The notes below the pieces were generated by a model. That model saw only the letters and a program-made list of their open reading frames with translations, did no database searches and had not been told where the DNA came from. Positions 1-64,000 of a stretch of DNA of 64,000 nt are shown here, piece by piece. Source of the stretch: Candidatus Norongarragalinales archaeon (GTDB lineage Archaea > Micrarchaeota > Micrarchaeia > Norongarragalinales > Norongarragalinaceae). Every line of letters starts with the position of its first letter. Position 1 is the stretch's first letter. The stretch is from contig JAWABJ010000001.1 in assembly GCA_038884755.1 (NCBI GenBank), positions 96,001-160,000 of the forward strand, written 5' to 3'. The position numbers were made by a program, and so were the translations under genes.

Positions 1-2
1 AC

Positions 3-344
3 TTGGTTTTGGGGAAAGTAGAGGATTTGTTCGACCAAGTGGCTTTGGTGAGCTTCCAGCCTTTGGAGAAAAACATAGCTTCTTCGGTCGACCGGGCGTT
101 CTTGAGGATTTCTGAAATCAGGGGGCGCGCCGGCGGGTTCGTAGATAATTTCAAGGAATTCCTGCGCATTGGCGACTTGATTCGCGCGCGGGTTATCGAA
201 GTCACGGATTTGGGTGTTTACCTTACCATTGCGGAAAACGGGCTGGGTGTTTTGAAGGCTTTTTGCACCACGTGCAGGATGGAGTTGAACGAGAATTTGG
301 AGTGCAAGACTTGCATGCACAGGGAAAGGAGGAAGATGGCATGA
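3..344 (+). CDS. csl4: Exosome RNA-binding subunit Csl4 (5'-truncated by window edge)
   Basis: S1-like domain (GDLIRARVI) followed by LGVLKAFC-x2-C...C-x2-C...ERRKMA zinc ribbon; adjacent to rpoL as usual in archaea. Confidence 0.9.
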   Translation: MVLGKVEDLFDQVALVSFQPLEKNIASSVDRAFLRISEIRGRAGGFVDNFKEFLRIGDLIRARVIEVTDLGVYLTIAENGLGVLKAFCTTCRMELNENLECKTCMHRERRKMA

Positions 345-610
345 GCGAAAAAAAGGGTTTGAAGTTTTTGGCCGAGGAAAAGGATTCGATTTTCGTCTTG
401 CTTGAAGGCTACGACTTGGGCTTTGCGAATTTGCTTGTTGAAAAGCTTTTGCAGGACAAGGCCGTGGGCTTCGCGGCAGTGGAATACGCCCACCCGACGC
501 AGCGCACGCCCGTCTTGAAGGTCGGAGCGAAAAACCCCAAGAAGGCCGTCGTCGACGCTTTGGGCGAGATGAGGAAGGAGCTTTCCTCTCTGAAAATCTC
601 GAAACGCTGA
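341..610 (+). CDS. rpoL: RNA polymerase subunit L (Rpo11)
   Basis: ATG at 341 overlaps csl4 stop; FANLL...V.FAA...HP motif; csl4-rpoL synteny. Confidence 0.85.
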   Translation: MSEKKGLKFLAEEKDSIFVLLEGYDLGFANLLVEKLLQDKAVGFAAVEYAHPTQRTPVLKVGAKNPKKAVVDALGEMRKELSSLKISKR

Positions 611-616
611 GCCGAA

Positions 617-1387
617 ATGAAAAAAAAGCGTTCTCCAGCCATTTTAAGCGCGTCTTTTTCAGCATCGCACGTTTTGTTCGCCCTGCTCGCGTTGAGCATA
701 GGCGCGTATGTCCTCACGCAAAACGTGTTGTTCGCCTTCGCGTCTTTCGCCTTGATAATAAGCTTGTTTGTTTCAGATTTTTCTGTCGAGCAAGGCTGGA
801 AGCAGAACGCTCTCGAACTCGCCTACGCGCTCGGCTTTGCCGTTGCAGCGTGGTTTTTGCTTGGCTTCGCGTTGCAAACAGATTCTCCCATAAACGTAGT
901 CACGTCGTGCTCGATGCTTCCTTCGCTGCAACGGGGGGATTTGGTTTTCATCCAAGGTGGAAGCGTGAAAGCGCCCGAAGTGCAAGCGCCTTTCGAAGAA
1001 CTGCGTTCAGTGAAAGTGAGGAAGGGCGTGTGTTATTTGAATTCAGTTCCGCTGCAGTGCACCGACCGGGTTTTGGTCGCTAACGAGACGATAGACGAGG
1101 GTTTGGACAACGACATCATCGTTTTCGACCCCAAACCCACCGGACCAGGCTTGCTCATCCACCGGGCTTTCGCGAAAATACGCACCGAGCAAGGGGTTTT
1201 TTTCTTGACGAAGGGCGACAACAATGCGGTTCTCGACCAGGAGAACGGGCGGTTTTCTTTCGTGGCAGAGAAGGACGTGAAAGGCAGGGTTGTGCTTGCA
1301 ATTCCTTACGTTGGATACCTCAAACTGTTTTTGTTCCTGCAGTTCGAAGTGCCCCCCGGCTGCGATTCGGTTTTGATGCGCGCGTGA
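617..1387 (+). CDS. Signal peptidase I, archaeal Sec11-like (S26B)
   Basis: N-terminal TM helices; VVTSCSMLPSLQRGD (Ser), IHR (His), TKGDNN motifs. Confidence 0.9.
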   Translation: MKKKRSPAILSASFSASHVLFALLALSIGAYVLTQNVLFAFASFALIISLFVSDFSVEQGWKQNALELAYALGFAVAAWFLLGFALQTDSPINVVTSCSMLPSLQRGDLVFIQGGSVKAPEVQAPFEELRSVKVRKGVCYLNSVPLQCTDRVLVANETIDEGLDNDIIVFDPKPTGPGLLIHRAFAKIRTEQGVFFLTKGDNNAVLDQENGRFSFVAEKDVKGRVVLAIPYVGYLKLFLFLQFEVPPGCDSVLMRA

Positions 1388-1457
1388 AAAGCGGAAGAAA
1401 AAGTCTTTTTAACTCTTTCCTACGCTAGATATACGCTTTGTTTTTCAATGCGCAAGG

Positions 1458-2213
1458 ATGGTGGGAGTGCAAATGGAACTGGTGATTTCAGACGCTTCTT
1501 TCTTCAAAAAATGCGTGGACGCGATAGTGAACCTCGTCGACGAGGGCACGTTCCTGGTCTCCTCTGACGGCATCCATTTGCGCACTATGGATCCTTCGCA
1601 AATCGCGATGGTCGACTTCGTTCTGCCCAAAACTGCTTTCTCTAAAATCGAGGTTGACGAAAAAACCAGCGTGGGCGTCAACCTCGCCGATTTGAGCAAG
1701 ATTCTCGCGAGAACGCGCGCAGGCGAAAAACTGAGCGTGAGCGTGGACGAGAAGGATTCCAAGCTGCTTTTGGAATTCTCAGGAGGCTCGCGCAGGCACT
1801 TCAAGCTTCCTTTGCTAGAATCTTCTTCCGCCTTGCCTAAAGAGCCTAAGGTGGAGTTCGACGCGAACGTGAAAATCAAGGGAAGGCACTTCAAGGACAT
1901 TCTGCATGACGCGGGGCTTTTGTCGAGCCACGTTGTATTGCAAGCTGAAGATTCGGAATTCGTAGTGGAAGCGCACGGCGACAGCGGCGATTTGCATGTG
2001 CAGACCAAGAAAGACAGCCTTTCGGGAATGAGCACGAAAGGCAAAAGCCGTGCAATGTTTCCCTTCCAGTATCTAGACGACATAACCAGAGCTTGTCCTG
2101 ATGAAGCGGACGTTAACGTTGACATGAAGAGCGATGCGCCAGTCAAGATTTCTTACGAAATAAGCGACGCGAAGATTGCTTACTATTTGGCGCCTCGCGT
2201 TGAAAGCATTTGA
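1458..2213 (+). CDS. pcn: DNA polymerase sliding clamp PCNA
   Basis: MDPSQIAMVD and C-terminal YYLAPRVE motifs; 251 aa. Confidence 0.97.
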   Translation: MVGVQMELVISDASFFKKCVDAIVNLVDEGTFLVSSDGIHLRTMDPSQIAMVDFVLPKTAFSKIEVDEKTSVGVNLADLSKILARTRAGEKLSVSVDEKDSKLLLEFSGGSRRHFKLPLLESSSALPKEPKVEFDANVKIKGRHFKDILHDAGLLSSHVVLQAEDSEFVVEAHGDSGDLHVQTKKDSLSGMSTKGKSRAMFPFQYLDDITRACPDEADVNVDMKSDAPVKISYEISDAKIAYYLAPRVESI

Positions 2214-2298
2214 GCGGTTTTCCTGCGCAATGCTTTATGGCGGCGGTTTATGCTCTCCTAGCTCCTTTTTTATATTCCTGGTGCCAGTTTTCTATACC

Positions 2299-3447
2299 AT
2301 GCTTGAAGAGTCCGACCCGCTTGAAAGCGAGATAGTGCGCGCGCACTCCACCAACTTCCACTTCGAGCACGAATCCACTAGAAGAGATGCGGTGGAAAAA
2401 ATCAAGGACGCTTTCCAGTTTGCGAAGGGCTACATGACTGGAACAAGGAAGAGCGGCAAGCCTGAACTCTCGCATTCTGCGGAAGTGGCGTTGATGCTGG
2501 CTAGGCACGGTCATCCCACCGATCGGATTGTTGCGGGTTTGCTTCACGACCTTCCGGAAGACCATGACGTTCGCATAGACGCAATACGCGATTTGTTCGG
2601 CGAAGAAGTCGCTTCGATGGTTTTCTTGAACACCAACCCCCGGCTTTTGGTTGACGAGAAAGGAAATGAGGTTTTGGGGAAAGGAAAAAAACGGCAGTGG
2701 ATTTTCGCCGACGACGAGCGTTTCTACCGCCTTTCCGACTCGCTTCCCAGATATGCGCCTAAAAAGGAAGAGGCAGTCCGCCGCGAGAGAAACGAAGTGA
2801 AGTACGATAAGCTTGAGCGCGAGGGAAAGGTTGACCCGTGGATAATAAAGATTTACGATTCGCACAACAACCTCGAGGACTTGGACGCTCTCCCTCCGGA
2901 CAGGCAGGACGAGTACGGGCGCGTTTTCCTCGAACGCATAGCCCCGATTTTAAACCGCCTGGACCCTCGCTCGTTGGACCACATAATGTCTTTGCTCGAA
3001 GACCGCCTGGGAAAAGGAAAGATAGACCGCCCTCCTTCAAAACCGTCTTTCGACGTTCCATACCGCATCCTCCCGCCGCGAAAAAACGTGGTCATCAGGG
3101 ACTTGCCGCCGTACAACGAAAAAAGCATTTTGATTTACACGTCTTCCGAGCCGCACAACGAGTTTGAGATAGAAATCCCGCGAAAGTACGAAACGACCAT
3201 GACCGAGGTTTTGGTGGAAAACCTGCTGAGGCCCATGCTTTTGAAGCACTCGGTTTCGCTTTTGGGCAGGTTCATGGGCGAAAGCGCTGGGCACATTTTC
3301 AGGATAAAGCTCGGGCAAGAAGTTTCAAGAGAACGGTGGAAAGAGTTTTTGAGGGATGTTTCCGCATTCCACGCGCAATACATAGCCGACACTCCCCCAA
3401 AACACCTTTCGAGAATCACTAACGAGTGGCGCAGGCTTGTCGAATAA
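2299..3447 (+). CDS. HD-domain protein, RelA/SpoT hydrolase-like N-terminus plus unknown C-terminal region
   Basis: RKSGKP..SH..EVA, AGLLHDLPED and KIYD..NNL motifs; ATG at 2299 chosen as start. Confidence 0.75.
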   Translation: MLEESDPLESEIVRAHSTNFHFEHESTRRDAVEKIKDAFQFAKGYMTGTRKSGKPELSHSAEVALMLARHGHPTDRIVAGLLHDLPEDHDVRIDAIRDLFGEEVASMVFLNTNPRLLVDEKGNEVLGKGKKRQWIFADDERFYRLSDSLPRYAPKKEEAVRRERNEVKYDKLEREGKVDPWIIKIYDSHNNLEDLDALPPDRQDEYGRVFLERIAPILNRLDPRSLDHIMSLLEDRLGKGKIDRPPSKPSFDVPYRILPPRKNVVIRDLPPYNEKSILIYTSSEPHNEFEIEIPRKYETTMTEVLVENLLRPMLLKHSVSLLGRFMGESAGHIFRIKLGQEVSRERWKEFLRDVSAFHAQYIADTPPKHLSRITNEWRRLVE

Positions 3448-3513
3448 CTGCTGCATTTCCATCAATTCAATTAAATACCCTTTCGCACCTGAAAGTTTTC
3501 CTGGTGGGTTTTT

Positions 3514-4359
3514 GTGGATTCCAAGCTTATTGCAAAATATCCGTTTTTGGCCGGGGCAAAAGAACTGGTGGGCGGAGAAGTTTCTGAAACAGACTTGAAG
3601 GAAGCGATTACTTTCGCGAGAGACTGCTTCCAGCACGAAGAACATGTAGTGAAAGACGCGTCGCGCGAAGCGAAAAGCCTTTTGCTCTCGCGCATAATGC
3701 TTTGTTCGCTCGGGCTGGGCTTCCTGCGGAAATTCGCGTTCCTCAAGGCGCGCGAGTACGCGCGGCTTTTGGAGAAGGAGGAAGGCAAGGTTTTGGTGGA
3801 AATAGCGAAAGACTTTTTCCCCTCGCTCGAGAAGGCAGAGGGTGGATTCAGGGTTTCGATGGTCGAGTATTTGCAGTACGGACGCAGCTTGCCGCGGGCG
3901 AACGTCTTGAAGGGGATGGTTTTCTTCGACGAGGGGGAATTGCGAGCGTGCTTGCGAGAGGCGATTCAAGAGCGGATTGCGGATTCGGAAAAGCTTTCGT
4001 CAAAGCTTCCGGAAAACGTTTCTGGAGCGGCGCAAAAGCTCCGGGAATTTGTGCCGCGCGATTTCACTTCCCAGTTCAAGGGAAAGCTCTTGCAGCGGGG
4101 CGAATTGCAAAACATCCTAAAGGGCGTGGGTGAAGGCAAAAGGTATTACGGGGCTATGGCGGTTGCGATAGCGTGCTTGAAAGACGGGCTTTCGCGCGAT
4201 GAAGCGGCGGACGTGATGGGGTCTTACGTGGCTAATTGCGGCAAAGGCGCGCATCCTTTCACCCCGCGCGAGGGCGATGCCGTGGTGGACTGGGTTTACG
4301 CCCACCCCAACATAGGCTTTTCTTTCAGCGTGTTGAAGTCGCAAGGGCTCGTAGACTGA
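3514..4359 (+). CDS. priL: DNA primase large subunit (PriL-like, C-terminal domain lacks Fe-S cysteines)
   Basis: N-terminal AKYPFL..AK motif, KGMVFF motif; directly upstream of priS. Confidence 0.8.
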   Translation: MDSKLIAKYPFLAGAKELVGGEVSETDLKEAITFARDCFQHEEHVVKDASREAKSLLLSRIMLCSLGLGFLRKFAFLKAREYARLLEKEEGKVLVEIAKDFFPSLEKAEGGFRVSMVEYLQYGRSLPRANVLKGMVFFDEGELRACLREAIQERIADSEKLSSKLPENVSGAAQKLREFVPRDFTSQFKGKLLQRGELQNILKGVGEGKRYYGAMAVAIACLKDGLSRDEAADVMGSYVANCGKGAHPFTPREGDAVVDWVYAHPNIGFSFSVLKSQGLVD

Positions 4360-4363
4360 GGTT

Positions 4364-5491
4364 ATGCAAATGGAGCATGCCGAATCCATCGCTTTCGTTC
4401 AGGAAAAATTTTCCGCTTTCTACTCGAACCGCGATTTGGCCGTTCCAGACGTGCACAAGCGCGAGTTCGGCTTTGGTACGCATAAAAAAATCGACTTTAG
4501 GCACAAGGCGTTCCGCACCAGCGCCGAGCTCAACGCATATATACGCCAGAATGCGCCTCTGTTCGCTTCTTATTCGACCGCACTGTACGAGTTTCCGGAC
4601 GCGCGGCCCATGGAGCGGAAGGTTTTCATGGGCAGTGACTTAGTTTTCGACATAGACGCGCCTACGCATTCTTTCGCGCACGAGCACAATGAAATCTTTT
4701 GCGTGGAGTGCTTCGGGCGGGTGAAGAAAGACTCGGTGCGCATAATGGATTACTTGCGGGACGACTTCGGTTTCAAAGGCGTTTCCTTGAACTATTCCGG
4801 CAACAAAGGATTCCACTTCCACCTGCGCTCGGACGAAATACGCTCTTTGTCCCAAGACTCGCGCAGGCAGCTTACCGAATACTTGACCGGTCCGGAAAGC
4901 CTTTTTATTGCAGGAGAAGAGAAAGGCAAGGACACCGAACTGCGTGGGCCTTCGGAAAAATCCTTCGGCTGGGGGAAAAAGTTTTTCGACCACGCTTTCG
5001 CTTTCGTCGAAGGGGCTTCGCTAGGCGAGCTCAAGGAAAAAGGCCTGCGGGGGAGGGGCGCGGAAGAGTTTTTCTTGAAAAAAAAGACGGTCCTCGAGCT
5101 CATGCGCAAGGGAAAGTGGGCTTTCGCGCCGAAAAAGTTTTGGGACGCGCTTTACGCCGAGTTCAAGGGCGAGAACGGCGTGGGCGTGGACGCGCACGTT
5201 ACTCTGGATTTGGCGCGCTTGATTCGCATTCCGGGTTCGCTGCACGGCGAGACTGCCTTGTGCGCAAGGGTCGTCGATGCGGAAAGGCTGCCGGAATTTT
5301 CGCTTCGCGAGTGCGTGGTTTTTTCGAGCGAAAAGACTATTAACATACTTCCGCAAATCGATATTGCGCTTGACTTTCCCGAGCGGCTGTTTTTGAAGAA
5401 AAACGAGCCTTGCGAGGTGTCCCTCGCTTCGGGTTTGTTCCTGCTGTGCAAAGGCAAGGCTACGCTCTTGCTTCGCGAGAAAACTTGGTGA
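4364..5491 (+). CDS. priS: DNA primase catalytic small subunit
   Basis: REFGF, DLVFDID, YSGNKGFH, D..VT.D..RLIRIPGSLH motifs. Confidence 0.96.
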   Translation: MQMEHAESIAFVQEKFSAFYSNRDLAVPDVHKREFGFGTHKKIDFRHKAFRTSAELNAYIRQNAPLFASYSTALYEFPDARPMERKVFMGSDLVFDIDAPTHSFAHEHNEIFCVECFGRVKKDSVRIMDYLRDDFGFKGVSLNYSGNKGFHFHLRSDEIRSLSQDSRRQLTEYLTGPESLFIAGEEKGKDTELRGPSEKSFGWGKKFFDHAFAFVEGASLGELKEKGLRGRGAEEFFLKKKTVLELMRKGKWAFAPKKFWDALYAEFKGENGVGVDAHVTLDLARLIRIPGSLHGETALCARVVDAERLPEFSLRECVVFSSEKTINILPQIDIALDFPERLFLKKNEPCEVSLASGLFLLCKGKATLLLREKTW

Positions 5492-5510
5492 AAGTGGGGG
5501 TGGTGAGGAG

Positions 5511-6026
5511 GTGGAATTGTCCGAAGCCAATTACGTTAATTACGATTTCCTCCGCAGCGTCCTTTCTTCGGAACGCTCGCAAAGCGGCCTCGAGCAGGTG
5601 AAGGAAGATTTTTTCTTGCAGTGCGCGGGTTTCCTGAAAGTGCAGGAGGACGGCTTGAGGGAAAATTTTTCCATCGAGCAGGCGAAGGTTTTGGAAAACT
5701 CGAGAAAGATAGTTGCGGAAGTGAAAGACATTCGCCTGCGAAAGATTTTGTTCAAGGCTTTCAAGGACTTGGAGGCGGGGACGGTTAATTCATCGGGGCT
5801 TTCGTCCGAGGAAAAGGAATTCTACCGGTCGGTGCTTTCGCTCTTGAGTTCGTACAAGCAGGACAAGCGGATTGAAGGCGTGAAAGTCAAGGTTTTGGTG
5901 GACTTGCCGGAAATGCAGTCGCCGGAAGGCGGTTCTTTCGGCCCGTTTTCGGTAGGGCAAATCGCGAGCCTGAACCCTCTGTTCGCGGAATTGCTGCTGC
6001 AGAAAAACGTGGTTGAAAAATTGTGA
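5511..6026 (+). CDS. GINS complex protein (Gins51/Gins15 type)
   Basis: Helical A-domain (R.RKI, LS.EEKEFY) followed by beta B-domain (GPFSVGQIASL...A.LL); position after priS. Confidence 0.85.
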   Translation: MELSEANYVNYDFLRSVLSSERSQSGLEQVKEDFFLQCAGFLKVQEDGLRENFSIEQAKVLENSRKIVAEVKDIRLRKILFKAFKDLEAGTVNSSGLSSEEKEFYRSVLSLLSSYKQDKRIEGVKVKVLVDLPEMQSPEGGSFGPFSVGQIASLNPLFAELLLQKNVVEKL

Positions 6027-6043
6027 AAAGGTGAAAAAGCAAA

Positions 6044-6331
6044 ATGATAGTTCCGAAACAAAAAAGGGCGTACTGCCCCAACTGCAGGAAGTCGACGTCC
6101 CACAAGGTGAAGGTTTCGACTAGCAAGTACAAGCCGGGAAGGGCGATGGCTTGGGGCACTCGAAAGCACGACCGCAAGCTCGCGGGTTTTCACGGGAAAG
6201 TAAAGGGCAAGGCGAAGGTAAAGAAACAGGGAATCCGCAACAAGCTCATGCTCGAGTGCACCGTATGCGGCAAGAAGCACGAGCGCGTGATAAGCGGGAG
6301 AATGAAGAAAAAAGCAGAGTTGGTGAAGTAA
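6044..6331 (+). CDS. rpl44e: 50S ribosomal protein L44e
   Basis: PK...YCPNC...H.V and ECTVCGK zinc motifs, basic. Confidence 0.95.
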   Translation: MIVPKQKRAYCPNCRKSTSHKVKVSTSKYKPGRAMAWGTRKHDRKLAGFHGKVKGKAKVKKQGIRNKLMLECTVCGKKHERVISGRMKKKAELVK

Positions 6332-6352
6332 AGCTGAAAGGTGGTTTTGAAA

Positions 6353-6514
6353 ATGGGTTCTTTCTTGCACGTGAAGTGCGATTGCGGAGAGGAGAGCACG
6401 GTTTACGGAGATTCTAAAAGCGCGGTCAACTGCAAGAAATGCGGCAATGTGCTGGCGCAGCCCAGGGGAGGGCGCGCCAAAATCCACGCGCGCATCCTAG
6501 AGGTATTGCCTTGA
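6353..6514 (+). CDS. rps27e: 30S ribosomal protein S27e (not in ORF track)
   Basis: Hand translation MGSFLHVKCDCGEESTVYGDSKSAVNCKKCGNVLAQPRGGRAKIHARILEVLP; L44e-S27e-aIF2alpha synteny. Confidence 0.93.
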   Translation: MGSFLHVKCDCGEESTVYGDSKSAVNCKKCGNVLAQPRGGRAKIHARILEVLP

Positions 6515-7263
6515 TGGTTTTCCCGCAGCTGGACGAATTCGTCGTAGGAAAGGTAAAGAAAGTACTGCCTTTCGGAGCCATCATAGGGCTGGAAGAGTAC
6601 GGCGGGCTCGAGTCTTTCGTGCACATATCCGAAGTTTCTTCAGGCTGGATTCGAAACATACGCGAGCACTTGAAGGAATCGCAGATAGTCGTAGGGAAAG
6701 TCGTTGCGCTGGACACTTCGAAAAACCAGGTTGACCTTTCCATAAAACGCGTTTCCGAGGCCGAGAAAAAGCGCAAACTGGAAGCGTGGCAGAACTCCAA
6801 GCGCGCTCAAAAGCTTTTGGAAATCACGCTAGCGAAGTCGGGAAAGACCATGCGGCAGGTGGAGGCGGAAGTAAAAGCGTTGGTGGGCGAGTTCGGCTCT
6901 TTGTACGACGTTTTCGACGAGTTAGCCAAGGGGACCGAAGCAAAAGCGAAGGTTTCGAAAGCGCTTTTGGCGTCGCTCGAGGAAACGGCAAAAAAGGAAA
7001 TAAAGCCCAAGCAGTTTTCCGTGCGCAGGGTCCTCAAAATCTTTTCTTACGCTCCCAACGGCGTCGAGGAAGTGAAGAAGATGGTTTCGGAAATCTCTTC
7101 CCTCGGTGCGAAAGTGCATTACGTGGGCGCGCCGCGTTATTTTGTTGACATAACTTCCGTCGACCCGAAGGGCGCCGAAAAGGCGATGCAGAAAATCGAG
7201 GGTTTCCTCGAGAAAAGCGCCAAGGGCGCAGAAGTGGAATGGAGTTTGGAAAAGGAAAAGTGA
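6514..7263 (+). CDS. eif2a: Translation initiation factor aIF2 alpha
   Basis: S1 domain with HISEVSSGWIRNIRE, VDLSIKRV, GAPRY; ATG overlaps S27e stop (TGATG). Confidence 0.95.
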   Translation: MVFPQLDEFVVGKVKKVLPFGAIIGLEEYGGLESFVHISEVSSGWIRNIREHLKESQIVVGKVVALDTSKNQVDLSIKRVSEAEKKRKLEAWQNSKRAQKLLEITLAKSGKTMRQVEAEVKALVGEFGSLYDVFDELAKGTEAKAKVSKALLASLEETAKKEIKPKQFSVRRVLKIFSYAPNGVEEVKKMVSEISSLGAKVHYVGAPRYFVDITSVDPKGAEKAMQKIEGFLEKSAKGAEVEWSLEKEK

Positions 7264-7270
7264 TTTCCGG

Positions 7271-7414
7271 ATGAAGCTTGCGAAATGCGCCGCTTGCGGC
7301 GCGTTCACAATGAAAGAAGAACACTGCTCTCGAAAAACGGTTTCCGCGCATCCGGCGAAGTTTTCGTTCGCAGACAAGTACGCAGCGTACCGGCGCAAGG
7401 CGAAATTCGGCTGA
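7271..7414 (+). CDS. nop10: H/ACA RNP protein Nop10 (not in ORF track)
   Basis: Hand translation MKLAKCAACGAFTMKEEHCSRKTVSAHPAKFSFADKYAAYRRKAKFG; HP.KFS..DKY..YRR motif; synteny. Confidence 0.93.
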   Translation: MKLAKCAACGAFTMKEEHCSRKTVSAHPAKFSFADKYAAYRRKAKFG

Positions 7415-7482
7415 GCGCCCAATCGGGTTTTTATTGCCTGCTTTCCTAAGTCTTCTAGTTTCTCTAGATTCCGGTGGGTTTA

Positions 7483-8271
7483 ATGGCTTATCCTTCTTTC
7501 ACTGAATCTTTCATTCGCATCAAGAAAAAGCCGGCTTTGCGCAAGCCTTTGCTAATCGTGGGCTTGCCGGGCGTGGGGTTGGTTTCAAAACTCGCCGTAG
7601 ACCATCTTGTCACGGAGTTCAAAGCGGAAAAAATCGCCACTCTCTATTCTCCGCATTTTCCCAACCAGGTTTTGGCGATGAAAAGCGGGAGGCTGCGCTC
7701 GTTTTCGATAGGGTTTTACGTGAAGAAGTTCAAAAACCGCGACGTGCTTTTCGTGCGGGGGGATTTGCAACCTTTAACGGTCGAAGGGCAGTTCGAGGTT
7801 GCTGCCAAAATCTTGGATTTCGCCAGGCAGGCTGGTTGCACCGAGGCGATAGCGATGGCGGGCTACGCGACGCCCGAGAAAAAGGCGAAGCCGGGCATAT
7901 ACTGCGCTTGCACCAACCAAGAGTTGTTCAAAAGGATGGTTTCGTTGGGTGCGCGCAACGCGGGTAAAGTGGTGCCGATCGTCGGAATGGCAGGTTTGCT
8001 TCCTGCAATGTCCAAGCTTTACTCGATGAAAGGATGCTGTTTGCTCGTGGAAACGCCGGGAACCCCCATGGACGCAGCCGGGGCGAAAGCTCTCTTGGAA
8101 TTGATTTCGAAAATCGTGGGGCAGAAAATGGAGTTCGCCCATTTGGACGACCGGGTGAAAAAAGCGGAAAAGCTTTTCAAGAAAATCCAGCCTCCGCAAG
8201 CTTCGCCCACCATGCAACCGCCCGCGATTCCAGACGCAATAGAGAAAGACGCGTTGCGCTACATACGGTGA
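7483..8271 (+). CDS. PAC2-family proteasome assembly chaperone-like protein
   Basis: GLPGVGLVSKLA, YSPHFP, GDLQP motifs; conserved position after nop10. Confidence 0.9.
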   Translation: MAYPSFTESFIRIKKKPALRKPLLIVGLPGVGLVSKLAVDHLVTEFKAEKIATLYSPHFPNQVLAMKSGRLRSFSIGFYVKKFKNRDVLFVRGDLQPLTVEGQFEVAAKILDFARQAGCTEAIAMAGYATPEKKAKPGIYCACTNQELFKRMVSLGARNAGKVVPIVGMAGLLPAMSKLYSMKGCCLLVETPGTPMDAAGAKALLELISKIVGQKMEFAHLDDRVKKAEKLFKKIQPPQASPTMQPPAIPDAIEKDALRYIR

Positions 8272-8276
8272 GAATA

Positions 8277-9236
8277 ATGCTGGAAATGGCTTTGCTTACA
8301 GGAAACTCGAACCCCGCGCTTGCGGAGAAGATAGCCTCGAGCTTGAAAAAAAAGCTCGTGCCGTGCACGGTGGGACGTTTTTCCGACGGCGAGATAAGCA
8401 TTTCCATCGATGAAAGCCTGCGGGGGAAGCATGTTTTCGTGATACAAAGCGTGTGCGATTCTTTGCTGAAGGGCGGCGAGAGGATTTCCGTCAACGACAG
8501 CCTCATGGAGCTTTTGGTTTTGCTTGACGCAGTCCGGAGGGACAACGCGGAGAAGATAACCGCCGTGATTCCCTACCTGGGTTATTCTAGGCAGGACAGG
8601 AAGGCAAAGCCGCGAGAGCCCATTACTGCAAAGCTTGTGGTTGACTTGATTGCAAAGCGCGGGGTTCACGACTTGATTTCGGTCGATTTGCATTCGGACC
8701 AAATCGAGGGGTTCGTGGACTGCTATTTCGGCAACATTACCGTCTCCCAGCTCGTTCCGGAACACGTCAAGAAAATCGGTTTTGGAAGCAACACCGTTGT
8801 GGTTTCGCCGGACAGCGGCGGCGCCAAGCGCGCGAAGAGGCTTGCGGACAGGCTGAGCGGTGAAATGGCCATTGTGCACAAGCACCGCCCGAAGCCCAAC
8901 GCTTCTCTCGTGACTCACGTGGTCGGGGATGTAGAGGGTAAGAACGCCTTGCTCTTTGACGATATCGTGGACACTGCCGGTTCGCTTGCCAACGCTGTGC
9001 AAGCGTGCGTGGACAACGGGGCGGCTAGGGTAGTCGCTTTCGCGACCCACCCGATTTTGTCCGGCGACGCGGTCGAAAAAATCGAAGAGTCTCCGCTGGA
9101 AAAGCTGTTCGTGACCGACACGATTCCCTTAAAGCGTTCGAGCAAGAAAATCGAGGTCGTCAGCGTGGCGCCGACCATCGCAAGCGTCACCGATCGGGTT
9201 TACAAGGGCGAGAGCGTAAGCGTGCTGTTCAAGTGA
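8277..9236 (+). CDS. prs: Ribose-phosphate pyrophosphokinase (copy 1, class I-like)
   Basis: FSDGE, PYLGYSRQDRK, DLHSDQI.GF, VSPDSGG, DDIVDTAGS, ESVSVLF terminus. Confidence 0.95.
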   Translation: MLEMALLTGNSNPALAEKIASSLKKKLVPCTVGRFSDGEISISIDESLRGKHVFVIQSVCDSLLKGGERISVNDSLMELLVLLDAVRRDNAEKITAVIPYLGYSRQDRKAKPREPITAKLVVDLIAKRGVHDLISVDLHSDQIEGFVDCYFGNITVSQLVPEHVKKIGFGSNTVVVSPDSGGAKRAKRLADRLSGEMAIVHKHRPKPNASLVTHVVGDVEGKNALLFDDIVDTAGSLANAVQACVDNGAARVVAFATHPILSGDAVEKIEESPLEKLFVTDTIPLKRSSKKIEVVSVAPTIASVTDRVYKGESVSVLFK

Positions 9237-9270
9237 GCTTTTAATTCCTTCTCGCGCAATTCTATCTTTG

Positions 9271-9741
9271 ATGGAGGCGCTCGTTTTGCACTTGAAGGCC
9301 ATGGGCTTGGAACACTATTCAGAAATCCCGCTTAAGGGCACGAACCACAAAGTACTCAAGTTTTTCTTTCCCCCGCCCAAGTACGAACTAGCTCATCGTT
9401 GGTTCTGGCCTTTCGGCAAAGGCTACGTGAAGGAAGTGGAATACGAAGATAAACTTCACAAGCTCGGCGCCCATGATGTTGTGACGCAAGACGCCTACGA
9501 AATGATCGGCAAGCATTTCAAGAGTTTGGCTAACGACCTGCTCGTCGAAACCAAAAAACGCAAGGTGGGCTTAGAGTCCGAAGTCCAAGTAAACTTCGTC
9601 GAGCTCATCCCCTTGAGCAAAAAAGGGCAAGCGATTTTGGATGAACTCAAGAAATTCCTGGAAAAGCACGATGTCCCGCACCGCGAGAAGGAATTCCAGG
9701 AGAATTCGGCCGCAGCCGAGTTTTTCGAGTGGGGCAATTAG
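9271..9741 (+). CDS. Hypothetical protein
   Basis: Fills gap between prs and endoQ, plausible composition; no motif recognised. Confidence 0.6.
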   Translation: MEALVLHLKAMGLEHYSEIPLKGTNHKVLKFFFPPPKYELAHRWFWPFGKGYVKEVEYEDKLHKLGAHDVVTQDAYEMIGKHFKSLANDLLVETKKRKVGLESEVQVNFVELIPLSKKGQAILDELKKFLEKHDVPHREKEFQENSAAAEFFEWGN

Positions 9742-9775
9742 CAATCGTTTTATGCCCTGCACGACAAATTTTTTC

Positions 9776-11038
9776 ATGCTTTATTTCGTCGACTTTCACC
9801 TGCACTCGAAATACTCGCGGGCTGTCTCGCAAGCCATGAGCTTGGAAGGGCTGGTGGCGGGGGCGAGGGAAAAAGGCCTGCAGATTCTCGGCACAGGCGA
9901 CTTTTCCCATCCTCTTTGGTTTAAGGAGTTGAAGCAAAAACTTTTGCCTGCTGAACCCGAAGGCTTGTTTGTGCTCAAGGGCTTCGAAGACAGCGGCGTT
10001 CACTTTGTTTTGACTAACGAAGTTTCCACGATTGCTTCCACGCCTCAAGGCGTGAAGAAAGTACATCATTTGCTTCACGCGCCGTCGCTCGAGGTTGTCG
10101 AACAAATAAACGACGTTCTGGCGAAAAAAGGAAACTTGACTGCAGACGGCAGGCCGACTTTCGGAAACACTCTGCCTGCTGAAATAGTGGAAATTGCGGA
10201 AAGCGCGAGCAAAGATAATTTCGTCATACCCTGCCACGCTTGGACGCCGTGGTTCAGCGTTTTCGGAAGCATGAGCGGCTTCAACTCGCTTGAAGAAGCG
10301 TATGAAGACAAGGCGGAAAGCATTTTCGCGATTGAAACGGGCATGAGCAGCGACCCTGCGATGAACTGGCGGATAAGCGCGTTGGACGGAATCACGCTTG
10401 TATCCAATTCAGACGCCCACTCGAACCACCCTTGGCGTCTTGGGAGGGAATGCAATGCTTTTGAATTTCCTTCGTTGCCTTCTTTCAAGCAACTGCGCAA
10501 CGCAATTGAGACGCGCAAAAACTTTGCTTTCACGGTTGAAGTTAACCCTTCTTACGGGAAATACCATTTCGACGGGCACAGGAACTGCAAATTCTCGTGC
10601 CCGCCTGGGGAAACGAAAAAACTCAAGGGAGTTTGCCCCGTGTGCAAACGACCGCTTACGATTGGTGTTTTGAATCGCGTCGAGGAGTTGGCGGACAGAC
10701 CTGAAGGCTATACGCCGGCAGATGCCGTTCCTTTCAAGACCGTGCTGCCGCTGCACGAGCTTTTGTCCGGGGTTTTGAAAGTGCAGCTGACTTCGAAGAA
10801 AGTTTCTCTTGCAGCTGAAAAAATATTGAGTTTGGGGAGCGAACTGCGCGTTTTGCTTGAAGCGCCGAGGGACGAATTGCTGAAAGTTGCTGACGCAAGC
10901 GTGGCCGACGTGATTTTGCTCAACCGCTCTGGTGGCATTGAAGTGAAGCCGGGTTTCGACGGCGAGTATGGCGTGCCTTTGGTTTCGGAAAAAACCGCTT
11001 CGAGCCTGTTGGGGCAGAAAAAGTTAGGCGAATATTAA
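9776..11038 (+). CDS. Endonuclease Q family (PHP domain plus zinc ribbon)
   Basis: DFHLHSKYSRA, GTGDFSHP, HAWTPW, SNSDAHS, GKYH.DGHR.C, CPVC, GVLNRV.ELADR, PGFDGEYG. Confidence 0.92.
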   Translation: MLYFVDFHLHSKYSRAVSQAMSLEGLVAGAREKGLQILGTGDFSHPLWFKELKQKLLPAEPEGLFVLKGFEDSGVHFVLTNEVSTIASTPQGVKKVHHLLHAPSLEVVEQINDVLAKKGNLTADGRPTFGNTLPAEIVEIAESASKDNFVIPCHAWTPWFSVFGSMSGFNSLEEAYEDKAESIFAIETGMSSDPAMNWRISALDGITLVSNSDAHSNHPWRLGRECNAFEFPSLPSFKQLRNAIETRKNFAFTVEVNPSYGKYHFDGHRNCKFSCPPGETKKLKGVCPVCKRPLTIGVLNRVEELADRPEGYTPADAVPFKTVLPLHELLSGVLKVQLTSKKVSLAAEKILSLGSELRVLLEAPRDELLKVADASVADVILLNRSGGIEVKPGFDGEYGVPLVSEKTASSLLGQKKLGEY

Positions 11039-11053
11039 CGCGGGGGGGGGCGT

Positions 11054-11395
11054 TCATCGCCTTAGGAACCACCAAACCAGGAGTACGAGCACAAGGCCTA
11101 TTATGGTGGTCGTGCCTTGCGCGTTGAACAAAATCGAGCCTAAAAGAATAAGCAGGAAGCCGACCATCATGAACACGAACGGTTCCATTCCGAAAACTGT
11201 CTTGTGCATTGGCATGGGCGCGGTTGCCTGTGCCATCGCGCTTCCACCCCCTCCCCCGGGGTTGATGGGAGTGACATTGCCGGTTTGAGGGTCTACGCGC
11301 ACTGCAAACCCGCAGTTGCGGCAGTAAACAACGTTGTTCTGCGCGTCTACATCCAAGTTAGGATTGCCGCACTGCGGGCAGGAAACTTCACCCAT
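11054..11395 (-). CDS. Zinc-ribbon protein with two C-terminal TM helices
   Basis: CPQCG...YCRNCG TFIIB-type ribbon, Gly/Pro linker, two hydrophobic segments. Confidence 0.75.
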   Translation of the reverse strand: MGEVSCPQCGNPNLDVDAQNNVVYCRNCGFAVRVDPQTGNVTPINPGGGGGSAMAQATAPMPMHKTVFGMEPFVFMMVGFLLILLGSILFNAQGTTTIIGLVLVLLVWWFLRR

Positions 11396-11451
11396 TGAAA
11401 ATCACGCAAGCATTACAGCATTTTCGGTTTTTAAACGATATGCAATGCAAA

Positions 11452-11751
11452 CTATTGTTTTTTGAAGTAGAGCATCGCGCCGAACGCCACGCGTATTAGT
11501 CTTCCAAGCTGGAAAAGCTCGTCTTGGTCGGGAGAGAAAACCATCGAGCCCATGGCTTCGAGAATAAGGTATACGCCCGCGATTTTCCACAGGTTTTTCG
11601 GCAATGCATTCAGCAAAAACATTATTCCGATTGCGATTCGCAGCAGCCTTCCTGCGAAGAACAAGGGAATCTGGTCTGTGCTATACACTATGGAGAAAAT
11701 GCCTTCGAGAATGAGGAAAACGCCGAACGCCTTGAGCAAACCGATTTTCAT
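11452..11751 (-). CDS. Small 4-TM membrane protein with internal duplication
   Basis: Two repeats of GV.LILE...S.V.S.DQ..LF..GRL.R.A.G. Confidence 0.7.
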   Translation of the reverse strand: MKIGLLKAFGVFLILEGIFSIVYSTDQIPLFFAGRLLRIAIGIMFLLNALPKNLWKIAGVYLILEAMGSMVFSPDQDELFQLGRLIRVAFGAMLYFKKQ

Positions 11752-11760
11752 TTTTGCGTT

Positions 11761-12183
11761 TCACTCGCCTATTATTTTCACTATCACGCGCTTGCGCCTT
11801 TGCCCGTCGAATTCCGCGTAGTAAATTTGCTCCCACGGGCCGAGGTCGAGCTTTCCGCCGGTAATGGGCATGACAACCTGGTGGCCGATGAGCATTCGTT
11901 TGAGGTGGGCGTCGCCGTTGTCTTCGCCAGTGCGGTGGTGTTTGTAATCGCTTTTGAAGGGGGCGAGGCGTTCGAGCATTTGCTGGATGTCGTCTATAAG
12001 CCCGTCTTCAGCGTCGTTGACGTAAACGCTTGCGGTAATGTGCATTGCAGACACGAGGCAAAACCCTTCCTTGACTTTGCTTTTCGCAACGATTTTTTCA
12101 ACGTCGTCCGTAATATTTACGAACTCACGTTTGTTTTTCGTGTTGAACCACAAGTATTCAGTGTACGATTTAATTTCAATCAC
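11761..12183 (-). CDS. yjbQ: YjbQ/UPF0047 family protein
   Basis: [28 protein letters not shown] motifs. Confidence 0.93.
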
Positions 12184-13031
12184 TTTTTGAATAATGATGC
12201 TGCGCCAAGCACTCCGAGGTTTTCATGGGCGGTTATGCGTATTTTGGCGTGTGGTACTGGCGAACGCAAGCGAAGGTATTCTTCGCGCGTTTTTTCAACA
12301 AGCGCCTCCCATTTTCTCATTCCGCCGGCTAAAACGATTGCTTCTGGAGTGTGGGTTTGGGTAATAATCTGGAGGGCGTGAGCGAGTTTGCTTGCAACTG
12401 CATTCATTGCCCGAATTGCGTGCTTGTCGCCTTGTTCTTGCAGTTTTGCCAAGTCTTCGGAATCTTCGATTTTTTGCTTTCCTTTGTAGAACCGAACCAT
12501 AGCCCTGGTCCCGATTTGCGCTTCCAGTTCAGGTTCGTCGGGATGCAAGAGGATTTGTCCTGGTTCCATTCCTCTTACGTACGGTTCTTTCAACCTTGGC
12601 GAATTGTCTACGAACGAACCACCTATGCCCGTGCCAAGCGTCAGCAAAAGAAGTGTTTTTTCGTCGTGCCCTCCGTAGTGTAATTCTCCAAGTCCTGCCG
12701 CAATAGCATCGTTTACTGCCCTTACTTCTACCTTCAAACCTTTGGATTCCAAAGCGTTTTTGGCTTCCTGTTCTACGTTCGTGTTGTTGAAGGGAAGCGC
12801 GCCTGCCGAAACCAGTTTTCCCTTGAAGATTCCTGCAGTTCCAATTCCCACGCCCGCAATCCTTTTCTGTGCTGCTAACGTAGTTACGGCTTTTGCGATC
12901 TTAGTGAAAAGCTTTTTCTTATTCGTTGGAGTTCGAAAAGTAATCGTTTCGACAGCCTTGCCCGCCTGTAGATTTACAAGACCGCATTTTATTTTGGTCC
13001 CACCGATGTCAACGCCCACAGCAAAAGTCAT
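12180..13031 (-). CDS. ROK-family sugar kinase
   Basis: [30 protein letters not shown]; lacks the Cys-rich Zn motif. Confidence 0.88.
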
Positions 13032-13082
13032 ATGGATAATTATTCGAATTGAGAGGATTTTAAACCAATCGAGTCGGAAAAC

Positions 13083-13862
13083 TCAAACGAGTTTTTTCCT
13101 CGCGTATTCAACCGCGTTTTCGAAAACCTTCAAGCCTTCACCTTGCTTTGCTTCCCCGCGCGTCCAACGCGGGTGGTTGGTCGCGAAACAAAAAGCTTCG
13201 GGGTGGGGCATGAGCCCGAAAACCCTTCCCGTTTCGTCGCAGATGCCCGCAATGTCTTCCATCGAGCCGTTGGGGTTCCAAGGGTATTCGGCGTTTTTCG
13301 CGCTTTTCTTGTGCGGGTTGAAATAGCGGAAAACGATTTGCTTGTTTTTGTTCAGCAGCGCGAGAGTTTCTTCGCCCGCAATGAACTTTCCCTCACCGTG
13401 GCGCACTGGAAGCGCGAGTTCTTTTATTCCTTTAGTCCAAACGCTCCGCGAGTCGGCGTTTTTCAGGCAAACCCACCTGTCTTCAAAGTGCCCCGAGTCG
13501 TTGAAAGTGAGGGTGGTGGTTTGCTCGAGCGATTTAGGGTTGGGCAGCAGCCCCGCCTTCACGAGAATCTGGAAGCCGTTGCATATGCCTATAGCGAGCT
13601 TTCCGGCGTCGATGAAGTCTTGGATTTGCGTCTGCAGCTTGAAGCGCAGTTTGTTGGCGAATACTTTTCCGCTGGCAATGTCGTCCGCAAAGGAGAAGCC
13701 GCCTGGAATCGCGAGAATGTGGTAGTCTTTAAGCATGTTTTTCTGCAGAACGTCGTTGAAGTGCACGCGGTCGGCGTGGGCGCCGGCCGTTTTGAACGCG
13801 TTTTGCGTTTCGAAATCGCAGTTTATGCCGTAGCCGGTTAAAACCAGCGTTTTGACTTCCAA
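13083..13862 (-). CDS. purQ: FGAM synthase glutaminase subunit
   Basis: G.NCD.ET, PGGFS..D, GICNGFQ, HGEGK, NPNGS, GLMPHPE. Confidence 0.96.
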   Translation of the reverse strand: MEVKTLVLTGYGINCDFETQNAFKTAGAHADRVHFNDVLQKNMLKDYHILAIPGGFSFADDIASGKVFANKLRFKLQTQIQDFIDAGKLAIGICNGFQILVKAGLLPNPKSLEQTTTLTFNDSGHFEDRWVCLKNADSRSVWTKGIKELALPVRHGEGKFIAGEETLALLNKNKQIVFRYFNPHKKSAKNAEYPWNPNGSMEDIAGICDETGRVFGLMPHPEAFCFATNHPRWTRGEAKQGEGLKVFENAVEYARKKLV

Positions 13863-16819
13863 GCGTTTTTCAACTCCGTGATTTTCTCGTCGATTATTTT
13901 CTTGCCGTTCAGCCCCATGCAGGATAGCTTGTTTCCTTTCACCACGCCTATTTGCGCGAACTCCGTTCCTTTCATGGTTTCCTCGAATTCCTTTGCGTTC
14001 TTGTGGCTTACGCTGACAACGAACCTCCCTGCGCTTTCCGAATACAAGAGAACGTCGTTTTTCCTCGCGTCTTCGGGGGCGGTGATTTTGCGCAAGTCCA
14101 TTTCAACCCCGAGACCGCCCGCGAAGGCAGACTCTGCAATGGCAACCGCAAGCCCTCCGTCAGAACAATCGTGCGCCGACGCTACCACCCCCTTTTCTAT
14201 GGCTTTGCTCAACGCGTTGTAGAGCTTCTTGTTTTCTTCAGCATTGACGCGCGGCACGAAGCCGCCTTTCTTTCCCAGCGAAGCGTAGTACTCGCTTTCG
14301 CCCAATTCGTTCTTGGTTTTCCCGAGAATGAACACGGCATCGCCTTCTTTCTTGAAGTCCATGGAAACCGTTTTGGAAACGTCTGGAATCTTGGCGACTA
14401 CCGTAAACAACAGCGTGGGGAGAACGGAAATCTTTTTGCTTCCTGCGAAAGCGTCGTTTTTCATGCTGTCTTTGCCTGAAACGCACGGCACGCCGTAAGT
14501 TTTCGTATACTCGTATAATGCTTTGTTTGCCTTGACGAGGTCTCCGAGCTTGAGTTCGGCGTCGGGGTTTGTTTTGGAGGGAAGGGGGTCGGGCCAGCAG
14601 AAGTTGTCCAGGCAAACCATGCGTTCGAGTGAAGCTCCGGTTGCAACGCAATTGCGTATCGCCTCGTCCAGGGCGTTGGCTGCCATCAAGTACGCGTCGG
14701 CTTTGGAGTATTTTGGACACAATCCGTTTGCTATGACCAGCCCTTCCTGTGAATCGTATAGTGGCTTGATTGCCGCGGCGTCGGAAGGCCCGTCGTTTTC
14801 CGCGCCTTCGAACGGTTTTATGACGCTCAACGCCTGCACTTCGTGGTCATAGCGGCGCACTATTTCCTCTTTCGAGCAGACGTTCCAGCCGGAAAGAATT
14901 TTTTTGAGCGCGGTAGCGTGGTTTTTCGGCTCGGGCACGCTTTCGGCGCTTTCCTTCGTCTTTCTTGAGGTGGCTTTCAAGTTCAACTGGGGCGGGTTGT
15001 GGATGAATTCAAGCTCCAAAAGCCCGATGGTTTTTCCTTCAAACATCACTTGCACTACTCCTGTGTTCGTGAAAACCCCAATTTCGCTTGCCTCGACTTC
15101 GTGCTTTCGCGCGAGTTCAAAAAACCTATCGCGGTTTTCGGGCTTGATTGCGAGTGTCATGCGTTCTTGCGATTCGCTGAGGAAGATTTCCCAGGGAGCC
15201 AAGCCGGAATACTTGAGGGGCACTTTGTCCACGTGCACCACCGCACCGTTGCTCTGTTGCGCCATTTCGCCCACGCTGCTGCTCAACCCCCCGGCGCCGT
15301 TGTCGGTAATGCTTTCAATAAGTCCTTCATCCCTCGCGTCCATGACCAAGTCGATTACTTTTTTTTGCGTGAACGGGTCGCCGATTTGCACTGCACTGGC
15401 CGGCGAGGCTTGAGTGAGGCCCATTGATGAGAACGTAGCGCCGTGAATGCCGTCTTTTCCCACGCGCCCTCCGACCATTAAAATCAATTGTCCCGCCTTA
15501 GCTTTTTTTTCGTGCGTGAGCCTTCCATCCTTGAGCTTAGCAGGCATTATGCCTCCTGTTCCGCAGTACACGAGCGGCTTTCCTGCGAAAGAATCGTCGA
15601 AAGTAATCGAGCCGTTGACAGTCGCGATTCCGCTTTTGTTTCCGCCGTCTTGAATGCCTCGCACCACCCCCCACAGTATTTGCTGCGGGTGGATTTTCGG
15701 GTAAGGCCCTTTGTAATCGGGAGGGGCGAAGCAGAAAACGTCTGTATTGAAAATGGGTCTTGCCCCGAGCCCTGCGCCGAGAATGTCGCGGTTGACGCCG
15801 ACTATTCCGGTTACGGCTCCGTCGTACGGGCCCAATGCGCAGGGGGAGTTATGCGTTTCCACTTTTACTGCCACGTTCCAGTTTTTGTTGAAGGAAAATA
15901 TTCCCGCGTTGTCTTTGAATGCCGAAAGTACGAACCCAGGCTTTTCGCGCATGATTTCCTCCGCCGATTTTTTTACGAAAGTCTTGAAGAGCGAGTTGAT
16001 TTTTTCTTTTTTACCGCTTTCGTCCTCGTATTCTATGGTCGCGTTGAAAATCTTGTGCTTGCAGTGTTCGCTCCAGGTTTGCGCTATGCTTTCCAGCTCG
16101 ACGTCAGTTGCGTTTTGAGTCAAGCCTAGCTTCCTGCGTTTTTGGGCGAAAGAGCGTTCGGAGTACTTCTTTTTAACTGCCGCAAGTTCGTTTGCCGTAA
16201 GCGCGAGCAGCCTCTGTTTGGCGAGCTTTTCCAGTGCCTGCACGCTTGCGCCCATGTTAATTTCCTCGACAAGCGCGTTTTTTTCCGAAACGACCAACGG
16301 CGGGTTTGCCGGAAAGCCTTCGGTTTCTTTGAACTCGCTCCTGCCCTTCACCTGCCATTGTTCGAGCAGGTCGTTCGCCGCGAGGGTGGAAATTATTTTT
16401 TCCGCCTCTTGCTTTGTCACGCCTGAGAAGAGATACTGCCGCGAGGTGAATGCAGTGCCGTTGAAGGATGGCATCGCGTCTTTGATTGCCTGTGCGGTAG
16501 TGCGGCCTACGTTGTCGCTCACTCCCGGCTTGAATCCCACTTCCACCGCGAAATCGAATTTCCTGTCGTCTTTCAGGGCGAGTGATTCGTTTATGCAAAA
16601 CTCTTGCAGCAAGGGGTCGGCGAGAAGCTGTTTCGCCACTCGTTCCAAGTTCCAAAAGCCGCTTATGCCGCCGAGAGTGTAGACGTCGATGGTGTCAACT
16701 GCCTTGAGCTTGAATCCCGCTGCTTTGGCGGCGTGGAAGAGGGCTTCGGCAAAGGGGTTTTTCACTCCTTCCTTGAAACCGACTTCAATCCTGTGGAAAA
16801 AGCCTTTGGGCTTTTCCAT
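13838..16819 (-). CDS. purL: FGAM synthase PurL with N-terminal PurS-like extension
   Basis: QTWSEHCKH, DNAG, KVETHNSP, DGIHGA, DNGAGG, SESQERM, YDHEV, HDCSDGG; about 190-aa N-terminal extension. Confidence 0.95.
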   Translation of the reverse strand: MEKPKGFFHRIEVGFKEGVKNPFAEALFHAAKAAGFKLKAVDTIDVYTLGGISGFWNLERVAKQLLADPLLQEFCINESLALKDDRKFDFAVEVGFKPGVSDNVGRTTAQAIKDAMPSFNGTAFTSRQYLFSGVTKQEAEKIISTLAANDLLEQWQVKGRSEFKETEGFPANPPLVVSEKNALVEEINMGASVQALEKLAKQRLLALTANELAAVKKKYSERSFAQKRRKLGLTQNATDVELESIAQTWSEHCKHKIFNATIEYEDESGKKEKINSLFKTFVKKSAEEIMREKPGFVLSAFKDNAGIFSFNKNWNVAVKVETHNSPCALGPYDGAVTGIVGVNRDILGAGLGARPIFNTDVFCFAPPDYKGPYPKIHPQQILWGVVRGIQDGGNKSGIATVNGSITFDDSFAGKPLVYCGTGGIMPAKLKDGRLTHEKKAKAGQLILMVGGRVGKDGIHGATFSSMGLTQASPASAVQIGDPFTQKKVIDLVMDARDEGLIESITDNGAGGLSSSVGEMAQQSNGAVVHVDKVPLKYSGLAPWEIFLSESQERMTLAIKPENRDRFFELARKHEVEASEIGVFTNTGVVQVMFEGKTIGLLELEFIHNPPQLNLKATSRKTKESAESVPEPKNHATALKKILSGWNVCSKEEIVRRYDHEVQALSVIKPFEGAENDGPSDAAAIKPLYDSQEGLVIANGLCPKYSKADAYLMAANALDEAIRNCVATGASLERMVCLDNFCWPDPLPSKTNPDAELKLGDLVKANKALYEYTKTYGVPCVSGKDSMKNDAFAGSKKISVLPTLLFTVVAKIPDVSKTVSMDFKKEGDAVFILGKTKNELGESEYYASLGKKGGFVPRVNAEENKKLYNALSKAIEKGVVASAHDCSDGGLAVAIAESAFAGGLGVEMDLRKITAPEDARKNDVLLYSESAGRFVVSVSHKNAKEFEETMKGTEFAQIGVVKGNKLSCMGLNGKKIIDEKITELKNAWKSKRWF

Positions 16820-17004
16820 CAACCCACCGCCCGAAAGACACCTGGAAAAAGAACAGTTTTTTCTGAAAGGGTTTTTACGGTCTTCTCGTTAATAATGCTA
16901 TTCCCGCTGCAGAGGGGGAAATGCTCTATACGTTTAAAAACTTGAGTGCGGTTAAGTCTCACAAAACTCGCTTTTCCGTTTTTGGCTATCGGGTGTCGCG
17001 CAGA

Positions 17005-17625
17005 ATGCCTTGGAAGAAACTGTTGAACTGGCTTTTCGGCCTTTTTGGACGCAAAAAAGAATTCAGCTTGGGGCTGTACGGCCCTCCCAACGCCGGAAAG
17101 ACGACGCTTGCGAATCGCATTTCCCTCGACTGGACTGGCGAGCCTGTTGGGAAAGTAAGCGAAATCCCGCACGAAACCAGGCAGGTGCAGAAGAAAGAGC
17201 GCGTGGAAATAAGGGTGGACGGAAAGCGCCTGACCATGAACCTTTTGGACATGCCCGGCATTGCGACCAAGGTTGACTACCGCGAGTTCATCCCATACGG
17301 CATTGAGTTGAAGGAAGCGCAGCAGCGGGCTAAGGAAGCCACCAAGGGCATTATCGAGGCGATAAAGTGGCTTGAGCACGTTGACGTTGCTCTCGTGGTG
17401 CTGGATTCGACCGAAGATCCTTACACGCAAGTCAACCTCACTATCATCGGAAATCTGGAAGCACGCAAAATTCCCGTGATCATAGTCGCGAACAAGTGCG
17501 ACGCTAAAAAGGCGAAGCCCGACAAGATAAAATCGGCTTTCCCGCAGTACAAGATAGTGGAAGTTAGCGCGTTGAAGGGGGACAACATCCACAAGCTTTA
17601 CAAGGAGATTGCCGCCGCGGCGTGA
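17005..17625 (+). CDS. Small GTPase, OapA/ArvA-like
   Basis: GPPNAGKT, PHETR, DMPG, NKCD, SAL motifs; N-terminal amphipathic helix MPWKKLLNWLFGLF; followed by OapB/OapC-like genes. Confidence 0.88.
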   Translation: MPWKKLLNWLFGLFGRKKEFSLGLYGPPNAGKTTLANRISLDWTGEPVGKVSEIPHETRQVQKKERVEIRVDGKRLTMNLLDMPGIATKVDYREFIPYGIELKEAQQRAKEATKGIIEAIKWLEHVDVALVVLDSTEDPYTQVNLTIIGNLEARKIPVIIVANKCDAKKAKPDKIKSAFPQYKIVEVSALKGDNIHKLYKEIAAAA

Positions 17626-17641
17626 GAAGGTGTTCGAAACA

Positions 17642-17989
17642 ATGGCTGTGCAGATTGAATTCGTTTCTTCGAAAACCTTGAGGCAATTGTCGAGCGAAAA
17701 GAAAATCGCCATGGTTTTGGACAGCGTAAAGAAAAACTCGATTCTGGTTTTGGAAGAGCCTCTGACGCTCGATGAAGAGCGCATGCTCATTCGCGAGACG
17801 ATGAAAATAATCACCAAGAGCTTTCCCGGAATAGAAATTTCCTCCCTCTCGCCGCAAGAGGACGACTTGCGTTCTCAATTCATCCGCCTCATCGGCGGGA
17901 AGACGAGCGGGCTTACGGTAGTCGGCCCGGCTCACTTGGTCAAGGAAATGAAGAAAGACCCGAACAAGCTAAGGGTTTTAACGAAATAA
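17642..17989 (+). CDS. OapB/ArvB-like (DUF2073) protein
   Basis: ILVLEE.L..DEE..LI..TM.....F.GIEI and GLTVVGPA motifs. Confidence 0.85.
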   Translation: MAVQIEFVSSKTLRQLSSEKKIAMVLDSVKKNSILVLEEPLTLDEERMLIRETMKIITKSFPGIEISSLSPQEDDLRSQFIRLIGGKTSGLTVVGPAHLVKEMKKDPNKLRVLTK

Positions 17990-18017
17990 CCCCTTCTTTT
18001 TTTCGAGGCGTTTTTGA

Positions 18018-18347
18018 ATGCACAAGTGCGTGCGCTGTTCCACAGTATACCAAAACAATGCCAAGGAGCTTCTCAGCGGATGCCCTTGCGGGGCGCGCGT
18101 GTTCGTTTTCCTCAAGGACGGAAAGGCGGCCGAGTCTGAAGAAGACTACTCGTGGTTGGAGGCCGAGTTCAAGTCTCTGGCGAAAGACAAGCCCGTGAGC
18201 GTGGATTCGGACTCGGCAGAAAACCTGCGAATTCTCGAAAAAGGAGCGTACGAACTGGACGTGAAATCTCTCATGGGCGGAAATCCGCTAGTGGTTAAAA
18301 GCGAGAAGGGAATTTACTACATCAAAGTGCCGCACTTCAAGCAATAG
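18018..18347 (+). CDS. OapC/ArvC-like Zn-ribbon (DUF2072) protein
   Basis: HKCVRC...LLSGCPCG..F and E..RI...G.YELD...L...G.Y.I motifs. Confidence 0.85.
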   Translation: MHKCVRCSTVYQNNAKELLSGCPCGARVFVFLKDGKAAESEEDYSWLEAEFKSLAKDKPVSVDSDSAENLRILEKGAYELDVKSLMGGNPLVVKSEKGIYYIKVPHFKQ

Positions 18348-18365
18348 TTTTTTTTGTTTTGCAGC

Positions 18366-18773
18366 TTATTTCCTGTATCCCTTGATTCGCGCTTTTTCCG
18401 AAGGCTTTTGGAACTTGTATCCAGAAAGGTTGCGCACTGTGCGTTCGCCGAAAGCCCTCGCCCGCTCCAAATCGGTTTCGTCAAGCGAGTTTTTGAAAAA
18501 CCCTTTTTTTTCCAAAAAAATCTGGTTGACGATGCGAGCGTTCTGCAAAATGCGTATTGCTTTTTCCATGGGGTTGCTGAATTCAAGAAAGCCTTTCGCG
18601 TGGAACAACGCCACGCTTCCCGTTTCCTTACCGCCGGCTTTCGCGCAATCGAGGAAAACCAAGTCAAAACCATCCTTGAATTCGGGAGAAAATTCTACGA
18701 ATGCATTCGCTTGCCTAGCGCCTTGAGCGATTTTTTCAGCGATTTCGCCTTCCCCGACTATTAAAACCTTCAT
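18366..18773 (-). CDS. Degenerate flavodoxin-like protein
   Basis: MKVLIV...IAEKIAQG, DLVFL, VALF, LERARAFGE pattern; FMN loop absent; start overlaps pyrG stop. Confidence 0.5.
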   Translation of the reverse strand: MKVLIVGEGEIAEKIAQGARQANAFVEFSPEFKDGFDLVFLDCAKAGGKETGSVALFHAKGFLEFSNPMEKAIRILQNARIVNQIFLEKKGFFKNSLDETDLERARAFGERTVRNLSGYKFQKPSEKARIKGYRK

Positions 18774-20344
18774 TTTTCCAGCAACGCTTTGACGAACCCG
18801 TCGAACAACGGTTCGGGCTGTTCAAGCCTTGAATCAAACTCGGGATGGTATTGGGAGCCTATTAAGAATTTGTGTCCCTTCAATTCTCCGATTTTTCTTA
18901 TCTCGCGTTTTGGGTCTCGTCCTGAAAAAACCCAGCCTGCTTTTTCCAGGTCGGGAATCAAGTCCGGGTTGATTTCATAGCGGTGGCGAAAACGCTTGTG
19001 GATTTTCTCGCTTTCGTAGCACTCGAACGCCAGCGTTCCCTTTTCCACTTTAACTTCGTAAGCGCCCAAACGCATGGTTCCCCCTTTTTCCTCTACCGAG
19101 TGTTGTTCCGGCAGCAAGCATATCACGGGGTGCTTTGTCGAAGGGTCGATTTCAGTGGTGTGCGCGTCCTTCCACCCGAGCACGTTTCTTGCGCTTTCGA
19201 TTATTGCCAATTGCAACCCGTAGCACAAACCTAAATAGGGGATGTTTTTTTCGCGGGCGTATCTCACTGTCTGGATTATTCCTTCCACTCCCCTTTCCCC
19301 GAATCCCCCGGGAACCACGAATCCGTCGAACTCGCCGAGTTTTTGCGTTCCCGCTTCCACTTTTTCCGAATCTATGAGAACGGCGTTGAGCTTGACGCCG
19401 TTGTTCAGCGCCGCGTGCTGCAGCGCTTCGAAAACGCTCATGTAAGTGTCGCGCGTAGTCGCATATTTCCCGACGACAGCAATCGTTTTTTCCGTTCGCG
19501 GTTTCTTGTCGAGCAACGCCCGCCATTCTTGCAGGTCTTTTTCCTTGAGCTTGAGCGAAAGCTTTTCTGCGATTAGCTTTTCCATACCTTGCTCTTCCAA
19601 AACCAAAGGCAGTTTGTAGACGCTGTCTACGTTTGGAGAGCAGAAAACCGCTTCGGGCGAGACATTGCAGAACATGGCGAGTTTCGCGTGCGCTTCCTTG
19701 TTCAAGCGCTTTTCGCTCCTCGCCACGAGAATGTCGGGCTGGATGCCAGCCGCGAGCAGCATTTTGACTGAATGCTGCATGGGTTTTGTCTTTTGTTCCC
19801 CGGTAGTAATCGTGGGAACGAGCGCAAGGTGTATGAAAACAACTTCGTCCCCGTCGAAGCGCATTTGGCGTATCGCCTCGAGCACTACTTCGCTTTCTAT
19901 GTCGCCCACGGTTCCGCCTATTTCAACAACCAGCACTTCGGCTCCAGTCACTTTAGCGGTGGCACGAATGCGGTGTTTCACTTCATTCGTAACGTGGGGA
20001 ATCATTTGCAGCGTTTTGCCGAGGAATTCTCCCTTGCGTTCTTTTTCGATGACCGCCTTGTAAGCCTGGCCCATCATGAGGTTCTGTTCTTTCCGCGCGA
20101 AAATGTTCAAGAAGCGTTCGTAATTGCCCACATCAAGGTCGCACTCGAACCCGTCTTGAGTGACGAAAACCTCGCCGTGCTCGAACGGGTTGAGCGTGCC
20201 GGCGTCGCAATTCAAATACACGTCTATTTTCATGCAGTTCGCGTCTACGCCCTTGCTTTTGAGAATGCGAGCGATGGAAGAGGATAGCGTTCCCTTTCCG
20301 AGGGAACTCAACACGCCGCCAGTCACGAAAACAAATTTTGCCAT
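18770..20344 (-). CDS. pyrG: CTP synthase
   Basis: TGGVLSSLGKG, HGEVFVT.DG, GGTVGDIES, KTKPMQ, GLCYGLQ, RHRYE, QYHPEF. Confidence 0.98.
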   Translation of the reverse strand: MAKFVFVTGGVLSSLGKGTLSSSIARILKSKGVDANCMKIDVYLNCDAGTLNPFEHGEVFVTQDGFECDLDVGNYERFLNIFARKEQNLMMGQAYKAVIEKERKGEFLGKTLQMIPHVTNEVKHRIRATAKVTGAEVLVVEIGGTVGDIESEVVLEAIRQMRFDGDEVVFIHLALVPTITTGEQKTKPMQHSVKMLLAAGIQPDILVARSEKRLNKEAHAKLAMFCNVSPEAVFCSPNVDSVYKLPLVLEEQGMEKLIAEKLSLKLKEKDLQEWRALLDKKPRTEKTIAVVGKYATTRDTYMSVFEALQHAALNNGVKLNAVLIDSEKVEAGTQKLGEFDGFVVPGGFGERGVEGIIQTVRYAREKNIPYLGLCYGLQLAIIESARNVLGWKDAHTTEIDPSTKHPVICLLPEQHSVEEKGGTMRLGAYEVKVEKGTLAFECYESEKIHKRFRHRYEINPDLIPDLEKAGWVFSGRDPKREIRKIGELKGHKFLIGSQYHPEFDSRLEQPEPLFDGFVKALLEK

Positions 20345-20450
20345 TGTAAACACGCTTTTCCGAAAGTGAAATGCACTACGCTAGTTCACTTGATTCCGGC
20401 AGAATTAGGGTACGCGAAAAGCGTGCCTGAATAAAATTCGAGAAAACGAT

Positions 20451-20458
20451 TTTATAAA
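20451..20458. promoter_or_regulatory. Palindromic TATA box (TTTATAAA) with purine-rich BRE-like flanks on both strands
   Basis: gagaaaacgat-TTTATAAA-ccttttcg; could serve pyrG (-) and/or a + strand RNA starting near 20481. Confidence 0.5.
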
Positions 20459-20481
20459 CCTTTTCGTGGCTTTTGAAAAAA

Positions 20482-20677
20482 CCCGGGGTGCAGGCGGCGC
20501 AGTAACGCAGCCGCCGTGCTATCCCGGGAATCGGGAGGAGCAGAAAGAAGGAGGAACCAAAGTTCCTCCTTTCTAAACCTCTTCCTTTTACCTACTTCTC
20601 CCTCTCTACACCTCTGTGTAGCGAGGCGTTGGCGTTTTTCTTTGGGGTTGACAGACCTTTCTTTCGCAAAGAAAGGG
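20482..20677. other. Structured intergenic region with four consecutive hairpins (candidate ncRNA, terminator or palindrome mosaic)
   Basis: Stems at 20482-20528, about 20542-20574, 20601-20626 and 20656-20676. Confidence 0.55.
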
Positions 20678-20680
20678 ATG

Positions 20681-21037
20681 TCAGTGCCCGATCATGACGG
20701 TCCTCTTGTTTTCGACAGTGACCGCCCTTTTGAGTTTGACCAGCTGGTAGTAGTAGGTCGCGAGGAAGAACGCGGGGAGCGCGAGCAAGTTCATGTTGAG
20801 CAAAAGCCAGGCTCCGACTATCGCGGAGAGGATTGCGTAAACCCTGTAGCGGATGAACATCTTGTAGTTGGGCAAGTGGTCCATCATGTACTCGTAACGC
20901 GTTCCCATCACGAGCAAAGGGCGTTTTGCCTCCGCTACGGTACCGTAAATGCCCACTTGCCCGGGGTAGGGGGTTTGCACTGGCACTGCGGAAGGCATTC
21001 CCGCGGTTTCCTTCAATTCCGTTTGTTCGTTAGCCAT
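20681..21037 (-). CDS. Uncharacterised 2-TM membrane protein (operon gene 6, paralog family)
   Basis: SD GAGGT; VPVQT and TRYEYM motifs; hydrophobic hairpin. Confidence 0.8.
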   Translation of the reverse strand: MANEQTELKETAGMPSAVPVQTPYPGQVGIYGTVAEAKRPLLVMGTRYEYMMDHLPNYKMFIRYRVYAILSAIVGAWLLLNMNLLALPAFFLATYYYQLVKLKRAVTVENKRTVMIGH

Positions 21038-21047
21038 TTTTCATACC

Positions 21048-21446
21048 TCATTTCGTGGAAATCAGCGCTTTGCTTTTAAACCATTCGACGCTCCAAGCGT
21101 AATTAAGCAAAACCTGGCTCCAGAAGTAACCCGTCAAATAAGCGAAGAAAGCGGCAATCCACAAGTTGATGCCGTAAAAGAATATCACGGCGATTAGCGA
21201 AAGCACGCAGTACAACCAAGCTTTGTAGACCGTTCCGAGAGACCCTTCCTTCCATTTTTCCCCAAACCAGTCAGCAATTATTTCACCCCTCGTCTTGACC
21301 ATAAGAGAGTTTACGGGCGTGCCGTCCCCGAACAGCTTGTCGGACTGCATTGGAACGTACAAGTTGGGCGCGGTGCTGGCGCTGAATGCTGTCGCCTGTC
21401 CTTTCGCGCTTGCGTGCGCTTTGAATTCCTTCAAGCTTACCGCCAT
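21048..21446 (-). CDS. Uncharacterised 2-TM membrane protein (operon gene 5, paralog family)
   Basis: SD GAGGGG; VPMQS and TRGEII motifs; hydrophobic hairpin. Confidence 0.8.
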   Translation of the reverse strand: MAVSLKEFKAHASAKGQATAFSASTAPNLYVPMQSDKLFGDGTPVNSLMVKTRGEIIADWFGEKWKEGSLGTVYKAWLYCVLSLIAVIFFYGINLWIAAFFAYLTGYFWSQVLLNYAWSVEWFKSKALISTK

Positions 21447-21458
21447 TCAAATCCCCTC

Positions 21459-21668
21459 TTAAATCCAGTTCAAAACCATTGCCGAATAGGCAATGCTCGC
21501 GAATACTATCGCCCAAATCACTTCGTCGGGCAGGATGAAACTAGGCCCGAACATTGCTTGTTCGAAAGTCCACCCTCCGTTGGCTATGTTCACGAGGCCC
21601 GCGTCTTCAAGCAGGCTAGTTATCTGCATTGCAATGCCCGGTTCGTGGGGCTTGAATTCTTTAGACAT
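21459..21668 (-). CDS. Small protein with C-terminal TM helix (operon gene 4)
   Basis: 69 aa; SD-like GGTG; tight packing in operon. Confidence 0.7.
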   Translation of the reverse strand: MSKEFKPHEPGIAMQITSLLEDAGLVNIANGGWTFEQAMFGPSFILPDEVIWAIVFASIAYSAMVLNWI

Positions 21669-21780
21669 GTTTCACACCACACTTGCAAACGGCGTATTCC
21701 CGCTGGTAGTCGAAGGCTTTCGCTGCCACCGCGGTCCACGCGTTTTTTTCTCCCACGAAGTACACTATTTCTTTTTGCAT
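21661..21780 (-). CDS. 39-aa microprotein (operon gene 3, not in ORF track)
   Basis: MQKEIVYFVGEKNAWTAVAAKAFDYQREYAVCKCGVKHV; ATG is 1 nt after upstream stop, and its end overlaps the next ATG. Confidence 0.6.
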   Translation of the reverse strand: MQKEIVYFVGEKNAWTAVAAKAFDYQREYAVCKCGVKHV

Positions 21781-21781
21781 T

Positions 21782-22147
21782 TTAGTCCACCAGCACTATA
21801 GACCTGTACTTTCCGAAGGTTCTGGTAATGAACGCGTCCATCCACGCTATGTCTTGAAAGCGAGCTGCCAGCGCTATCATTAGCAGTCCGCCAGGCGGGA
21901 AAGCTTGCAGCGTGAGGATTCCGAATATGAAGCAGAATATGGCTTTCACCATGTTTTTGTAACGGTCTTTTTCGTACCCCACGTATTCCGCGAGGTAGTC
22001 GTACCTCTTGTGTTGCTTCATGAAAGGCGGGCTTCCCGGTTTTACGTACAAGGGCAAGAACGACCTTTGAGGTTGGCCTGCGGCTGCTCCTGCGCCGGTA
22101 GACGCGCCGATTTGCTGCACTTCCCTCACGGGCACTTCAGCAGTCAT
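21782..22147 (-). CDS. Uncharacterised 2-TM membrane protein (operon gene 2, paralog family)
   Basis: SD GAGGT; LPLYV and KRYDYL motifs; hydrophobic hairpin. Confidence 0.8.
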   Translation of the reverse strand: MTAEVPVREVQQIGASTGAGAAAGQPQRSFLPLYVKPGSPPFMKQHKRYDYLAEYVGYEKDRYKNMVKAIFCFIFGILTLQAFPPGGLLMIALAARFQDIAWMDAFITRTFGKYRSIVLVD

Positions 22148-22158
22148 TTTTCACAACC

Positions 22159-22521
22159 TCAAGTTCCTTCCAAAATCTCGCGCTTTTTGTTGACTTCATT
22201 GAAGAAAAACGCTTTCCTGGCGTAAACTCCCCACGCCCAGCCTGCCATCAAAGCCAAAACGCCCGAGACCAGGATACTCCAGCCCAAGGCGTAAAGCGCC
22301 CCAACGCCAAGAACTACGGCCGCAACGCGGGAAATCTGGATGAGCCTCCAATTGCCGAGTTCGAAGTCCATGTACTCCTGCCTGGTTGAAACCTTCATTA
22401 CCCCTTTTCCTTCGGTTTGCACTGGAAGCCATACGGGAGAATAAGTCCACTCGTGGCCCGAAGCGTGGCTGTTGCCTTTAGCCATGCCCTTCAAACCCTG
22501 CAAGTCGGTCTTAACTATCAT
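22159..22521 (-). CDS. Uncharacterised 2-TM membrane protein (operon gene 1, paralog family)
   Basis: ATG at 22521 with SD GGAGG; LPVQT and TRQEYM motifs; hydrophobic hairpin. Confidence 0.8.
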   Translation of the reverse strand: MIVKTDLQGLKGMAKGNSHASGHEWTYSPVWLPVQTEGKGVMKVSTRQEYMDFELGNWRLIQISRVAAVVLGVGALYALGWSILVSGVLALMAGWAWGVYARKAFFFNEVNKKREILEGT

Positions 22522-22562
22522 TTTTCCTCCCCCTTTTGCTGTATTACTCCTTGTTTTCATTA

Positions 22563-22570
22563 TTTATAAA
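22563..22570 (-). promoter_or_regulatory. Putative TATA box of the six-gene membrane operon
   Basis: TTTATAAA about 40 nt upstream of the ATG at 22521. Confidence 0.55.
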
Positions 22571-22761
22571 CTTGTCGGTAGTAACAACTAGGAGGGCAAA
22601 GCGCCGGAAAACAGCCTTGCAGCCTATATTATATAGGTTTTCGAGCATAAGGGTGTAAGGCTGATCGTTTTCGGCCGGCTTTCGGAAATAGGGGTAGTGA
22701 AGTTTAAATACCGTCGATTCTTTCCGAAGGATTTTTCGACAGGAAGCGAATTTTGGAAAGG

Positions 22762-22914
22762 TTTAAAAAGGGAGTTTTGGATATACCTTAACTTGCGTTC
22801 AACCCGCAGCAGGTAGTTTCCCAATGCGGCGTTGTAGGCGAGTGCATATCCTTCATAGGAAAGTAAGAACAGAGAGGAAAAAACAAACTACTGTCGAAAG
22901 ACAGAGGTGGTTAC
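22762..22914 (+). promoter_or_regulatory. Putative S-layer promoter and long 5' leader
   Basis: ggaaagg-TTTAAAAA at 22762; CTGTC-GAAA-GACAG hairpin at 22891-22904 abutting SD GAGGTGG. Confidence 0.5.
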
Positions 22915-25497
22915 GTGAAAAGTATGAATGCAAAGAGAATTGCTGCCGCCGCTGCTGGCGCTGCAATGTTGGGCGCTGCTTTTGCAGGAGCCGTTAGCGT
23001 GGACGAAGCTGGCATGTCAGGTTTCCAGTGGGTCAGCAACGGTAGCCCGAATGTAGTTTTAGTTGTAGGCTCTCGCAGTATGCCTTCCGACGCAGTTGCT
23101 GCAGCCAACGTTGCCGCAATGATCGGAAACTTGGCGTACACGAGCGGTGCTGCTGTTGAAATCACCGGCACTGACTTGCTGACTTGCACCGGCGGTTCCG
23201 GTGGAAGCGCAACCACGACTTTGACCGTGGAGACTCCTGGAGTCAACCCGGCTTTGGCGTACCAAATCAAGTCGTACGTTAACGACTATGTGGACGACCA
23301 GGCTGACAACGTGAGGGACACGACCAGGACTTTGATGACTACTTTCTCGAGCCAGAACGCGACCAACGTGTCTGTAAGCGGAAACCCGAATGCGGTTACT
23401 CCCGACGACACTCAGGTTTTGGCTTTGCCGAGCAACGGCGCAATCGCCAACCCGAAGGGCTTGACCATCAAGGAAGACCAGAGGGTGTACGTTTCGGCCA
23501 ACACCGTTTACGACACTTCTGACGACAGGCTTGAGGGACAGAGCGCCCGCGTTGCTTACGAGGTTTCCTTTGCGGACCCGATTCCGGTCTGTTTGGATAC
23601 CACCAAGTCGCAGGCTACCTGCTCTCAATCGGACTTGATCACCAAGAACCGCATCAAGATAACTTTCTTGGGCGACACTTGGGTGTTGGTTCCTTCGTCC
23701 AGCGGTGCTGCGACCTGGGGATTGAACACTGACGCCACCACCTCGATTTCCACCATCGCAATGGGTAAGGAAGTCGACTACAAGAGCTTCATGGTGCCTG
23801 GAGACTCGACCACTCTTTCCGACGGAAAGAAGGTCGTGCTGAGCGACATCACCGGCATCGGAACTGGTACGAACACCCAGACCAGGGTTACGTTCCAAGT
23901 TTACGACGCGAACGGCGGTTTGCTCGACCAGACCACGCTCTATCCTCTCGAAACCTACGACAAGAACGGAGTCGTAATCTTCGTTTGGGACGTAGTCGGA
24001 GGCGCTTTGGGTGGAACCAACTACGCTGAAGTTTCCCTCTTCGGAAACAGGCTCGTCATCGAAGACGGCAAGAAGGTTTCCGGACAAGGAGACTGGTACG
24101 CTGAAATCCAGACGCAAAACGTTTCCACGTCGCAAGGTTTGCAGAAGGTCGTCCTCATGGACACGACCACGATTGCGAACTTGGCGCCCGGAGACAGCCT
24201 GCAGTTGATAAAGAACATTCCTGGCTTGAAGCTGAGCTTCAGCGGAATCGACTTGAAGGACGACGATTACGACAATCTCACCTTCACCCTGCAGAAGAAC
24301 GCGACCATCAGCGTCGCCTCTGGAAGGACGATTTCGGGAGACTTCATCCAAGTCTCTTCGACCAAGAGCAACGCGTTCTACCAATCCGGACAGACTGACA
24401 CTTCGGGTGTCAGCAGCGTGTACGTGATGGTGAGCAACTTCGCCAACTCGTCTACCGGAACGCAGAACTACTACGCCACGACCATCTTCTACCAGAACAG
24501 CACTTCCGAGTGGGTTGCTGGCACGAACGCAAGCGTTGCTGGAGACCAGCTTGGAGTAAATGTCTCTACTACCACGTTGACGTACTACTACTCGTCAACC
24601 GAAACCGCGACCATCCGCTTCATGCAAGCGTTGAACGGAACCAGCTCGACCACGCTGAACAACGACGCGTTCGTAATCGCAGTTCCCGAGGGAACTGAAG
24701 ATTCCGACACCAGCGCGACGGTTGCGGACAACGGCGGGACTGCACAACCGTACTGGACGATTATTTACGACCAGGACGCGAGGCAGTTTGTGAGCGACAT
24801 CAACTCTACCACGATTGGAACCAACCCGTTCGGTTACGAAGCCAACAGTGCGACTGACGCGACTGGAAACTTCCTTAGGGGTGCGTTCAACTCGACTGGC
24901 GGAGTTTCGTTCGCGAACGTCGAACCCAAATACATCTCTTACAGGGGTAGCGTGGCAAACGGATTCGGAACCGATTCAGTCTCTCTGAAGTACGCGAAGA
25001 AAATCGGGCACGGTGTGTACTTGTTGACCAAGGCTGGCACTGCCGGCACTGACAACAAGGTAACCAAGGACTTCAAGGCAGGCGAAACTGCTTTGGACGA
25101 CTCTGGCTACAAGGTCACCGTTGACGCGATTAACGCGGCTGGAGCAGGCGGTGCTATCGGCGGAACCGACAACTTGAAGGTAATGGCAAACGGAGTTGAA
25201 GTCAGCTCTTTGGATGCCGTGGTTCCTCTGGACACCAGCTCTGCGCCTTTGGTAGTGTTGGACACCAACCCGCTCGCGAGCGGCTCGTCCAGCGTGATCA
25301 CCTTCGGTGGTCAAATGGTCAACAGCGTTTCGGCCAGTGCTTTGGCTGGAGCTGAGTTGACTCCCGGAAGCGAGCCTGTCGTGAAAGTGGTTGGCAGCAA
25401 GATCGTCGTTGCAGGTTACGACGCTGCTGGAACTACCGAAGCCGCCAACACGCTCATCGCGTGGTTGAGCGACAACAGGGACGCCATCAGGGGCTAA
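22915..25497 (+). CDS. S-layer glycoprotein
   Basis: Signal peptide KRIAAAAAGAAMLGAAFA; N-terminal VVG....SD.VAAA..AA.IG and C-terminal GGQMVN...IVVAG..A..T..AA segments typical of Methanococcus/Thermococcus-type S-layers; Thr/Ser/Asn-rich with many N-x-S/T sequons; strong codon bias. Confidence 0.9.
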   Translation: MKSMNAKRIAAAAAGAAMLGAAFAGAVSVDEAGMSGFQWVSNGSPNVVLVVGSRSMPSDAVAAANVAAMIGNLAYTSGAAVEITGTDLLTCTGGSGGSATTTLTVETPGVNPALAYQIKSYVNDYVDDQADNVRDTTRTLMTTFSSQNATNVSVSGNPNAVTPDDTQVLALPSNGAIANPKGLTIKEDQRVYVSANTVYDTSDDRLEGQSARVAYEVSFADPIPVCLDTTKSQATCSQSDLITKNRIKITFLGDTWVLVPSSSGAATWGLNTDATTSISTIAMGKEVDYKSFMVPGDSTTLSDGKKVVLSDITGIGTGTNTQTRVTFQVYDANGGLLDQTTLYPLETYDKNGVVIFVWDVVGGALGGTNYAEVSLFGNRLVIEDGKKVSGQGDWYAEIQTQNVSTSQGLQKVVLMDTTTIANLAPGDSLQLIKNIPGLKLSFSGIDLKDDDYDNLTFTLQKNATISVASGRTISGDFIQVSSTKSNAFYQSGQTDTSGVSSVYVMVSNFANSSTGTQNYYATTIFYQNSTSEWVAGTNASVAGDQLGVNVSTTTLTYYYSSTETATIRFMQALNGTSSTTLNNDAFVIAVPEGTEDSDTSATVADNGGTAQPYWTIIYDQDARQFVSDINSTTIGTNPFGYEANSATDATGNFLRGAFNSTGGVSFANVEPKYISYRGSVANGFGTDSVSLKYAKKIGHGVYLLTKAGTAGTDNKVTKDFKAGETALDDSGYKVTVDAINAAGAGGAIGGTDNLKVMANGVEVSSLDAVVPLDTSSAPLVVLDTNPLASGSSSVITFGGQMVNSVSASALAGAELTPGSEPVVKVVGSKIVVAGYDAAGTTEAANTLIAWLSDNRDAIRG

Positions 25498-25500
25498 AAC

Positions 25501-25560
25501 CAGGGAAAGCCCTTTTTATTTTCTTTTTTCGACCCTCTCTTTTTTTTAGGGGAGGGTTCC
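25501..25560 (+). terminator. Probable S-layer terminator
   Basis: GGG-AAAG-CCC hairpin followed by long T tracts. Confidence 0.55.
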
Positions 25561-25623
25561 TACTTCTTTTCGTTCTAAACCGCCTATCGCGGTTTTTTGT
25601 TTTTTTTCAAGAGGTTTTTCGGC

Positions 25624-26283
25624 TTGAACAAGACTTGGTTCATTCGCGCTGGCTTGGTTTTTCTCATCCTCTCGTTCTTCATAGGGTTTTTTTGGCCTAT
25701 TCTCTTCACTCCTGACTCGCAGCAATCGCCTTCTGTCAGTCCCACGCCTGGTTTGCCTTCGTTCACTTCGAGCGACAACACTACTGCGACGGTGAAAAAG
25801 CTTGAAAACAGGCTTATTTTCTTCTGCCAGGACGCCGGGCAAGAGCAGCTTGCGCAAATCGCGGCAGGCTTGCGGGCTGTAGAGGGGGTGGAACGCGTTT
25901 TGTCCGGCTCGACGGTATTCGACGTTTCGCTTTCCAAAAACGCTTCTTCAAGTTCCTTGAGTTCGCTTGAGCAAGCGTTTTCTTCCTTGTGCCCGTCGGG
26001 AAGCGGGTTCAGGCGAGCGGCAGAGTTGGATTTCGCTTCTTCAGTGACGTTCACTCCGCCTCAGGGCTTCGACCCTATAGTCGCGCGCTTGCCTTCGACG
26101 TTGTGCAGGCAGCCTAACTGGAGCTGCCTGGTTTTGCTTTCCACGCAGGAAAACGCGACAATATCTGCAATAGTCACTTTAACGCGTGCCGAGGACGGCA
26201 GCGAACAAGGCGTGGTGCAGGAAGTGCCAGGCTTGGACGCCTTGCCTTCACCCTCGCCTTTCCCGTCGCCGAGCGCGTCTTGA
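25624..26283 (+). CDS. Membrane-anchored extracellular hypothetical protein
   Basis: TTG start with SD GAGGT; N-terminal TM, Ser/Pro linkers, 4 Cys. Confidence 0.65.
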   Translation: MNKTWFIRAGLVFLILSFFIGFFWPILFTPDSQQSPSVSPTPGLPSFTSSDNTTATVKKLENRLIFFCQDAGQEQLAQIAAGLRAVEGVERVLSGSTVFDVSLSKNASSSSLSSLEQAFSSLCPSGSGFRRAAELDFASSVTFTPPQGFDPIVARLPSTLCRQPNWSCLVLLSTQENATISAIVTLTRAEDGSEQGVVQEVPGLDALPSPSPFPSPSAS

Positions 26284-26398
26284 AAACGCTTAAAAACTTT
26301 GCACGCGCAGTTTATGTTGCTGCGTTCGTCTTGCTTTTTTCCCGTGAACGGCTTTTGCGCGCTTTTGTTTTTTTTGACTTGTTTAAGAGGGTGTTTTC

Positions 26399-27067
26399 TT
26401 GAAGGAAGGGGATTTTGCTGAAGTTGATTTCACGGGAAAAACCGACGGCAGGGTTTTCGAAACCACGCTTGCTGAAGACGCGAAGAAAGCAGGGCTTTAC
26501 GACGAAAAGCGGGTTTTCAAGCCAGTTTTGATTGTCGCCGGAAAGCGCATGCTCGTTTCGGGCTTGGACGATGAAATTGTGAAAGCCGGGGAAAACGGTT
26601 CCGGGGCAATAACCCTTGCGCCGGAAAAGGCGTTCGGCCAGAGGAACCCTAACCTCGTGCGCTTGATTTCTTTGAGCAAGTTTCAAGAACAGGGAATCAC
26701 TCCCGCGCCTGGAATGACTTTGGAAATAGACAACATGCCTGCGAGAGTGGTTTCGGCAGAAGGAGGGCGGGTGAAAGTGGATTTAAACCACCCTCTGGCG
26801 GGGAAAACCATCGACTATTCTTTTGCGGTGAAAAAGGTTTACGCCGACGCTTCTTCCAAAGTGCAGGCTGTAGCTTCCAACTTGTTTTCTCAAACCGGCG
26901 TTTCGGCGAAGCTCGACGGCCCGACCGCGAGGTTCTTCGTTCCAGCCGGAGTGCGCAAGGACGCCGCTTTCCTCGAGCAGAAGTTCAAGAGCATTGAAAT
27001 GCTTTTGGCTTTCGCGCCCGAAGTCAAGAAAGTGGTTTTTGAAGAGGAGTATTCGGCGCAGCAATAA
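26399..27067 (+). CDS. FKBP-type peptidyl-prolyl isomerase (long archaeal SlyD-like)
   Basis: G.VFETT, PEKAFG.R, VDLNHPLAGK motifs. Confidence 0.93.
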   Translation: MKEGDFAEVDFTGKTDGRVFETTLAEDAKKAGLYDEKRVFKPVLIVAGKRMLVSGLDDEIVKAGENGSGAITLAPEKAFGQRNPNLVRLISLSKFQEQGITPAPGMTLEIDNMPARVVSAEGGRVKVDLNHPLAGKTIDYSFAVKKVYADASSKVQAVASNLFSQTGVSAKLDGPTARFFVPAGVRKDAAFLEQKFKSIEMLLAFAPEVKKVVFEEEYSAQQ

Positions 27068-27134
27068 AGATTTTAAAGTGGGACTTTCTATCACAGGTTT
27101 AGAAAAAGTTTTTCCTTAAAGGTGTGGCCCGCCG

Positions 27135-27242
27135 GTGAAAGACGTTCCTTTGGACGAGTTGATTTCAATCCAAGACCACGAGCGCGTGGCGGTCGCTTTC
27201 CTGGCGATAGCGTTTGCGGTCGCGCTTTTCTACGCGATTTGA
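27135..27242 (+). CDS. Possible 35-aa tail-anchored microprotein (not in ORF track)
   Basis: GTG start after AAGGTG; MKDVPLDELISIQDHERVAVAFLAIAFAVALFYAI. Confidence 0.4.
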   Translation: MKDVPLDELISIQDHERVAVAFLAIAFAVALFYAI

Positions 27243-27262
27243 TTTCCTTCCTTTTTCACGCT

Positions 27263-28564
27263 CTAGCGGGCGTTTATCCCGTCGAAGCCTGTATACGCGC
27301 GTAATGCTTTGGGTATTTCTACGCTTCCGTCTTTCTGCTGGTAATTCTCTAGGACAGCGCGCAGCGTGCGCGAGGAAGTAGCTAATGCAGTCGCATTGAG
27401 CGTATGCACGAATTCCTTCTTTTCTTCCCTCGCCCCTTGCTTTCCTATCCTGTAACGCAACCCCAAACCCGCGCTTTGGTATGACGTGCAGTTGCTCAGG
27501 CTGCACACTTCGCGGTATTTCTGCTCGCGCGGGAACCACGCTTCGATGTCGTATTTTTTCGCGGCGACCGTGCCTATGTCGCCCGTGCAGATGTTCACAA
27601 CGCGATAGGGAATTTCCAGCTTTCGCCATAATTCCTCCGTATTTTCCAAAAGCTTTTCGTGCCACTCCCAGCTTTCCTCGGGAGTGCATAAGACTACTTG
27701 CTCTACCTTGTTGAACTGGTGCATGCGGAAAAGGCCTTTGGTGTCGACGCCGTGCGCGCCTATCTCCCTTCGAAAGCATTGACTCAAGCCCGCGAGTTTG
27801 ATAGGGAGCGCGCTTTCCTCCAAGACTTCGTTTTGGTATTGCGCGATGAGCGGGTGTTCGCTCGTAGCGATGAGGAAAGAATCGTTTCCTTCGATTTTGT
27901 ACATTACTTTCTCGAAGTCGTCCAAATCCGTTACTGCCGCGTAAGCCTCTCGGTTTAGCATTAACGGCGGCTGGACGAATTCAAAGCCTTTCTTGAGCAA
28001 GTGGTCCAGTGCAAAGCGCACGAGCGCCTGTTCGAGCAACGCGATTTTTCCCTTTAGGAAGACGAAGCCGCGCCCGCTTATTTTTGCGGCGCGTTCGAAA
28101 TCCGCGCCGTTCAAGTCTTCGGCGACTTGCTCGTGTGTTTTCAAGAGGAAGTCGGGTTTTTTGATTTTGCCCCATTTTTTTACTTCCACGTTGTCTTCGC
28201 TAGTTTTTCCGTAAGGCACGCTTTCGTGCAGGACGTTGGGCAGGCGGGCGAGGTAGAAAGAGATTTTTTCCTTGAGGCTTTGCGTCTGGGCTTCGACCGT
28301 TTTGATTTTGTCCGGGATTTCCGCCGCTTCCTTGAGCAAGGCTTTCGCTTTCTTTTCGTCTCCCGATTTTTTCGCCTCGTTTATCTCTCGCGAAACGGAA
28401 TTGCGCCTTGCCCTCAGCTGTTCTGCCTCTGCGTTGAGCGAACGCCACTCTTCGTCTTTCGCAAGCAGGTCTTCGAACCACTTTTCCTTTTCGGCGTCGT
28501 GGCGCTTTTTCAAGCTTTTGCGTATCGCGTCTGGGTTTTCCCTGCAAAACCTGATGTCAAGCAT
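27263..28564 (-). CDS. serS: Serine--tRNA ligase
   Basis: MLDI, coiled-coil arm, ATSEHP, CFRREIG, GLFRMHQF.KVE, SNCT.YQ, HTLN.TA. Confidence 0.97.
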   Translation of the reverse strand: MLDIRFCRENPDAIRKSLKKRHDAEKEKWFEDLLAKDEEWRSLNAEAEQLRARRNSVSREINEAKKSGDEKKAKALLKEAAEIPDKIKTVEAQTQSLKEKISFYLARLPNVLHESVPYGKTSEDNVEVKKWGKIKKPDFLLKTHEQVAEDLNGADFERAAKISGRGFVFLKGKIALLEQALVRFALDHLLKKGFEFVQPPLMLNREAYAAVTDLDDFEKVMYKIEGNDSFLIATSEHPLIAQYQNEVLEESALPIKLAGLSQCFRREIGAHGVDTKGLFRMHQFNKVEQVVLCTPEESWEWHEKLLENTEELWRKLEIPYRVVNICTGDIGTVAAKKYDIEAWFPREQKYREVCSLSNCTSYQSAGLGLRYRIGKQGAREEKKEFVHTLNATALATSSRTLRAVLENYQQKDGSVEIPKALRAYTGFDGINAR

Positions 28565-28577
28565 CTGCTCACTCTTT

Positions 28578-29099
28578 TCAGCCGATTATCAAGTGCGGCC
28601 CGTCCTTGTTAAGTCTCCAATGGCCCTTGTCGACAAACGGGTGGTCCGCAAGTCCGGATTTTTCCAATGCGATTAGCGCATCCAGTTTTTCGTCATCATT
28701 CGCCCGCCTGCCTTCGACCCAGTGGTAAATCAACGCGCTGCCGTCCTGGTGCATTCTTTTAGGCAGTTTCACTCCTGCTTTTTTGAGCGCAGTGGCGTTT
28801 TCTTTTATCCAGTTGAGCCTTGCCTCGACGTCTCCGTCGTCATTAAAATATTTTACTCCAACAGACGCTTCGCCGCCGCCTTCCAGGCTGGCTACTATCC
28901 TGAACGTTTGGTGGTTGTTGCTTCGTCCCTGGTGGACGGGCGGGTTTTCTACGAGCAAGCGGTTTCCTGATTTCATTACTTTCCCGATTTCTCCGCCTTC
29001 CTTGCTGGGATGCACCGCCTTCCAAACGACGATTTTTTGGTTTCCCCTCAAGTGCAACGCTTCTGTTGCGAGTTCCATTGAAATGTTGTACATTGCCAT
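28578..29099 (-). CDS. Hypothetical protein, possibly degenerate protein-kinase-like fold
   Basis: VGVKYF...LKKAGVKLPK...LIYHWVEG pattern; catalytic motifs absent. Confidence 0.5.
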   Translation of the reverse strand: MAMYNISMELATEALHLRGNQKIVVWKAVHPSKEGGEIGKVMKSGNRLLVENPPVHQGRSNNHQTFRIVASLEGGGEASVGVKYFNDDGDVEARLNWIKENATALKKAGVKLPKRMHQDGSALIYHWVEGRRANDDEKLDALIALEKSGLADHPFVDKGHWRLNKDGPHLIIG

Positions 29100-29108
29100 G
29101 TGTTCCGT

Positions 29109-29684
29109 TCACTTCAATTCCAGCAATTCTCCTCTCGCTTTTTCCACTTGCCCGCGAATGCTGTCTTGCTTGGGCTTGAGCGAGCCGACTAGCGAGGAAG
29201 AGTACTTCAACACCATCAAATTGTCGTAAATGCTTTCCATGCAGTCGAACAAGTATTCCGCCTTCTTTCGGTCTTTGTTGCGCAATGCGATAAGCATCGC
29301 CCTGTGCAATTCCCCGACTACATCTGCGAGTCCGGATAAAAACTGCCGGTGGTCTATGCCCAACGCTTGAAAATCGGGCAAGGGCTTTTCCTCTAGAATT
29401 GCAATTAGGCTTTTCACTTCCACGTATTCCTGGAACGCAATCGCAGCAGACCCTTCGAACCCGTCCTTGATTTCCGAAAGCTTTTTGGCTTTAGCATCTA
29501 TCTGCGCAATTAGTTTTTTCGCCTCCGGCAAAGCACCCGTATGCAAGTGCTTTATTGCATTCGCACAATCACGCACGATTTCCCGGCTTAGCATGAGCAC
29601 GCTGTCCTGGCGTTTTTCCATCTCGTCGAGTTTTTTCGCTATCGAGGCTATGGTTTTGTGCAAGTTTTTCAAAAGCCCTTTCAC
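29109..29684 (-). CDS. Translin/Trax family protein
   Basis: SREIVR....AI..LH, QEYVE, GLADVVGEL.R, K.D..R..VE motifs. Confidence 0.88.
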   Translation of the reverse strand: MKGLLKNLHKTIASIAKKLDEMEKRQDSVLMLSREIVRDCANAIKHLHTGALPEAKKLIAQIDAKAKKLSEIKDGFEGSAAIAFQEYVEVKSLIAILEEKPLPDFQALGIDHRQFLSGLADVVGELHRAMLIALRNKDRKKAEYLFDCMESIYDNLMVLKYSSSLVGSLKPKQDSIRGQVEKARGELLELK

Positions 29685-29738
29685 CGCTTACGCAGATTTA
29701 ATATACTCTTTTGGGTTTTCTTCTTATAAAGTGATTTC

Positions 29739-30005
29739 GTGAGCGAGATTTTGGGGCTTGCAGGAGCTTTTCTTGTAGTGATAGCGTGGGTTTTCGAAGT
29801 AAACCAGATAGCTAAAACCCACCATTCTCCGTTGGACTGGAATTTCGGGGTTTTGTATTTGGCCGGTGCATTGCTTTTGACTGTTTACGCCTTTCTAATC
29901 AATTCGCCTGTGTTTGCCTTCCTCAACCTTCTCGCTGCGCTGATGGCGTTGTTCGGGCTTTACTACAAGTGGAATGAAAAGAAACGGAAGGGGCGGGGGA
30001 AGTAA
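29739..30005 (+). CDS. Small 3-TM protein, SemiSWEET/PQ-loop-like
   Basis: 88 aa; ILGLAG...AW..E, G.LLL.VYA..I..PVF..LN pattern. Confidence 0.55.
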   Translation: MSEILGLAGAFLVVIAWVFEVNQIAKTHHSPLDWNFGVLYLAGALLLTVYAFLINSPVFAFLNLLAALMALFGLYYKWNEKKRKGRGK

Positions 30006-30683
30006 ATGAAGCCGGCAGTGGTAGTTTCACTCGGCGGGAGCGTGCTTTATTCGGGTGAAAAGTTCGATTACGCCAAAGCAAAGGCGTTGTGTTCGGTTTT
30101 CGAGAAGTCTGCTGGGAAACTCAACCTAGTAGTCGTGGTGGGGGGCGGCGCTTTGGCTCAAAAGCGCGTGGAACGAGCGCGGGCGAAGGGCGCCAGCGAA
30201 TTTCATTCTGACAAGATAGCCATAGGCGCGACGCGGGAGAATGCTAAGCGCGTTGCGAAACAGTTGAAAAACGGAGTTTTCATAAGGCGTTTCAACGAAG
30301 CCTCTCCCCTGTTGAAGAAGGGCAGAATTCCCGTTTCCGGCGGAATGATGCCTGGAATAACGACCGATGCCGTTGCAGTGCTTTTCGCCGAAATGCTCGG
30401 AGCAAAGCGCGTGGTAAACGTTTCGAAAGCGGCTGGAGTTTACGATTCCAACCCTTCGAAAAACCCGAAGGCGAGAAAGTTTTCGAAAATGTCGCACGAC
30501 GAACTGGTTGGTTTGGCGATGCGCTTCGATTCGCGCAGGGCGCGAGAAAACTTCGTTTTCGACGTGGTGGCGTGCAAGCTTGCCGCGCGAAGCAAAATCC
30601 CGCTGTATTTCGTTTCCTCGGATTCTAAAGAATTGTCCAATGCTTTAGAGGGCAGGAATACTAAAGGAACCGTGGTGAGTTAA
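30006..30683 (+). CDS. pyrH: Uridylate kinase (archaeal type)
   Basis: SLGGS, VVGGG, D.IAI.ATR.NA, PG.TTDAVA, GVYDSNP. Confidence 0.95.
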   Translation: MKPAVVVSLGGSVLYSGEKFDYAKAKALCSVFEKSAGKLNLVVVVGGGALAQKRVERARAKGASEFHSDKIAIGATRENAKRVAKQLKNGVFIRRFNEASPLLKKGRIPVSGGMMPGITTDAVAVLFAEMLGAKRVVNVSKAAGVYDSNPSKNPKARKFSKMSHDELVGLAMRFDSRRARENFVFDVVACKLAARSKIPLYFVSSDSKELSNALEGRNTKGTVVS

Positions 30684-32204
30684 TTGTGGGCTCAATCCAA
30701 CAAGAAAGTAATTTTCAACGAATCCAACATTCGCTCGTATGTCAAAGCCTGCGATTCTATTTCAGTTCAACCGAATACCGAAGCCGTGGTTTTCCTCAGA
30801 GGTTCTTTCGTGCCTTTTCTGGCGAAAGCGGTTAGAAATCCGACGCTTCTCGAACACATGCACTTCGCTCCAGCAAGCAAGTTTTTACTAGAATCTACCA
30901 ACAACTTTAGAGTTTTTTTAAGAAACTATTTTACTACGGTATTGCCTAGATACCAAAATCGGAGTTTGAACTTGCTGATAATCGACGAAGCTAAGAGCGG
31001 GAGTGCCATTTCTCGCCTTTCGGGGTTGCTTCACGCTGAACTATCCTCGCTTCAAAACCAGTATGTCGAAGACAAGCTAAAACGGCTAGCAGGTCGGCCG
31101 AGTGACCTTTCAAAAATTAGTTCGAAAGCACTGCAAAATCTTGGGCATCAACATGACGAAAGCAACAAATTTCTAGATGAAATAATGCGTAAGGTTAACC
31201 TCGGTAATCTAAAACTAATTAAAGATAATGGCGATTTCACAGAGGAAGGTGCTTTTCTTTTGAAATTGTTTGTCGAGCATGGTTTTATTCCGAAAAAAGA
31301 AGCAGACGATCTTTTTCATCACCGGGTGTTGGTTGAAGCGCGTCTTGCTGCCGAGTTCGACCCAAATCACAAGCCAAACGAGTCCCATCCCTACTATAGC
31401 ATTCCTAAAGGCGCGCATCCAAATTCGTTTAAAACAATGGAAAAGCTTGCATCCCTTAGAGACTTGCCTGTGGTATTCCCCAGACTGAAATCATGGTTCA
31501 TAATAGGCCACGACAAATTGCCGCAAAAGGATTTCGTAGAGTTTTCAAACTTAGAGTTGAATGAAGACACGCACCGGCCGATCATGCAAAAAAGCGCGCT
31601 GTACAACGCCGCATTTGCAACCCTTGTAAATTATCGCCTCTCAAAACTCTTGAGCCATTTGGGTAAAAACAAAAAAGAAATGCTTCAAACGCTGGGCGTA
31701 TTGTCTGAAAGACAAAAGGAGAAGCAATCTGCCGAAAAATACCGTTTCGCTTCAGTAAGGTCTCAGCCTTTTTTGCTATCAAGCACGAGTCCTGAAGACA
31801 GGCATTTAATTGCCGATGTTATACTCGCTGCCAGCGTTTTTGGCAGGCTCAAAATCTTAATTTATACGCTTCACGGCCGTGACTCTTTCATTACCGCCAG
31901 GTCCTATACCGCCGCAAAGGAAAAAGGGGAAATAAAACAAATAGATGTTAACAGCATAATTACAATGGATAACCCGGCCACTCCTGTCTTCTACGAGAGA
32001 ACTAGCGACGAAAAAGGGTTTACCCCGCATGCTTTTGTGGAGCCAACTGAAGATTTCGAACGGCTCTCAGAAAGGCTGGTTTTTCACCTTGGAATTCGTA
32101 AAGCCGATTACGAAAAGGCACTGCACCTAATGATTCCCAAAGTTAGGCGAGACCGGACATTTATCACGACCAAGCTGCCAATAGATTTTCGTGAGTTCGA
32201 CTGA
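30684..32204 (+). CDS. Orphan protein with PRTase-like motif, atypical AT-rich composition
   Basis: 506-aa ORF filling pyrH-ppsA gap exactly; LLIIDEAKSGSA motif. Confidence 0.65.
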   Translation: MWAQSNKKVIFNESNIRSYVKACDSISVQPNTEAVVFLRGSFVPFLAKAVRNPTLLEHMHFAPASKFLLESTNNFRVFLRNYFTTVLPRYQNRSLNLLIIDEAKSGSAISRLSGLLHAELSSLQNQYVEDKLKRLAGRPSDLSKISSKALQNLGHQHDESNKFLDEIMRKVNLGNLKLIKDNGDFTEEGAFLLKLFVEHGFIPKKEADDLFHHRVLVEARLAAEFDPNHKPNESHPYYSIPKGAHPNSFKTMEKLASLRDLPVVFPRLKSWFIIGHDKLPQKDFVEFSNLELNEDTHRPIMQKSALYNAAFATLVNYRLSKLLSHLGKNKKEMLQTLGVLSERQKEKQSAEKYRFASVRSQPFLLSSTSPEDRHLIADVILAASVFGRLKILIYTLHGRDSFITARSYTAAKEKGEIKQIDVNSIITMDNPATPVFYERTSDEKGFTPHAFVEPTEDFERLSERLVFHLGIRKADYEKALHLMIPKVRRDRTFITTKLPIDFREFD

Positions 32205-34562
32205 TCAGCCGTAGTACTTATGTTGCGCTTCGCCTTTGGTTTCCAGGTTCGTGAGTTTTTCGAGCATTATTTTCTTTTCCACGCTCGCGATGATTTTTCG
32301 AGCGGTTTCAATCGAATCGGGGTTTACGCTTACGCTCGTTATTCCGTAGCGCACTACGGCTTCGGCAACTTCCGGATAAACGCTTACAGCCTGTCCGCAA
32401 AAAGAGGAAGTTACGCCGCGGGCGTTGCATTCGGTAATCACATGCTTCAACGCCCTCAGCACCGCCTCGTGGCGTTCGTCGAATTCCTCTGCAACGATGC
32501 CGCTGTCCCTGTCTACGCCCAAAATCAATTGCGTCAAGTCATTCGTGCCGAAACTTATTCCGTCAACGCCCAAGTCGAGGAATTTTTCGATTATCAACAC
32601 TGTGGAAGGCACTTCTACCATTATCCAAAGCTTGAAATCGCGGGTTTGGTAAAGCCCCTCCTCCTTCATCAGGTCTTTCACGTGCTTCAATTCGCCCGTG
32701 CGCCTCACGAACGGTATCATGAGCCACAGGTTTTTCAGCCCGAATTCTTCGCGCACTTTCTTTATCGCCTGCAGTTCCATCTTGAACACGTCGGGCTCTT
32801 TCACGTAGCGGAAGCAACCCCTGTATCCTAGCATCGGGTTTTCTTCCTGAGGCTCGAATTCCGAGCCTCCCTGCAAATTGCGGTATTCGTTAGTCTTGAA
32901 GTCTGTTGCCCTGTAAACGACTGGGCGTGGATAGAACGCTTGCGCTACTTTCCTCATGTCTTCCGCCAAACGCTGTATGAACTCCGCCTGCCTTCCTTCC
33001 TTGATTATCTTGCGAGGATGTATTCCAATGTTTGCAATTATGAATTCGGCTCGCATGAGTCCAACGCCGTCGACTTGCTTTTGCGCGATTTTCTCTGCAA
33101 TTTCGACGTTTGCTATATTGCAATACACTTTAGTTCCGGTGATTATTTCTGAAGTTGGGGCAATGGCGTTGTTTTGTTCTTGTGGCGTTCCGCCAAATTC
33201 TACTTTTCCTTCGTAAACCACGCCTCTTTTCGCGTCCACGGTTACAAGCTGCTCGTCGGAGAGCGCGGCAGTGGCCTTGCGTGTTCCAACGACGCAGGGA
33301 ATTCCCAATTCTCGCGATACGATTGCCGCGTGGGCGGTCATTCCACCTTCGTCCGTGATTATTGCAGTCGCTCGTTTCATTGCCGGCACGAAGTCTGGCG
33401 TGGTCATTTTGGTAACGAGAATGTCGCCCTTCTGCACTTTATCCAACTGATTCAAGTTCAAAACGATTTTCACTCTTCCAGTGGCAATGCCAGGCGATGC
33501 CGGCAGGCCTTGAAGCAGGATTTTGCCTGCTTGCGTTGACGCGTTTTGCCGGGATTCAAACGAAGTTTTGTCGTTTTCAGCGCTTTTCTTTAGAGTGGTT
33601 ATAGCGCGGGTTTGGACGATAAAAATGTTTTTTCCTTCGATTGCGAATTCAATGTCCTGCGGGAAGGAATAGTGCTTTTCTATTTCCGCGCACACTCGCG
33701 CGAGGGAAGTGATTTCGGAGTCGGAGAGCTTTTGCATTTCCTGCATTTCCTGCCCCACGGAGGTCCACTCGTCGCCTTTCGGAGTCTTGACTATCATCCT
33801 CTCCTGTTTTTCAACGGTTTTCTCGATTATTTTGAAATTCCTCTTGTCTACGACGTACTTGTCGGGGGTTATGCTTCCGCTTACCACCGCTTCACCCAGC
33901 CCAAAGCCCGCTTCGATGACCATGTTGTTTTCGTTTTGCGAAACGGGGTCGACCGTGAAGGCTATTCCCGATTTTTCCGATTCTATCATTTTCTGCACAA
34001 CGACCGCGATGCCCACGCGCAGGTGGTCGAAGCCCTGCTGCTGGCGGTAGTAAATCGCCCGCGCTTCGAATAAGGACGCCCAGCAGGCTCTGACCGCGTT
34101 GATTATCCGCTCGTTGCCTTTCACGTTCAAGAACGTCGCTTGCTGTCCTGCAAAGGAAGCTTGCGGCAAGTCTTCTGCGGTCGCGCTCGACCGCACGGCG
34201 ACGAAAACTTCTTCGCTTGCCGAGGGAATGAAGCCTTTCGCGTCGCAAAGCTTGTTGTAAGCGTGCGTGATGTCTGCAGCGACGTTGTTGTCGATGCGGG
34301 CGTTGAGAATCGCGGTTTTTATGGCTTGAGACGCCTTTTGCACCGCGCTAGTGTTTTCGTAGTTAAGGCCTTGCGTTTCCCTTTCAATGACTTTCTCCAG
34401 CCCGTTTTTCTTTACGAAGTCGAAGTAGGTTTCGGCGGAAACGATGAACGCGGGTGGGACTGGAAAGCCGGCGTTTGACATTTCGGCGAGGTTGGCGCCC
34501 TTGCCTCCCGCTATGGAAAGCGAAGTTTTGTCGAGTTCGTTGAGCCAATAGGTGGTTTTCAT
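32205..34562 (-). CDS. ppsA: Phosphoenolpyruvate synthase
   Basis: GGKGANL.EM, AVRSSATAEDLP.ASFAGQQ, GG.TAHAAIVSRELG, ENPMLGYRG, GTNDLTQ. Confidence 0.97.
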   Translation of the reverse strand: MKTTYWLNELDKTSLSIAGGKGANLAEMSNAGFPVPPAFIVSAETYFDFVKKNGLEKVIERETQGLNYENTSAVQKASQAIKTAILNARIDNNVAADITHAYNKLCDAKGFIPSASEEVFVAVRSSATAEDLPQASFAGQQATFLNVKGNERIINAVRACWASLFEARAIYYRQQQGFDHLRVGIAVVVQKMIESEKSGIAFTVDPVSQNENNMVIEAGFGLGEAVVSGSITPDKYVVDKRNFKIIEKTVEKQERMIVKTPKGDEWTSVGQEMQEMQKLSDSEITSLARVCAEIEKHYSFPQDIEFAIEGKNIFIVQTRAITTLKKSAENDKTSFESRQNASTQAGKILLQGLPASPGIATGRVKIVLNLNQLDKVQKGDILVTKMTTPDFVPAMKRATAIITDEGGMTAHAAIVSRELGIPCVVGTRKATAALSDEQLVTVDAKRGVVYEGKVEFGGTPQEQNNAIAPTSEIITGTKVYCNIANVEIAEKIAQKQVDGVGLMRAEFIIANIGIHPRKIIKEGRQAEFIQRLAEDMRKVAQAFYPRPVVYRATDFKTNEYRNLQGGSEFEPQEENPMLGYRGCFRYVKEPDVFKMELQAIKKVREEFGLKNLWLMIPFVRRTGELKHVKDLMKEEGLYQTRDFKLWIMVEVPSTVLIIEKFLDLGVDGISFGTNDLTQLILGVDRDSGIVAEEFDERHEAVLRALKHVITECNARGVTSSFCGQAVSVYPEVAEAVVRYGITSVSVNPDSIETARKIIASVEKKIMLEKLTNLETKGEAQHKYYG

Positions 34563-34658
34563 TCCAAAGCTTTATCAGGAAAAAACAATATTTAAAGAGT
34601 GGTTAGCGCGTAAGGCTGGCGCTGTGGGGGGGGTTTGAGGTTTTTGCGGAGAACGAGC

Positions 34659-35330
34659 TCACTTGCCTTTGGCAGGCTTTTCTTCTTTTGCCGTTTCTTC
34701 GGCAGGCGCTGCGGTTGCTTCGGAGGCTGCGGCTTCTGACGCGGGCTTTTCTTCCTCTATTTCCTTCTTCGCGAAAACTACTTCCCTCTTCGCGAGGTTG
34801 GCCGCATCGTGAGAAATGTCTTTGATTTTCAGCAGCGTTTTTCCGGGCATCTTGATTGCCGCCCGCCTGAGGGCTTCCTTCAGGGTAGGCAAGTCTTTTG
34901 CGTAAATGCGCATGCGCATTACGGGCTTTCCGCCTTCGACTTGCGCCAGGCGCCCTTTGGGCCTTCCGAAAGCGCGTTTCATTCCCTTGCTGATTCTGTC
35001 CGCGCCTGCAACGCCCAACGCGCTGTGCTCGCGGAGTATCAAGTGCGGGTAGGGAACGACTTGCATGAAGTAATTGCCGGGAATGATTTTTTCCAGGTAT
35101 TTGTTGGCCGATTGTCTTGCCGCTTCGAGCGCATTGTCGCGGATTCTCACTCCGTGCTCTTCCACGATTTCGACCTCGAGCTCGTAAGGCTTGTCCACGC
35201 CCATGAGGTATTGCCTCACTTTCGGTTGAGGCGCGCCTTTCACGAAGCTTTTCCTGGGTTTTTTGCGCGAAGTGCGGGCCCAAGGCTGGCCTCTGATGTC
35301 GCGCGAGGTTTTTGCGGGCCTGATTCCCAT
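34659..35330 (-). CDS. rpl10e: 50S ribosomal protein L10e/uL16 with acidic C-terminal tail
   Basis: IRDNALEAAR, YPH.ILRE, AGADR...GM..AFG.P.G. Confidence 0.95.
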   Translation of the reverse strand: MGIRPAKTSRDIRGQPWARTSRKKPRKSFVKGAPQPKVRQYLMGVDKPYELEVEIVEEHGVRIRDNALEAARQSANKYLEKIIPGNYFMQVVPYPHLILREHSALGVAGADRISKGMKRAFGRPKGRLAQVEGGKPVMRMRIYAKDLPTLKEALRRAAIKMPGKTLLKIKDISHDAANLAKREVVFAKKEIEEEKPASEAAASEATAAPAEETAKEEKPAKGK

Positions 35331-35478
35331 ATTTCCTAAGCACCTTTTTGAACGCAATAAACGCTTGAATAGTCCTTCAATCTAAAGAAAAGACTAGATC
35401 GAACGAAAGGAATATGAAAAAAGGCTTTAAAAAAGCTTTTGCAACGGCGTTTTTTAATTTGCCGCGCTTAATGTCAGC

Positions 35479-36081
35479 ATGGCCGATTTCACCGCGCAGC
35501 TGATAAACGCCTTCATCACCCTGTTCGTCATAATAGATCCTTTCACGAGCACGCCCGTATTCTATTCAATGACGCGGAAAAAATCGGCGGAGGAAAAGCT
35601 TGAAGCGGCGAAGACCGCGACTTTGGTCGCGGCTAGCGCGCTGTTCGTTTTCATGGTAGCCGGCCCGTTTCTCTTCGGACTGCTGGGCATAAACATCAAC
35701 CACTTTCGCATCGCGGGCGGAATAATCCTTTTCATCATCGGCTTGGAGTACGTGCTGAAAATCACGCTGCCGCGAGAAAAGCAAGAATCGCACGTTAATC
35801 TTGAGGTGGTGGTCATAGGCGTGCCTTTGATTACCGGGCCAGGAGCTTTGACCGTTTCCGTAATCTTGGTTAATACCGTGGGATTGGAAATTACTGCTTT
35901 GGCTGCAGCACTGGTAATGGTTTGCACTTTCTTCATTCTCCTGCTCGCGCCCAGGATAATGGCTTTGCTGGGCGAGACGGGAAGCGAAGTTTTCTCGAGA
36001 ATAATGGGATTGCTTTTGGCTAGCATTGCAGTGAACATGGTTTTGACCGGGCTTGCGGCAGCCAGAAGCGCGGTCGGCTGA
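35479..36081 (+). CDS. MarC family membrane protein
   Basis: IIDPF...PVF, FRIAGGIIL, PLITGPG, RIMGLLL..IA. Confidence 0.93.
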   Translation: MADFTAQLINAFITLFVIIDPFTSTPVFYSMTRKKSAEEKLEAAKTATLVAASALFVFMVAGPFLFGLLGININHFRIAGGIILFIIGLEYVLKITLPREKQESHVNLEVVVIGVPLITGPGALTVSVILVNTVGLEITALAAALVMVCTFFILLLAPRIMALLGETGSEVFSRIMGLLLASIAVNMVLTGLAAARSAVG

Positions 36082-36095
36082 GGCGTTTTGGAAGA

Positions 36096-36698
36096 ATGGT
36101 TTCCCTTTCCGAAATCGAAGGCTTTTTTTTTGAGATATTAAAGCCAGTGGTGGTCGCCTACGGGGGAGTGGGCATTGCTTTCGCCATGTTTTTAGAGTCT
36201 TCAATCCTGCCCGTGCCTTCGGAATTGATTTTGATTACTGCAGGCTTGTTTTTCGACCCGATTACGGTTGCTTTTTGGGGAACCATAGGTTCGACGCTCG
36301 GCGCGATGGTCGGATACTATATAGGCTTCAAGGGCGGAAGGCCTGTTGTCGACAAGCTGGGGGCTTACCTTTTCATGACTCCCGAGCGTGTCATGAAAAT
36401 GGAGCGGAAGTTCGGAGAGTGGGGTTCGCACGCAGTGCTCATAGGGCGCTTGTTTCCGTTCGTCCCTTTCAAGGTTTTCTCGATAACGAGCGGAATACTG
36501 CGCTTCAATTTCGAAAACTTCGTCGTAATGACTTTCATCGGCACGCTGCCGCGGGCTTTTCTTTTAGCGTGGCTTGGGAACGCCTTGCTTCAATACCGTT
36601 CGCAATTCTGGATTGCGGCGGCAACCCTAGTTTTGCTGGCGGCGGTAGCGTATTTCGTGAAGAAAGCGGTCGAAAAACGCGGTGCCAGCAAGCATTAA
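36096..36698 (+). CDS. DedA family membrane protein
   Basis: LES..LPVPSE, GYYIG..GGR, GRLFP, F.....IG motifs. Confidence 0.92.
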   Translation: MVSLSEIEGFFFEILKPVVVAYGGVGIAFAMFLESSILPVPSELILITAGLFFDPITVAFWGTIGSTLGAMVGYYIGFKGGRPVVDKLGAYLFMTPERVMKMERKFGEWGSHAVLIGRLFPFVPFKVFSITSGILRFNFENFVVMTFIGTLPRAFLLAWLGNALLQYRSQFWIAAATLVLLAAVAYFVKKAVEKRGASKH

Positions 36699-36803
36699 AA
36701 ACCCAGTCCGACCAAAAGTTTATCTCTGGTTTTAACAACGCCAGTTCATGTCGGATTCGTTCTGCGCTTTTCGCAGAACCCCGGAAAACAGGTGAGAAAA
36801 AAT

Positions 36804-37211
36804 ATGGGTGCTTTCAAGTACATCAAAGCAAGCTTTGAAAAAGCTTTTAAAACTCGTTCGGAAGCGTACAAAAAACGCCTGCAGGCTTGGAGGAAGCAGT
36901 CTTCCGTAGAGCGAGTTGAAAAACCCACCAATCCCGTGCGGGCTAGGGAATTGGGCTACAAGGCTTCGAAAGACTTCATCGTGGTGCGCGTTCGCACTCG
37001 CAGGGGCAAGTTCAAGCGCCCGAGACCGGATTTGGGAAGAAAGCCGGCGAAAAACCGCCTTCGTGAAAATCCCGGAAAGCCATGGGGCTGGAGTGCAGAG
37101 CAAAAGGCGCAACGCTTTTACCCGAACATGCGAGTGGTGAACAGCTATTGGGTGGGGGAAGACGGTGTCGCCCAGTATTTCGAAGTTATAATGAAAAACC
37201 GCTTCGCTTGA
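36804..37211 (+). CDS. rpl15e: 50S ribosomal protein L15e (short form)
   Basis: RVEKPT...RAR.LGYKA, V.NSYWVGEDG...YFEVI. Confidence 0.95.
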   Translation: MGAFKYIKASFEKAFKTRSEAYKKRLQAWRKQSSVERVEKPTNPVRARELGYKASKDFIVVRVRTRRGKFKRPRPDLGRKPAKNRLRENPGKPWGWSAEQKAQRFYPNMRVVNSYWVGEDGVAQYFEVIMKNRFA

Positions 37212-37256
37212 GCACAGCGTCGAGCTTTTTATTTTCTTTTTCTTAATGCTTTAGCC

Positions 37257-38156
37257 ATGGCTTCGATAGTGATAGGCTGTTCGCAGGGCAGGGTTTTGGG
37301 AAAGCTGCTTGCGAAAAGACTGAAAATCCCGTATTTCGACCTCTCTACTGAAAAGTTTCCGGACGGCGAAACGAGGATACGCTTTCGGCAAAAGCTTTCG
37401 GGAAAAAAAGTCTTGCTGGTGCAGTCGATGTACCCTTTTCCCAACGATTCGCTCGTGGAGCTTTTGCTTGCAACCGAAACAGCCCGGGAGTTGGGTGCGA
37501 AGCACGTTTTCGCCGTGGTTCCTTATTTTGCCTACGCCCGGCAGGACACGCGTTTTAACGACGGCGAGTGTGTGAGCAACAAAATCGTTGCGAGGATGGT
37601 TGAAGATGCCGGGGCGGACGCGTTCATTACCGTAGCAACGCACTTGCACCGAATTTCCTCGCTTCGCGATATTTTCACGCGCATCCATTCGCAAAACGTT
37701 CTGCTGGGAAAGGAAATTGCGGACTATGCAATTGCGCGCAAGCTCAAGCCTTCGCTCGTAGTTGGCCCGGACTGGGAGTCGAAGCCTTTGGTGAGGGAAG
37801 TGGCGTTGCGCTTGCACTGCCCTTCGTACGTTTTCCGGAAGCAGAGGCTCAGCGGAAGGAAAGTGAAAAGTTTTCTCACGCCAGGGTTGGATTGCAGGGG
37901 GAAACGCGTTTTGCTTGTCGACGACATCGCTTCAACCGGCAACACGCTGGTTTCGGTCGCGAAAATACTCAAAAAAAACGGCGCGAAGAGCGTGGATTGC
38001 GCGGTAGCGCATTTGCTTGACGAAAAGGGCGGGAAAAGCGTGTTGCGCAAGGGCGTTGATTCGCTCGCAAGCTCGAATTCGGTTTCAAGCGCGTTTTCTA
38101 AGATAGACTGTTCGCAGGCGCTGGCGCACGCCGTGGCGCGCACTGACAGGTTTTAA
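37257..38156 (+). CDS. prs: Ribose-phosphate pyrophosphokinase (copy 2, archaeal class III-like)
   Basis: FPDGE, PYFAYARQD.RF..GE, VGPD, VDDIASTG.T. Confidence 0.9.
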   Translation: MASIVIGCSQGRVLGKLLAKRLKIPYFDLSTEKFPDGETRIRFRQKLSGKKVLLVQSMYPFPNDSLVELLLATETARELGAKHVFAVVPYFAYARQDTRFNDGECVSNKIVARMVEDAGADAFITVATHLHRISSLRDIFTRIHSQNVLLGKEIADYAIARKLKPSLVVGPDWESKPLVREVALRLHCPSYVFRKQRLSGRKVKSFLTPGLDCRGKRVLLVDDIASTGNTLVSVAKILKKNGAKSVDCAVAHLLDEKGGKSVLRKGVDSLASSNSVSSAFSKIDCSQALAHAVARTDRF

Positions 38157-38205
38157 TTCGCAGCGGCGTTTATTTTTCTTGCAAATCGCTCTGCGGTGCG
38201 TAAGC

Positions 38206-38682
38206 ATGGTTGCAACATTCAAGGGAAAAATCGCGGGAAGGTTTTACGCGGAATTCTACTTTTACCTGGCGGTTTTCGTCGCGTCGCTGTATCTTGCTGT
38301 GCAGCCTGGCGGAAGCCCGTGGGTGGTGCTGCTTGCCGTGGTTTCGACCGTGTTTTTCCTTGAAATGCTTTTCCTCATGAACAAAAACCTTTTGAAGGCG
38401 GGAAAGGCGTTCGTGAAAGTGGACGCGCGTTCGATAACCGTTTCCGACGACGAGGGCGCGAAGACCATCGCGTGGAAGGACGTGGACGGGGTAATGATAG
38501 CGTGGTTCAGCAGGGACAAGTGGCTCGAGTGGGTTTTCGGCCTCGACCCTTCCATTCTCATTAAAACCAGGCGTGATTCGAAAGGCGAGGCGGAACTAGG
38601 AATCGCGCCGGACTTTTTCCGCACGCAGGAAATACTCGTTGAAATGCAGAAGCTTTATCCAAAGAAAGTCTATTTCGCTTGA
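38206..38682 (+). CDS. Membrane protein, 2 TM plus cytoplasmic PH-like domain
   Basis: Two TM helices then VD...I......I.W.DV pattern. Confidence 0.6.
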   Translation: MVATFKGKIAGRFYAEFYFYLAVFVASLYLAVQPGGSPWVVLLAVVSTVFFLEMLFLMNKNLLKAGKAFVKVDARSITVSDDEGAKTIAWKDVDGVMIAWFSRDKWLEWVFGLDPSILIKTRRDSKGEAELGIAPDFFRTQEILVEMQKLYPKKVYFA

Positions 38683-38707
38683 ACTTTGCAGAGAGGGGGA
38701 ATGGCGG

Positions 38708-39280
38708 TTGAAAAAAATAATTTTCGTCACCACCAACAAGGGCAAGGCGGACGAAGTGTGCAAGATAATGCGCGGCTTCAAGGTTTCAGTAAAAAGCTTG
38801 AGCTTGCGCGAAGATTACTCGCTGCCGCACGAAAAGCTTGTGACGGCGAAGGCGAGGCACGCGTTCGAACTGTTGGGGAAGCCGCTCGTGGTTGAAGACA
38901 CAATTTTGCTCGTAGACGGGTTCAAGGGCTACCCCGGACTGAAGACCAAGGACGAGTACCAACGCTTGGGGCTTGAGGGTTTCTTGAAAAAATGCGGTGG
39001 ACGGAATGCCGTTTTCCGCACTTTAGCCGCGTTTTTCGACGGGCGTGCCGTGAAGTTGTTCGAAGGAAATTGCGAAGGCAGAATTTCGAAAGCACCGGGC
39101 GTGGTCCGCGCCGGCGTGAACCCCCACTTGCCTTTCCTGAGGGTTTTTATTCCCGACGGGTTTGAAGTGCCGGTTTCAGAGTTTTCGAAGAAAAATTTCG
39201 AAAAGTTCATGTTCGAGAGAAACCATCGTGCGAAAGCGTTCAAAAAACTTGCAAAATGGCTTTCGGCTAAACTCCATTGA
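38708..39280 (+). CDS. Non-canonical purine NTP pyrophosphatase (HAM1/RdgB family)
   Basis: FVTTN.GK..E, VED..L...GYPG, F.G.C.G.I, NHR.KAF. Confidence 0.9.
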   Translation: MKKIIFVTTNKGKADEVCKIMRGFKVSVKSLSLREDYSLPHEKLVTAKARHAFELLGKPLVVEDTILLVDGFKGYPGLKTKDEYQRLGLEGFLKKCGGRNAVFRTLAAFFDGRAVKLFEGNCEGRISKAPGVVRAGVNPHLPFLRVFIPDGFEVPVSEFSKKNFEKFMFERNHRAKAFKKLAKWLSAKLH

Positions 39281-39713
39281 CCTCTTCGGAAAGGTTTTTG
39301 GCGAACTGGTGGACGTTCGGGACTACTTTCCTGCCGTCTCTCGACATGCTTTCGTGCTGGGTGTTTGAAAGCACTATCCGGTGTTTTATTCTTGCTTTAG
39401 TCAAGGCTTTGACGATTGCCGGCAGTTTTTCGTGGAAGCCGTAAATTATGACGTTCGAATCGCCAGCCAGCCGTATGATGTTTTGAATGTCCCTGTCCGA
39501 AGCCGATTCCCTCCATTCGAACTTTTCAATGCCCCTGGGAAAGTGCCTTCTGTCGGCACTCGCATAGTGCCTTTCAAGCTCTTTCGCAAAGTGTTCCCCG
39601 TTGGGCGTTGAGAGTTTGGTCAGGTCTACAATCAGGCACCGTTTTTCCTTCAAACGGTGCAAGGTGTTCTTGCCGAAGAGAGATATTTCCACGGTATGAG
39701 GAAGTTCTTTCAC
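39267..39713 (-). CDS. Hypothetical protein (start uncertain)
   Basis: Open frame; GTG at 39713 chosen to avoid overlap with Pop5-like gene. Confidence 0.5.
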   Translation of the reverse strand: MKELPHTVEISLFGKNTLHRLKEKRCLIVDLTKLSTPNGEHFAKELERHYASADRRHFPRGIEKFEWRESASDRDIQNIIRLAGDSNVIIYGFHEKLPAIVKALTKARIKHRIVLSNTQHESMSRDGRKVVPNVHQFAKNLSEEVNGV

Positions 39714-39770
39714 CCAATCACTCGAATTAAATTGCCTGAAACCGTTAATAAGATTATTGAGGGTTTGGGC

Positions 39771-40034
39771 ATGCGTTTCAAAAAGCGGTTTGTTTTTGTT
39801 CGCATCAAGGGAGGGCTTTCGCTTGCCCAGGCGCGCAGGCTTTTCGGTCCGCCGCTCAAGCACTTTGACGAAAGTAGGCAAGAGGCGGTTTTGAAGTGCA
39901 AGCCGGGGGAGCTTGCGGAAGTGAAAAAGGCTTTTTCGAAAGCGGTTGTTTTCGAGGGAAACAAGGTTGTGCTGCGGGTTCGCCGGGTTTCCGCCTCGTT
40001 CTCGCTCCGCGCTTACGCCAAGGAAACGGTTTAA
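39771..40034 (+). CDS. RNase P protein Pop5/Rpp14-like (reduced)
   Basis: MRFKKRFVFV...AVLKC...V..A...RV..VS.S pattern; canonical position upstream of psmA. Confidence 0.65.
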   Translation: MRFKKRFVFVRIKGGLSLAQARRLFGPPLKHFDESRQEAVLKCKPGELAEVKKAFSKAVVFEGNKVVLRVRRVSASFSLRAYAKETV

Positions 40035-40192
40035 AAGCGCTTTTAGCCATAAGTATTTTGTAAAGGGAAAAACGAAAACGAGTTTTTGAGGCCTGCGTGC
40101 TTCACTCTTTTTCAGGTGGTTTTTTTAGGCTTTCACGCCTAATGAGTTGAGAGCAATTTGAAAAAAGGCAATAGTTTAGAGGTGGTTTGATT

Positions 40193-40903
40193 ATGTATCC
40201 TCCTAGCCAGTCTGCTTACGACCGCGCGATTACGGTGTTTTCGCCGGATGGAAGGCTGTTTCAAGTGGAGTACGCCCGCGAGGCCGTGAAAACGGGTGCT
40301 ACGAGCATAGGGATGGTATGCAAGGACGCCGTCATTCTCGTCGCGCAAAAAAGGCTTTCGTCTTCGCTTGTAGTGGGAGGAAGCCACGAGAAGATATTCC
40401 AGATTGACTCGCACATTGCCGCCGCTTCTTCGGGCTTGGTGGCAGATGCGCGCAAGCTCGTGGACATGTCGCGCTTGGAAGCGCAGAAGCACAGGCTTAC
40501 CTACGACGAGGCGATTAGCGTCGAAATGCTTTCCAAGAAAATCGGCGACCACATTCAGGCTTACACCCAGTACGGTGGGGTGAGGCCTTACGGCGTTTCG
40601 CTTTTGATTGCTGGCGTTGACGGGACCATGCGGCTGTTTGAAACAGACCCCAGCGGGGCGCTCTTCGAGTACAAGGCGACGGCGATTGGAAGCGGAAAGA
40701 AGGCGGTAGAGGAAATGTTCGAGAAAGAGTACAACGAGCAAATGGGTTTGGACGAGGGGCTGAAGCTTTGCGTCAAGGCGCTCAAGAAAGTGTCGGACGG
40801 AAAGCTTGCGGCGGACGTTGTCGACGTTGCAATCATACGCAAGTCTTCGCAGAAGGTGGAGTTTTTGCAGCAGGACAAGGTGGCTGCCCTCCTGAAAGCG
40901 TGA
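40193..40903 (+). CDS. psmA: Proteasome alpha subunit
   Basis: YDRAITVFSPDGRLFQVEYA, RPYGVSLL, TDPSG. Confidence 0.98.
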   Translation: MYPPSQSAYDRAITVFSPDGRLFQVEYAREAVKTGATSIGMVCKDAVILVAQKRLSSSLVVGGSHEKIFQIDSHIAAASSGLVADARKLVDMSRLEAQKHRLTYDEAISVEMLSKKIGDHIQAYTQYGGVRPYGVSLLIAGVDGTMRLFETDPSGALFEYKATAIGSGKKAVEEMFEKEYNEQMGLDEGLKLCVKALKKVSDGKLAADVVDVAIIRKSSQKVEFLQQDKVAALLKA

Positions 40904-40918
40904 GGGGGAGAACGCTCG

Positions 40919-41611
40919 ATGGCCGGAATTGAAAACACGATTATCGCGCGCTTGGAGAAAGGCGGGGAGAAGTTCGAGATTCTCGTCGACCCCAAGCTCG
41001 GTTATGATTTCAAGACTGGCGTGCGCAAGGACTTGGCTAACGTGCTGATGGCCGAAGAGGTTTTCAAGGACGCGAACAAGGGCGAAAGGCAAACCGCGAC
41101 TGCTTTGAAAAAAGCGTTCGGCACCGAAAACATCCAGGACATAGCGAAAATAATTTTCAAAGAAGGCGAATTGCAGCTTACCACCGACCAACGGCGCAAG
41201 CTGTTGGAGGAAAAAAAGGCGAAAGTCATCGCTCTGATAGCGCGCAATGCGATAGACCCGCGCGCCAAAACCCCTATTCCGTCTCAGCGCATTGAAAATG
41301 CGCTGGAACAGGCGAGGTTCGGGTTCGACGCGTTCAAAAACGCTGAGGAACAGATGATGGACGCGGTGGAAGCAATACGCGAGATAATCCCCATTTCCAT
41401 AGAAAAAATCAAGATTGCGGTCAAGATTCCCGCGGAGCACTCGGCAAGGGCGTACGGCGCGCTGAAGGAGTACGGCTTGCAGAAGGAAGAGTGGACTTCG
41501 CAAGGGGACTTGGTTTGCGTGTGCGAAATTCCCGCCGGAATGCAGGGGGAGTTTTACGACAGGCTGAACAAGCTGACTGCAGGGACCGTGCAGACGAAGC
41601 AGATGAATTGA
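40919..41611 (+). CDS. Ribosome maturation protein SBDS/SDO1
   Basis: FEILVDP, GELQLT..QR, DPR...P.P..RIE.A; synteny. Confidence 0.96.
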   Translation: MAGIENTIIARLEKGGEKFEILVDPKLGYDFKTGVRKDLANVLMAEEVFKDANKGERQTATALKKAFGTENIQDIAKIIFKEGELQLTTDQRRKLLEEKKAKVIALIARNAIDPRAKTPIPSQRIENALEQARFGFDAFKNAEEQMMDAVEAIREIIPISIEKIKIAVKIPAEHSARAYGALKEYGLQKEEWTSQGDLVCVCEIPAGMQGEFYDRLNKLTAGTVQTKQMN

Positions 41612-41635
41612 TTTTGAAAAAAAGGGTGTGTTGTT

Positions 41636-42235
41636 TTGAAGAATTTGGTTGTGCCGGGAGAAATCGTTTCGGAAAATGCGTACCGGGGAGAGGGTGTTTT
41701 CGTGGAAAACGGAAAAACCTTTTCAGCGGTTATGGGCGTGGTTGAAAGCGAAAGGCTCATCCCCCTGAAAGGCCCGTACTTTCCCAAGCGCGGGGATTAC
41801 GTGATAGGAATAGTGAAGGAAGAAGGTTTTTACGGCTGGATGGCAGATTTGCATAGCCCGTTCGAAGGAAAAATCTCGGCGAGAGAAACCCGCGAGAAAT
41901 TCCGCATAGGCGACGTGGTTTCCGCGAAGATTTTTGACGTGGACGAAGTGGGCGAGGCCCTGCTGTCTGAAGCAAGGCGACTTTGGGGTGGCGAGGTTTT
42001 GGAAGTCGAGCCCACGAAGATTCCGCGCGTAATCGGAAAGAACGGCTCGATGATTTCCTTGATAAAACAGCATTCCAACTGCGACGCGTTCGTAGGGCAG
42101 AACGGAAGGATTTACCTGAAAGGGGGAAACACGGCGTTGGCGGTAATGGCGATTTTGAAGATCTGCCGCGAAGCCCACGTTTCGGGCTTGACCGACAGGA
42201 TTTCCGCGTTCCTCGCGAAAGGCGGGAAGGAGTAG
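41636..42235 (+). CDS. rrp4: Exosome subunit Rrp4
   Basis: VVPGE, Y.P..GD.VIG S1 domain, PRVIGKNGSMI KH domain, GQNGRI. Confidence 0.95.
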   Translation: MKNLVVPGEIVSENAYRGEGVFVENGKTFSAVMGVVESERLIPLKGPYFPKRGDYVIGIVKEEGFYGWMADLHSPFEGKISARETREKFRIGDVVSAKIFDVDEVGEALLSEARRLWGGEVLEVEPTKIPRVIGKNGSMISLIKQHSNCDAFVGQNGRIYLKGGNTALAVMAILKICREAHVSGLTDRISAFLAKGGKE

Positions 42236-42271
42236 TTTGCTTTTTAACTGTAAAAATTGGTGAAAGAAAAC

Positions 42272-43045
42272 ATGGGCAAGGTTTTGACTGAAGCGGATTT
42301 GATAAAGAACGGAAAGCGCAACGACGGCAGGGGTTTTGAGGACTTGCGTCCCATAACCATCAAGGCCGGAGTGCTTAAGCAAGCGACGGGCAGCGCTTTC
42401 GTTGAGTGGGGTAGGAACAAGGTGTACGCGGCCGTTTACGGGCCGCACGAGGTTTTTCCCAAGCACATGACCGACAATTACAAGGCTTTGATAAACGCGC
42501 GCTACATCATGGCGCCGTTCTCCGGGCTGGAAGAGCATAGCCGCAGCGGGCCCAACAGGAGGAGCATTGAAATCTCGAAAGTGGCGAAGCACGTTTTCGA
42601 AAACGTCGTTTTAACCAACCTTTTCCCGAAAACCATGATAGACTTGCATATGGAAGTGATGCAGAGCGACGGCGGCACGCGCGTGGCTTCAATAACCGCG
42701 GCCAGCGTAGCGCTGGCTGACGCGGGGATTCCCATGCGCGATTTGGTTTGCGGGGTTAGCGTGGGAAAGGTTGCAGGCGAGTTGCTCGTGGATTTGGACA
42801 AGTATGAAGATAATCTAGGTGGGAGTGACGTGCCCATGATTTTCGCGCCGAGAAACGGCGAACTGCTTTTGTACCAGATGGACGGCTTGCTTTCCAAGGA
42901 CGAGATAGGCCGGGCTGTCGACATGGGCTTGAACGCGTGCAAGAAAATCCGCATTCTGCAGGAAGAAGCTTTGAAGGAAAAGTACGCTGAAGTTTTCGAA
43001 CAAATCAAAGGTGGAGCAAATGGCAATAATCAAGGAAGTTACTGA
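42272..43045 (+). CDS. rrp41: Exosome subunit Rrp41
   Basis: R.DGR....LRP, GSA.VEWG, RRSIEIS, QSDGGTR. Confidence 0.96.
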   Translation: MGKVLTEADLIKNGKRNDGRGFEDLRPITIKAGVLKQATGSAFVEWGRNKVYAAVYGPHEVFPKHMTDNYKALINARYIMAPFSGLEEHSRSGPNRRSIEISKVAKHVFENVVLTNLFPKTMIDLHMEVMQSDGGTRVASITAASVALADAGIPMRDLVCGVSVGKVAGELLVDLDKYEDNLGGSDVPMIFAPRNGELLLYQMDGLLSKDEIGRAVDMGLNACKKIRILQEEALKEKYAEVFEQIKGGANGNNQGSY

Positions 43046-43805
43046 AGCTTTCATCAAGGACTTGGTGAAGAACGGAAAGCGCCAAGACGGGAGGGATTTC
43101 CTTTCCTACCGTGACGTGCGCGTGGAAAAAGGCGTAATAGAGAACGACGAAGGTTCCGCACTGGCTCAAATCGGAGAAACCAAAGTGCTTTGCGGAATCA
43201 AGTTCGACTTGATGGAACCTTTTCCCGACAGGCCGGACGATGCTGTCGTAATGGTTGGCGCCGAGTTTTCGCCCATGGCGCACCCCGACTTTGAGCCGGG
43301 CCCGCCCAGGGAAGACAGCATAGAGCTCGCGCGCGTTGTTGACCGCGCCATTCGCAGCGCAGATTGCATCGACTCTTCCACGCTTCCGCGCACTGAAGAG
43401 AAGGTCACGGCGATTTTCATTGACCTGCACATACTCGACAACTGCGGTAACTTGATTGACGCCGCTTCGCTTGCTGCGATGGCCGCGCTGAAAAGCACGC
43501 AGGTTCCAAAAATCGACAAGGAAACCGAAAGGCTGGTTCGCGAGGACTTTATCGGGCCCTTGCCTTTGAAGCGAAGCGCTTTGGTCTGCTCTTTCGAGAA
43601 AATCGCGGGGAGGACGGTCGTGGACGCTAACGAAGAAGAGGAAATGGCGAGCGACGGGAGAATGAGCATTGGCGTGACTGACGACGGTTTCGTGTGCTGC
43701 GGCCAAAAGTCTGGAGCTGCAGGCTTTTCGAAGCAAGAGCTGCTTGACTTGATAGACCTTTCGTTGGAGAAATCCCAGTATTTGTTCAAAGCGATTGAAG
43801 GGTGA
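43020..43805 (+). CDS. rrp42: Exosome subunit Rrp42
   Basis: R.DGR, PFPD.P, FEPGPP, ELARVVDR.IR, GNL.DA. Confidence 0.96.
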   Translation: MAIIKEVTEAFIKDLVKNGKRQDGRDFLSYRDVRVEKGVIENDEGSALAQIGETKVLCGIKFDLMEPFPDRPDDAVVMVGAEFSPMAHPDFEPGPPREDSIELARVVDRAIRSADCIDSSTLPRTEEKVTAIFIDLHILDNCGNLIDAASLAAMAALKSTQVPKIDKETERLVREDFIGPLPLKRSALVCSFEKIAGRTVVDANEEEEMASDGRMSIGVTDDGFVCCGQKSGAAGFSKQELLDLIDLSLEKSQYLFKAIEG

Positions 43806-43812
43806 TGTTGCA

Positions 43813-44028
43813 GTGTCGGTCCGTTATGGCGTTAAACTCAGGAAAAAGCACGAGGAAATAAGGAAAAAGCAGAACCTGCTTTACGCCTGCCCCAAGTGCG
43901 GCAAAAAGCGAGTCAAGCGAATAGACTTTGCCCAGTGGCGCTGCAAATCCTGCGGAGTAGTCTTTGCCGGCGGCGCTTTCGAGCCTTTCACGAGCGTGGG
44001 CGCGTCTGCGGCCAAAGCTTCCGAGTGA
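43813..44028 (+). CDS. rpl37ae: 50S ribosomal protein L37ae
   Basis: RYG..LRK, CPKCG..VKR...W.C.SC...FAGGAF.P; GTG start after SD GGTGA. Confidence 0.93.
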   Translation: MSVRYGVKLRKKHEEIRKKQNLLYACPKCGKKRVKRIDFAQWRCKSCGVVFAGGAFEPFTSVGASAAKASE

Positions 44029-44044
44029 AAAGGGGTAATGGGCG

Positions 44045-44899
44045 TTGGCGGAATTCCTGTTATTTTCTGCCTCGTTTCCCGACGCGAAATTCGAGGAAAA
44101 GCTCGAGGACTTGAAGCGCGACAAGGTTTTTTCTTTCGTGAAAAACGCGCGAAGCGTATGCTGGGTCAAGATGTTCGACTACGCTCCCGTCGACAAGGGC
44201 GGGATAGAAAAAATCGCTTTTTCTTACTACGGAAAGCCCAAGAGCGTAAGCGAAATAGCCTCGATTCTTTCTTCGATAAAACCCGGCGTGCTGGAAGGGC
44301 AGTTGCGCCAATTCGTCAAAGCAAAGCCGGCGGAAAGCGTGGATTTGGAGAATGTGAAGAAAGCGAAAGGCGATGCTGTGGACTTCGCTTTCGCGTATTT
44401 CTTTTTTTGCTTGTGGAAAAGCGTTTTTCCGGAAAGCGTTTCTTTTGCCGGCAAAGGCAACCCTTCGGCGAAGGAAGTGCGCTTTGCGGCGCATACGGCA
44501 GATTGGACTGCAGTCAAGAAAGTGGACTTGGGCAAGGCGGAAGACAAGGAAGTGTTGTTCGCGTTGGCAGGAGTTTTTAACACTCTAAACCGCAAACTGC
44601 CTAAGCATGCCGCGGACGATGCGGAGGGATTCGAGAGTTTCGTTTCTTCCTTCCTCAATTCCTTTCCGCTGCGAAAGAGTTTTGCCAAGCTGCCGGTTTT
44701 GCTCAATGAAGCTTTGAAGAACGAAGAGAAAATACCTCAATTCGGCTCTAGCCCCTCACTTAAAGAATTGTTTTTCCTGCGTTGTTTCGAACATGCGGGT
44801 TTTCCGCCTTTCGTTTCGCTCGATGCGATTGCAGGAGTTTATCCAGAGCTGAAAATTCCCAAGCCGCGGGGCAATTTCGGCGGCGGGAAAAAAAAATGA
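44045..44899 (+). CDS. DUF2666-like protein, apparently with duplicated domain
   Basis: F.A...DW..VKK.......EV...LA....T.NRK and C-terminal YPELKIPKPRG. Confidence 0.6.
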   Translation: MAEFLLFSASFPDAKFEEKLEDLKRDKVFSFVKNARSVCWVKMFDYAPVDKGGIEKIAFSYYGKPKSVSEIASILSSIKPGVLEGQLRQFVKAKPAESVDLENVKKAKGDAVDFAFAYFFFCLWKSVFPESVSFAGKGNPSAKEVRFAAHTADWTAVKKVDLGKAEDKEVLFALAGVFNTLNRKLPKHAADDAEGFESFVSSFLNSFPLRKSFAKLPVLLNEALKNEEKIPQFGSSPSLKELFFLRCFEHAGFPPFVSLDAIAGVYPELKIPKPRGNFGGGKKK

Positions 44900-44978
44900 T
44901 TTTCTGCTTTACACGAGTCTGGACGTTCTATTTTTATCCAAGAGTAGTGCAGAATTAATGCATAAGAAAAGCAGTTTT

Positions 44979-45051
44979 GGGGGATTGGGGTAGCCTGGCA
45001 TCCTGCGAGCTTCGGGAGTTCGCGACCTGAGTTCGAATCTCAGATCCCCCA
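44979..45051 (+). tRNA. tRNA-Pro(CGG), no intron, CCA not encoded
   Basis: Acceptor GGGGGAT/ATCCCCC, anticodon loop TTCGGGA, T-arm CTGAG-TTCGAAT-CTCAG. Confidence 0.95.
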
Positions 45052-45061
45052 TCAAACGCAA

Positions 45062-46498
45062 TCACATTTTTTCGATGTCTTGGAGCGAGACTTTCGGCGA
45101 AGGGGTTTTCGCGGGAAGGCCGTAGGAAGGAGGCTGACGTTTTTTGTACAAGTAGTACGCTCCTCCCGCGATGGCCAAAACCACGAGAAGCAACACGCCG
45201 ATTGTCACGAAGTCGATTTCGTTTTCCCGAGGCTGGAGGTTTTGCACGTTGGCCGCTATTACCGTGGCGTTTTGCCCTATTCCCGCCATGTCGACAATTT
45301 CGATGTTGCCGTTGCCCAACGCGCTTTCGCCTTCGCGCAAGGCGATTTTCACGTTTTGCAGTTGCGTGTTGTAGTCGGCAATTCTCCCGTCGGTCGGCCC
45401 GAAGCGCTGGGAAGCGTTTTGAATCGCTTGCTCGGCGTTTTGGATTGAAACCCTGGCGTCAAGGTATTGGGTGAGTGCGGTTTTGTACCTCTCGACTTTT
45501 TGAGCGAGGGCTTGCGACTGGTTTTCGAACTCGGGCCTTCCCACAGCGTTGCGCAGGTTCTCAGCCTCGGTCTTCAACTTTTTCAAATCAATCCCGTACG
45601 CGCTGAAGTTTCGGGCCAGGGCGTCGGCTTGGCTCGCCAAATCGCCGGCAGTCGCGCTCGCACCTGTTTTAATCTTGTTTTGCCTCGCTTCTTGCGCCCG
45701 TTCTTTCGTCCTGTTTTTCACGGTTTCCTTCAACGCAGAAGGAGAGTCAAACTTGCTGGGCCCCACTAAAGCGAGGACAGCGTCTATTTTCGCGGTGACG
45801 TTGGCGTCGGAATCGCACTTGCTGTCCACGCCTTTCACCCTGTACGCGTAAGGGTTGCTGCTAGTCGCATTCAAGTACGCTTCGTAGAATTCTGGATACT
45901 GCGCTTTTACTGGCGCAAAGCTTTCTCGAATGACTTTTGCAGAAGAGAGAGCTTTTTCCTCGTCGCTTCCCGAAGATTCCAGCGCGTCAACCCCCTGCTT
46001 CACTATATTCCAGTCTTTTTCGAAAGCCGCGCTGTTGTTGTGGATGAACCAAATCGCCCCCCACTCCTTTGGAAAGTGGAATCGGTCGTAGCGGACGTTG
46101 AACTTGACGTAAACCCCGCCGCGGGTGAGGTTGAAAGAAAACCACTTCGAGCCGGTCAGGCACTTGTCTATCGCGTCCCTCGTAGAGTTGAACTCGGAAA
46201 CGACTTGCGGGATTATTTCCTGCAGGTCTTCGAAAGCCTGTTCCGAATAAGCGTCCATGGCCTTTTCTATTTCGCTGGGATTCTGCAAAACGAGAAATTC
46301 TTCCCCGCTTTTCTTCAAAACCGCGGTTTCCACGCCGTTGACTAAAACCATGTAGTGCCCGTCGAACTCTACCGCCGAAGCTTGTTCGCCCTCGCGGGCA
46401 AAGAAAGACGCTTCCTCTTCGACCGTAAACGCGAAAGCGCTTGCCGCCAAAGCCAGAAGCGCCAGAAGCGGAAAAGCGTTCTTTGGGGTTGAAACCAT
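45062..46498 (-). CDS. Secreted, C-terminally anchored helical/coiled-coil surface protein
   Basis: Signal peptide (ASA-FA), Ala/Gln/Asn-rich helical region, many N-x-S/T, C-terminal TM followed by KKR. Confidence 0.8.
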   Translation of the reverse strand: MVSTPKNAFPLLALLALAASAFAFTVEEEASFFAREGEQASAVEFDGHYMVLVNGVETAVLKKSGEEFLVLQNPSEIEKAMDAYSEQAFEDLQEIIPQVVSEFNSTRDAIDKCLTGSKWFSFNLTRGGVYVKFNVRYDRFHFPKEWGAIWFIHNNSAAFEKDWNIVKQGVDALESSGSDEEKALSSAKVIRESFAPVKAQYPEFYEAYLNATSSNPYAYRVKGVDSKCDSDANVTAKIDAVLALVGPSKFDSPSALKETVKNRTKERAQEARQNKIKTGASATAGDLASQADALARNFSAYGIDLKKLKTEAENLRNAVGRPEFENQSQALAQKVERYKTALTQYLDARVSIQNAEQAIQNASQRFGPTDGRIADYNTQLQNVKIALREGESALGNGNIEIVDMAGIGQNATVIAANVQNLQPRENEIDFVTIGVLLLVVLAIAGGAYYLYKKRQPPSYGLPAKTPSPKVSLQDIEKM

Positions 46499-46536
46499 GA
46501 AATTTTAAAGCATAAAAACCATTTAAATGCTGTTGT

Positions 46537-46721
46537 CCCGCTGTAGCTCAATCTGGCAGAGCACCTGACTGTAGCCTGCGATTTTTCTTTAAAAAAAGAA
46601 AAATCGAGTAAAGAAAAACGAAATTTCACGTGTGGAAATCAGGGTGTTGCCAGTTCAAACAACCTTTCTTTCGCGAAAGAAACGTTGACGAAAGAAAGGC
46701 CTGAAAGTCTGGCCAGCGGGA
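46537..46721 (+). tRNA. tRNA-Tyr(GTA) with two introns (37/38: 46575-46637; 59/60: 46660-46707)
   Basis: Acceptor CCCGCTG/CAGCGGG, D-arm GCTC/GAGC, anticodon stem CCTGA/TCAGG, T-stem GCCAG/CTGGC; BHB-like junctions. Confidence 0.92.
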
Positions 46722-46770
46722 CTTTCTAATTCACAAGAAATAAAAGCGTTAGAAAAAAAGTTTTTAAGCT

Positions 46771-46895
46771 GCCTTGGTAGTGTAGTGGTCTAGCATGCCA
46801 GCCTGTCACGCTGGCGACCCGGGTTCGAATTGAACAGCGCTGCGCGCTGTAACTCTTCGCTCGTCGAAGAACTCGCGAATATCCCGGCCAAGGCG
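46771..46895 (+). tRNA. tRNA-Asp(GTC) with T-loop intron (59/60: 46830-46881)
   Basis: Acceptor GCCTTGG/CCAAGGC, anticodon CCAGC-CTGTCAC-GCTGG, BHB helix TTCG/CGAA with bulges AAT and TAT. Confidence 0.93.
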
Positions 46896-46977
46896 CTTCT
46901 TTTTTTTCGTTACTTTCGCCTTAAACAAAAAATTTAAATGCCGTTTTTCGTTTTCTTCTTCAAAAGGTAGTGTTTGG

Positions 46978-47559
46978 ATGGAAGCAAAATTCAAGATTCT
47001 CGCGGTTTGGGTTGCAATCGCGCTTTTGGTTTACTTTATCGGCGTAAGCATGCCTGCGCAGCAGCAGACGGTTTTTTACGTGAGCAGCTTCGGTTTTCTC
47101 GCGCTGCTTACGCTTTGCTTGGTTTTGCTAATCCCCCCGATAGTGCGCTGGCAAAACAACTCGTTCACGCGCTTTCTTCTAGTGAATAGGCGTTGGGTTG
47201 GGCTTTCGGCGTTCTTGTTCGCTTTGACTCACATTGCGCTCGTATACCACTTTTTCTTCGCTTGGGACATTCTCAAGCCGTTGAGCCTTCCCAACAGCCT
47301 TTTCCTTAATCTCGGTGCAGTAGCATTCCTGATTCTAGCGCTAATGGCCGCGACATCCAACGACTTTTCGGTCAGCGCGCTGGGCAAGAATTGGAAGCGC
47401 TTGCACTTGTTCGTGTACTTGGCGTTCGCGCTGGTTTTGATTCACGGGTTCAACATAGGCCTGGTTTACTTTAAAGAGCAGGCAGTGCAAATCTCTATAG
47501 CCGTGCTGGTGGTTCTCATAGCGCTTTTCAAGACGGGCATCGTGAAAATCGGCAATTAA
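46978..47559 (+). CDS. Ferric reductase-like transmembrane protein (MsrQ/YedZ family)
   Basis: RRW.GL.AF..AL.H, MAATS, LG.NWKRLH..VY.....IH heme-His motifs. Confidence 0.88.
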   Translation: MEAKFKILAVWVAIALLVYFIGVSMPAQQQTVFYVSSFGFLALLTLCLVLLIPPIVRWQNNSFTRFLLVNRRWVGLSAFLFALTHIALVYHFFFAWDILKPLSLPNSLFLNLGAVAFLILALMAATSNDFSVSALGKNWKRLHLFVYLAFALVLIHGFNIGLVYFKEQAVQISIAVLVVLIALFKTGIVKIGN

Positions 47560-47608
47560 AGCGATATGCTATTAATCGCTTTTTGCTTTACGACTTTAGA
47601 GGGATGTC

Positions 47609-50137
47609 TTGAGGTTTCGCGCGCAAGCTGCTTTCGAGTACATGATTCTCCTTGCGGGAGTGCTTTTGATTGCGGTTATTGGTCTTGTCGTCTTCCGCAG
47701 TTTTATCTTTGCCCCCGCTTCTCAAAGTGTTGAAGCTACTAACTGCTGGGCTCGGCTTGCTAAAGATTCCAATTGTTATATCGGCGCGCAGTGGAATGCT
47801 TGCGGTCAAGTAGACCGCTTTAAATACGTTTTGCCCGACGGTAGTTTTTGCGCTTCTTTGCAAACGCCGCAAGGCTGTGTAGGCAATCTTCCTGCAAACA
47901 AGTTGTGGTGTGGGGAGGTTGGAATTCAAATTCAAGTTCAAGGCTCTCCTTCGCCGTCTGTTTTACCTTCAGCTTCGCCTAGCGTTTCTCCAAGCGCGTC
48001 TGCTTCGCCCAGCGCTTCTCCTTCGCCAAGCTCGTCTCCCTCGCCTAGCCCCTCCCCTTCTCCTGGAGGAACTTACTACGCTTCAATAACAGTCCAGCCT
48101 TCTGTCGAGCAAGGCGATTTTCCGAAAGCTGTTTTCGGCCACCAAAACAATTTCATTACGACAAAAAGTTTTAATGACAATTACGACAAGAGCAATTCTT
48201 CAAGCACGGTTTTCAAGCAATCGGTAATCAACGCCTTGCAGCCTTTGAAAATCCCGAGTTTTCGCTTTTCAAGCGGCTTGTTTTCCGACTTGTACAAGTG
48301 GGACGAGGCGATAGGCCCGTTGAGCACGAGGAGTTCTTGGAATTACTTCTGGCCTAACGGAATGAAGTTCGGGACGGACGAGATTTTGAAAGGCTATTCT
48401 GAAATCAACCCGCAAGCCCAGGTTATAGTTACCCTCAACGCCAGGCTGCAACCGACTGATTATGCAGTGAGAATGGCTGGAGACTGGATTGAGTACTTGA
48501 ACGGAATCGTTCCCGGGAAAACAACCGGATGGACGGTGAACGATTGGCTGACCATTGCCGGAAACTCGTCTTGCTATCCTTTGAACCAAACTCCTTCGGC
48601 CAAAGTATGCTATCGTCCTGGCGTAATGCCTCAAGGGTATTACGCTTGGCTTCGCTCGCAACCGGAGTACGGCAATCGCTTTGCCCCTTACGGTATAACT
48701 TACTTTGAAGTGGGCAATGAAGTGAACGACGCGTACGGCGGGTATCCCGCTTACAGCCCTGCGCAGTACGCTAGCGTTTTGAATTCTTTCGGAGCTTTGA
48801 AGCAAAATTATTCCAACATCAAGCTGGGCGGGGTTTTGGCTTTAGGCTACTCTCAATGGAACGACGCTGTAGTGCAGCAAGCCAAAGCTTGCGTTCAAAG
48901 CGGAACGCCTTGCGTTGATTTCTTGATTCCGCATTATTACGGGGGCGGGGGTAATCTCGATTACGTGAACATGGGGTGGAACATGAACGTTTCCTCTCCC
49001 GTTTTCCCTGTCTCTCAAGCCCAGCAGTTGAGGATAAGAGCGCACGGAAGCGATTGCGGCAACCCTTCCCAACAGCAAGACTGGCCTCACATGGTAGTGA
49101 AAATGGACGGCCAGCAGGTTTACGAAACATACGTCCAAACGCCAAACTACGACTTTTGGAATTCAAGCTCGTGGTATTACTACCCCCGGCAAGGAGAGCA
49201 GCCTATCAGCGTCCCTCAAGGCAATCATTCGGTTGAATTGATTTTCGACAACGACTGTTACATGCCGCAAACGGGCGCAAACCGCAATTTGTACGTAGAG
49301 CGAGTGCAGTTAATGCCTTCGGGCAGCGTCGTTGAATTGATTTCGCCTCAGGATTTTGCGAAGGAAGCGAGCGCGCAAGCGAAAGCATTCGGAGATGATT
49401 TGATTGCAATCGATGCTGTAGAGCAACAGCCTCCTTCGATAAACCTTCCTTATTTCCTGACTGAATTCAACACTGCTTTCGTTTTGCAAGACCCGTTCAG
49501 GGGGCAGAGGGTTTTGCCTTACGACGAATTGGACAAGACGATGCTCTCTTCGTTTTTTGTTGTGCCGGCATTGTCTTACTTGCTCGACCACAACGCCGGC
49601 GGGGCTTACTACTACTTGATGCAAGAACTGGTTTTCACTCTGCGGCTTAGCTTGCTTGCCTTTACAGGAGACGTTCCTGGCAGCGACCAGAATGCCGTCG
49701 GAAATGCGTATGGCAACGCGAATTACATGTTTTACAGCACGATGGCTGACGACGAGAGCTGGAAGAAAATTTCGTACAGCGTGGACACACCGAAATACGC
49801 CAGCATTTTCTACCTAACCCCGACGGAAACGGACGTTCCTCTAGTCAGGGCTTGGGCAGTCAAAACCCAGTCGGGAAAAATCAGGATAACGGTTTCCTAC
49901 GTTGGCGAAAAGCCGTTGGATTTGAATTTGAATATAGCGAATTACGCTATTTCCGGAACGGTGGATATAACGCAATTGCACAACGATGCGCTAACAGCGT
50001 TCAACAGCCACGATGGAAGCGGGAACATAGACTGGAAGATCGTCCCCCAGATTTCGCAACAGCCGGGCATAACGAACAACCACACTTTTTCCGTGCCGCC
50101 GTTTTCCATAGTGACGTTCACTTACTACCCGCAGTGA
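47609..50137 (+). CDS. Class III signal peptide protein with clan-A (GH51-like) glycoside hydrolase and inserted CBM-like module
   Basis: RAQAAFEYMILL; Ser/Pro linker; RF..G..SD.Y.W..AIGP, FGTDE, YFEVGNE, LTEFN; NRNLYVE module; VPPFSIV C-terminus. Confidence 0.82.
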   Translation: MRFRAQAAFEYMILLAGVLLIAVIGLVVFRSFIFAPASQSVEATNCWARLAKDSNCYIGAQWNACGQVDRFKYVLPDGSFCASLQTPQGCVGNLPANKLWCGEVGIQIQVQGSPSPSVLPSASPSVSPSASASPSASPSPSSSPSPSPSPSPGGTYYASITVQPSVEQGDFPKAVFGHQNNFITTKSFNDNYDKSNSSSTVFKQSVINALQPLKIPSFRFSSGLFSDLYKWDEAIGPLSTRSSWNYFWPNGMKFGTDEILKGYSEINPQAQVIVTLNARLQPTDYAVRMAGDWIEYLNGIVPGKTTGWTVNDWLTIAGNSSCYPLNQTPSAKVCYRPGVMPQGYYAWLRSQPEYGNRFAPYGITYFEVGNEVNDAYGGYPAYSPAQYASVLNSFGALKQNYSNIKLGGVLALGYSQWNDAVVQQAKACVQSGTPCVDFLIPHYYGGGGNLDYVNMGWNMNVSSPVFPVSQAQQLRIRAHGSDCGNPSQQQDWPHMVVKMDGQQVYETYVQTPNYDFWNSSSWYYYPRQGEQPISVPQGNHSVELIFDNDCYMPQTGANRNLYVERVQLMPSGSVVELISPQDFAKEASAQAKAFGDDLIAIDAVEQQPPSINLPYFLTEFNTAFVLQDPFRGQRVLPYDELDKTMLSSFFVVPALSYLLDHNAGGAYYYLMQELVFTLRLSLLAFTGDVPGSDQNAVGNAYGNANYMFYSTMADDESWKKISYSVDTPKYASIFYLTPTETDVPLVRAWAVKTQSGKIRITVSYVGEKPLDLNLNIANYAISGTVDITQLHNDALTAFNSHDGSGNIDWKIVPQISQQPGITNNHTFSVPPFSIVTFTYYPQ
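47945..48064 (+). repeat. Ser/Pro low-complexity linker within CDS
   Basis: SPSPSVLPSASPSVSPSASASPSASPSPSSSPSPSPSPSP. Confidence 0.85.
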
Positions 50138-50138
50138 A

Positions 50139-51086
50139 TTACGCTTCGTTGCACGGGAAGATTTCGGTTTCGTTGATGTACTTGTAAGCGCTGTACACCG
50201 CTAAAACCCCCTCGCCCACGCCCGTGATGGCTTGCTTGAAGCGCGTGTCTCCCACGTCTCCCGCAGCGAACACGCCCGCAACGTTGGTTTCCGAATCGCG
50301 GTTTATCACTATCTCGCCGCGGTCGTTAGTCTTGACGCCTATTTCTTTTGCTAATGCGCTCAACGGAATGTGGCCTATTTCGAGGAAAAGAGCGTCGGTA
50401 GCGAATTCCTTTTTGCCTTCGAAAGGCTTGTCCAAAACCAATTTAGTGATTTTCTTGCCGTCGCCCTTGACTTCGACGATGCGCATTTTGGTTGCGACAG
50501 TGATTTTCTTGTTTTTCTTCACCCTCTCGCCGTTTATGGGCTCGGGCTTGAGTTCTTCGCCCCGTACGAAAATCACGACGCGCTTTGCGAATTGCGTGAG
50601 CAGCAACGCTTCCTTGGCGGCGCTGTCGCCCCCGCCAACGACCGCAACAGTCTTGTCTTGGTATATTGGCCCGTCGCATAACGCGCAAGAGTGCACTCCC
50701 CTGTTCCAATACTCTTTCTCTCCGGGTACGCCCAGCTTTCTTATTTCCGTTCCTGTTGCAAACAGCACGGTTTTGGAATTGTATTTTTTTCCATCCGCAT
50801 AGACGAGCCAGCTGTTTCCGCACGCTTCGACTTTCTCGGCTTTTTCGTCTATAATCTCCACGAATTTGGAGTAGTCGAGGGCGTGCTCTTCCATTTTCTG
50901 CGCCAGTTCCAAGCCCGTAAGCCTTTTGAAGCCGGGATAGTTTTCCACCACGTCCGTAAGCGCGATGGTGCCGTATCGCGTTCCGGCGATTACGAGCGTT
51001 TTGAGGTTCAATCGCCCTGCGTACATTGCGCTGGCCAACCCTACTATCCCGCCGCCTATGATTATCAAGTCGTAAAGCTTTGCCAT
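50139..51086 (-). CDS. trxB: Thioredoxin reductase
   Basis: IIGGG..G, VENYPGF, CALCDG, VGGGDSA, FAAGD. Confidence 0.95.
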   Translation of the reverse strand: MAKLYDLIIIGGGIVGLASAMYAGRLNLKTLVIAGTRYGTIALTDVVENYPGFKRLTGLELAQKMEEHALDYSKFVEIIDEKAEKVEACGNSWLVYADGKKYNSKTVLFATGTEIRKLGVPGEKEYWNRGVHSCALCDGPIYQDKTVAVVGGGDSAAKEALLLTQFAKRVVIFVRGEELKPEPINGERVKKNKKITVATKMRIVEVKGDGKKITKLVLDKPFEGKKEFATDALFLEIGHIPLSALAKEIGVKTNDRGEIVINRDSETNVAGVFAAGDVGDTRFKQAITGVGEGVLAVYSAYKYINETEIFPCNEA

Positions 51087-51139
51087 TGGAAATCCCAATT
51101 TGTTTTAAAAGACAAGCGTTTTTTACTTATCGTTTAACC

Positions 51140-51763
51140 TTGAAAAATTCTGGTTTACTGGCAAGGAGGATTTTCGAGCTGAAAAAATCGCCTTTAGGCG
51201 CTAGAGTGAAGGCGAGGCTTAAGGAGCTAGAGAATAATCCCGACTGGTTTTCGGAATTGTGCTTTTGCATTTCCACCGCCAACGCGTCTTCCGAAGCCGG
51301 GTTGCGGTTTCAGGAAAAGTCGAAAGGCAAATTGCATTCGGCAAGCTCGAGGCAAATAGAAAAGTGGCTGGGCGAAAGCGGCTGTCGTTTTTACAGGAAC
51401 AAGGCGAAGTTCATAGTCCTCGCGCGAGGCTGTTTCGACCACGCTTCGCTGAAGCAGCGCGTTTGCGCTTTCAAAAGCGAGCGCGAAGCCCGCGAGTGGA
51501 TCGTGAAAAACGTGAAGGGCTTGGGGTGGAAGGAAGCCAGCCATTTCTTGCGCAATGTCGGCTTTAACGGCGTAGCCATAATCGACAGGCACGTTTTGAA
51601 CACGCTCAAGGAATACGGCGTAATCAGCGATACGAAATTGACGCCGAAAAAATACTTGCTTATCGAAAGAAAGCTTGAAGCGTTGTGCAAAAAAACCGGA
51701 TTAACGCAGGGAGAGTTGGATTTCTACTTGTGGTTTTTGAAGACCGGGAAAGTGCACAAGTAA
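51140..51763 (+). CDS. ogg: 8-oxoguanine N-glycosylase/DNA lyase
   Basis: ELCFCI.TAN, RFY..KA, VKGLG.KEASHFLRNVG, IIDRH, LD.YLW. Confidence 0.93.
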   Translation: MKNSGLLARRIFELKKSPLGARVKARLKELENNPDWFSELCFCISTANASSEAGLRFQEKSKGKLHSASSRQIEKWLGESGCRFYRNKAKFIVLARGCFDHASLKQRVCAFKSEREAREWIVKNVKGLGWKEASHFLRNVGFNGVAIIDRHVLNTLKEYGVISDTKLTPKKYLLIERKLEALCKKTGLTQGELDFYLWFLKTGKVHK

Positions 51764-52390
51764 TCACTTGCTTGCAACGAACCCCAAGCAACCTTCAACC
51801 CAAACTATTTTTTGAAACCCCGCTTCGGCGAGCCTTTGCTTCACGCCTTTCGGAATGTTTTTCCCGCGCGCGGCTCCCGGCGTGCCCGTATAGTGAAAAA
51901 GCCTTCCGCAGTTTTTCAAAACCCTGTAAAGCTCCCTGTAAAAAGATAGCGAGTAAAGCTCGCCCGCGTGCGACAAGCGCGGAGGGTCGTGGAGGATGAA
52001 GTCGAAAAACTCGTTTGGAAACCCTGCAACCGCTTGAAGAGCGTCTTTGTTTACGATTTCGATTTTGGGGTTCGAGAAAAGCTCTTTCGAAAAACGGTTT
52101 TGCTTCGCTATTTCCAGAACGTTCGTGTCTTTTTCGATCGTGTAAACTTTCGCAGCCCCGGCTTTCGCGCACGCGATTGCGCTATACCCCAATCCCGTGC
52201 AAACGTCCATTACCACCGCGCCGTTTTTTACGCCCAGCGCGCGTGTTTTGTCGCGCGCGTCTTTCAACGGCGTTTTGTTTTTGGTCTGGTGCATGCGCAC
52301 GCCGTCTATTTCGAGCGTGGTTTCTCCGTTCGCCAGCCGCAGCAGCTTGTAAAAACGGTTTTTGAAAAAACCCTTGCCCACCATTTCCAC
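51764..52390 (-). CDS. SAM-dependent methyltransferase (archaeal MnmC-like family)
   Basis: IDGVRMH, D.CTGLGYSAI, HDPPR...AGELYS, LFHYTG.PG. Confidence 0.85.
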   Translation of the reverse strand: MEMVGKGFFKNRFYKLLRLANGETTLEIDGVRMHQTKNKTPLKDARDKTRALGVKNGAVVMDVCTGLGYSAIACAKAGAAKVYTIEKDTNVLEIAKQNRFSKELFSNPKIEIVNKDALQAVAGFPNEFFDFILHDPPRLSHAGELYSLSFYRELYRVLKNCGRLFHYTGTPGAARGKNIPKGVKQRLAEAGFQKIVWVEGCLGFVASK

Positions 52391-52494
52391 TTCGCTTTTC
52401 GCCGTAAGGGCGAATCGTTTAAAATACGCTAGTACAACCTATAATATTCCTTTTGCCTTTCATTTTGAGCTTTGCAGAAAAGGGAGTGTTTTCT

Positions 52495-52800
52495 TTGGAT
52501 GGCAAGTATTCGGCTTCGGAAAAAGTAGAGGGCGGGAAGCTCGTTTCGATAGAAGTTTCCGTGGAAAAAGGGTTGATAGCGAAAGCCAAAATTACCGGAG
52601 ACTTTTTTCTGCATCCAGAAGAGAGCATCACGGCTTTGGAGAACGCCCTCGTGGGTGTGAAAGTGCCTTTCGACTGGATTGACGCGGAGAAAAAGCTTTT
52701 GACCGTCATAACCGACAACCAGCTTAACCTCGTAGGAGTGAAATCCGGAAACGTCATTTCAGTCCTGCACAAGGCTGTTTCGCAAAAACAATCAACGTGA
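52495..52800 (+). CDS. Lipoate-protein ligase accessory (C-terminal domain) subunit
   Basis: K..GGKL, ITGDFFLHPEE.I..LE..L.G; directly upstream of catalytic subunit. Confidence 0.88.
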   Translation: MDGKYSASEKVEGGKLVSIEVSVEKGLIAKAKITGDFFLHPEESITALENALVGVKVPFDWIDAEKKLLTVITDNQLNLVGVKSGNVISVLHKAVSQKQST

Positions 52801-52807
52801 TTTTAGA

Positions 52808-53563
52808 ATGGATAGCGTCGAGTGGCGTGTTATTGCTTTAGAAGAGAATAGCGCTGCCAAAAACATGGCTTTGGACGAGGCGGTGAGCAACGCCGTAGCC
52901 GGGAAATTGAGCTTTCCAACCATGCGCTTTTACTCCTGGAAGCCTTCCGCGGTAAGCATAGGCTATTTCCAAAGCTTGGAAAAAGAAGTGCGTTTGCACG
53001 AGTGCGAAATGCTTGGCGTGGACATAGTGCGGAGGCGCACGGGCGGGGGTGCAGTTTACCACGACAACGCCGGGGAAATAACCTACAGCGTAATCGCTCC
53101 CGAGTCTTTCTTCCCGAGAGACATTATCGCTTCTTACAAAATGATTTGCGGGTGGATTGTAAGCGCTTTTGCCTTGCTTGGGTTGAAAGCGGAATTCAAG
53201 CCCATCAACGACATTATTCTCAACGGAAAGAAGGTTTCGGGCAACGCGCAAACCCGCCGCAACGGAATTCTCCTGCAGCACGGCACGATTTTGTACGATT
53301 TGGACGTCAAGAAAATGTTTACTGTCCTCAACGTGGGCCCGGAGAAAATCGCTGACAAGTTTATTGCAACCGTCGAAGAGCGGGTGACGAGCGTGACGAA
53401 AAACTCCGGCGTTTCGAAAGACGAGGTTTACCAAGCGCTCGTAAGCGCGTTCACTAAAGACAAAAAGTGGAGTTTCGGAAAATACTCGCCGATGGAAACC
53501 ATGGAAGCGGAAGAGCTTGCGCAAACGCGCTACTCTTCGAAAGAATGGAATTTCATGCGATAG
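52808..53563 (+). CDS. lplA: Lipoate-protein ligase catalytic subunit
   Basis: NMALDEA, VRRRTGGGAVYHD, ND....KKVSGNAQ, QHGT. Confidence 0.93.
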   Translation: MDSVEWRVIALEENSAAKNMALDEAVSNAVAGKLSFPTMRFYSWKPSAVSIGYFQSLEKEVRLHECEMLGVDIVRRRTGGGAVYHDNAGEITYSVIAPESFFPRDIIASYKMICGWIVSAFALLGLKAEFKPINDIILNGKKVSGNAQTRRNGILLQHGTILYDLDVKKMFTVLNVGPEKIADKFIATVEERVTSVTKNSGVSKDEVYQALVSAFTKDKKWSFGKYSPMETMEAEELAQTRYSSKEWNFMR

Positions 53564-53580
53564 TATAAAGCTTGTTAATA

Positions 53581-53775
53581 ATGGAGTTTATCCGATTAGC
53601 AATAAATTTTTCTGCTCTAGGCTTATCCGTATTTTCCTCGGCCTGGATTATTATTTCAAAATCTTTATTCGAAGGTTTAGTATTTTTCTTCGTAACAGCC
53701 TTTTGTTTAATCTTTTTGCTGACGGAAGCCGAAAAATCGATACTAAGCTTCAAAGATGAGCGTGGAATTTCTTAG
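53581..53775 (+). CDS. Small hydrophobic protein, AT-rich
   Basis: 64 aa, two TM segments, fills lplA-lpdA gap. Confidence 0.45.
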   Translation: MEFIRLAINFSALGLSVFSSAWIIISKSLFEGLVFFFVTAFCLIFLLTEAEKSILSFKDERGIS

Positions 53776-53777
53776 CT

Positions 53778-55187
53778 CTAAACATGAATCGCCTTGCCGA
53801 GGGCGTCTTCGGCAGCTTCGCTCAGCCCTTCGCAAAGCGTGGGGTGCGGGTGGATCGTGGCCGCAACGTCTTCAAGCATCGCTCCCAGCTCGATTGCAAG
53901 CCCCGCCTCTCCAATGAGGTCGCTCGCGCTCGGGCCCACGATTTCTATTCCCACCAATTCATGCGAATCTTTCTTCGCGATTACTTTCACGAAACCGTCT
54001 TGCGTCCCCAGCGTCAGCGCGCGGCCGCTTGCGCTCAACGGAAATTTTCCGACGAGAATGTTATCCTGCAATTCCGCTTTCGCTTCCCTTTCCGTTAAAC
54101 CTACAATAGCGATTTCGGGGTCGGAAAAAATCACGCTCGGCACAGTTCGGTTGTTGAACGAGGTTTCCTCGCCGCAAATTATTTCCGCGGCAAGCTTTCC
54201 CTGGCGGAACGCCTTGTGCGCGAGCATGGGGTTGCCCGTAACATCGCCGACCGCGTAAATGTTAGCGTCGGTAGTCTGCAGCTTGTCGTTTATTTTCACG
54301 AAGCCCTTTTCGTCCAATTGCACTTTGGTTTTTTCCAACGCAATGTTCTGTGTCACTGGCGTGTGCCCCACGCACACGAGCACGACGTCAGCCTCTTCAA
54401 GGATTTCCTTTCCCCCTTGCGAAAGCTTTACTTTGACGTTTTGCCCTTGCTTTTCGGCGTTCAAGGCGTTCGTGTTTTCGAGTATTTTCACGTTCAACGC
54501 AGCCAAGCGTTTTTTCACCGCGCCCACCATGTCGCTGCCCGCGAAAGCAAGTATGCTCGGCAGCCCTTCGACTATGGTCACGCTGCTTCCGAGTTTCGCG
54601 TACATGCCCCCGAGTTCTATTCCGATGTACCCCCCGCCTATCACGACCATTCTTTTCGGGATTTGCTTGAGCTCCAACGCTTCTTTGGAGCTGATGATGC
54701 GTTGCCCATCGAACTCGAAGCCTTTTACCGCGCGTGGTTTAGAGCCGGTTGCGATGATGGCTTTCTTGAAGTCCACGAGCTCGACGCCGTGTTCGGTGCG
54801 GATGCCCGCGCGCGAGGACGACTCGAAGAACGCTTCGCCTGTTTTCACTTCAACCCCGTTTTTCTTCATCAAAAACGCGATTCCGTCCCGCAGTTTTTTT
54901 ATAACGCTTTGCCTCCATTCCTGCATTTTTTCAGCAGTGAATTCGACTCCAGAAGCGCTTATTCCCATGTTTTGCGTGTGCTTCAAGTCTTCCAACACTT
55001 GCGAAGCGTGAATCAGCGCTTTGGATGGAATGCAGCCGTAGTTGAGGCAAAGCCCGCCGAGCTTGTCTTTCTCCACGAGCATCACGCTTTTTCCCAATTG
55101 CGCCGCCCGTATTGCCGCAACGTAACCGCCTGGCCCGGCGCCTATTACTACGACGTCGGCAGCGTCTGGAATATCCCCAACTACCAT
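53778..55187 (-). CDS. lpdA: Dihydrolipoamide dehydrogenase (E3)
   Basis: GAGPGGY, GGLCLNYGCIPSK, HPHPTLCE. Confidence 0.97.
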   Translation of the reverse strand: MVVGDIPDAADVVVIGAGPGGYVAAIRAAQLGKSVMLVEKDKLGGLCLNYGCIPSKALIHASQVLEDLKHTQNMGISASGVEFTAEKMQEWRQSVIKKLRDGIAFLMKKNGVEVKTGEAFFESSSRAGIRTEHGVELVDFKKAIIATGSKPRAVKGFEFDGQRIISSKEALELKQIPKRMVVIGGGYIGIELGGMYAKLGSSVTIVEGLPSILAFAGSDMVGAVKKRLAALNVKILENTNALNAEKQGQNVKVKLSQGGKEILEEADVVLVCVGHTPVTQNIALEKTKVQLDEKGFVKINDKLQTTDANIYAVGDVTGNPMLAHKAFRQGKLAAEIICGEETSFNNRTVPSVIFSDPEIAIVGLTEREAKAELQDNILVGKFPLSASGRALTLGTQDGFVKVIAKKDSHELVGIEIVGPSASDLIGEAGLAIELGAMLEDVAATIHPHPTLCEGLSEAAEDALGKAIHV

Positions 55188-55198
55188 TTTTGTGCACC

Positions 55199-56410
55199 TT
55201 ACAAGTATTGCTCGAGCTTTTCCGGGTTTTCTATATACGCTTTAACCTCTTCGATGAAACGCATTGCATCGCCGCCGTCCAAAACGCGGTGGTCGAAGCC
55301 TAGGTCGAAGCGCATTATTTTTCTCGCAACTATCCTGCCTTCGAACACTACGGGCGTGTCGCGCATTTTGCTGAGTCCGATTATTGCAGACTCCGGGTAG
55401 TTTATGACCGGAGCGACTGCAACTCCCCCCAAGCTTCCGACGTTGGTAATCGTGAAAGTGCCGTCTTTCAGGTCTTCGAGCCTTATTTTCCTTTCGCGCG
55501 CCGCTTTCGCGAGGGTTTCTATTTCCGCGGCTATTTCCGGGATTTTCTTTTTGTCCGCGTTTTTTATTACAGGCACAACCAGCCCGTGTTCCGTATCCGT
55601 AGCAATGCCTATGTTGTAGTATTTCTTGAAAGCGATTTCCTGAGTTTCATTCAAAAACGTGGCGTTCAGCGAAGGGTGTTTTGCAAGCGTGAGGGCGATT
55701 GCTTTTACTATGAACGACAGGTAAGACGTTTTCAGTTCGGGTTTTTCCCTCTTGAGCTTTTCGCGCATTTCGTAGAGTTTCGTGAAGTCGAAGTCTTCGG
55801 ATACGCCTGCCTGCGGAACGGAAAGCCAGGCAGTCATTTTTTCCGCGATTGCTTTCCTCAATCCGCTCAGCGGAGTGCGTTCGACGGGTCCCGCGAATTC
55901 GACCTTTGGCTGTTGCGTTTTTGCCGGCTGCGCTTGCGCGGGGTTTTTCGCCGCGTTTTCAACGTCGGAAGGCATTATTCTTCCTCCGACTCCCGTTCCT
56001 TTCACGCTGTTCAAGTCCACGCCAAGCTTTTGCGCCAAAGCGCGTACTGCGGGAGTTGCTATTGTTTTCAACTCTCCTTGCGGTTGCGTTGGAGGTGCAG
56101 GCGCGGCTGAAGGTTTTGGCACTGCAGCAATAGAGGCTTGTCCTGCGTCAGGGTTTTCGGGCGCTTTCTCTCCCTTCTCTCCAATCGCTATAATCGTCTG
56201 TCCTACTTTGATCATTTCGCCTTGCTTGACGTAAATCTTGAGGACTGCGCCGGTTTGCGGGGAGGGCAGTTCTACAACCGCCTTGTCCGTTTCCACTTCG
56301 AACAGTGGTTCGTCTGTTTTCACAGCCTGCCCTTCGCTCACCAAAACTTTTACGACAGTCCCTTCGTGGATTCCTTCACCAACGTCGGGAAACTTGAACA
56401 AGTAAACCAT
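55199..56410 (-). CDS. pdhC: Dihydrolipoamide acyltransferase (E2)
   Basis: Lipoyl domain ETDKA, ATPAVR.LA binding domain, FDHRVLDG. Confidence 0.95.
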   Translation of the reverse strand: MVYLFKFPDVGEGIHEGTVVKVLVSEGQAVKTDEPLFEVETDKAVVELPSPQTGAVLKIYVKQGEMIKVGQTIIAIGEKGEKAPENPDAGQASIAAVPKPSAAPAPPTQPQGELKTIATPAVRALAQKLGVDLNSVKGTGVGGRIMPSDVENAAKNPAQAQPAKTQQPKVEFAGPVERTPLSGLRKAIAEKMTAWLSVPQAGVSEDFDFTKLYEMREKLKREKPELKTSYLSFIVKAIALTLAKHPSLNATFLNETQEIAFKKYYNIGIATDTEHGLVVPVIKNADKKKIPEIAAEIETLAKAARERKIRLEDLKDGTFTITNVGSLGGVAVAPVINYPESAIIGLSKMRDTPVVFEGRIVARKIMRFDLGFDHRVLDGGDAMRFIEEVKAYIENPEKLEQYL

Positions 56411-56445
56411 TTTTTTCTACACGCTCTTGCTTGCCTAATAGAAGA

Positions 56446-57420
56446 TTAGAATGACATTGCTTTTTCAACGTATTTGGCGATGCGCTTGGCGTTGGGCAAG
56501 TGGTAGTCTTCCATGCGCGCCAAGGGCACGGGCGTGTCGAAGCCCGTAAGGCGTAGCACTGGCGATTGCATGCTGAGCAAAGCTTTTTCTTGGACTATTG
56601 CGGCAATTTCCGCGCCGAACCCGCCTGTGCGCGGGGCTTCGTGAACCACGACTGCCCTGCCCGTCTTCTTTACCGAATTCAAAAGCGTTTCTTCGTCCAA
56701 AGGATTGAGCGTGCGCAAATCCACCACTTCGACGTCGTATTTTCCTTTGAGGTTTTCAGCCGCTTCCAGCGCCTGGTGGACTTGAGCGCCCCAGGCTATC
56801 ACGCTCACGTCGCTGCCTTCTTTTGCTATCGCCGCTTTTCCGATGGGCACAGTGTACGCTTCTTCGGGAACTTCGCCTTTAATCGCACGATAAATTTTTT
56901 TGGGTTCGAGGAAAACGACGGGGTTGGGGTCGCGTATTGAAGCGATCAAAAGCCCTTTCGCGTCGTAAGGGTTCGAAGGGCATACTGTTTTGCATCCGGG
57001 CATGTGCACGAAAAACGATTCAATGCCTTCAGAGTGGTGTTCCAACGCCCTTATCCCCCCGCCGTAAGGCGTGCGCAAGACCATTTGCATGTTGAATTTG
57101 CCGCGCGAGCGCCAGTGCAATTCTGACGCGTGGTATTTGAACTGGTGGAACATCATGTACGCGAAGCCGTCGAACTGCGTTTCGAGGATAGGCTTCAGCC
57201 CGCCGGCGGCCAAGCCCACGCTCAGCCCTGCGATTCCCGATTCTGCGAGTGGAGTGTCCATCACGCGTTTTTCGCCGTATTTTTGCAAAAGCCCGTCTGT
57301 CGCCCTGAATACGCCTCCGTTTATTCCCACGTCTTCGCCCAAAACCACCACGCTGGGGTCGCGTTCCATTTCAACTGCTATAGCATTCGTGATAGCCTGG
57401 ATTACCGTCATTTTCGCCAT
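56446..57420 (-). CDS. pdhB: 2-oxoacid (pyruvate) dehydrogenase E1 beta
   Basis: GEDVG..GGVFRAT, DTPLAE, EHHSE, DLRTL.P. Confidence 0.95.
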   Translation of the reverse strand: MAKMTVIQAITNAIAVEMERDPSVVVLGEDVGINGGVFRATDGLLQKYGEKRVMDTPLAESGIAGLSVGLAAGGLKPILETQFDGFAYMMFHQFKYHASELHWRSRGKFNMQMVLRTPYGGGIRALEHHSEGIESFFVHMPGCKTVCPSNPYDAKGLLIASIRDPNPVVFLEPKKIYRAIKGEVPEEAYTVPIGKAAIAKEGSDVSVIAWGAQVHQALEAAENLKGKYDVEVVDLRTLNPLDEETLLNSVKKTGRAVVVHEAPRTGGFGAEIAAIVQEKALLSMQSPVLRLTGFDTPVPLARMEDYHLPNAKRIAKYVEKAMSF

Positions 57421-57434
57421 TTTTTTCTCTCACC

Positions 57435-57477
57435 TTTTTTCTTTACTGAATTTTTCTTTTTCGAAAAAGAAAAATTC
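57435..57477 (-). repeat. Dispersed palindrome-plus-tail element (copy in pdhA-pdhB spacer)
   Basis: Perfect 30-bp palindrome 57448-57477 plus AGTAAAGAAAAA tail; matches tRNA-Tyr intron 1 at 46579-46618. Confidence 0.75.
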
Positions 57478-57478
57478 C

Positions 57479-58558
57479 TTAAATCCCCTCGTTCAAAAAC
57501 TCTTCCAAAAGCGCGTTCTGCTCTTTTTGCTGCGCGGGCTGTTCGCCAGCCCAAATGTGCTTGAGCAAATCGCGCGGGTTCAATTGCTTGACTTTTTCTT
57601 CGGCTTTGGCGACCGCGTCTTCGATTTTCGCGTTGTTGTCTTCCGAAACTTTCTTCGCGTAGTCTTCGTTCCACAATCCTTTCTTTGCGAGATACTTTTC
57701 AAAGCGCGGGAGCGGGTCTTTCGCCCTCCAGGCTTCCGACTCTCCCGCAGGCCTGTATTTGGTGGGGTCGTCTGCGGTCGTATGCGAGAGAAACCTGTAC
57801 GTGAGGCACTCCAAGAGCGTTGCGCCTTCGCCTTTGCGAGCCCTTTCCACGGCTTGTTTTGTTGCGCTATAAACTGCAAGCACGTCGTTTCCGTCGACTT
57901 GCATTCCTTCGATTCCGAACGCGATTGCTTTCTGCGCGAGTGTTTTCGACGCGGTTTGCAGCCGCAGCGGGACGGAAATGGCGTAGTAGTTGTTTTGGCA
58001 AAGGAAAACCGTGGGGGTTTTGAATACGCCTGCAAAGTTGAACGCTTCGAGCGCGTCGCCTTCGCTCGTAGCCCCGTCTCCGAAGAAAGGCATTGTCACG
58101 CCTTTCTTTCCGGTGTTTTTGAACGCCAAGCCCATTCCCGCCGCGTGAATCAAGTGCGTTGCGATCGCAATCGTTAGGGGGTAAATGTTTTTTTCTGTGC
58201 GTAGCCCTTCCTCGCTTCCCATCCAGTACAAAAACATGTTTTCCAGGGGCATTCCCGCGCAGATCATCGCAGCGTGTTCTCGGTAAGTGGGGAAAATCCA
58301 GTCTACGCTCGTGTCCAAGGCAAAAACGCTTCCCACTTGCGAGGCTTCCTGCCCTTCCATTTGCGCGACCGTAAAGCTCCTCCCTTGGCGCTGCAAATTG
58401 AACGCCTTCTTGTCGAACGCGCGCGCCAAAGCCATTTTCTCGTACATTTGCTTGAGCGTGTCGTTGGAAAGCTTGGGCTCTAGCGAAGCGTCGGCGTTGC
58501 CGTCCACGTCGACTATCTCGAGCTTTTTGATTTCAAAATTCATTTTCGTTTCAGGCAC
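57479..58558 (-). CDS. pdhA: 2-oxoacid (pyruvate) dehydrogenase E1 alpha
   Basis: LQRQGR, GQEA, GDGATSEGD...QNN TPP motif, HTTADDP..YR. Confidence 0.95.
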   Translation of the reverse strand: MPETKMNFEIKKLEIVDVDGNADASLEPKLSNDTLKQMYEKMALARAFDKKAFNLQRQGRSFTVAQMEGQEASQVGSVFALDTSVDWIFPTYREHAAMICAGMPLENMFLYWMGSEEGLRTEKNIYPLTIAIATHLIHAAGMGLAFKNTGKKGVTMPFFGDGATSEGDALEAFNFAGVFKTPTVFLCQNNYYAISVPLRLQTASKTLAQKAIAFGIEGMQVDGNDVLAVYSATKQAVERARKGEGATLLECLTYRFLSHTTADDPTKYRPAGESEAWRAKDPLPRFEKYLAKKGLWNEDYAKKVSEDNNAKIEDAVAKAEEKVKQLNPRDLLKHIWAGEQPAQQKEQNALLEEFLNEGI

Positions 58559-59453
58559 TTGCTACCACCATTTGTTTTTCTTTCAACGCTTTCACGAACA
58601 ATTCTCCTGCCTTGTAAGAACTGCGTACGAACGGTCCTGACGCACAATAGAGAAAGCCTTTTTCCAGCGCTTTTGTCTTGAACCAGCCGAATTTTTCTGG
58701 CGCGACGTATTCGAAAACCGGAAGCTCGCGTTCTGTCGGGCGCAAGTATTGGCCGAAAGTGATGAAATCGCATTTTACGCTTCGCAAGTCGTCCATCGTT
58801 TTCAGCACGCTTTCGTCCTGCTCTCCCATTCCCAGCATTATCGAGCTTTTCGTGAATATGGTCGAATCCATTTTCTTCACGTTTTCCAGCACGCCGAGGG
58901 ACTGGGCGTAGCCGGCGCGCATGTCGCGCGCCACGCGCTGTAGTTCTTCGACCGTTTCAACGTTGTGCGCGATGACGTCCGGCTTTGCTTCGACAATCGT
59001 TTTCAGGCACTGTTCGTCGCCGCGGAAATCCGGAATCAGCACTTCAACCAAGACGCCTTCACAGTGCTTGCGTATTGCACGAATGCATTTGGCGAAATGC
59101 TCGGCCCCTTGGTCCGGCAGGTCATCACGGTCCACGCTTGTTATGACGACGTAGTCCAAACCCCACTTGCGTACTGCTGAAGCTATTTTCCAAGGTTCGA
59201 GGACGTCGATAGGCTGTCCTTCGATTCCTTTGCCCACGCTGCAGAAATGGCATCCTCTGGTGCATATGCTTCCTAAAACCATGAACGTTGCAGTTCCCGA
59301 GCTCCAGCACTCGCTCGCGTTGGGGCAGTGTGCTTCTTCGCACACTGTAACCAAGCCCAATTGCCTCAGCGTGGCTTTTACGCCTTCAAAATTTTCTTTT
59401 GGAGGGCGTATTTTCAGCCACGAGGGCTTTTGTTCCGCGTAGTGGGTTTGCAT
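58551..59453 (-). CDS. lipA: Lipoyl synthase
   Basis: KP.WL, CEEAHCPNASEC, CTRGCHFC, GQYLRP, RSSY. Confidence 0.97.
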   Translation of the reverse strand: MQTHYAEQKPSWLKIRPPKENFEGVKATLRQLGLVTVCEEAHCPNASECWSSGTATFMVLGSICTRGCHFCSVGKGIEGQPIDVLEPWKIASAVRKWGLDYVVITSVDRDDLPDQGAEHFAKCIRAIRKHCEGVLVEVLIPDFRGDEQCLKTIVEAKPDVIAHNVETVEELQRVARDMRAGYAQSLGVLENVKKMDSTIFTKSSIMLGMGEQDESVLKTMDDLRSVKCDFITFGQYLRPTERELPVFEYVAPEKFGWFKTKALEKGFLYCASGPFVRSSYKAGELFVKALKEKQMVVASA

Positions 59454-59563
59454 ATCCTTTCTTTCAGTCGAACAAATCTTTTAACTGTTTTCGGCATCGC
59501 CAATTGTCGTTCGTTTCACTATGCTTTTATTCAAGCGCAAGCCGAATTTTTACGCTGTTGGAA

Positions 59564-59713
59564 ATGGATTTCACGAAAATAATGGAGTGGGACGAACTGC
59601 GCATAGTGTTGGGAGTTTTGCTAATGCTTTTCGGCCAGTTCGACATCGGGTTTTGGGTCGCGATTTTGGGTTTGTTCATGTTTCTCACTACCGAAGGCTA
59701 CTTGAGCTTTTAA
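59564..59713 (+). CDS. 49-aa small membrane protein
   Basis: MDFTKIMEWDELRIVLGVLL...; two short hydrophobic segments. Confidence 0.55.
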   Translation: MDFTKIMEWDELRIVLGVLLMLFGQFDIGFWVAILGLFMFLTTEGYLSF

Positions 59714-59763
59714 AACTCCAGCGGTTTTTTAAACCGCCTTTCTTTAAGAGTAGGGAGGGTGTT

Positions 59764-60120
59764 TTGTCGTTGGTTCATTTGGAAGCAGCAGATGCTTTAA
59801 TCCAGGAAGTGAGCCTGGTTTTGAGTGCGGTCGTGCTGGTGTTTTGGGTTTCGTATTCGCTCATGCTGTACCACCAGTTGAAGCGAGGCACGGTGCGGAA
59901 GGACTGGTGGCTGTCCATGGTGTTCTACATAGGCATAGGCCTGCTCGTGCTCGCGAATTTGCTTCTGGCTTTCAGCCAGCTTTACCACACGCCCATAGGC
60001 GAGCGCGTTTCCATCGCGGTGAACATGGTTTCCATGGTGGTTTTCATCTTCGCTTTCTATTTGCGAATGAAGTCTTCGCTGGAAAACCACTATTCCCCTT
60101 CCTCGAAAAAGCGCAGGTAG
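59764..60120 (+). CDS. 3-TM membrane protein, hypothetical
   Basis: TTG start after GGAGG; three hydrophobic helices. Confidence 0.65.
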   Translation: MSLVHLEAADALIQEVSLVLSAVVLVFWVSYSLMLYHQLKRGTVRKDWWLSMVFYIGIGLLVLANLLLAFSQLYHTPIGERVSIAVNMVSMVVFIFAFYLRMKSSLENHYSPSSKKRR

Positions 60121-60259
60121 GTTTAAAGTTTGCGGCGCCGAAATAAGCTTCGGAATTGGATGGGGGAGCGCAAGGGCAGTGCCTTTAACAAAGGTTTTTA
60201 AAGCAGTTTTGGCTTTATTATAAAGTCGAGTGTTTAGAGTATTCTCTTTAGGTTTTGGG

Positions 60260-60487
60260 ATGGATTCTGCCTTCACCCACTATTTGGTTCCAAAAATGGA
60301 GAAGATTGGCGACAAGGAACTAGCAGAGCTTTTGCAAAAGATGCATTGCACGAAGGAAGACTTGCCTTTGATAAACTTTTCAGACTCGGGTTTGAAGGGA
60401 TTGGAAGTCAGCGCGGGGGACGTCGTGAAAATAACCCGCGACGAGAAGAAGAAGGAATTCTACTACCGCCTGGTAGTCGAAGATTGA
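60260..60487 (+). CDS. rpoH: RNA polymerase subunit H (Rpo5)
   Basis: HYLVPK, LP.I..SD, GDVVKITR, YYRLVV. Confidence 0.93.
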   Translation: MDSAFTHYLVPKMEKIGDKELAELLQKMHCTKEDLPLINFSDSGLKGLEVSAGDVVKITRDEKKKEFYYRLVVED

Positions 60488-60557
60488 AACTGCGTTTGCA
60501 GAGCATTGGCGCGTTCGGCCGCACAGGCCGCGTGCGTGAATAAGGGGTTGCCTGGGT

Positions 60558-62024
60558 ATGTTCAAGCAAGTTTCAAGCGCGTTTTTGAAGGAAAACACTA
60601 TCGTAGACCAGCACATCGAGTCTTTCAACAACTTTGTCGAGAAAACGATGCAGGACATTGTCGACGCCCAGCGCGTTATCGAGCCGCAAGTCGAGGGGCT
60701 GAGCGTGAAGCTGGGCAAAATCCGCGCGGAAAAGCCCATGGTCGTGGAAGGAGACGGGTCGAGGAGGCCGTTGTACCCGCTCGAAGCGCGGCTGCGCGAT
60801 TTGAACTATTCCGCGCCTTTGTTTTTGGAAATGACGCAAGTCGTAAAGGGAATAGAAAAGAGGACTGAAGACGTTTACGTGGGCGAGCTGCCCGTGATGC
60901 TCAAATCGAGGCTATGCTACCTGCACGGGCGCAACGCGAAGGAACTGCAGCAGATTGGCGAGGACTCGCAGGATGCGGGCGGCTATTTCGTGATAAACGG
61001 AACGGAAAAGACGCTGATGATTCTCGAGGATTTGGCGCCGAACCGCATTCTCGTTTCGAGGGAAAAGGAAACGGGTTTGGTTCAGGCGAAGATTTTCTCG
61101 ACGCGCTCCGGTTTCAGGGGGCGTTGCACGGTCGACAGGACGAAGGAAGGGCTGTTGGGCGTGACCATGCCTTCTTACAACAAGCCTTTGGAACTCGTGC
61201 TTTTGCTTAGGGCCTTGGGGCTCGTCGATTCCGAAAGGATTGTGGACGCGTTTTCTTCCGCTACCGAAGTGAAGAACGACATCCAGCTCAACCTCGAGGA
61301 CAGCGTTGAAATAAAGAGCAAGCGCGATGCGCTGGAAACGATCGGAAAGCGCGCCGCTCCCGGCCAGCCCGTCGACTATCAAATAAAGAGGGCCGAAGTT
61401 TTGATAGACCGTTATTTGCTGCCGCACATCGGCATTGAAGAGAAAAACCGCCTGGCGAAGGCTTTCTTCTTGTGCAGGATGGCCGAGCGCGCCATACTTG
61501 TTGCTTACAAAAAGCGTCCGGTTGACGACAAGGACCATTATTCCAACAAGCGTTTGAAGACTCCCGGAAAATTGATGGAGGAAGTGTTCCGCTACGCGTT
61601 CCAGTTTCTCGTGAAAGACGTTGCGTACCAAATGGAACGCGCTAACGTTCGAGGGCGCAGGATGACTATGTTTGCCATAGTGCGTCCGGACGCGTTGAGC
61701 GACAGGATAAAATATTCGATGGCAACTGGCAACTGGGTGGGCGGCTATACAGGCGTGTCGCAGCCTTTGGACCGTTATAATTTCATTTCAGCCGCGGCTT
61801 TCTTGAAGAGAGTGACTTCGCCTTTGGCTAAAAAACATCCGCACTACAAGGCGCGCGACTTGCACGGCACGCACTGGGGGCGATTGGACCCGAACGAGAC
61901 TCCTGAAGGCCCGAACTGCGGCTTGGTGCGCAACTTGTCCTTGTATTCGGAAATAACTGTTGGTGCGAAGACAGAGGAAGTGGAGAAAGTTTTGAGCAAG
62001 CTGGGAGTTTCGATGAACGTTTAA
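60558..62024 (+). CDS. rpoB2: RNA polymerase subunit B'' (Rpo2N)
   Basis: QHIESFN.F, P.EARLR.L.YSAP, GGYF.ING.E, ARDLHGTHWG, ETPEG.NCGLV.NL. Confidence 0.97.
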   Translation: MFKQVSSAFLKENTIVDQHIESFNNFVEKTMQDIVDAQRVIEPQVEGLSVKLGKIRAEKPMVVEGDGSRRPLYPLEARLRDLNYSAPLFLEMTQVVKGIEKRTEDVYVGELPVMLKSRLCYLHGRNAKELQQIGEDSQDAGGYFVINGTEKTLMILEDLAPNRILVSREKETGLVQAKIFSTRSGFRGRCTVDRTKEGLLGVTMPSYNKPLELVLLLRALGLVDSERIVDAFSSATEVKNDIQLNLEDSVEIKSKRDALETIGKRAAPGQPVDYQIKRAEVLIDRYLLPHIGIEEKNRLAKAFFLCRMAERAILVAYKKRPVDDKDHYSNKRLKTPGKLMEEVFRYAFQFLVKDVAYQMERANVRGRRMTMFAIVRPDALSDRIKYSMATGNWVGGYTGVSQPLDRYNFISAAAFLKRVTSPLAKKHPHYKARDLHGTHWGRLDPNETPEGPNCGLVRNLSLYSEITVGAKTEEVEKVLSKLGVSMNV

Positions 62025-62033
62025 GGTGGAAAC

Positions 62034-63845
62034 ATGAAGCACGCTGGGGTTTTTGTCGACGGGAAGTTCGTGGGTTTCGCCGAGAACGGCGAGAAGCTCG
62101 CAAGGGAATTGCGGGAAATGCGCAGGGCCGGCGACGTGCACTCGCAAATCAACATCGCTTTTTATGCGAAAACCAACGAGGTTTTCATAAACACCGACGA
62201 GGGCCGCGTGCGAAGGCCTTTGATCGTGGTGAAAAACGGAAAGCCGTTGCTTTCGAAAGAGCAGGCTGACAAGCTCGAGAAAGGCGAATTGCATTGGAAG
62301 AACCTGGTGGAACAGGGGCTGATCGAGTTTTTGGATGCTGAAGAGGAGGAGAACGCTTTCGTGGCGCTTAAGCCGGAAGACGTCACGCCCGACCACACGC
62401 ACTTGGAAATAGACCATTCTATGATTCTCGGCTTCGCTTCTTCGCAGCTTCCGTATCCCGAGTACAACATGGCGCCCAGGGTTTTGATGTCGGCGCAGCA
62501 CGCGAAGCAGAGCTTGGGCCTTTATGCTTCCAACTTCAATTTGCGAAGCGATACGCGCGCGCACGTTTTGTTCTACCCGCAACAGCCGTTGCTGCAAACC
62601 AGCGCGTACCGCAACTTGCGCTTGAACAAGCGGGCTTCAGGCCAAAACCTCGTGGTCGCCGTCCTTTCCTACAAGGGCTTCAACATGAACGACGCGGTGG
62701 TGTTGAACAAGACGAGCGTCGAGCGAGGCATAGGGCGCAGTGCTTTCATACGCACTTACGGCGCCGTCGAAAGGCGTTATCCAGGCGGGCAGAAGGATTC
62801 GTTCGGGATTCCCGAAGAGTACGTGCAGGGTTTCCTCGGGGAAGAGGCTTACGCTCATTTGGACGAAGACGGCTTTGCAGCGCCTGAAACTGTGGTCAAA
62901 GGCAACGCCGTTCTGGTTGGAAAGTCTTCGCCGCCCAGGTTTTTGAAGGAAATTTCGGCTTTGGAAATGGAGAGCGAACGCAGGCGGGAGTCGAGCGTAA
63001 CCGTGCGGGGCAACGAAGAAGGCACTGTTGATGCGGTTATTCTGAGCGAAACGACTTCCGGGAACAAGATGGTCAAGATTCGCGTGCGCAACACCAACAT
63101 TCCTGAAGTGGGAGACAAGTTCGCTTCGCGCCACGGGCAAAAAGGCGTTGTTTCCATCCTCGTTCCGCAGGAAGACATGCCTGCCACGAAAGACGGGATT
63201 ACTCCCGACTTGATAATCAACCCGCACGCAATTCCCGGCAGAATGACCGCCGGGCATTTGCTTGAAATGCTCGGGGGCAAGGCGAGCGCGTTGAAGGGAA
63301 GCATAGGTGACGCGACTGCGTTTTCCGGAGATAAGCAGGCGGATTTCGAGAAAGTCTTGCTGCAAAACGGTTTCGAGGCTGCGGGGCAGGAAGTGCTTTA
63401 CGACGGCAAGACCGGCGAACGCCTGTACGCAAAGATTTTCATGGGAGTAATTTACTACCAACGCTTGCACCATCTGGTTTCCCTCAAGATGCACGCTCGC
63501 TCGCGCGGGCCGGTGCAAATGCTCACCCACCAGCCGACCGAAGGCCGCGCTCGCGAGGGCGGATTGCGTTTGGGTGAAATGGAAAGGGATTGTTTCATTG
63601 GTTACGGTGCAGCGTCGCTTTTGAAGGAAAGGATGATGGACTCGAGTGACAAGACTGTGGAGTTGGTGTGCGCGAATTGCGGTTCGCTGGCGTATACCGA
63701 CAGGCAGAAGAACAAGAGCTATTGCGCGTTGTGCGAGAGCAGCGACATACAGCCTGTCGAAATGAGCTACGCGTTCAAGCTTTTGCTTGATGAGATGAAG
63801 TCCATAGGAATATTTCCGAAACTGCGTCTTGGAGACCGGGCTTAA
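62034..63845 (+). CDS. rpoB1: RNA polymerase subunit B' (Rpo2C)
   Basis: GDKFASRHGQKG, NPHAIP.RMT, YYQRL.H.V, GGLRLGEMERD, C-terminal Zn ribbon. Confidence 0.97.
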   Translation: MKHAGVFVDGKFVGFAENGEKLARELREMRRAGDVHSQINIAFYAKTNEVFINTDEGRVRRPLIVVKNGKPLLSKEQADKLEKGELHWKNLVEQGLIEFLDAEEEENAFVALKPEDVTPDHTHLEIDHSMILGFASSQLPYPEYNMAPRVLMSAQHAKQSLGLYASNFNLRSDTRAHVLFYPQQPLLQTSAYRNLRLNKRASGQNLVVAVLSYKGFNMNDAVVLNKTSVERGIGRSAFIRTYGAVERRYPGGQKDSFGIPEEYVQGFLGEEAYAHLDEDGFAAPETVVKGNAVLVGKSSPPRFLKEISALEMESERRRESSVTVRGNEEGTVDAVILSETTSGNKMVKIRVRNTNIPEVGDKFASRHGQKGVVSILVPQEDMPATKDGITPDLIINPHAIPGRMTAGHLLEMLGGKASALKGSIGDATAFSGDKQADFEKVLLQNGFEAAGQEVLYDGKTGERLYAKIFMGVIYYQRLHHLVSLKMHARSRGPVQMLTHQPTEGRAREGGLRLGEMERDCFIGYGAASLLKERMMDSSDKTVELVCANCGSLAYTDRQKNKSYCALCESSDIQPVEMSYAFKLLLDEMKSIGIFPKLRLGDRA

Positions 63846-63855
63846 GGGTGGAAAA

Positions 63856-64000
63856 ATGAAGGTCGTAAAAGCAATTGGTTTTTCGATATACTCGCCTGAG
63901 AACGTGCGTAAGATGAGCGCCGCGAAAATCACCGTTCCAGACACTTACGACGAGGACGGCTACCCCATCAGCGGGGGCCTGGCAGACCAGCGCTTGGGCG
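63856..64000 (+). CDS. rpoA1: RNA polymerase subunit A' (Rpo1N), 3'-truncated by window edge
   Basis: MKVVKAIGFSIYSPENVRKMSAAKITVPDTYDEDGYPISGGLADQRLG. Confidence 0.95.
   Translation, partial: MKVVKAIGFSIYSPENVRKMSAAKITVPDTYDEDGYPISGGLADQRLG

Follow-up and report, generated by a model that had tools for sequence, protein, structure and literature searches.

The locus considered here raises the question of what is encoded by a run of six short ORFs, matching no recognised family and lying divergently from an S-layer protein gene. In the window (i.e., the whole 64,000-nucleotide stretch of DNA analysed), these ORFs, termed A to F, occupy positions 20681..22521 of the minus strand. An earlier reading of the letters alone, referred to below as the sequence-only reading, had described them as tightly packed with gaps of 12 nt or less. 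This proved correct, as the successive gaps from A to F are 11, 1, -8, 12 and 10 nt. Gene A (22159..22521; 120 aa) and gene E (21048..21446; 132 aa) encode hairpin paralogs of one type (A/E), while gene B (21782..22147; 121 aa) and gene F (20681..21037; 118 aa) encode hairpin paralogs of a second type (B/F). ORF C (21661..21780) corresponds to a soluble-looking product of 39 aa and gene D (21459..21668) to a protein of 69 aa with a single C-terminal hydrophobic helix. All six ORFs present codon scores of 0.22-0.31, like those of long genes (0.23 +/- 0.08).

The operon, its promoter region and its neighbours

The sequence-only reading had treated all six ORFs as a single operon, with the two smallest encoding accessory subunits. 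ORF C is, however, conserved in the five examined genomes of the window's genus and was seen there only, as an insert between B and D, whereas elsewhere D directly follows B, mostly at a distance of 1-17 nt. The conserved operon is hence composed of the five genes A, B, D, E and F, with ORF C lying outside it, and of the two proposed accessory subunits only D, likely to be such a subunit, is conserved. In 43 non-redundant loci, a count that leaves out duplicates, truncated loci and one divergent copy, these five genes appear in one order, with no loss or reshuffling. Conservation of the cluster in relatives, which had been set as a test of the sequence-only reading, was thus observed. In five loci an extra F-type gene separates D from E, and in two such a gene lies past E. 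The divergent copy (L054:3820-6438; genome G013 of genus g10) is a strongly diverged operon that holds a second promoter box inside the cluster. In addition, genome G040 contains two operons, one of which (L013; G040:C41) shares gene lengths and scores with the operon of G015, a genome from another family (L012; G015:C32); this second G040 operon is probably a mis-binned contig.

A TATA box had been placed at 22563, and its presence was confirmed (TTTATAAA, 22570-22563, minus strand). It is the last part of the predicted operon promoter (22563..22586, minus strand), in which a TGTTACTACC box is followed by a 5-nt spacer, a G and the TATA box. The Shine-Dalgarno sites, most of which had been described as clear, correspond to matches of 4-5 nt, a length that 102 of 251 ATG genes reach as well. 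All 36 wide loci carry the element TGTTACTACC-N5-GTTTATA ahead of A (37 sites in total). With at most one mismatch allowed, the box pattern occurs in 63 of the 68 genomes of the order, well in excess of what the reversed pattern gave as a control. The element may be read as a TATA box preceded by an upstream site for a putative factor. In the window's genome (G000), the box is present as one strong copy only; no second strong copy was detected, and none was found just upstream of ftsZ-like ORFs. In relatives, 20 secondary sites precede unrelated genes, and the idea that the box defines a regulon was rejected, with no consistent target set having emerged. By eye, several of the genes preceded by secondary boxes (L186-L205) are membrane-related, namely those for a secretion-type ATPase, an SPFH protein and a rhomboid protease, as well as DUF92 (in three g10 genomes) and a homologous single-helix gene (G007 and G017).

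When codon usage was compared with length-matched windows, F fell at the 99th percentile and A, B, D and E at about the 70th, and the five genes, when pooled, ranked at the 92nd percentile among 268 long genes. This suggests operon expression that is at most moderately high, and so modest a codon signal was counted against the main explanation offered below.

The divergent neighbour in the window encodes an S-layer protein (PF05124, TIGR01564), while the downstream neighbour encodes CTP synthase (pyrG), which holds this position in 16 of 32 loci. Apart from pyrG, no conserved neighbour was found in 21 loci, and no VirB4, ATPase or binding protein was linked to the operon. The region between F and pyrG (20540-20685) contains three stem-loops, including a perfect 9-bp hairpin directly past the F stop codon (20656..20676, minus strand), the first of these stems, and a 10-pair stem. 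This region folds with a z of -3.5, with 0 of 200 shuffles being equally stable, and it is possible that the stems correspond to a transcript end, a terminator or a small RNA. Two genes away from the operon (window positions 16921-18347), genes for an oapA-like GTPase, oapB and oapC, together an origin-associated cluster, were noted; this adjacency is not kept in relatives.

Paralogy, anatomy and distribution

The relatedness of the encoded proteins was addressed by hhalign comparison of 45-sequence alignments, one per gene, with reversed sequences as controls. E-values of 8.7e-21 (A-E), 1.9e-18 (B-F), 1.8e-13 (A-F), 1.2e-11 (A-B), 5.9e-10 (E-F) and 1.1e-8 (B-E) were obtained, as compared to 8e-4 to 0.07 for the controls, while D gave 0.04-0.33 against the four. 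Judged from these profiles, A, B, E and F are genuine paralogs of one another, with D being unrelated to them, such that the description of four ancient tandem paralogs sharing one architecture stands. The pattern points to one gene having given rise to a pair, with that pair having then been duplicated to yield A-B and E-F. In FastTree analysis, the split of A and E from B and F received an SH support of 0.995 in a balanced set from 14 genomes; in an earlier, larger tree (155 sequences) the same split received only 0.19, a value counted against this duplication scheme.

The core common to the four paralogs begins with an extended segment, a T-R pair and an amphipathic helix that passes into a hydrophobic arm, and continues with a turn of 1-4 residues, a second arm, a second amphipathic helix, a basic residue and a short hydrophobic tail. 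Within the alignments, P33 and R47 of A are invariant and W58, G98 and R114 near-invariant; in B, R115 is invariant and R48, Y51, E54 and G112 are near-invariant; in E, R53, Y74, A102 and G106 are invariant; and in F, R47 is. In D, the invariant residue is E21, in LLED. As to the motifs proposed earlier for all four paralogs, the arginine of R-x-[ED], corresponding to that of T-R, is indeed invariant and shared, but the acidic residue after it is unconserved in A and F orthologs. Likewise, the proline motif is invariant in A and E but weak in B, and in F the proposed AVPVQT sits in an N-terminal extension that is missing from most F orthologs. Uncharged spans, read from the sequence, comprise residues 66-101 of A, 69-95 of B, 76-110 of E and 66-100 of F, i.e., 27-36 residues for both arms together. 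In the 45-sequence alignments, these hydrophobic spans contain no conserved acidic or polar residues, and no domain outside the membrane was found in any of the four.

AlphaFold2 models of A (helices 47-78 and 83-111; pLDDT 81) and F (helices 47-81 and 83-107; pLDDT 79) are hairpins with a turn of 1-4 residues, in which the core reaches a pLDDT of 94-98 and the terminal segments are unstructured. Foldseek and VIA-align searches with these models returned generic hairpins only.

A profile built from the four paralogs matches 64 of the 68 genomes of the order, 60 of these with at least four matches, and all 22 genomes that are at least 90% complete. In G030 (79% complete), the lone match is a distant paralog, termed G below, and the main operon was not found. 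Among 400 Micrarchaeota genomes, about 350 lie outside the order, and nine of the latter gave single weak matches (E 5e-7 to 7e-4). Eight of these were rejected, aligning only to the hydrophobic part of unrelated proteins. The ninth (L108:1345-1785; G263, from another order) is a 146-aa frame matched by the combined profile with an E-value of 4.8e-5 that presents T-R followed by a two-helix hydrophobic segment, and is the sole candidate outside the order to span the motif. Two matches outside the order, obtained with the F profile, could not be recovered at the level of ORFs. In 1.84 billion cluster representatives, the four-paralog profile, which barely detects G and misses its partner H and so would let relatives that distant escape, finds 151 proteins; the 150 matches listed (53-235 aa) classify, in comparable numbers, as A (34), B (27), E (40) and F (49). 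By source name, the homologs are assigned to Micrarchaeota and Candidatus Norongarragalinales. The hairpin family is also present in L086, according to PMC8561730 the type genome for Ca. Norongarragalina meridionalis.

That the proteins belong to no recognised family was supported by searches of Pfam, NCBIfam and PHROGs, in which none of the six ORFs gave a match near cut-off, and by a PDB sequence search, which gave no match beyond generic hairpins. A member-by-member Pfam scan of A and F (45 each) identified no consistent family, the best being DUF1634 (6 of 45). The ESM Atlas contained three bacterial clusters without names at 0.84-0.85, under the bar applied, and no usable named match. No longer fused forms of B were found, which is weak evidence, nor were matches obtained in tblastn searches of F against plasmids and A against phages, or of G against viral contigs. 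No published description of the operon was found, although the tables of PMC8204110, PMC9258230 and PMC12892359 may list it among unnamed families. As far as these searches reach, the operon is a real, order-defining and undescribed membrane system, for which a mechanism is proposed below.

Predicted assembly and alternative explanations

The sequence-only reading had proposed that the paralogs form a hetero-oligomer. In a four-chain prediction of A, B, E and F, the score was 0.49, as compared to 0.02 for the best control, and three runs gave 0.50, 0.49 and 0.16, with contacts agreeing by at least 83% between runs and a partner pLDDT of at least 69. Of 157 solved complexes, 116 reach the mark applied to this score, as do 2 of 215 mismatches; at 0.60 or below, it is reached by only 18 of the 157 solved complexes but by both mismatches, such that a pass in this range is weak. 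When E was replaced in the job, F fell to 0.02 with a pLDDT of 51, and when F was replaced, the confidence of the other chains dropped from 73-75 to 50-52. As a complex was already likely from the paralogy and the invariant gene order, the prediction adds a small gain. Taken with the one run of three at 0.16, it lends the proposed hetero-oligomer weak backing. Overall, the proteins probably do form one heteromeric membrane complex.

In the mechanism that we favour, A, B, E and F, likely with D as accessory, would form one complex of two pseudo-symmetric pairs that wedges into the membrane from the cytoplasmic side, bending or thinning the bilayer. Both termini of each hairpin would be cytoplasmic, and the amphipathic helices, together with two conserved basic residues, would rest along the membrane surface and hold on to lipid phosphates. 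As a rule of thumb, two straight crossings of a bilayer need roughly 40 or more residues. At 27-36 residues, the uncharged hairpin would fall short of this and could span a normal bilayer twice only by distorting it. The extended N- and C-terminal segments may fold only upon assembly. Counted against such a wedge is that helix tilt or snorkelling could let arms of 16 residues cross the membrane. The whole mechanism, i.e., a heterotetramer of short hairpins with D that bends or thins the membrane, is accordingly offered as tentative.

A further consideration is a second pair of paralogs, G and H, found at a separate locus in 17 of the 68 genomes of the order. Neither they nor any part of the cassette around them is present in the window's genome, and no G-H pair was found outside the order in 400 genomes of the phylum. 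By hhalign, G is related to B (6e-8), E (8e-8), and A and F (2-3e-5), with reversed controls at 5e-3 to 0.16; H is related to G (3e-15) and does not rise above control when compared directly with A, B, E or F. In the tree, G and H group with E and A (0.91-0.92). The G-H locus shows that a paralog pair is a unit able to exist in the absence of both D and a second pair. A variant of the operon's promoter box is associated with G in the window's genus. Of 25 G-H loci, 16 contain a divergent TrmB-type regulator and 14 a small membrane gene, J, with PEP-utilizer mobile-domain proteins and a CDPS/Dit1-like family each being found in 11. J, the third gene of the cassette, shows no detectable homology to D (E 0.14). 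The CDPS/Dit1-like proteins (400-950 aa) contain an FWGGHKE motif and have no Pfam match over cut-off, those to CDPS and DIT1 falling below it (E about 1e-4); they occur in 15 genomes, 12 of which are among the 17 with G-H. Loci L133:1259-2478, L174-L185 and L166-L173 contain the CDPS/Dit1-like enzyme, a TrmB- or Lrp-type regulator, G-H and J; as many as four PEP-utilizer mobile-domain proteins were noted in tandem in the cassette. By eye, G-H in G030 (L183:743-5581) comes right after genes for HMG-CoA reductase, HMG-CoA synthase, thiolase and DUF35. The cassette, on which no literature was found, looks like an undescribed system for small-molecule synthesis or modification.

With G-H lying among small-molecule enzymes, transport fits better than membrane shaping, a point counted against the wedge. 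This is the main support for the proposal that the eight helices of A, B, E and F instead make up an uncoupled, passive conduit, with the cytoplasmic arginines as its gate and a lipid or a small anionic solute as its cargo, and that G-H is a two-subunit version serving the cassette. The apparent mevalonate-pathway genes that G-H follows in G030 agree with this, and four distinct subunits would suit an asymmetric site. Still, the hydrophobic spans offer no conserved polar lining and the main operon is linked to neither an ATPase nor a binding protein, while the co-occurrence of G-H with the enzymes involves linked genes in related genomes and is hence not independent. The sub-threshold CDPS and DIT1 matches, and the failure of H alone to exceed control, also count against a conduit, which we consider unlikely, if still the main rival of the wedge.

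Less likely again is that the paralogs serve as inner-membrane anchor subunits, akin to VirB3 or PrgI or to pilus accessories, of a larger machine encoded elsewhere, such as an apparatus for secretion or host contact. PrgI and VirB3, small membrane subunits of type IV secretion systems, are about 100-130 aa long and contain two helices, with T-R before the hairpin. In size, two-helix topology and the P..TR preceding the hairpin, the proteins described here resemble them, but with T-R set about 17 residues further from the hydrophobic span. Moreover, PF12666 (PrgI) had 0 matches in the window's genome at E <= 1, scans of 45 A and 45 F sequences detected neither family at E <= 0.1, and no conserved neighbour of the VirB4 kind was found in 21 loci. 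Nor would a phylum-wide machine obviously need an anchor restricted to one order.

It could also be that the paralogs act separately, or as interchangeable homo-oligomers, the operon reflecting no more than tandem duplication and shared regulation. The complex run that scored 0.16 would fit this view, as would the duplication of F without the others in some families. Given 43 complete loci with neither loss nor reshuffling, and the loss of confidence in the other chains upon replacement of F, this seems improbable.

Finally, the sequence-only reading had argued for an envelope role from the control region shared with the S-layer gene. The 2.5 kb preceding the operon contain an S-layer-like gene in only 8 of 35 loci, namely that of the window and seven others, all from the window's family, and the promoter box travels with the operon regardless of the neighbour. 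The S-layer link is local, and the envelope or remodelling role retains its plausibility from protein anatomy, not from this neighbour. A module for assembly or export that is coupled to the S-layer, under joint regulation by the shared region, is suggested by the divergent S-layer gene here and in the seven same-family loci but, with the link missing in 27 of 35 loci and the box being single-copy in the window's genome and oriented to the operon only, is very improbable.

Returning to the membrane-remodelling complex, it is conceivable, at much the same strength as the wedge itself, that the operon encodes an order-defining machine, a heterotetramer under a box of its own that remodels or opens the membrane, for instance in host contact or in lipid or metabolite uptake, with G-H having been re-used in a regulated small-molecule cassette. 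The genomes concerned measure 0.7-1.6 Mb, yet every high-quality genome sampled retains the five unannotated genes in fixed order together with a promoter of 21 nt, making the operon a clean marker for the order Norongarragalinales. To our knowledge, few dedicated membrane proteins are known for cell shaping or exchange with other cells in DPANN archaea. The operon may bear on how these organisms shape very small cells and exchange material, even if function is here read from anatomy and the family does not extend beyond a single uncultured order. According to PMC12892359, the Norongarragalinales have a richer metabolism than most DPANN and may depend less on a host. At under 600 residues, the proposed complex is expressible and so directly testable.

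Comparison with known membrane hairpins

Several known proteins offer points of comparison. The c (K) subunit of A/V-ATPases is a hydrophobic helical hairpin that forms rings. This assignment was ruled out, as no conserved membrane-embedded carboxylate exists in A, B, E or F; a true c subunit is encoded elsewhere in the window's genome (C1:290466-290645). When the A model was searched with VIA-align, ESCRT-III and PspA ranked first (Z 8.8, rmsd 3.6, 78 residues aligned), with a Z that lies below the value of about 13 needed for helical bundles and is tied with those of unrelated hairpins. Furthermore, the ESCRT-III and PspA hairpins are soluble, whereas those of A, B, E and F are hydrophobic. 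YqjE of E. coli K-12 (YqjE/Holin-X) shares with the present proteins T-R, a long helix leading into the hairpin and a basic tail; with YqjE represented by a single sequence, hhalign gave E-values of 0.3 for the A profile and 0.08 for the F profile.

The closest parallels in terms of the proposed action are found among membrane-shaping hairpins. Reticulons and REEP proteins are wedge-type membrane hairpins with both termini on one side. Mic10, the core subunit of MICOS, is described in PMC10803214 as a small oligomeric hairpin with both termini on one side and glycine motifs in both helices. When such motifs were sought here, GxGxG was found in 6 of 45 A sequences and in 0 of 45 for each of B, E and F, while GxxxG was found in 37 of 45 A sequences and in 6, 13 and 5 of those of B, E and F, respectively. 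Glycine motifs in both helices, as in Mic10, are thus missing from the family, a point counted against the favoured mechanism. There is also no sequence match to Mic10, and the present system comprises four fixed paralogs and D, in an archaeon. As with Mic10 and the reticulons, the proteins are small and predicted to form helical hairpins, the termini of which would lie on the same side and which would be oligomeric. The complex may act as do the hairpins of Mic10 or the reticulons while being a member of neither family.
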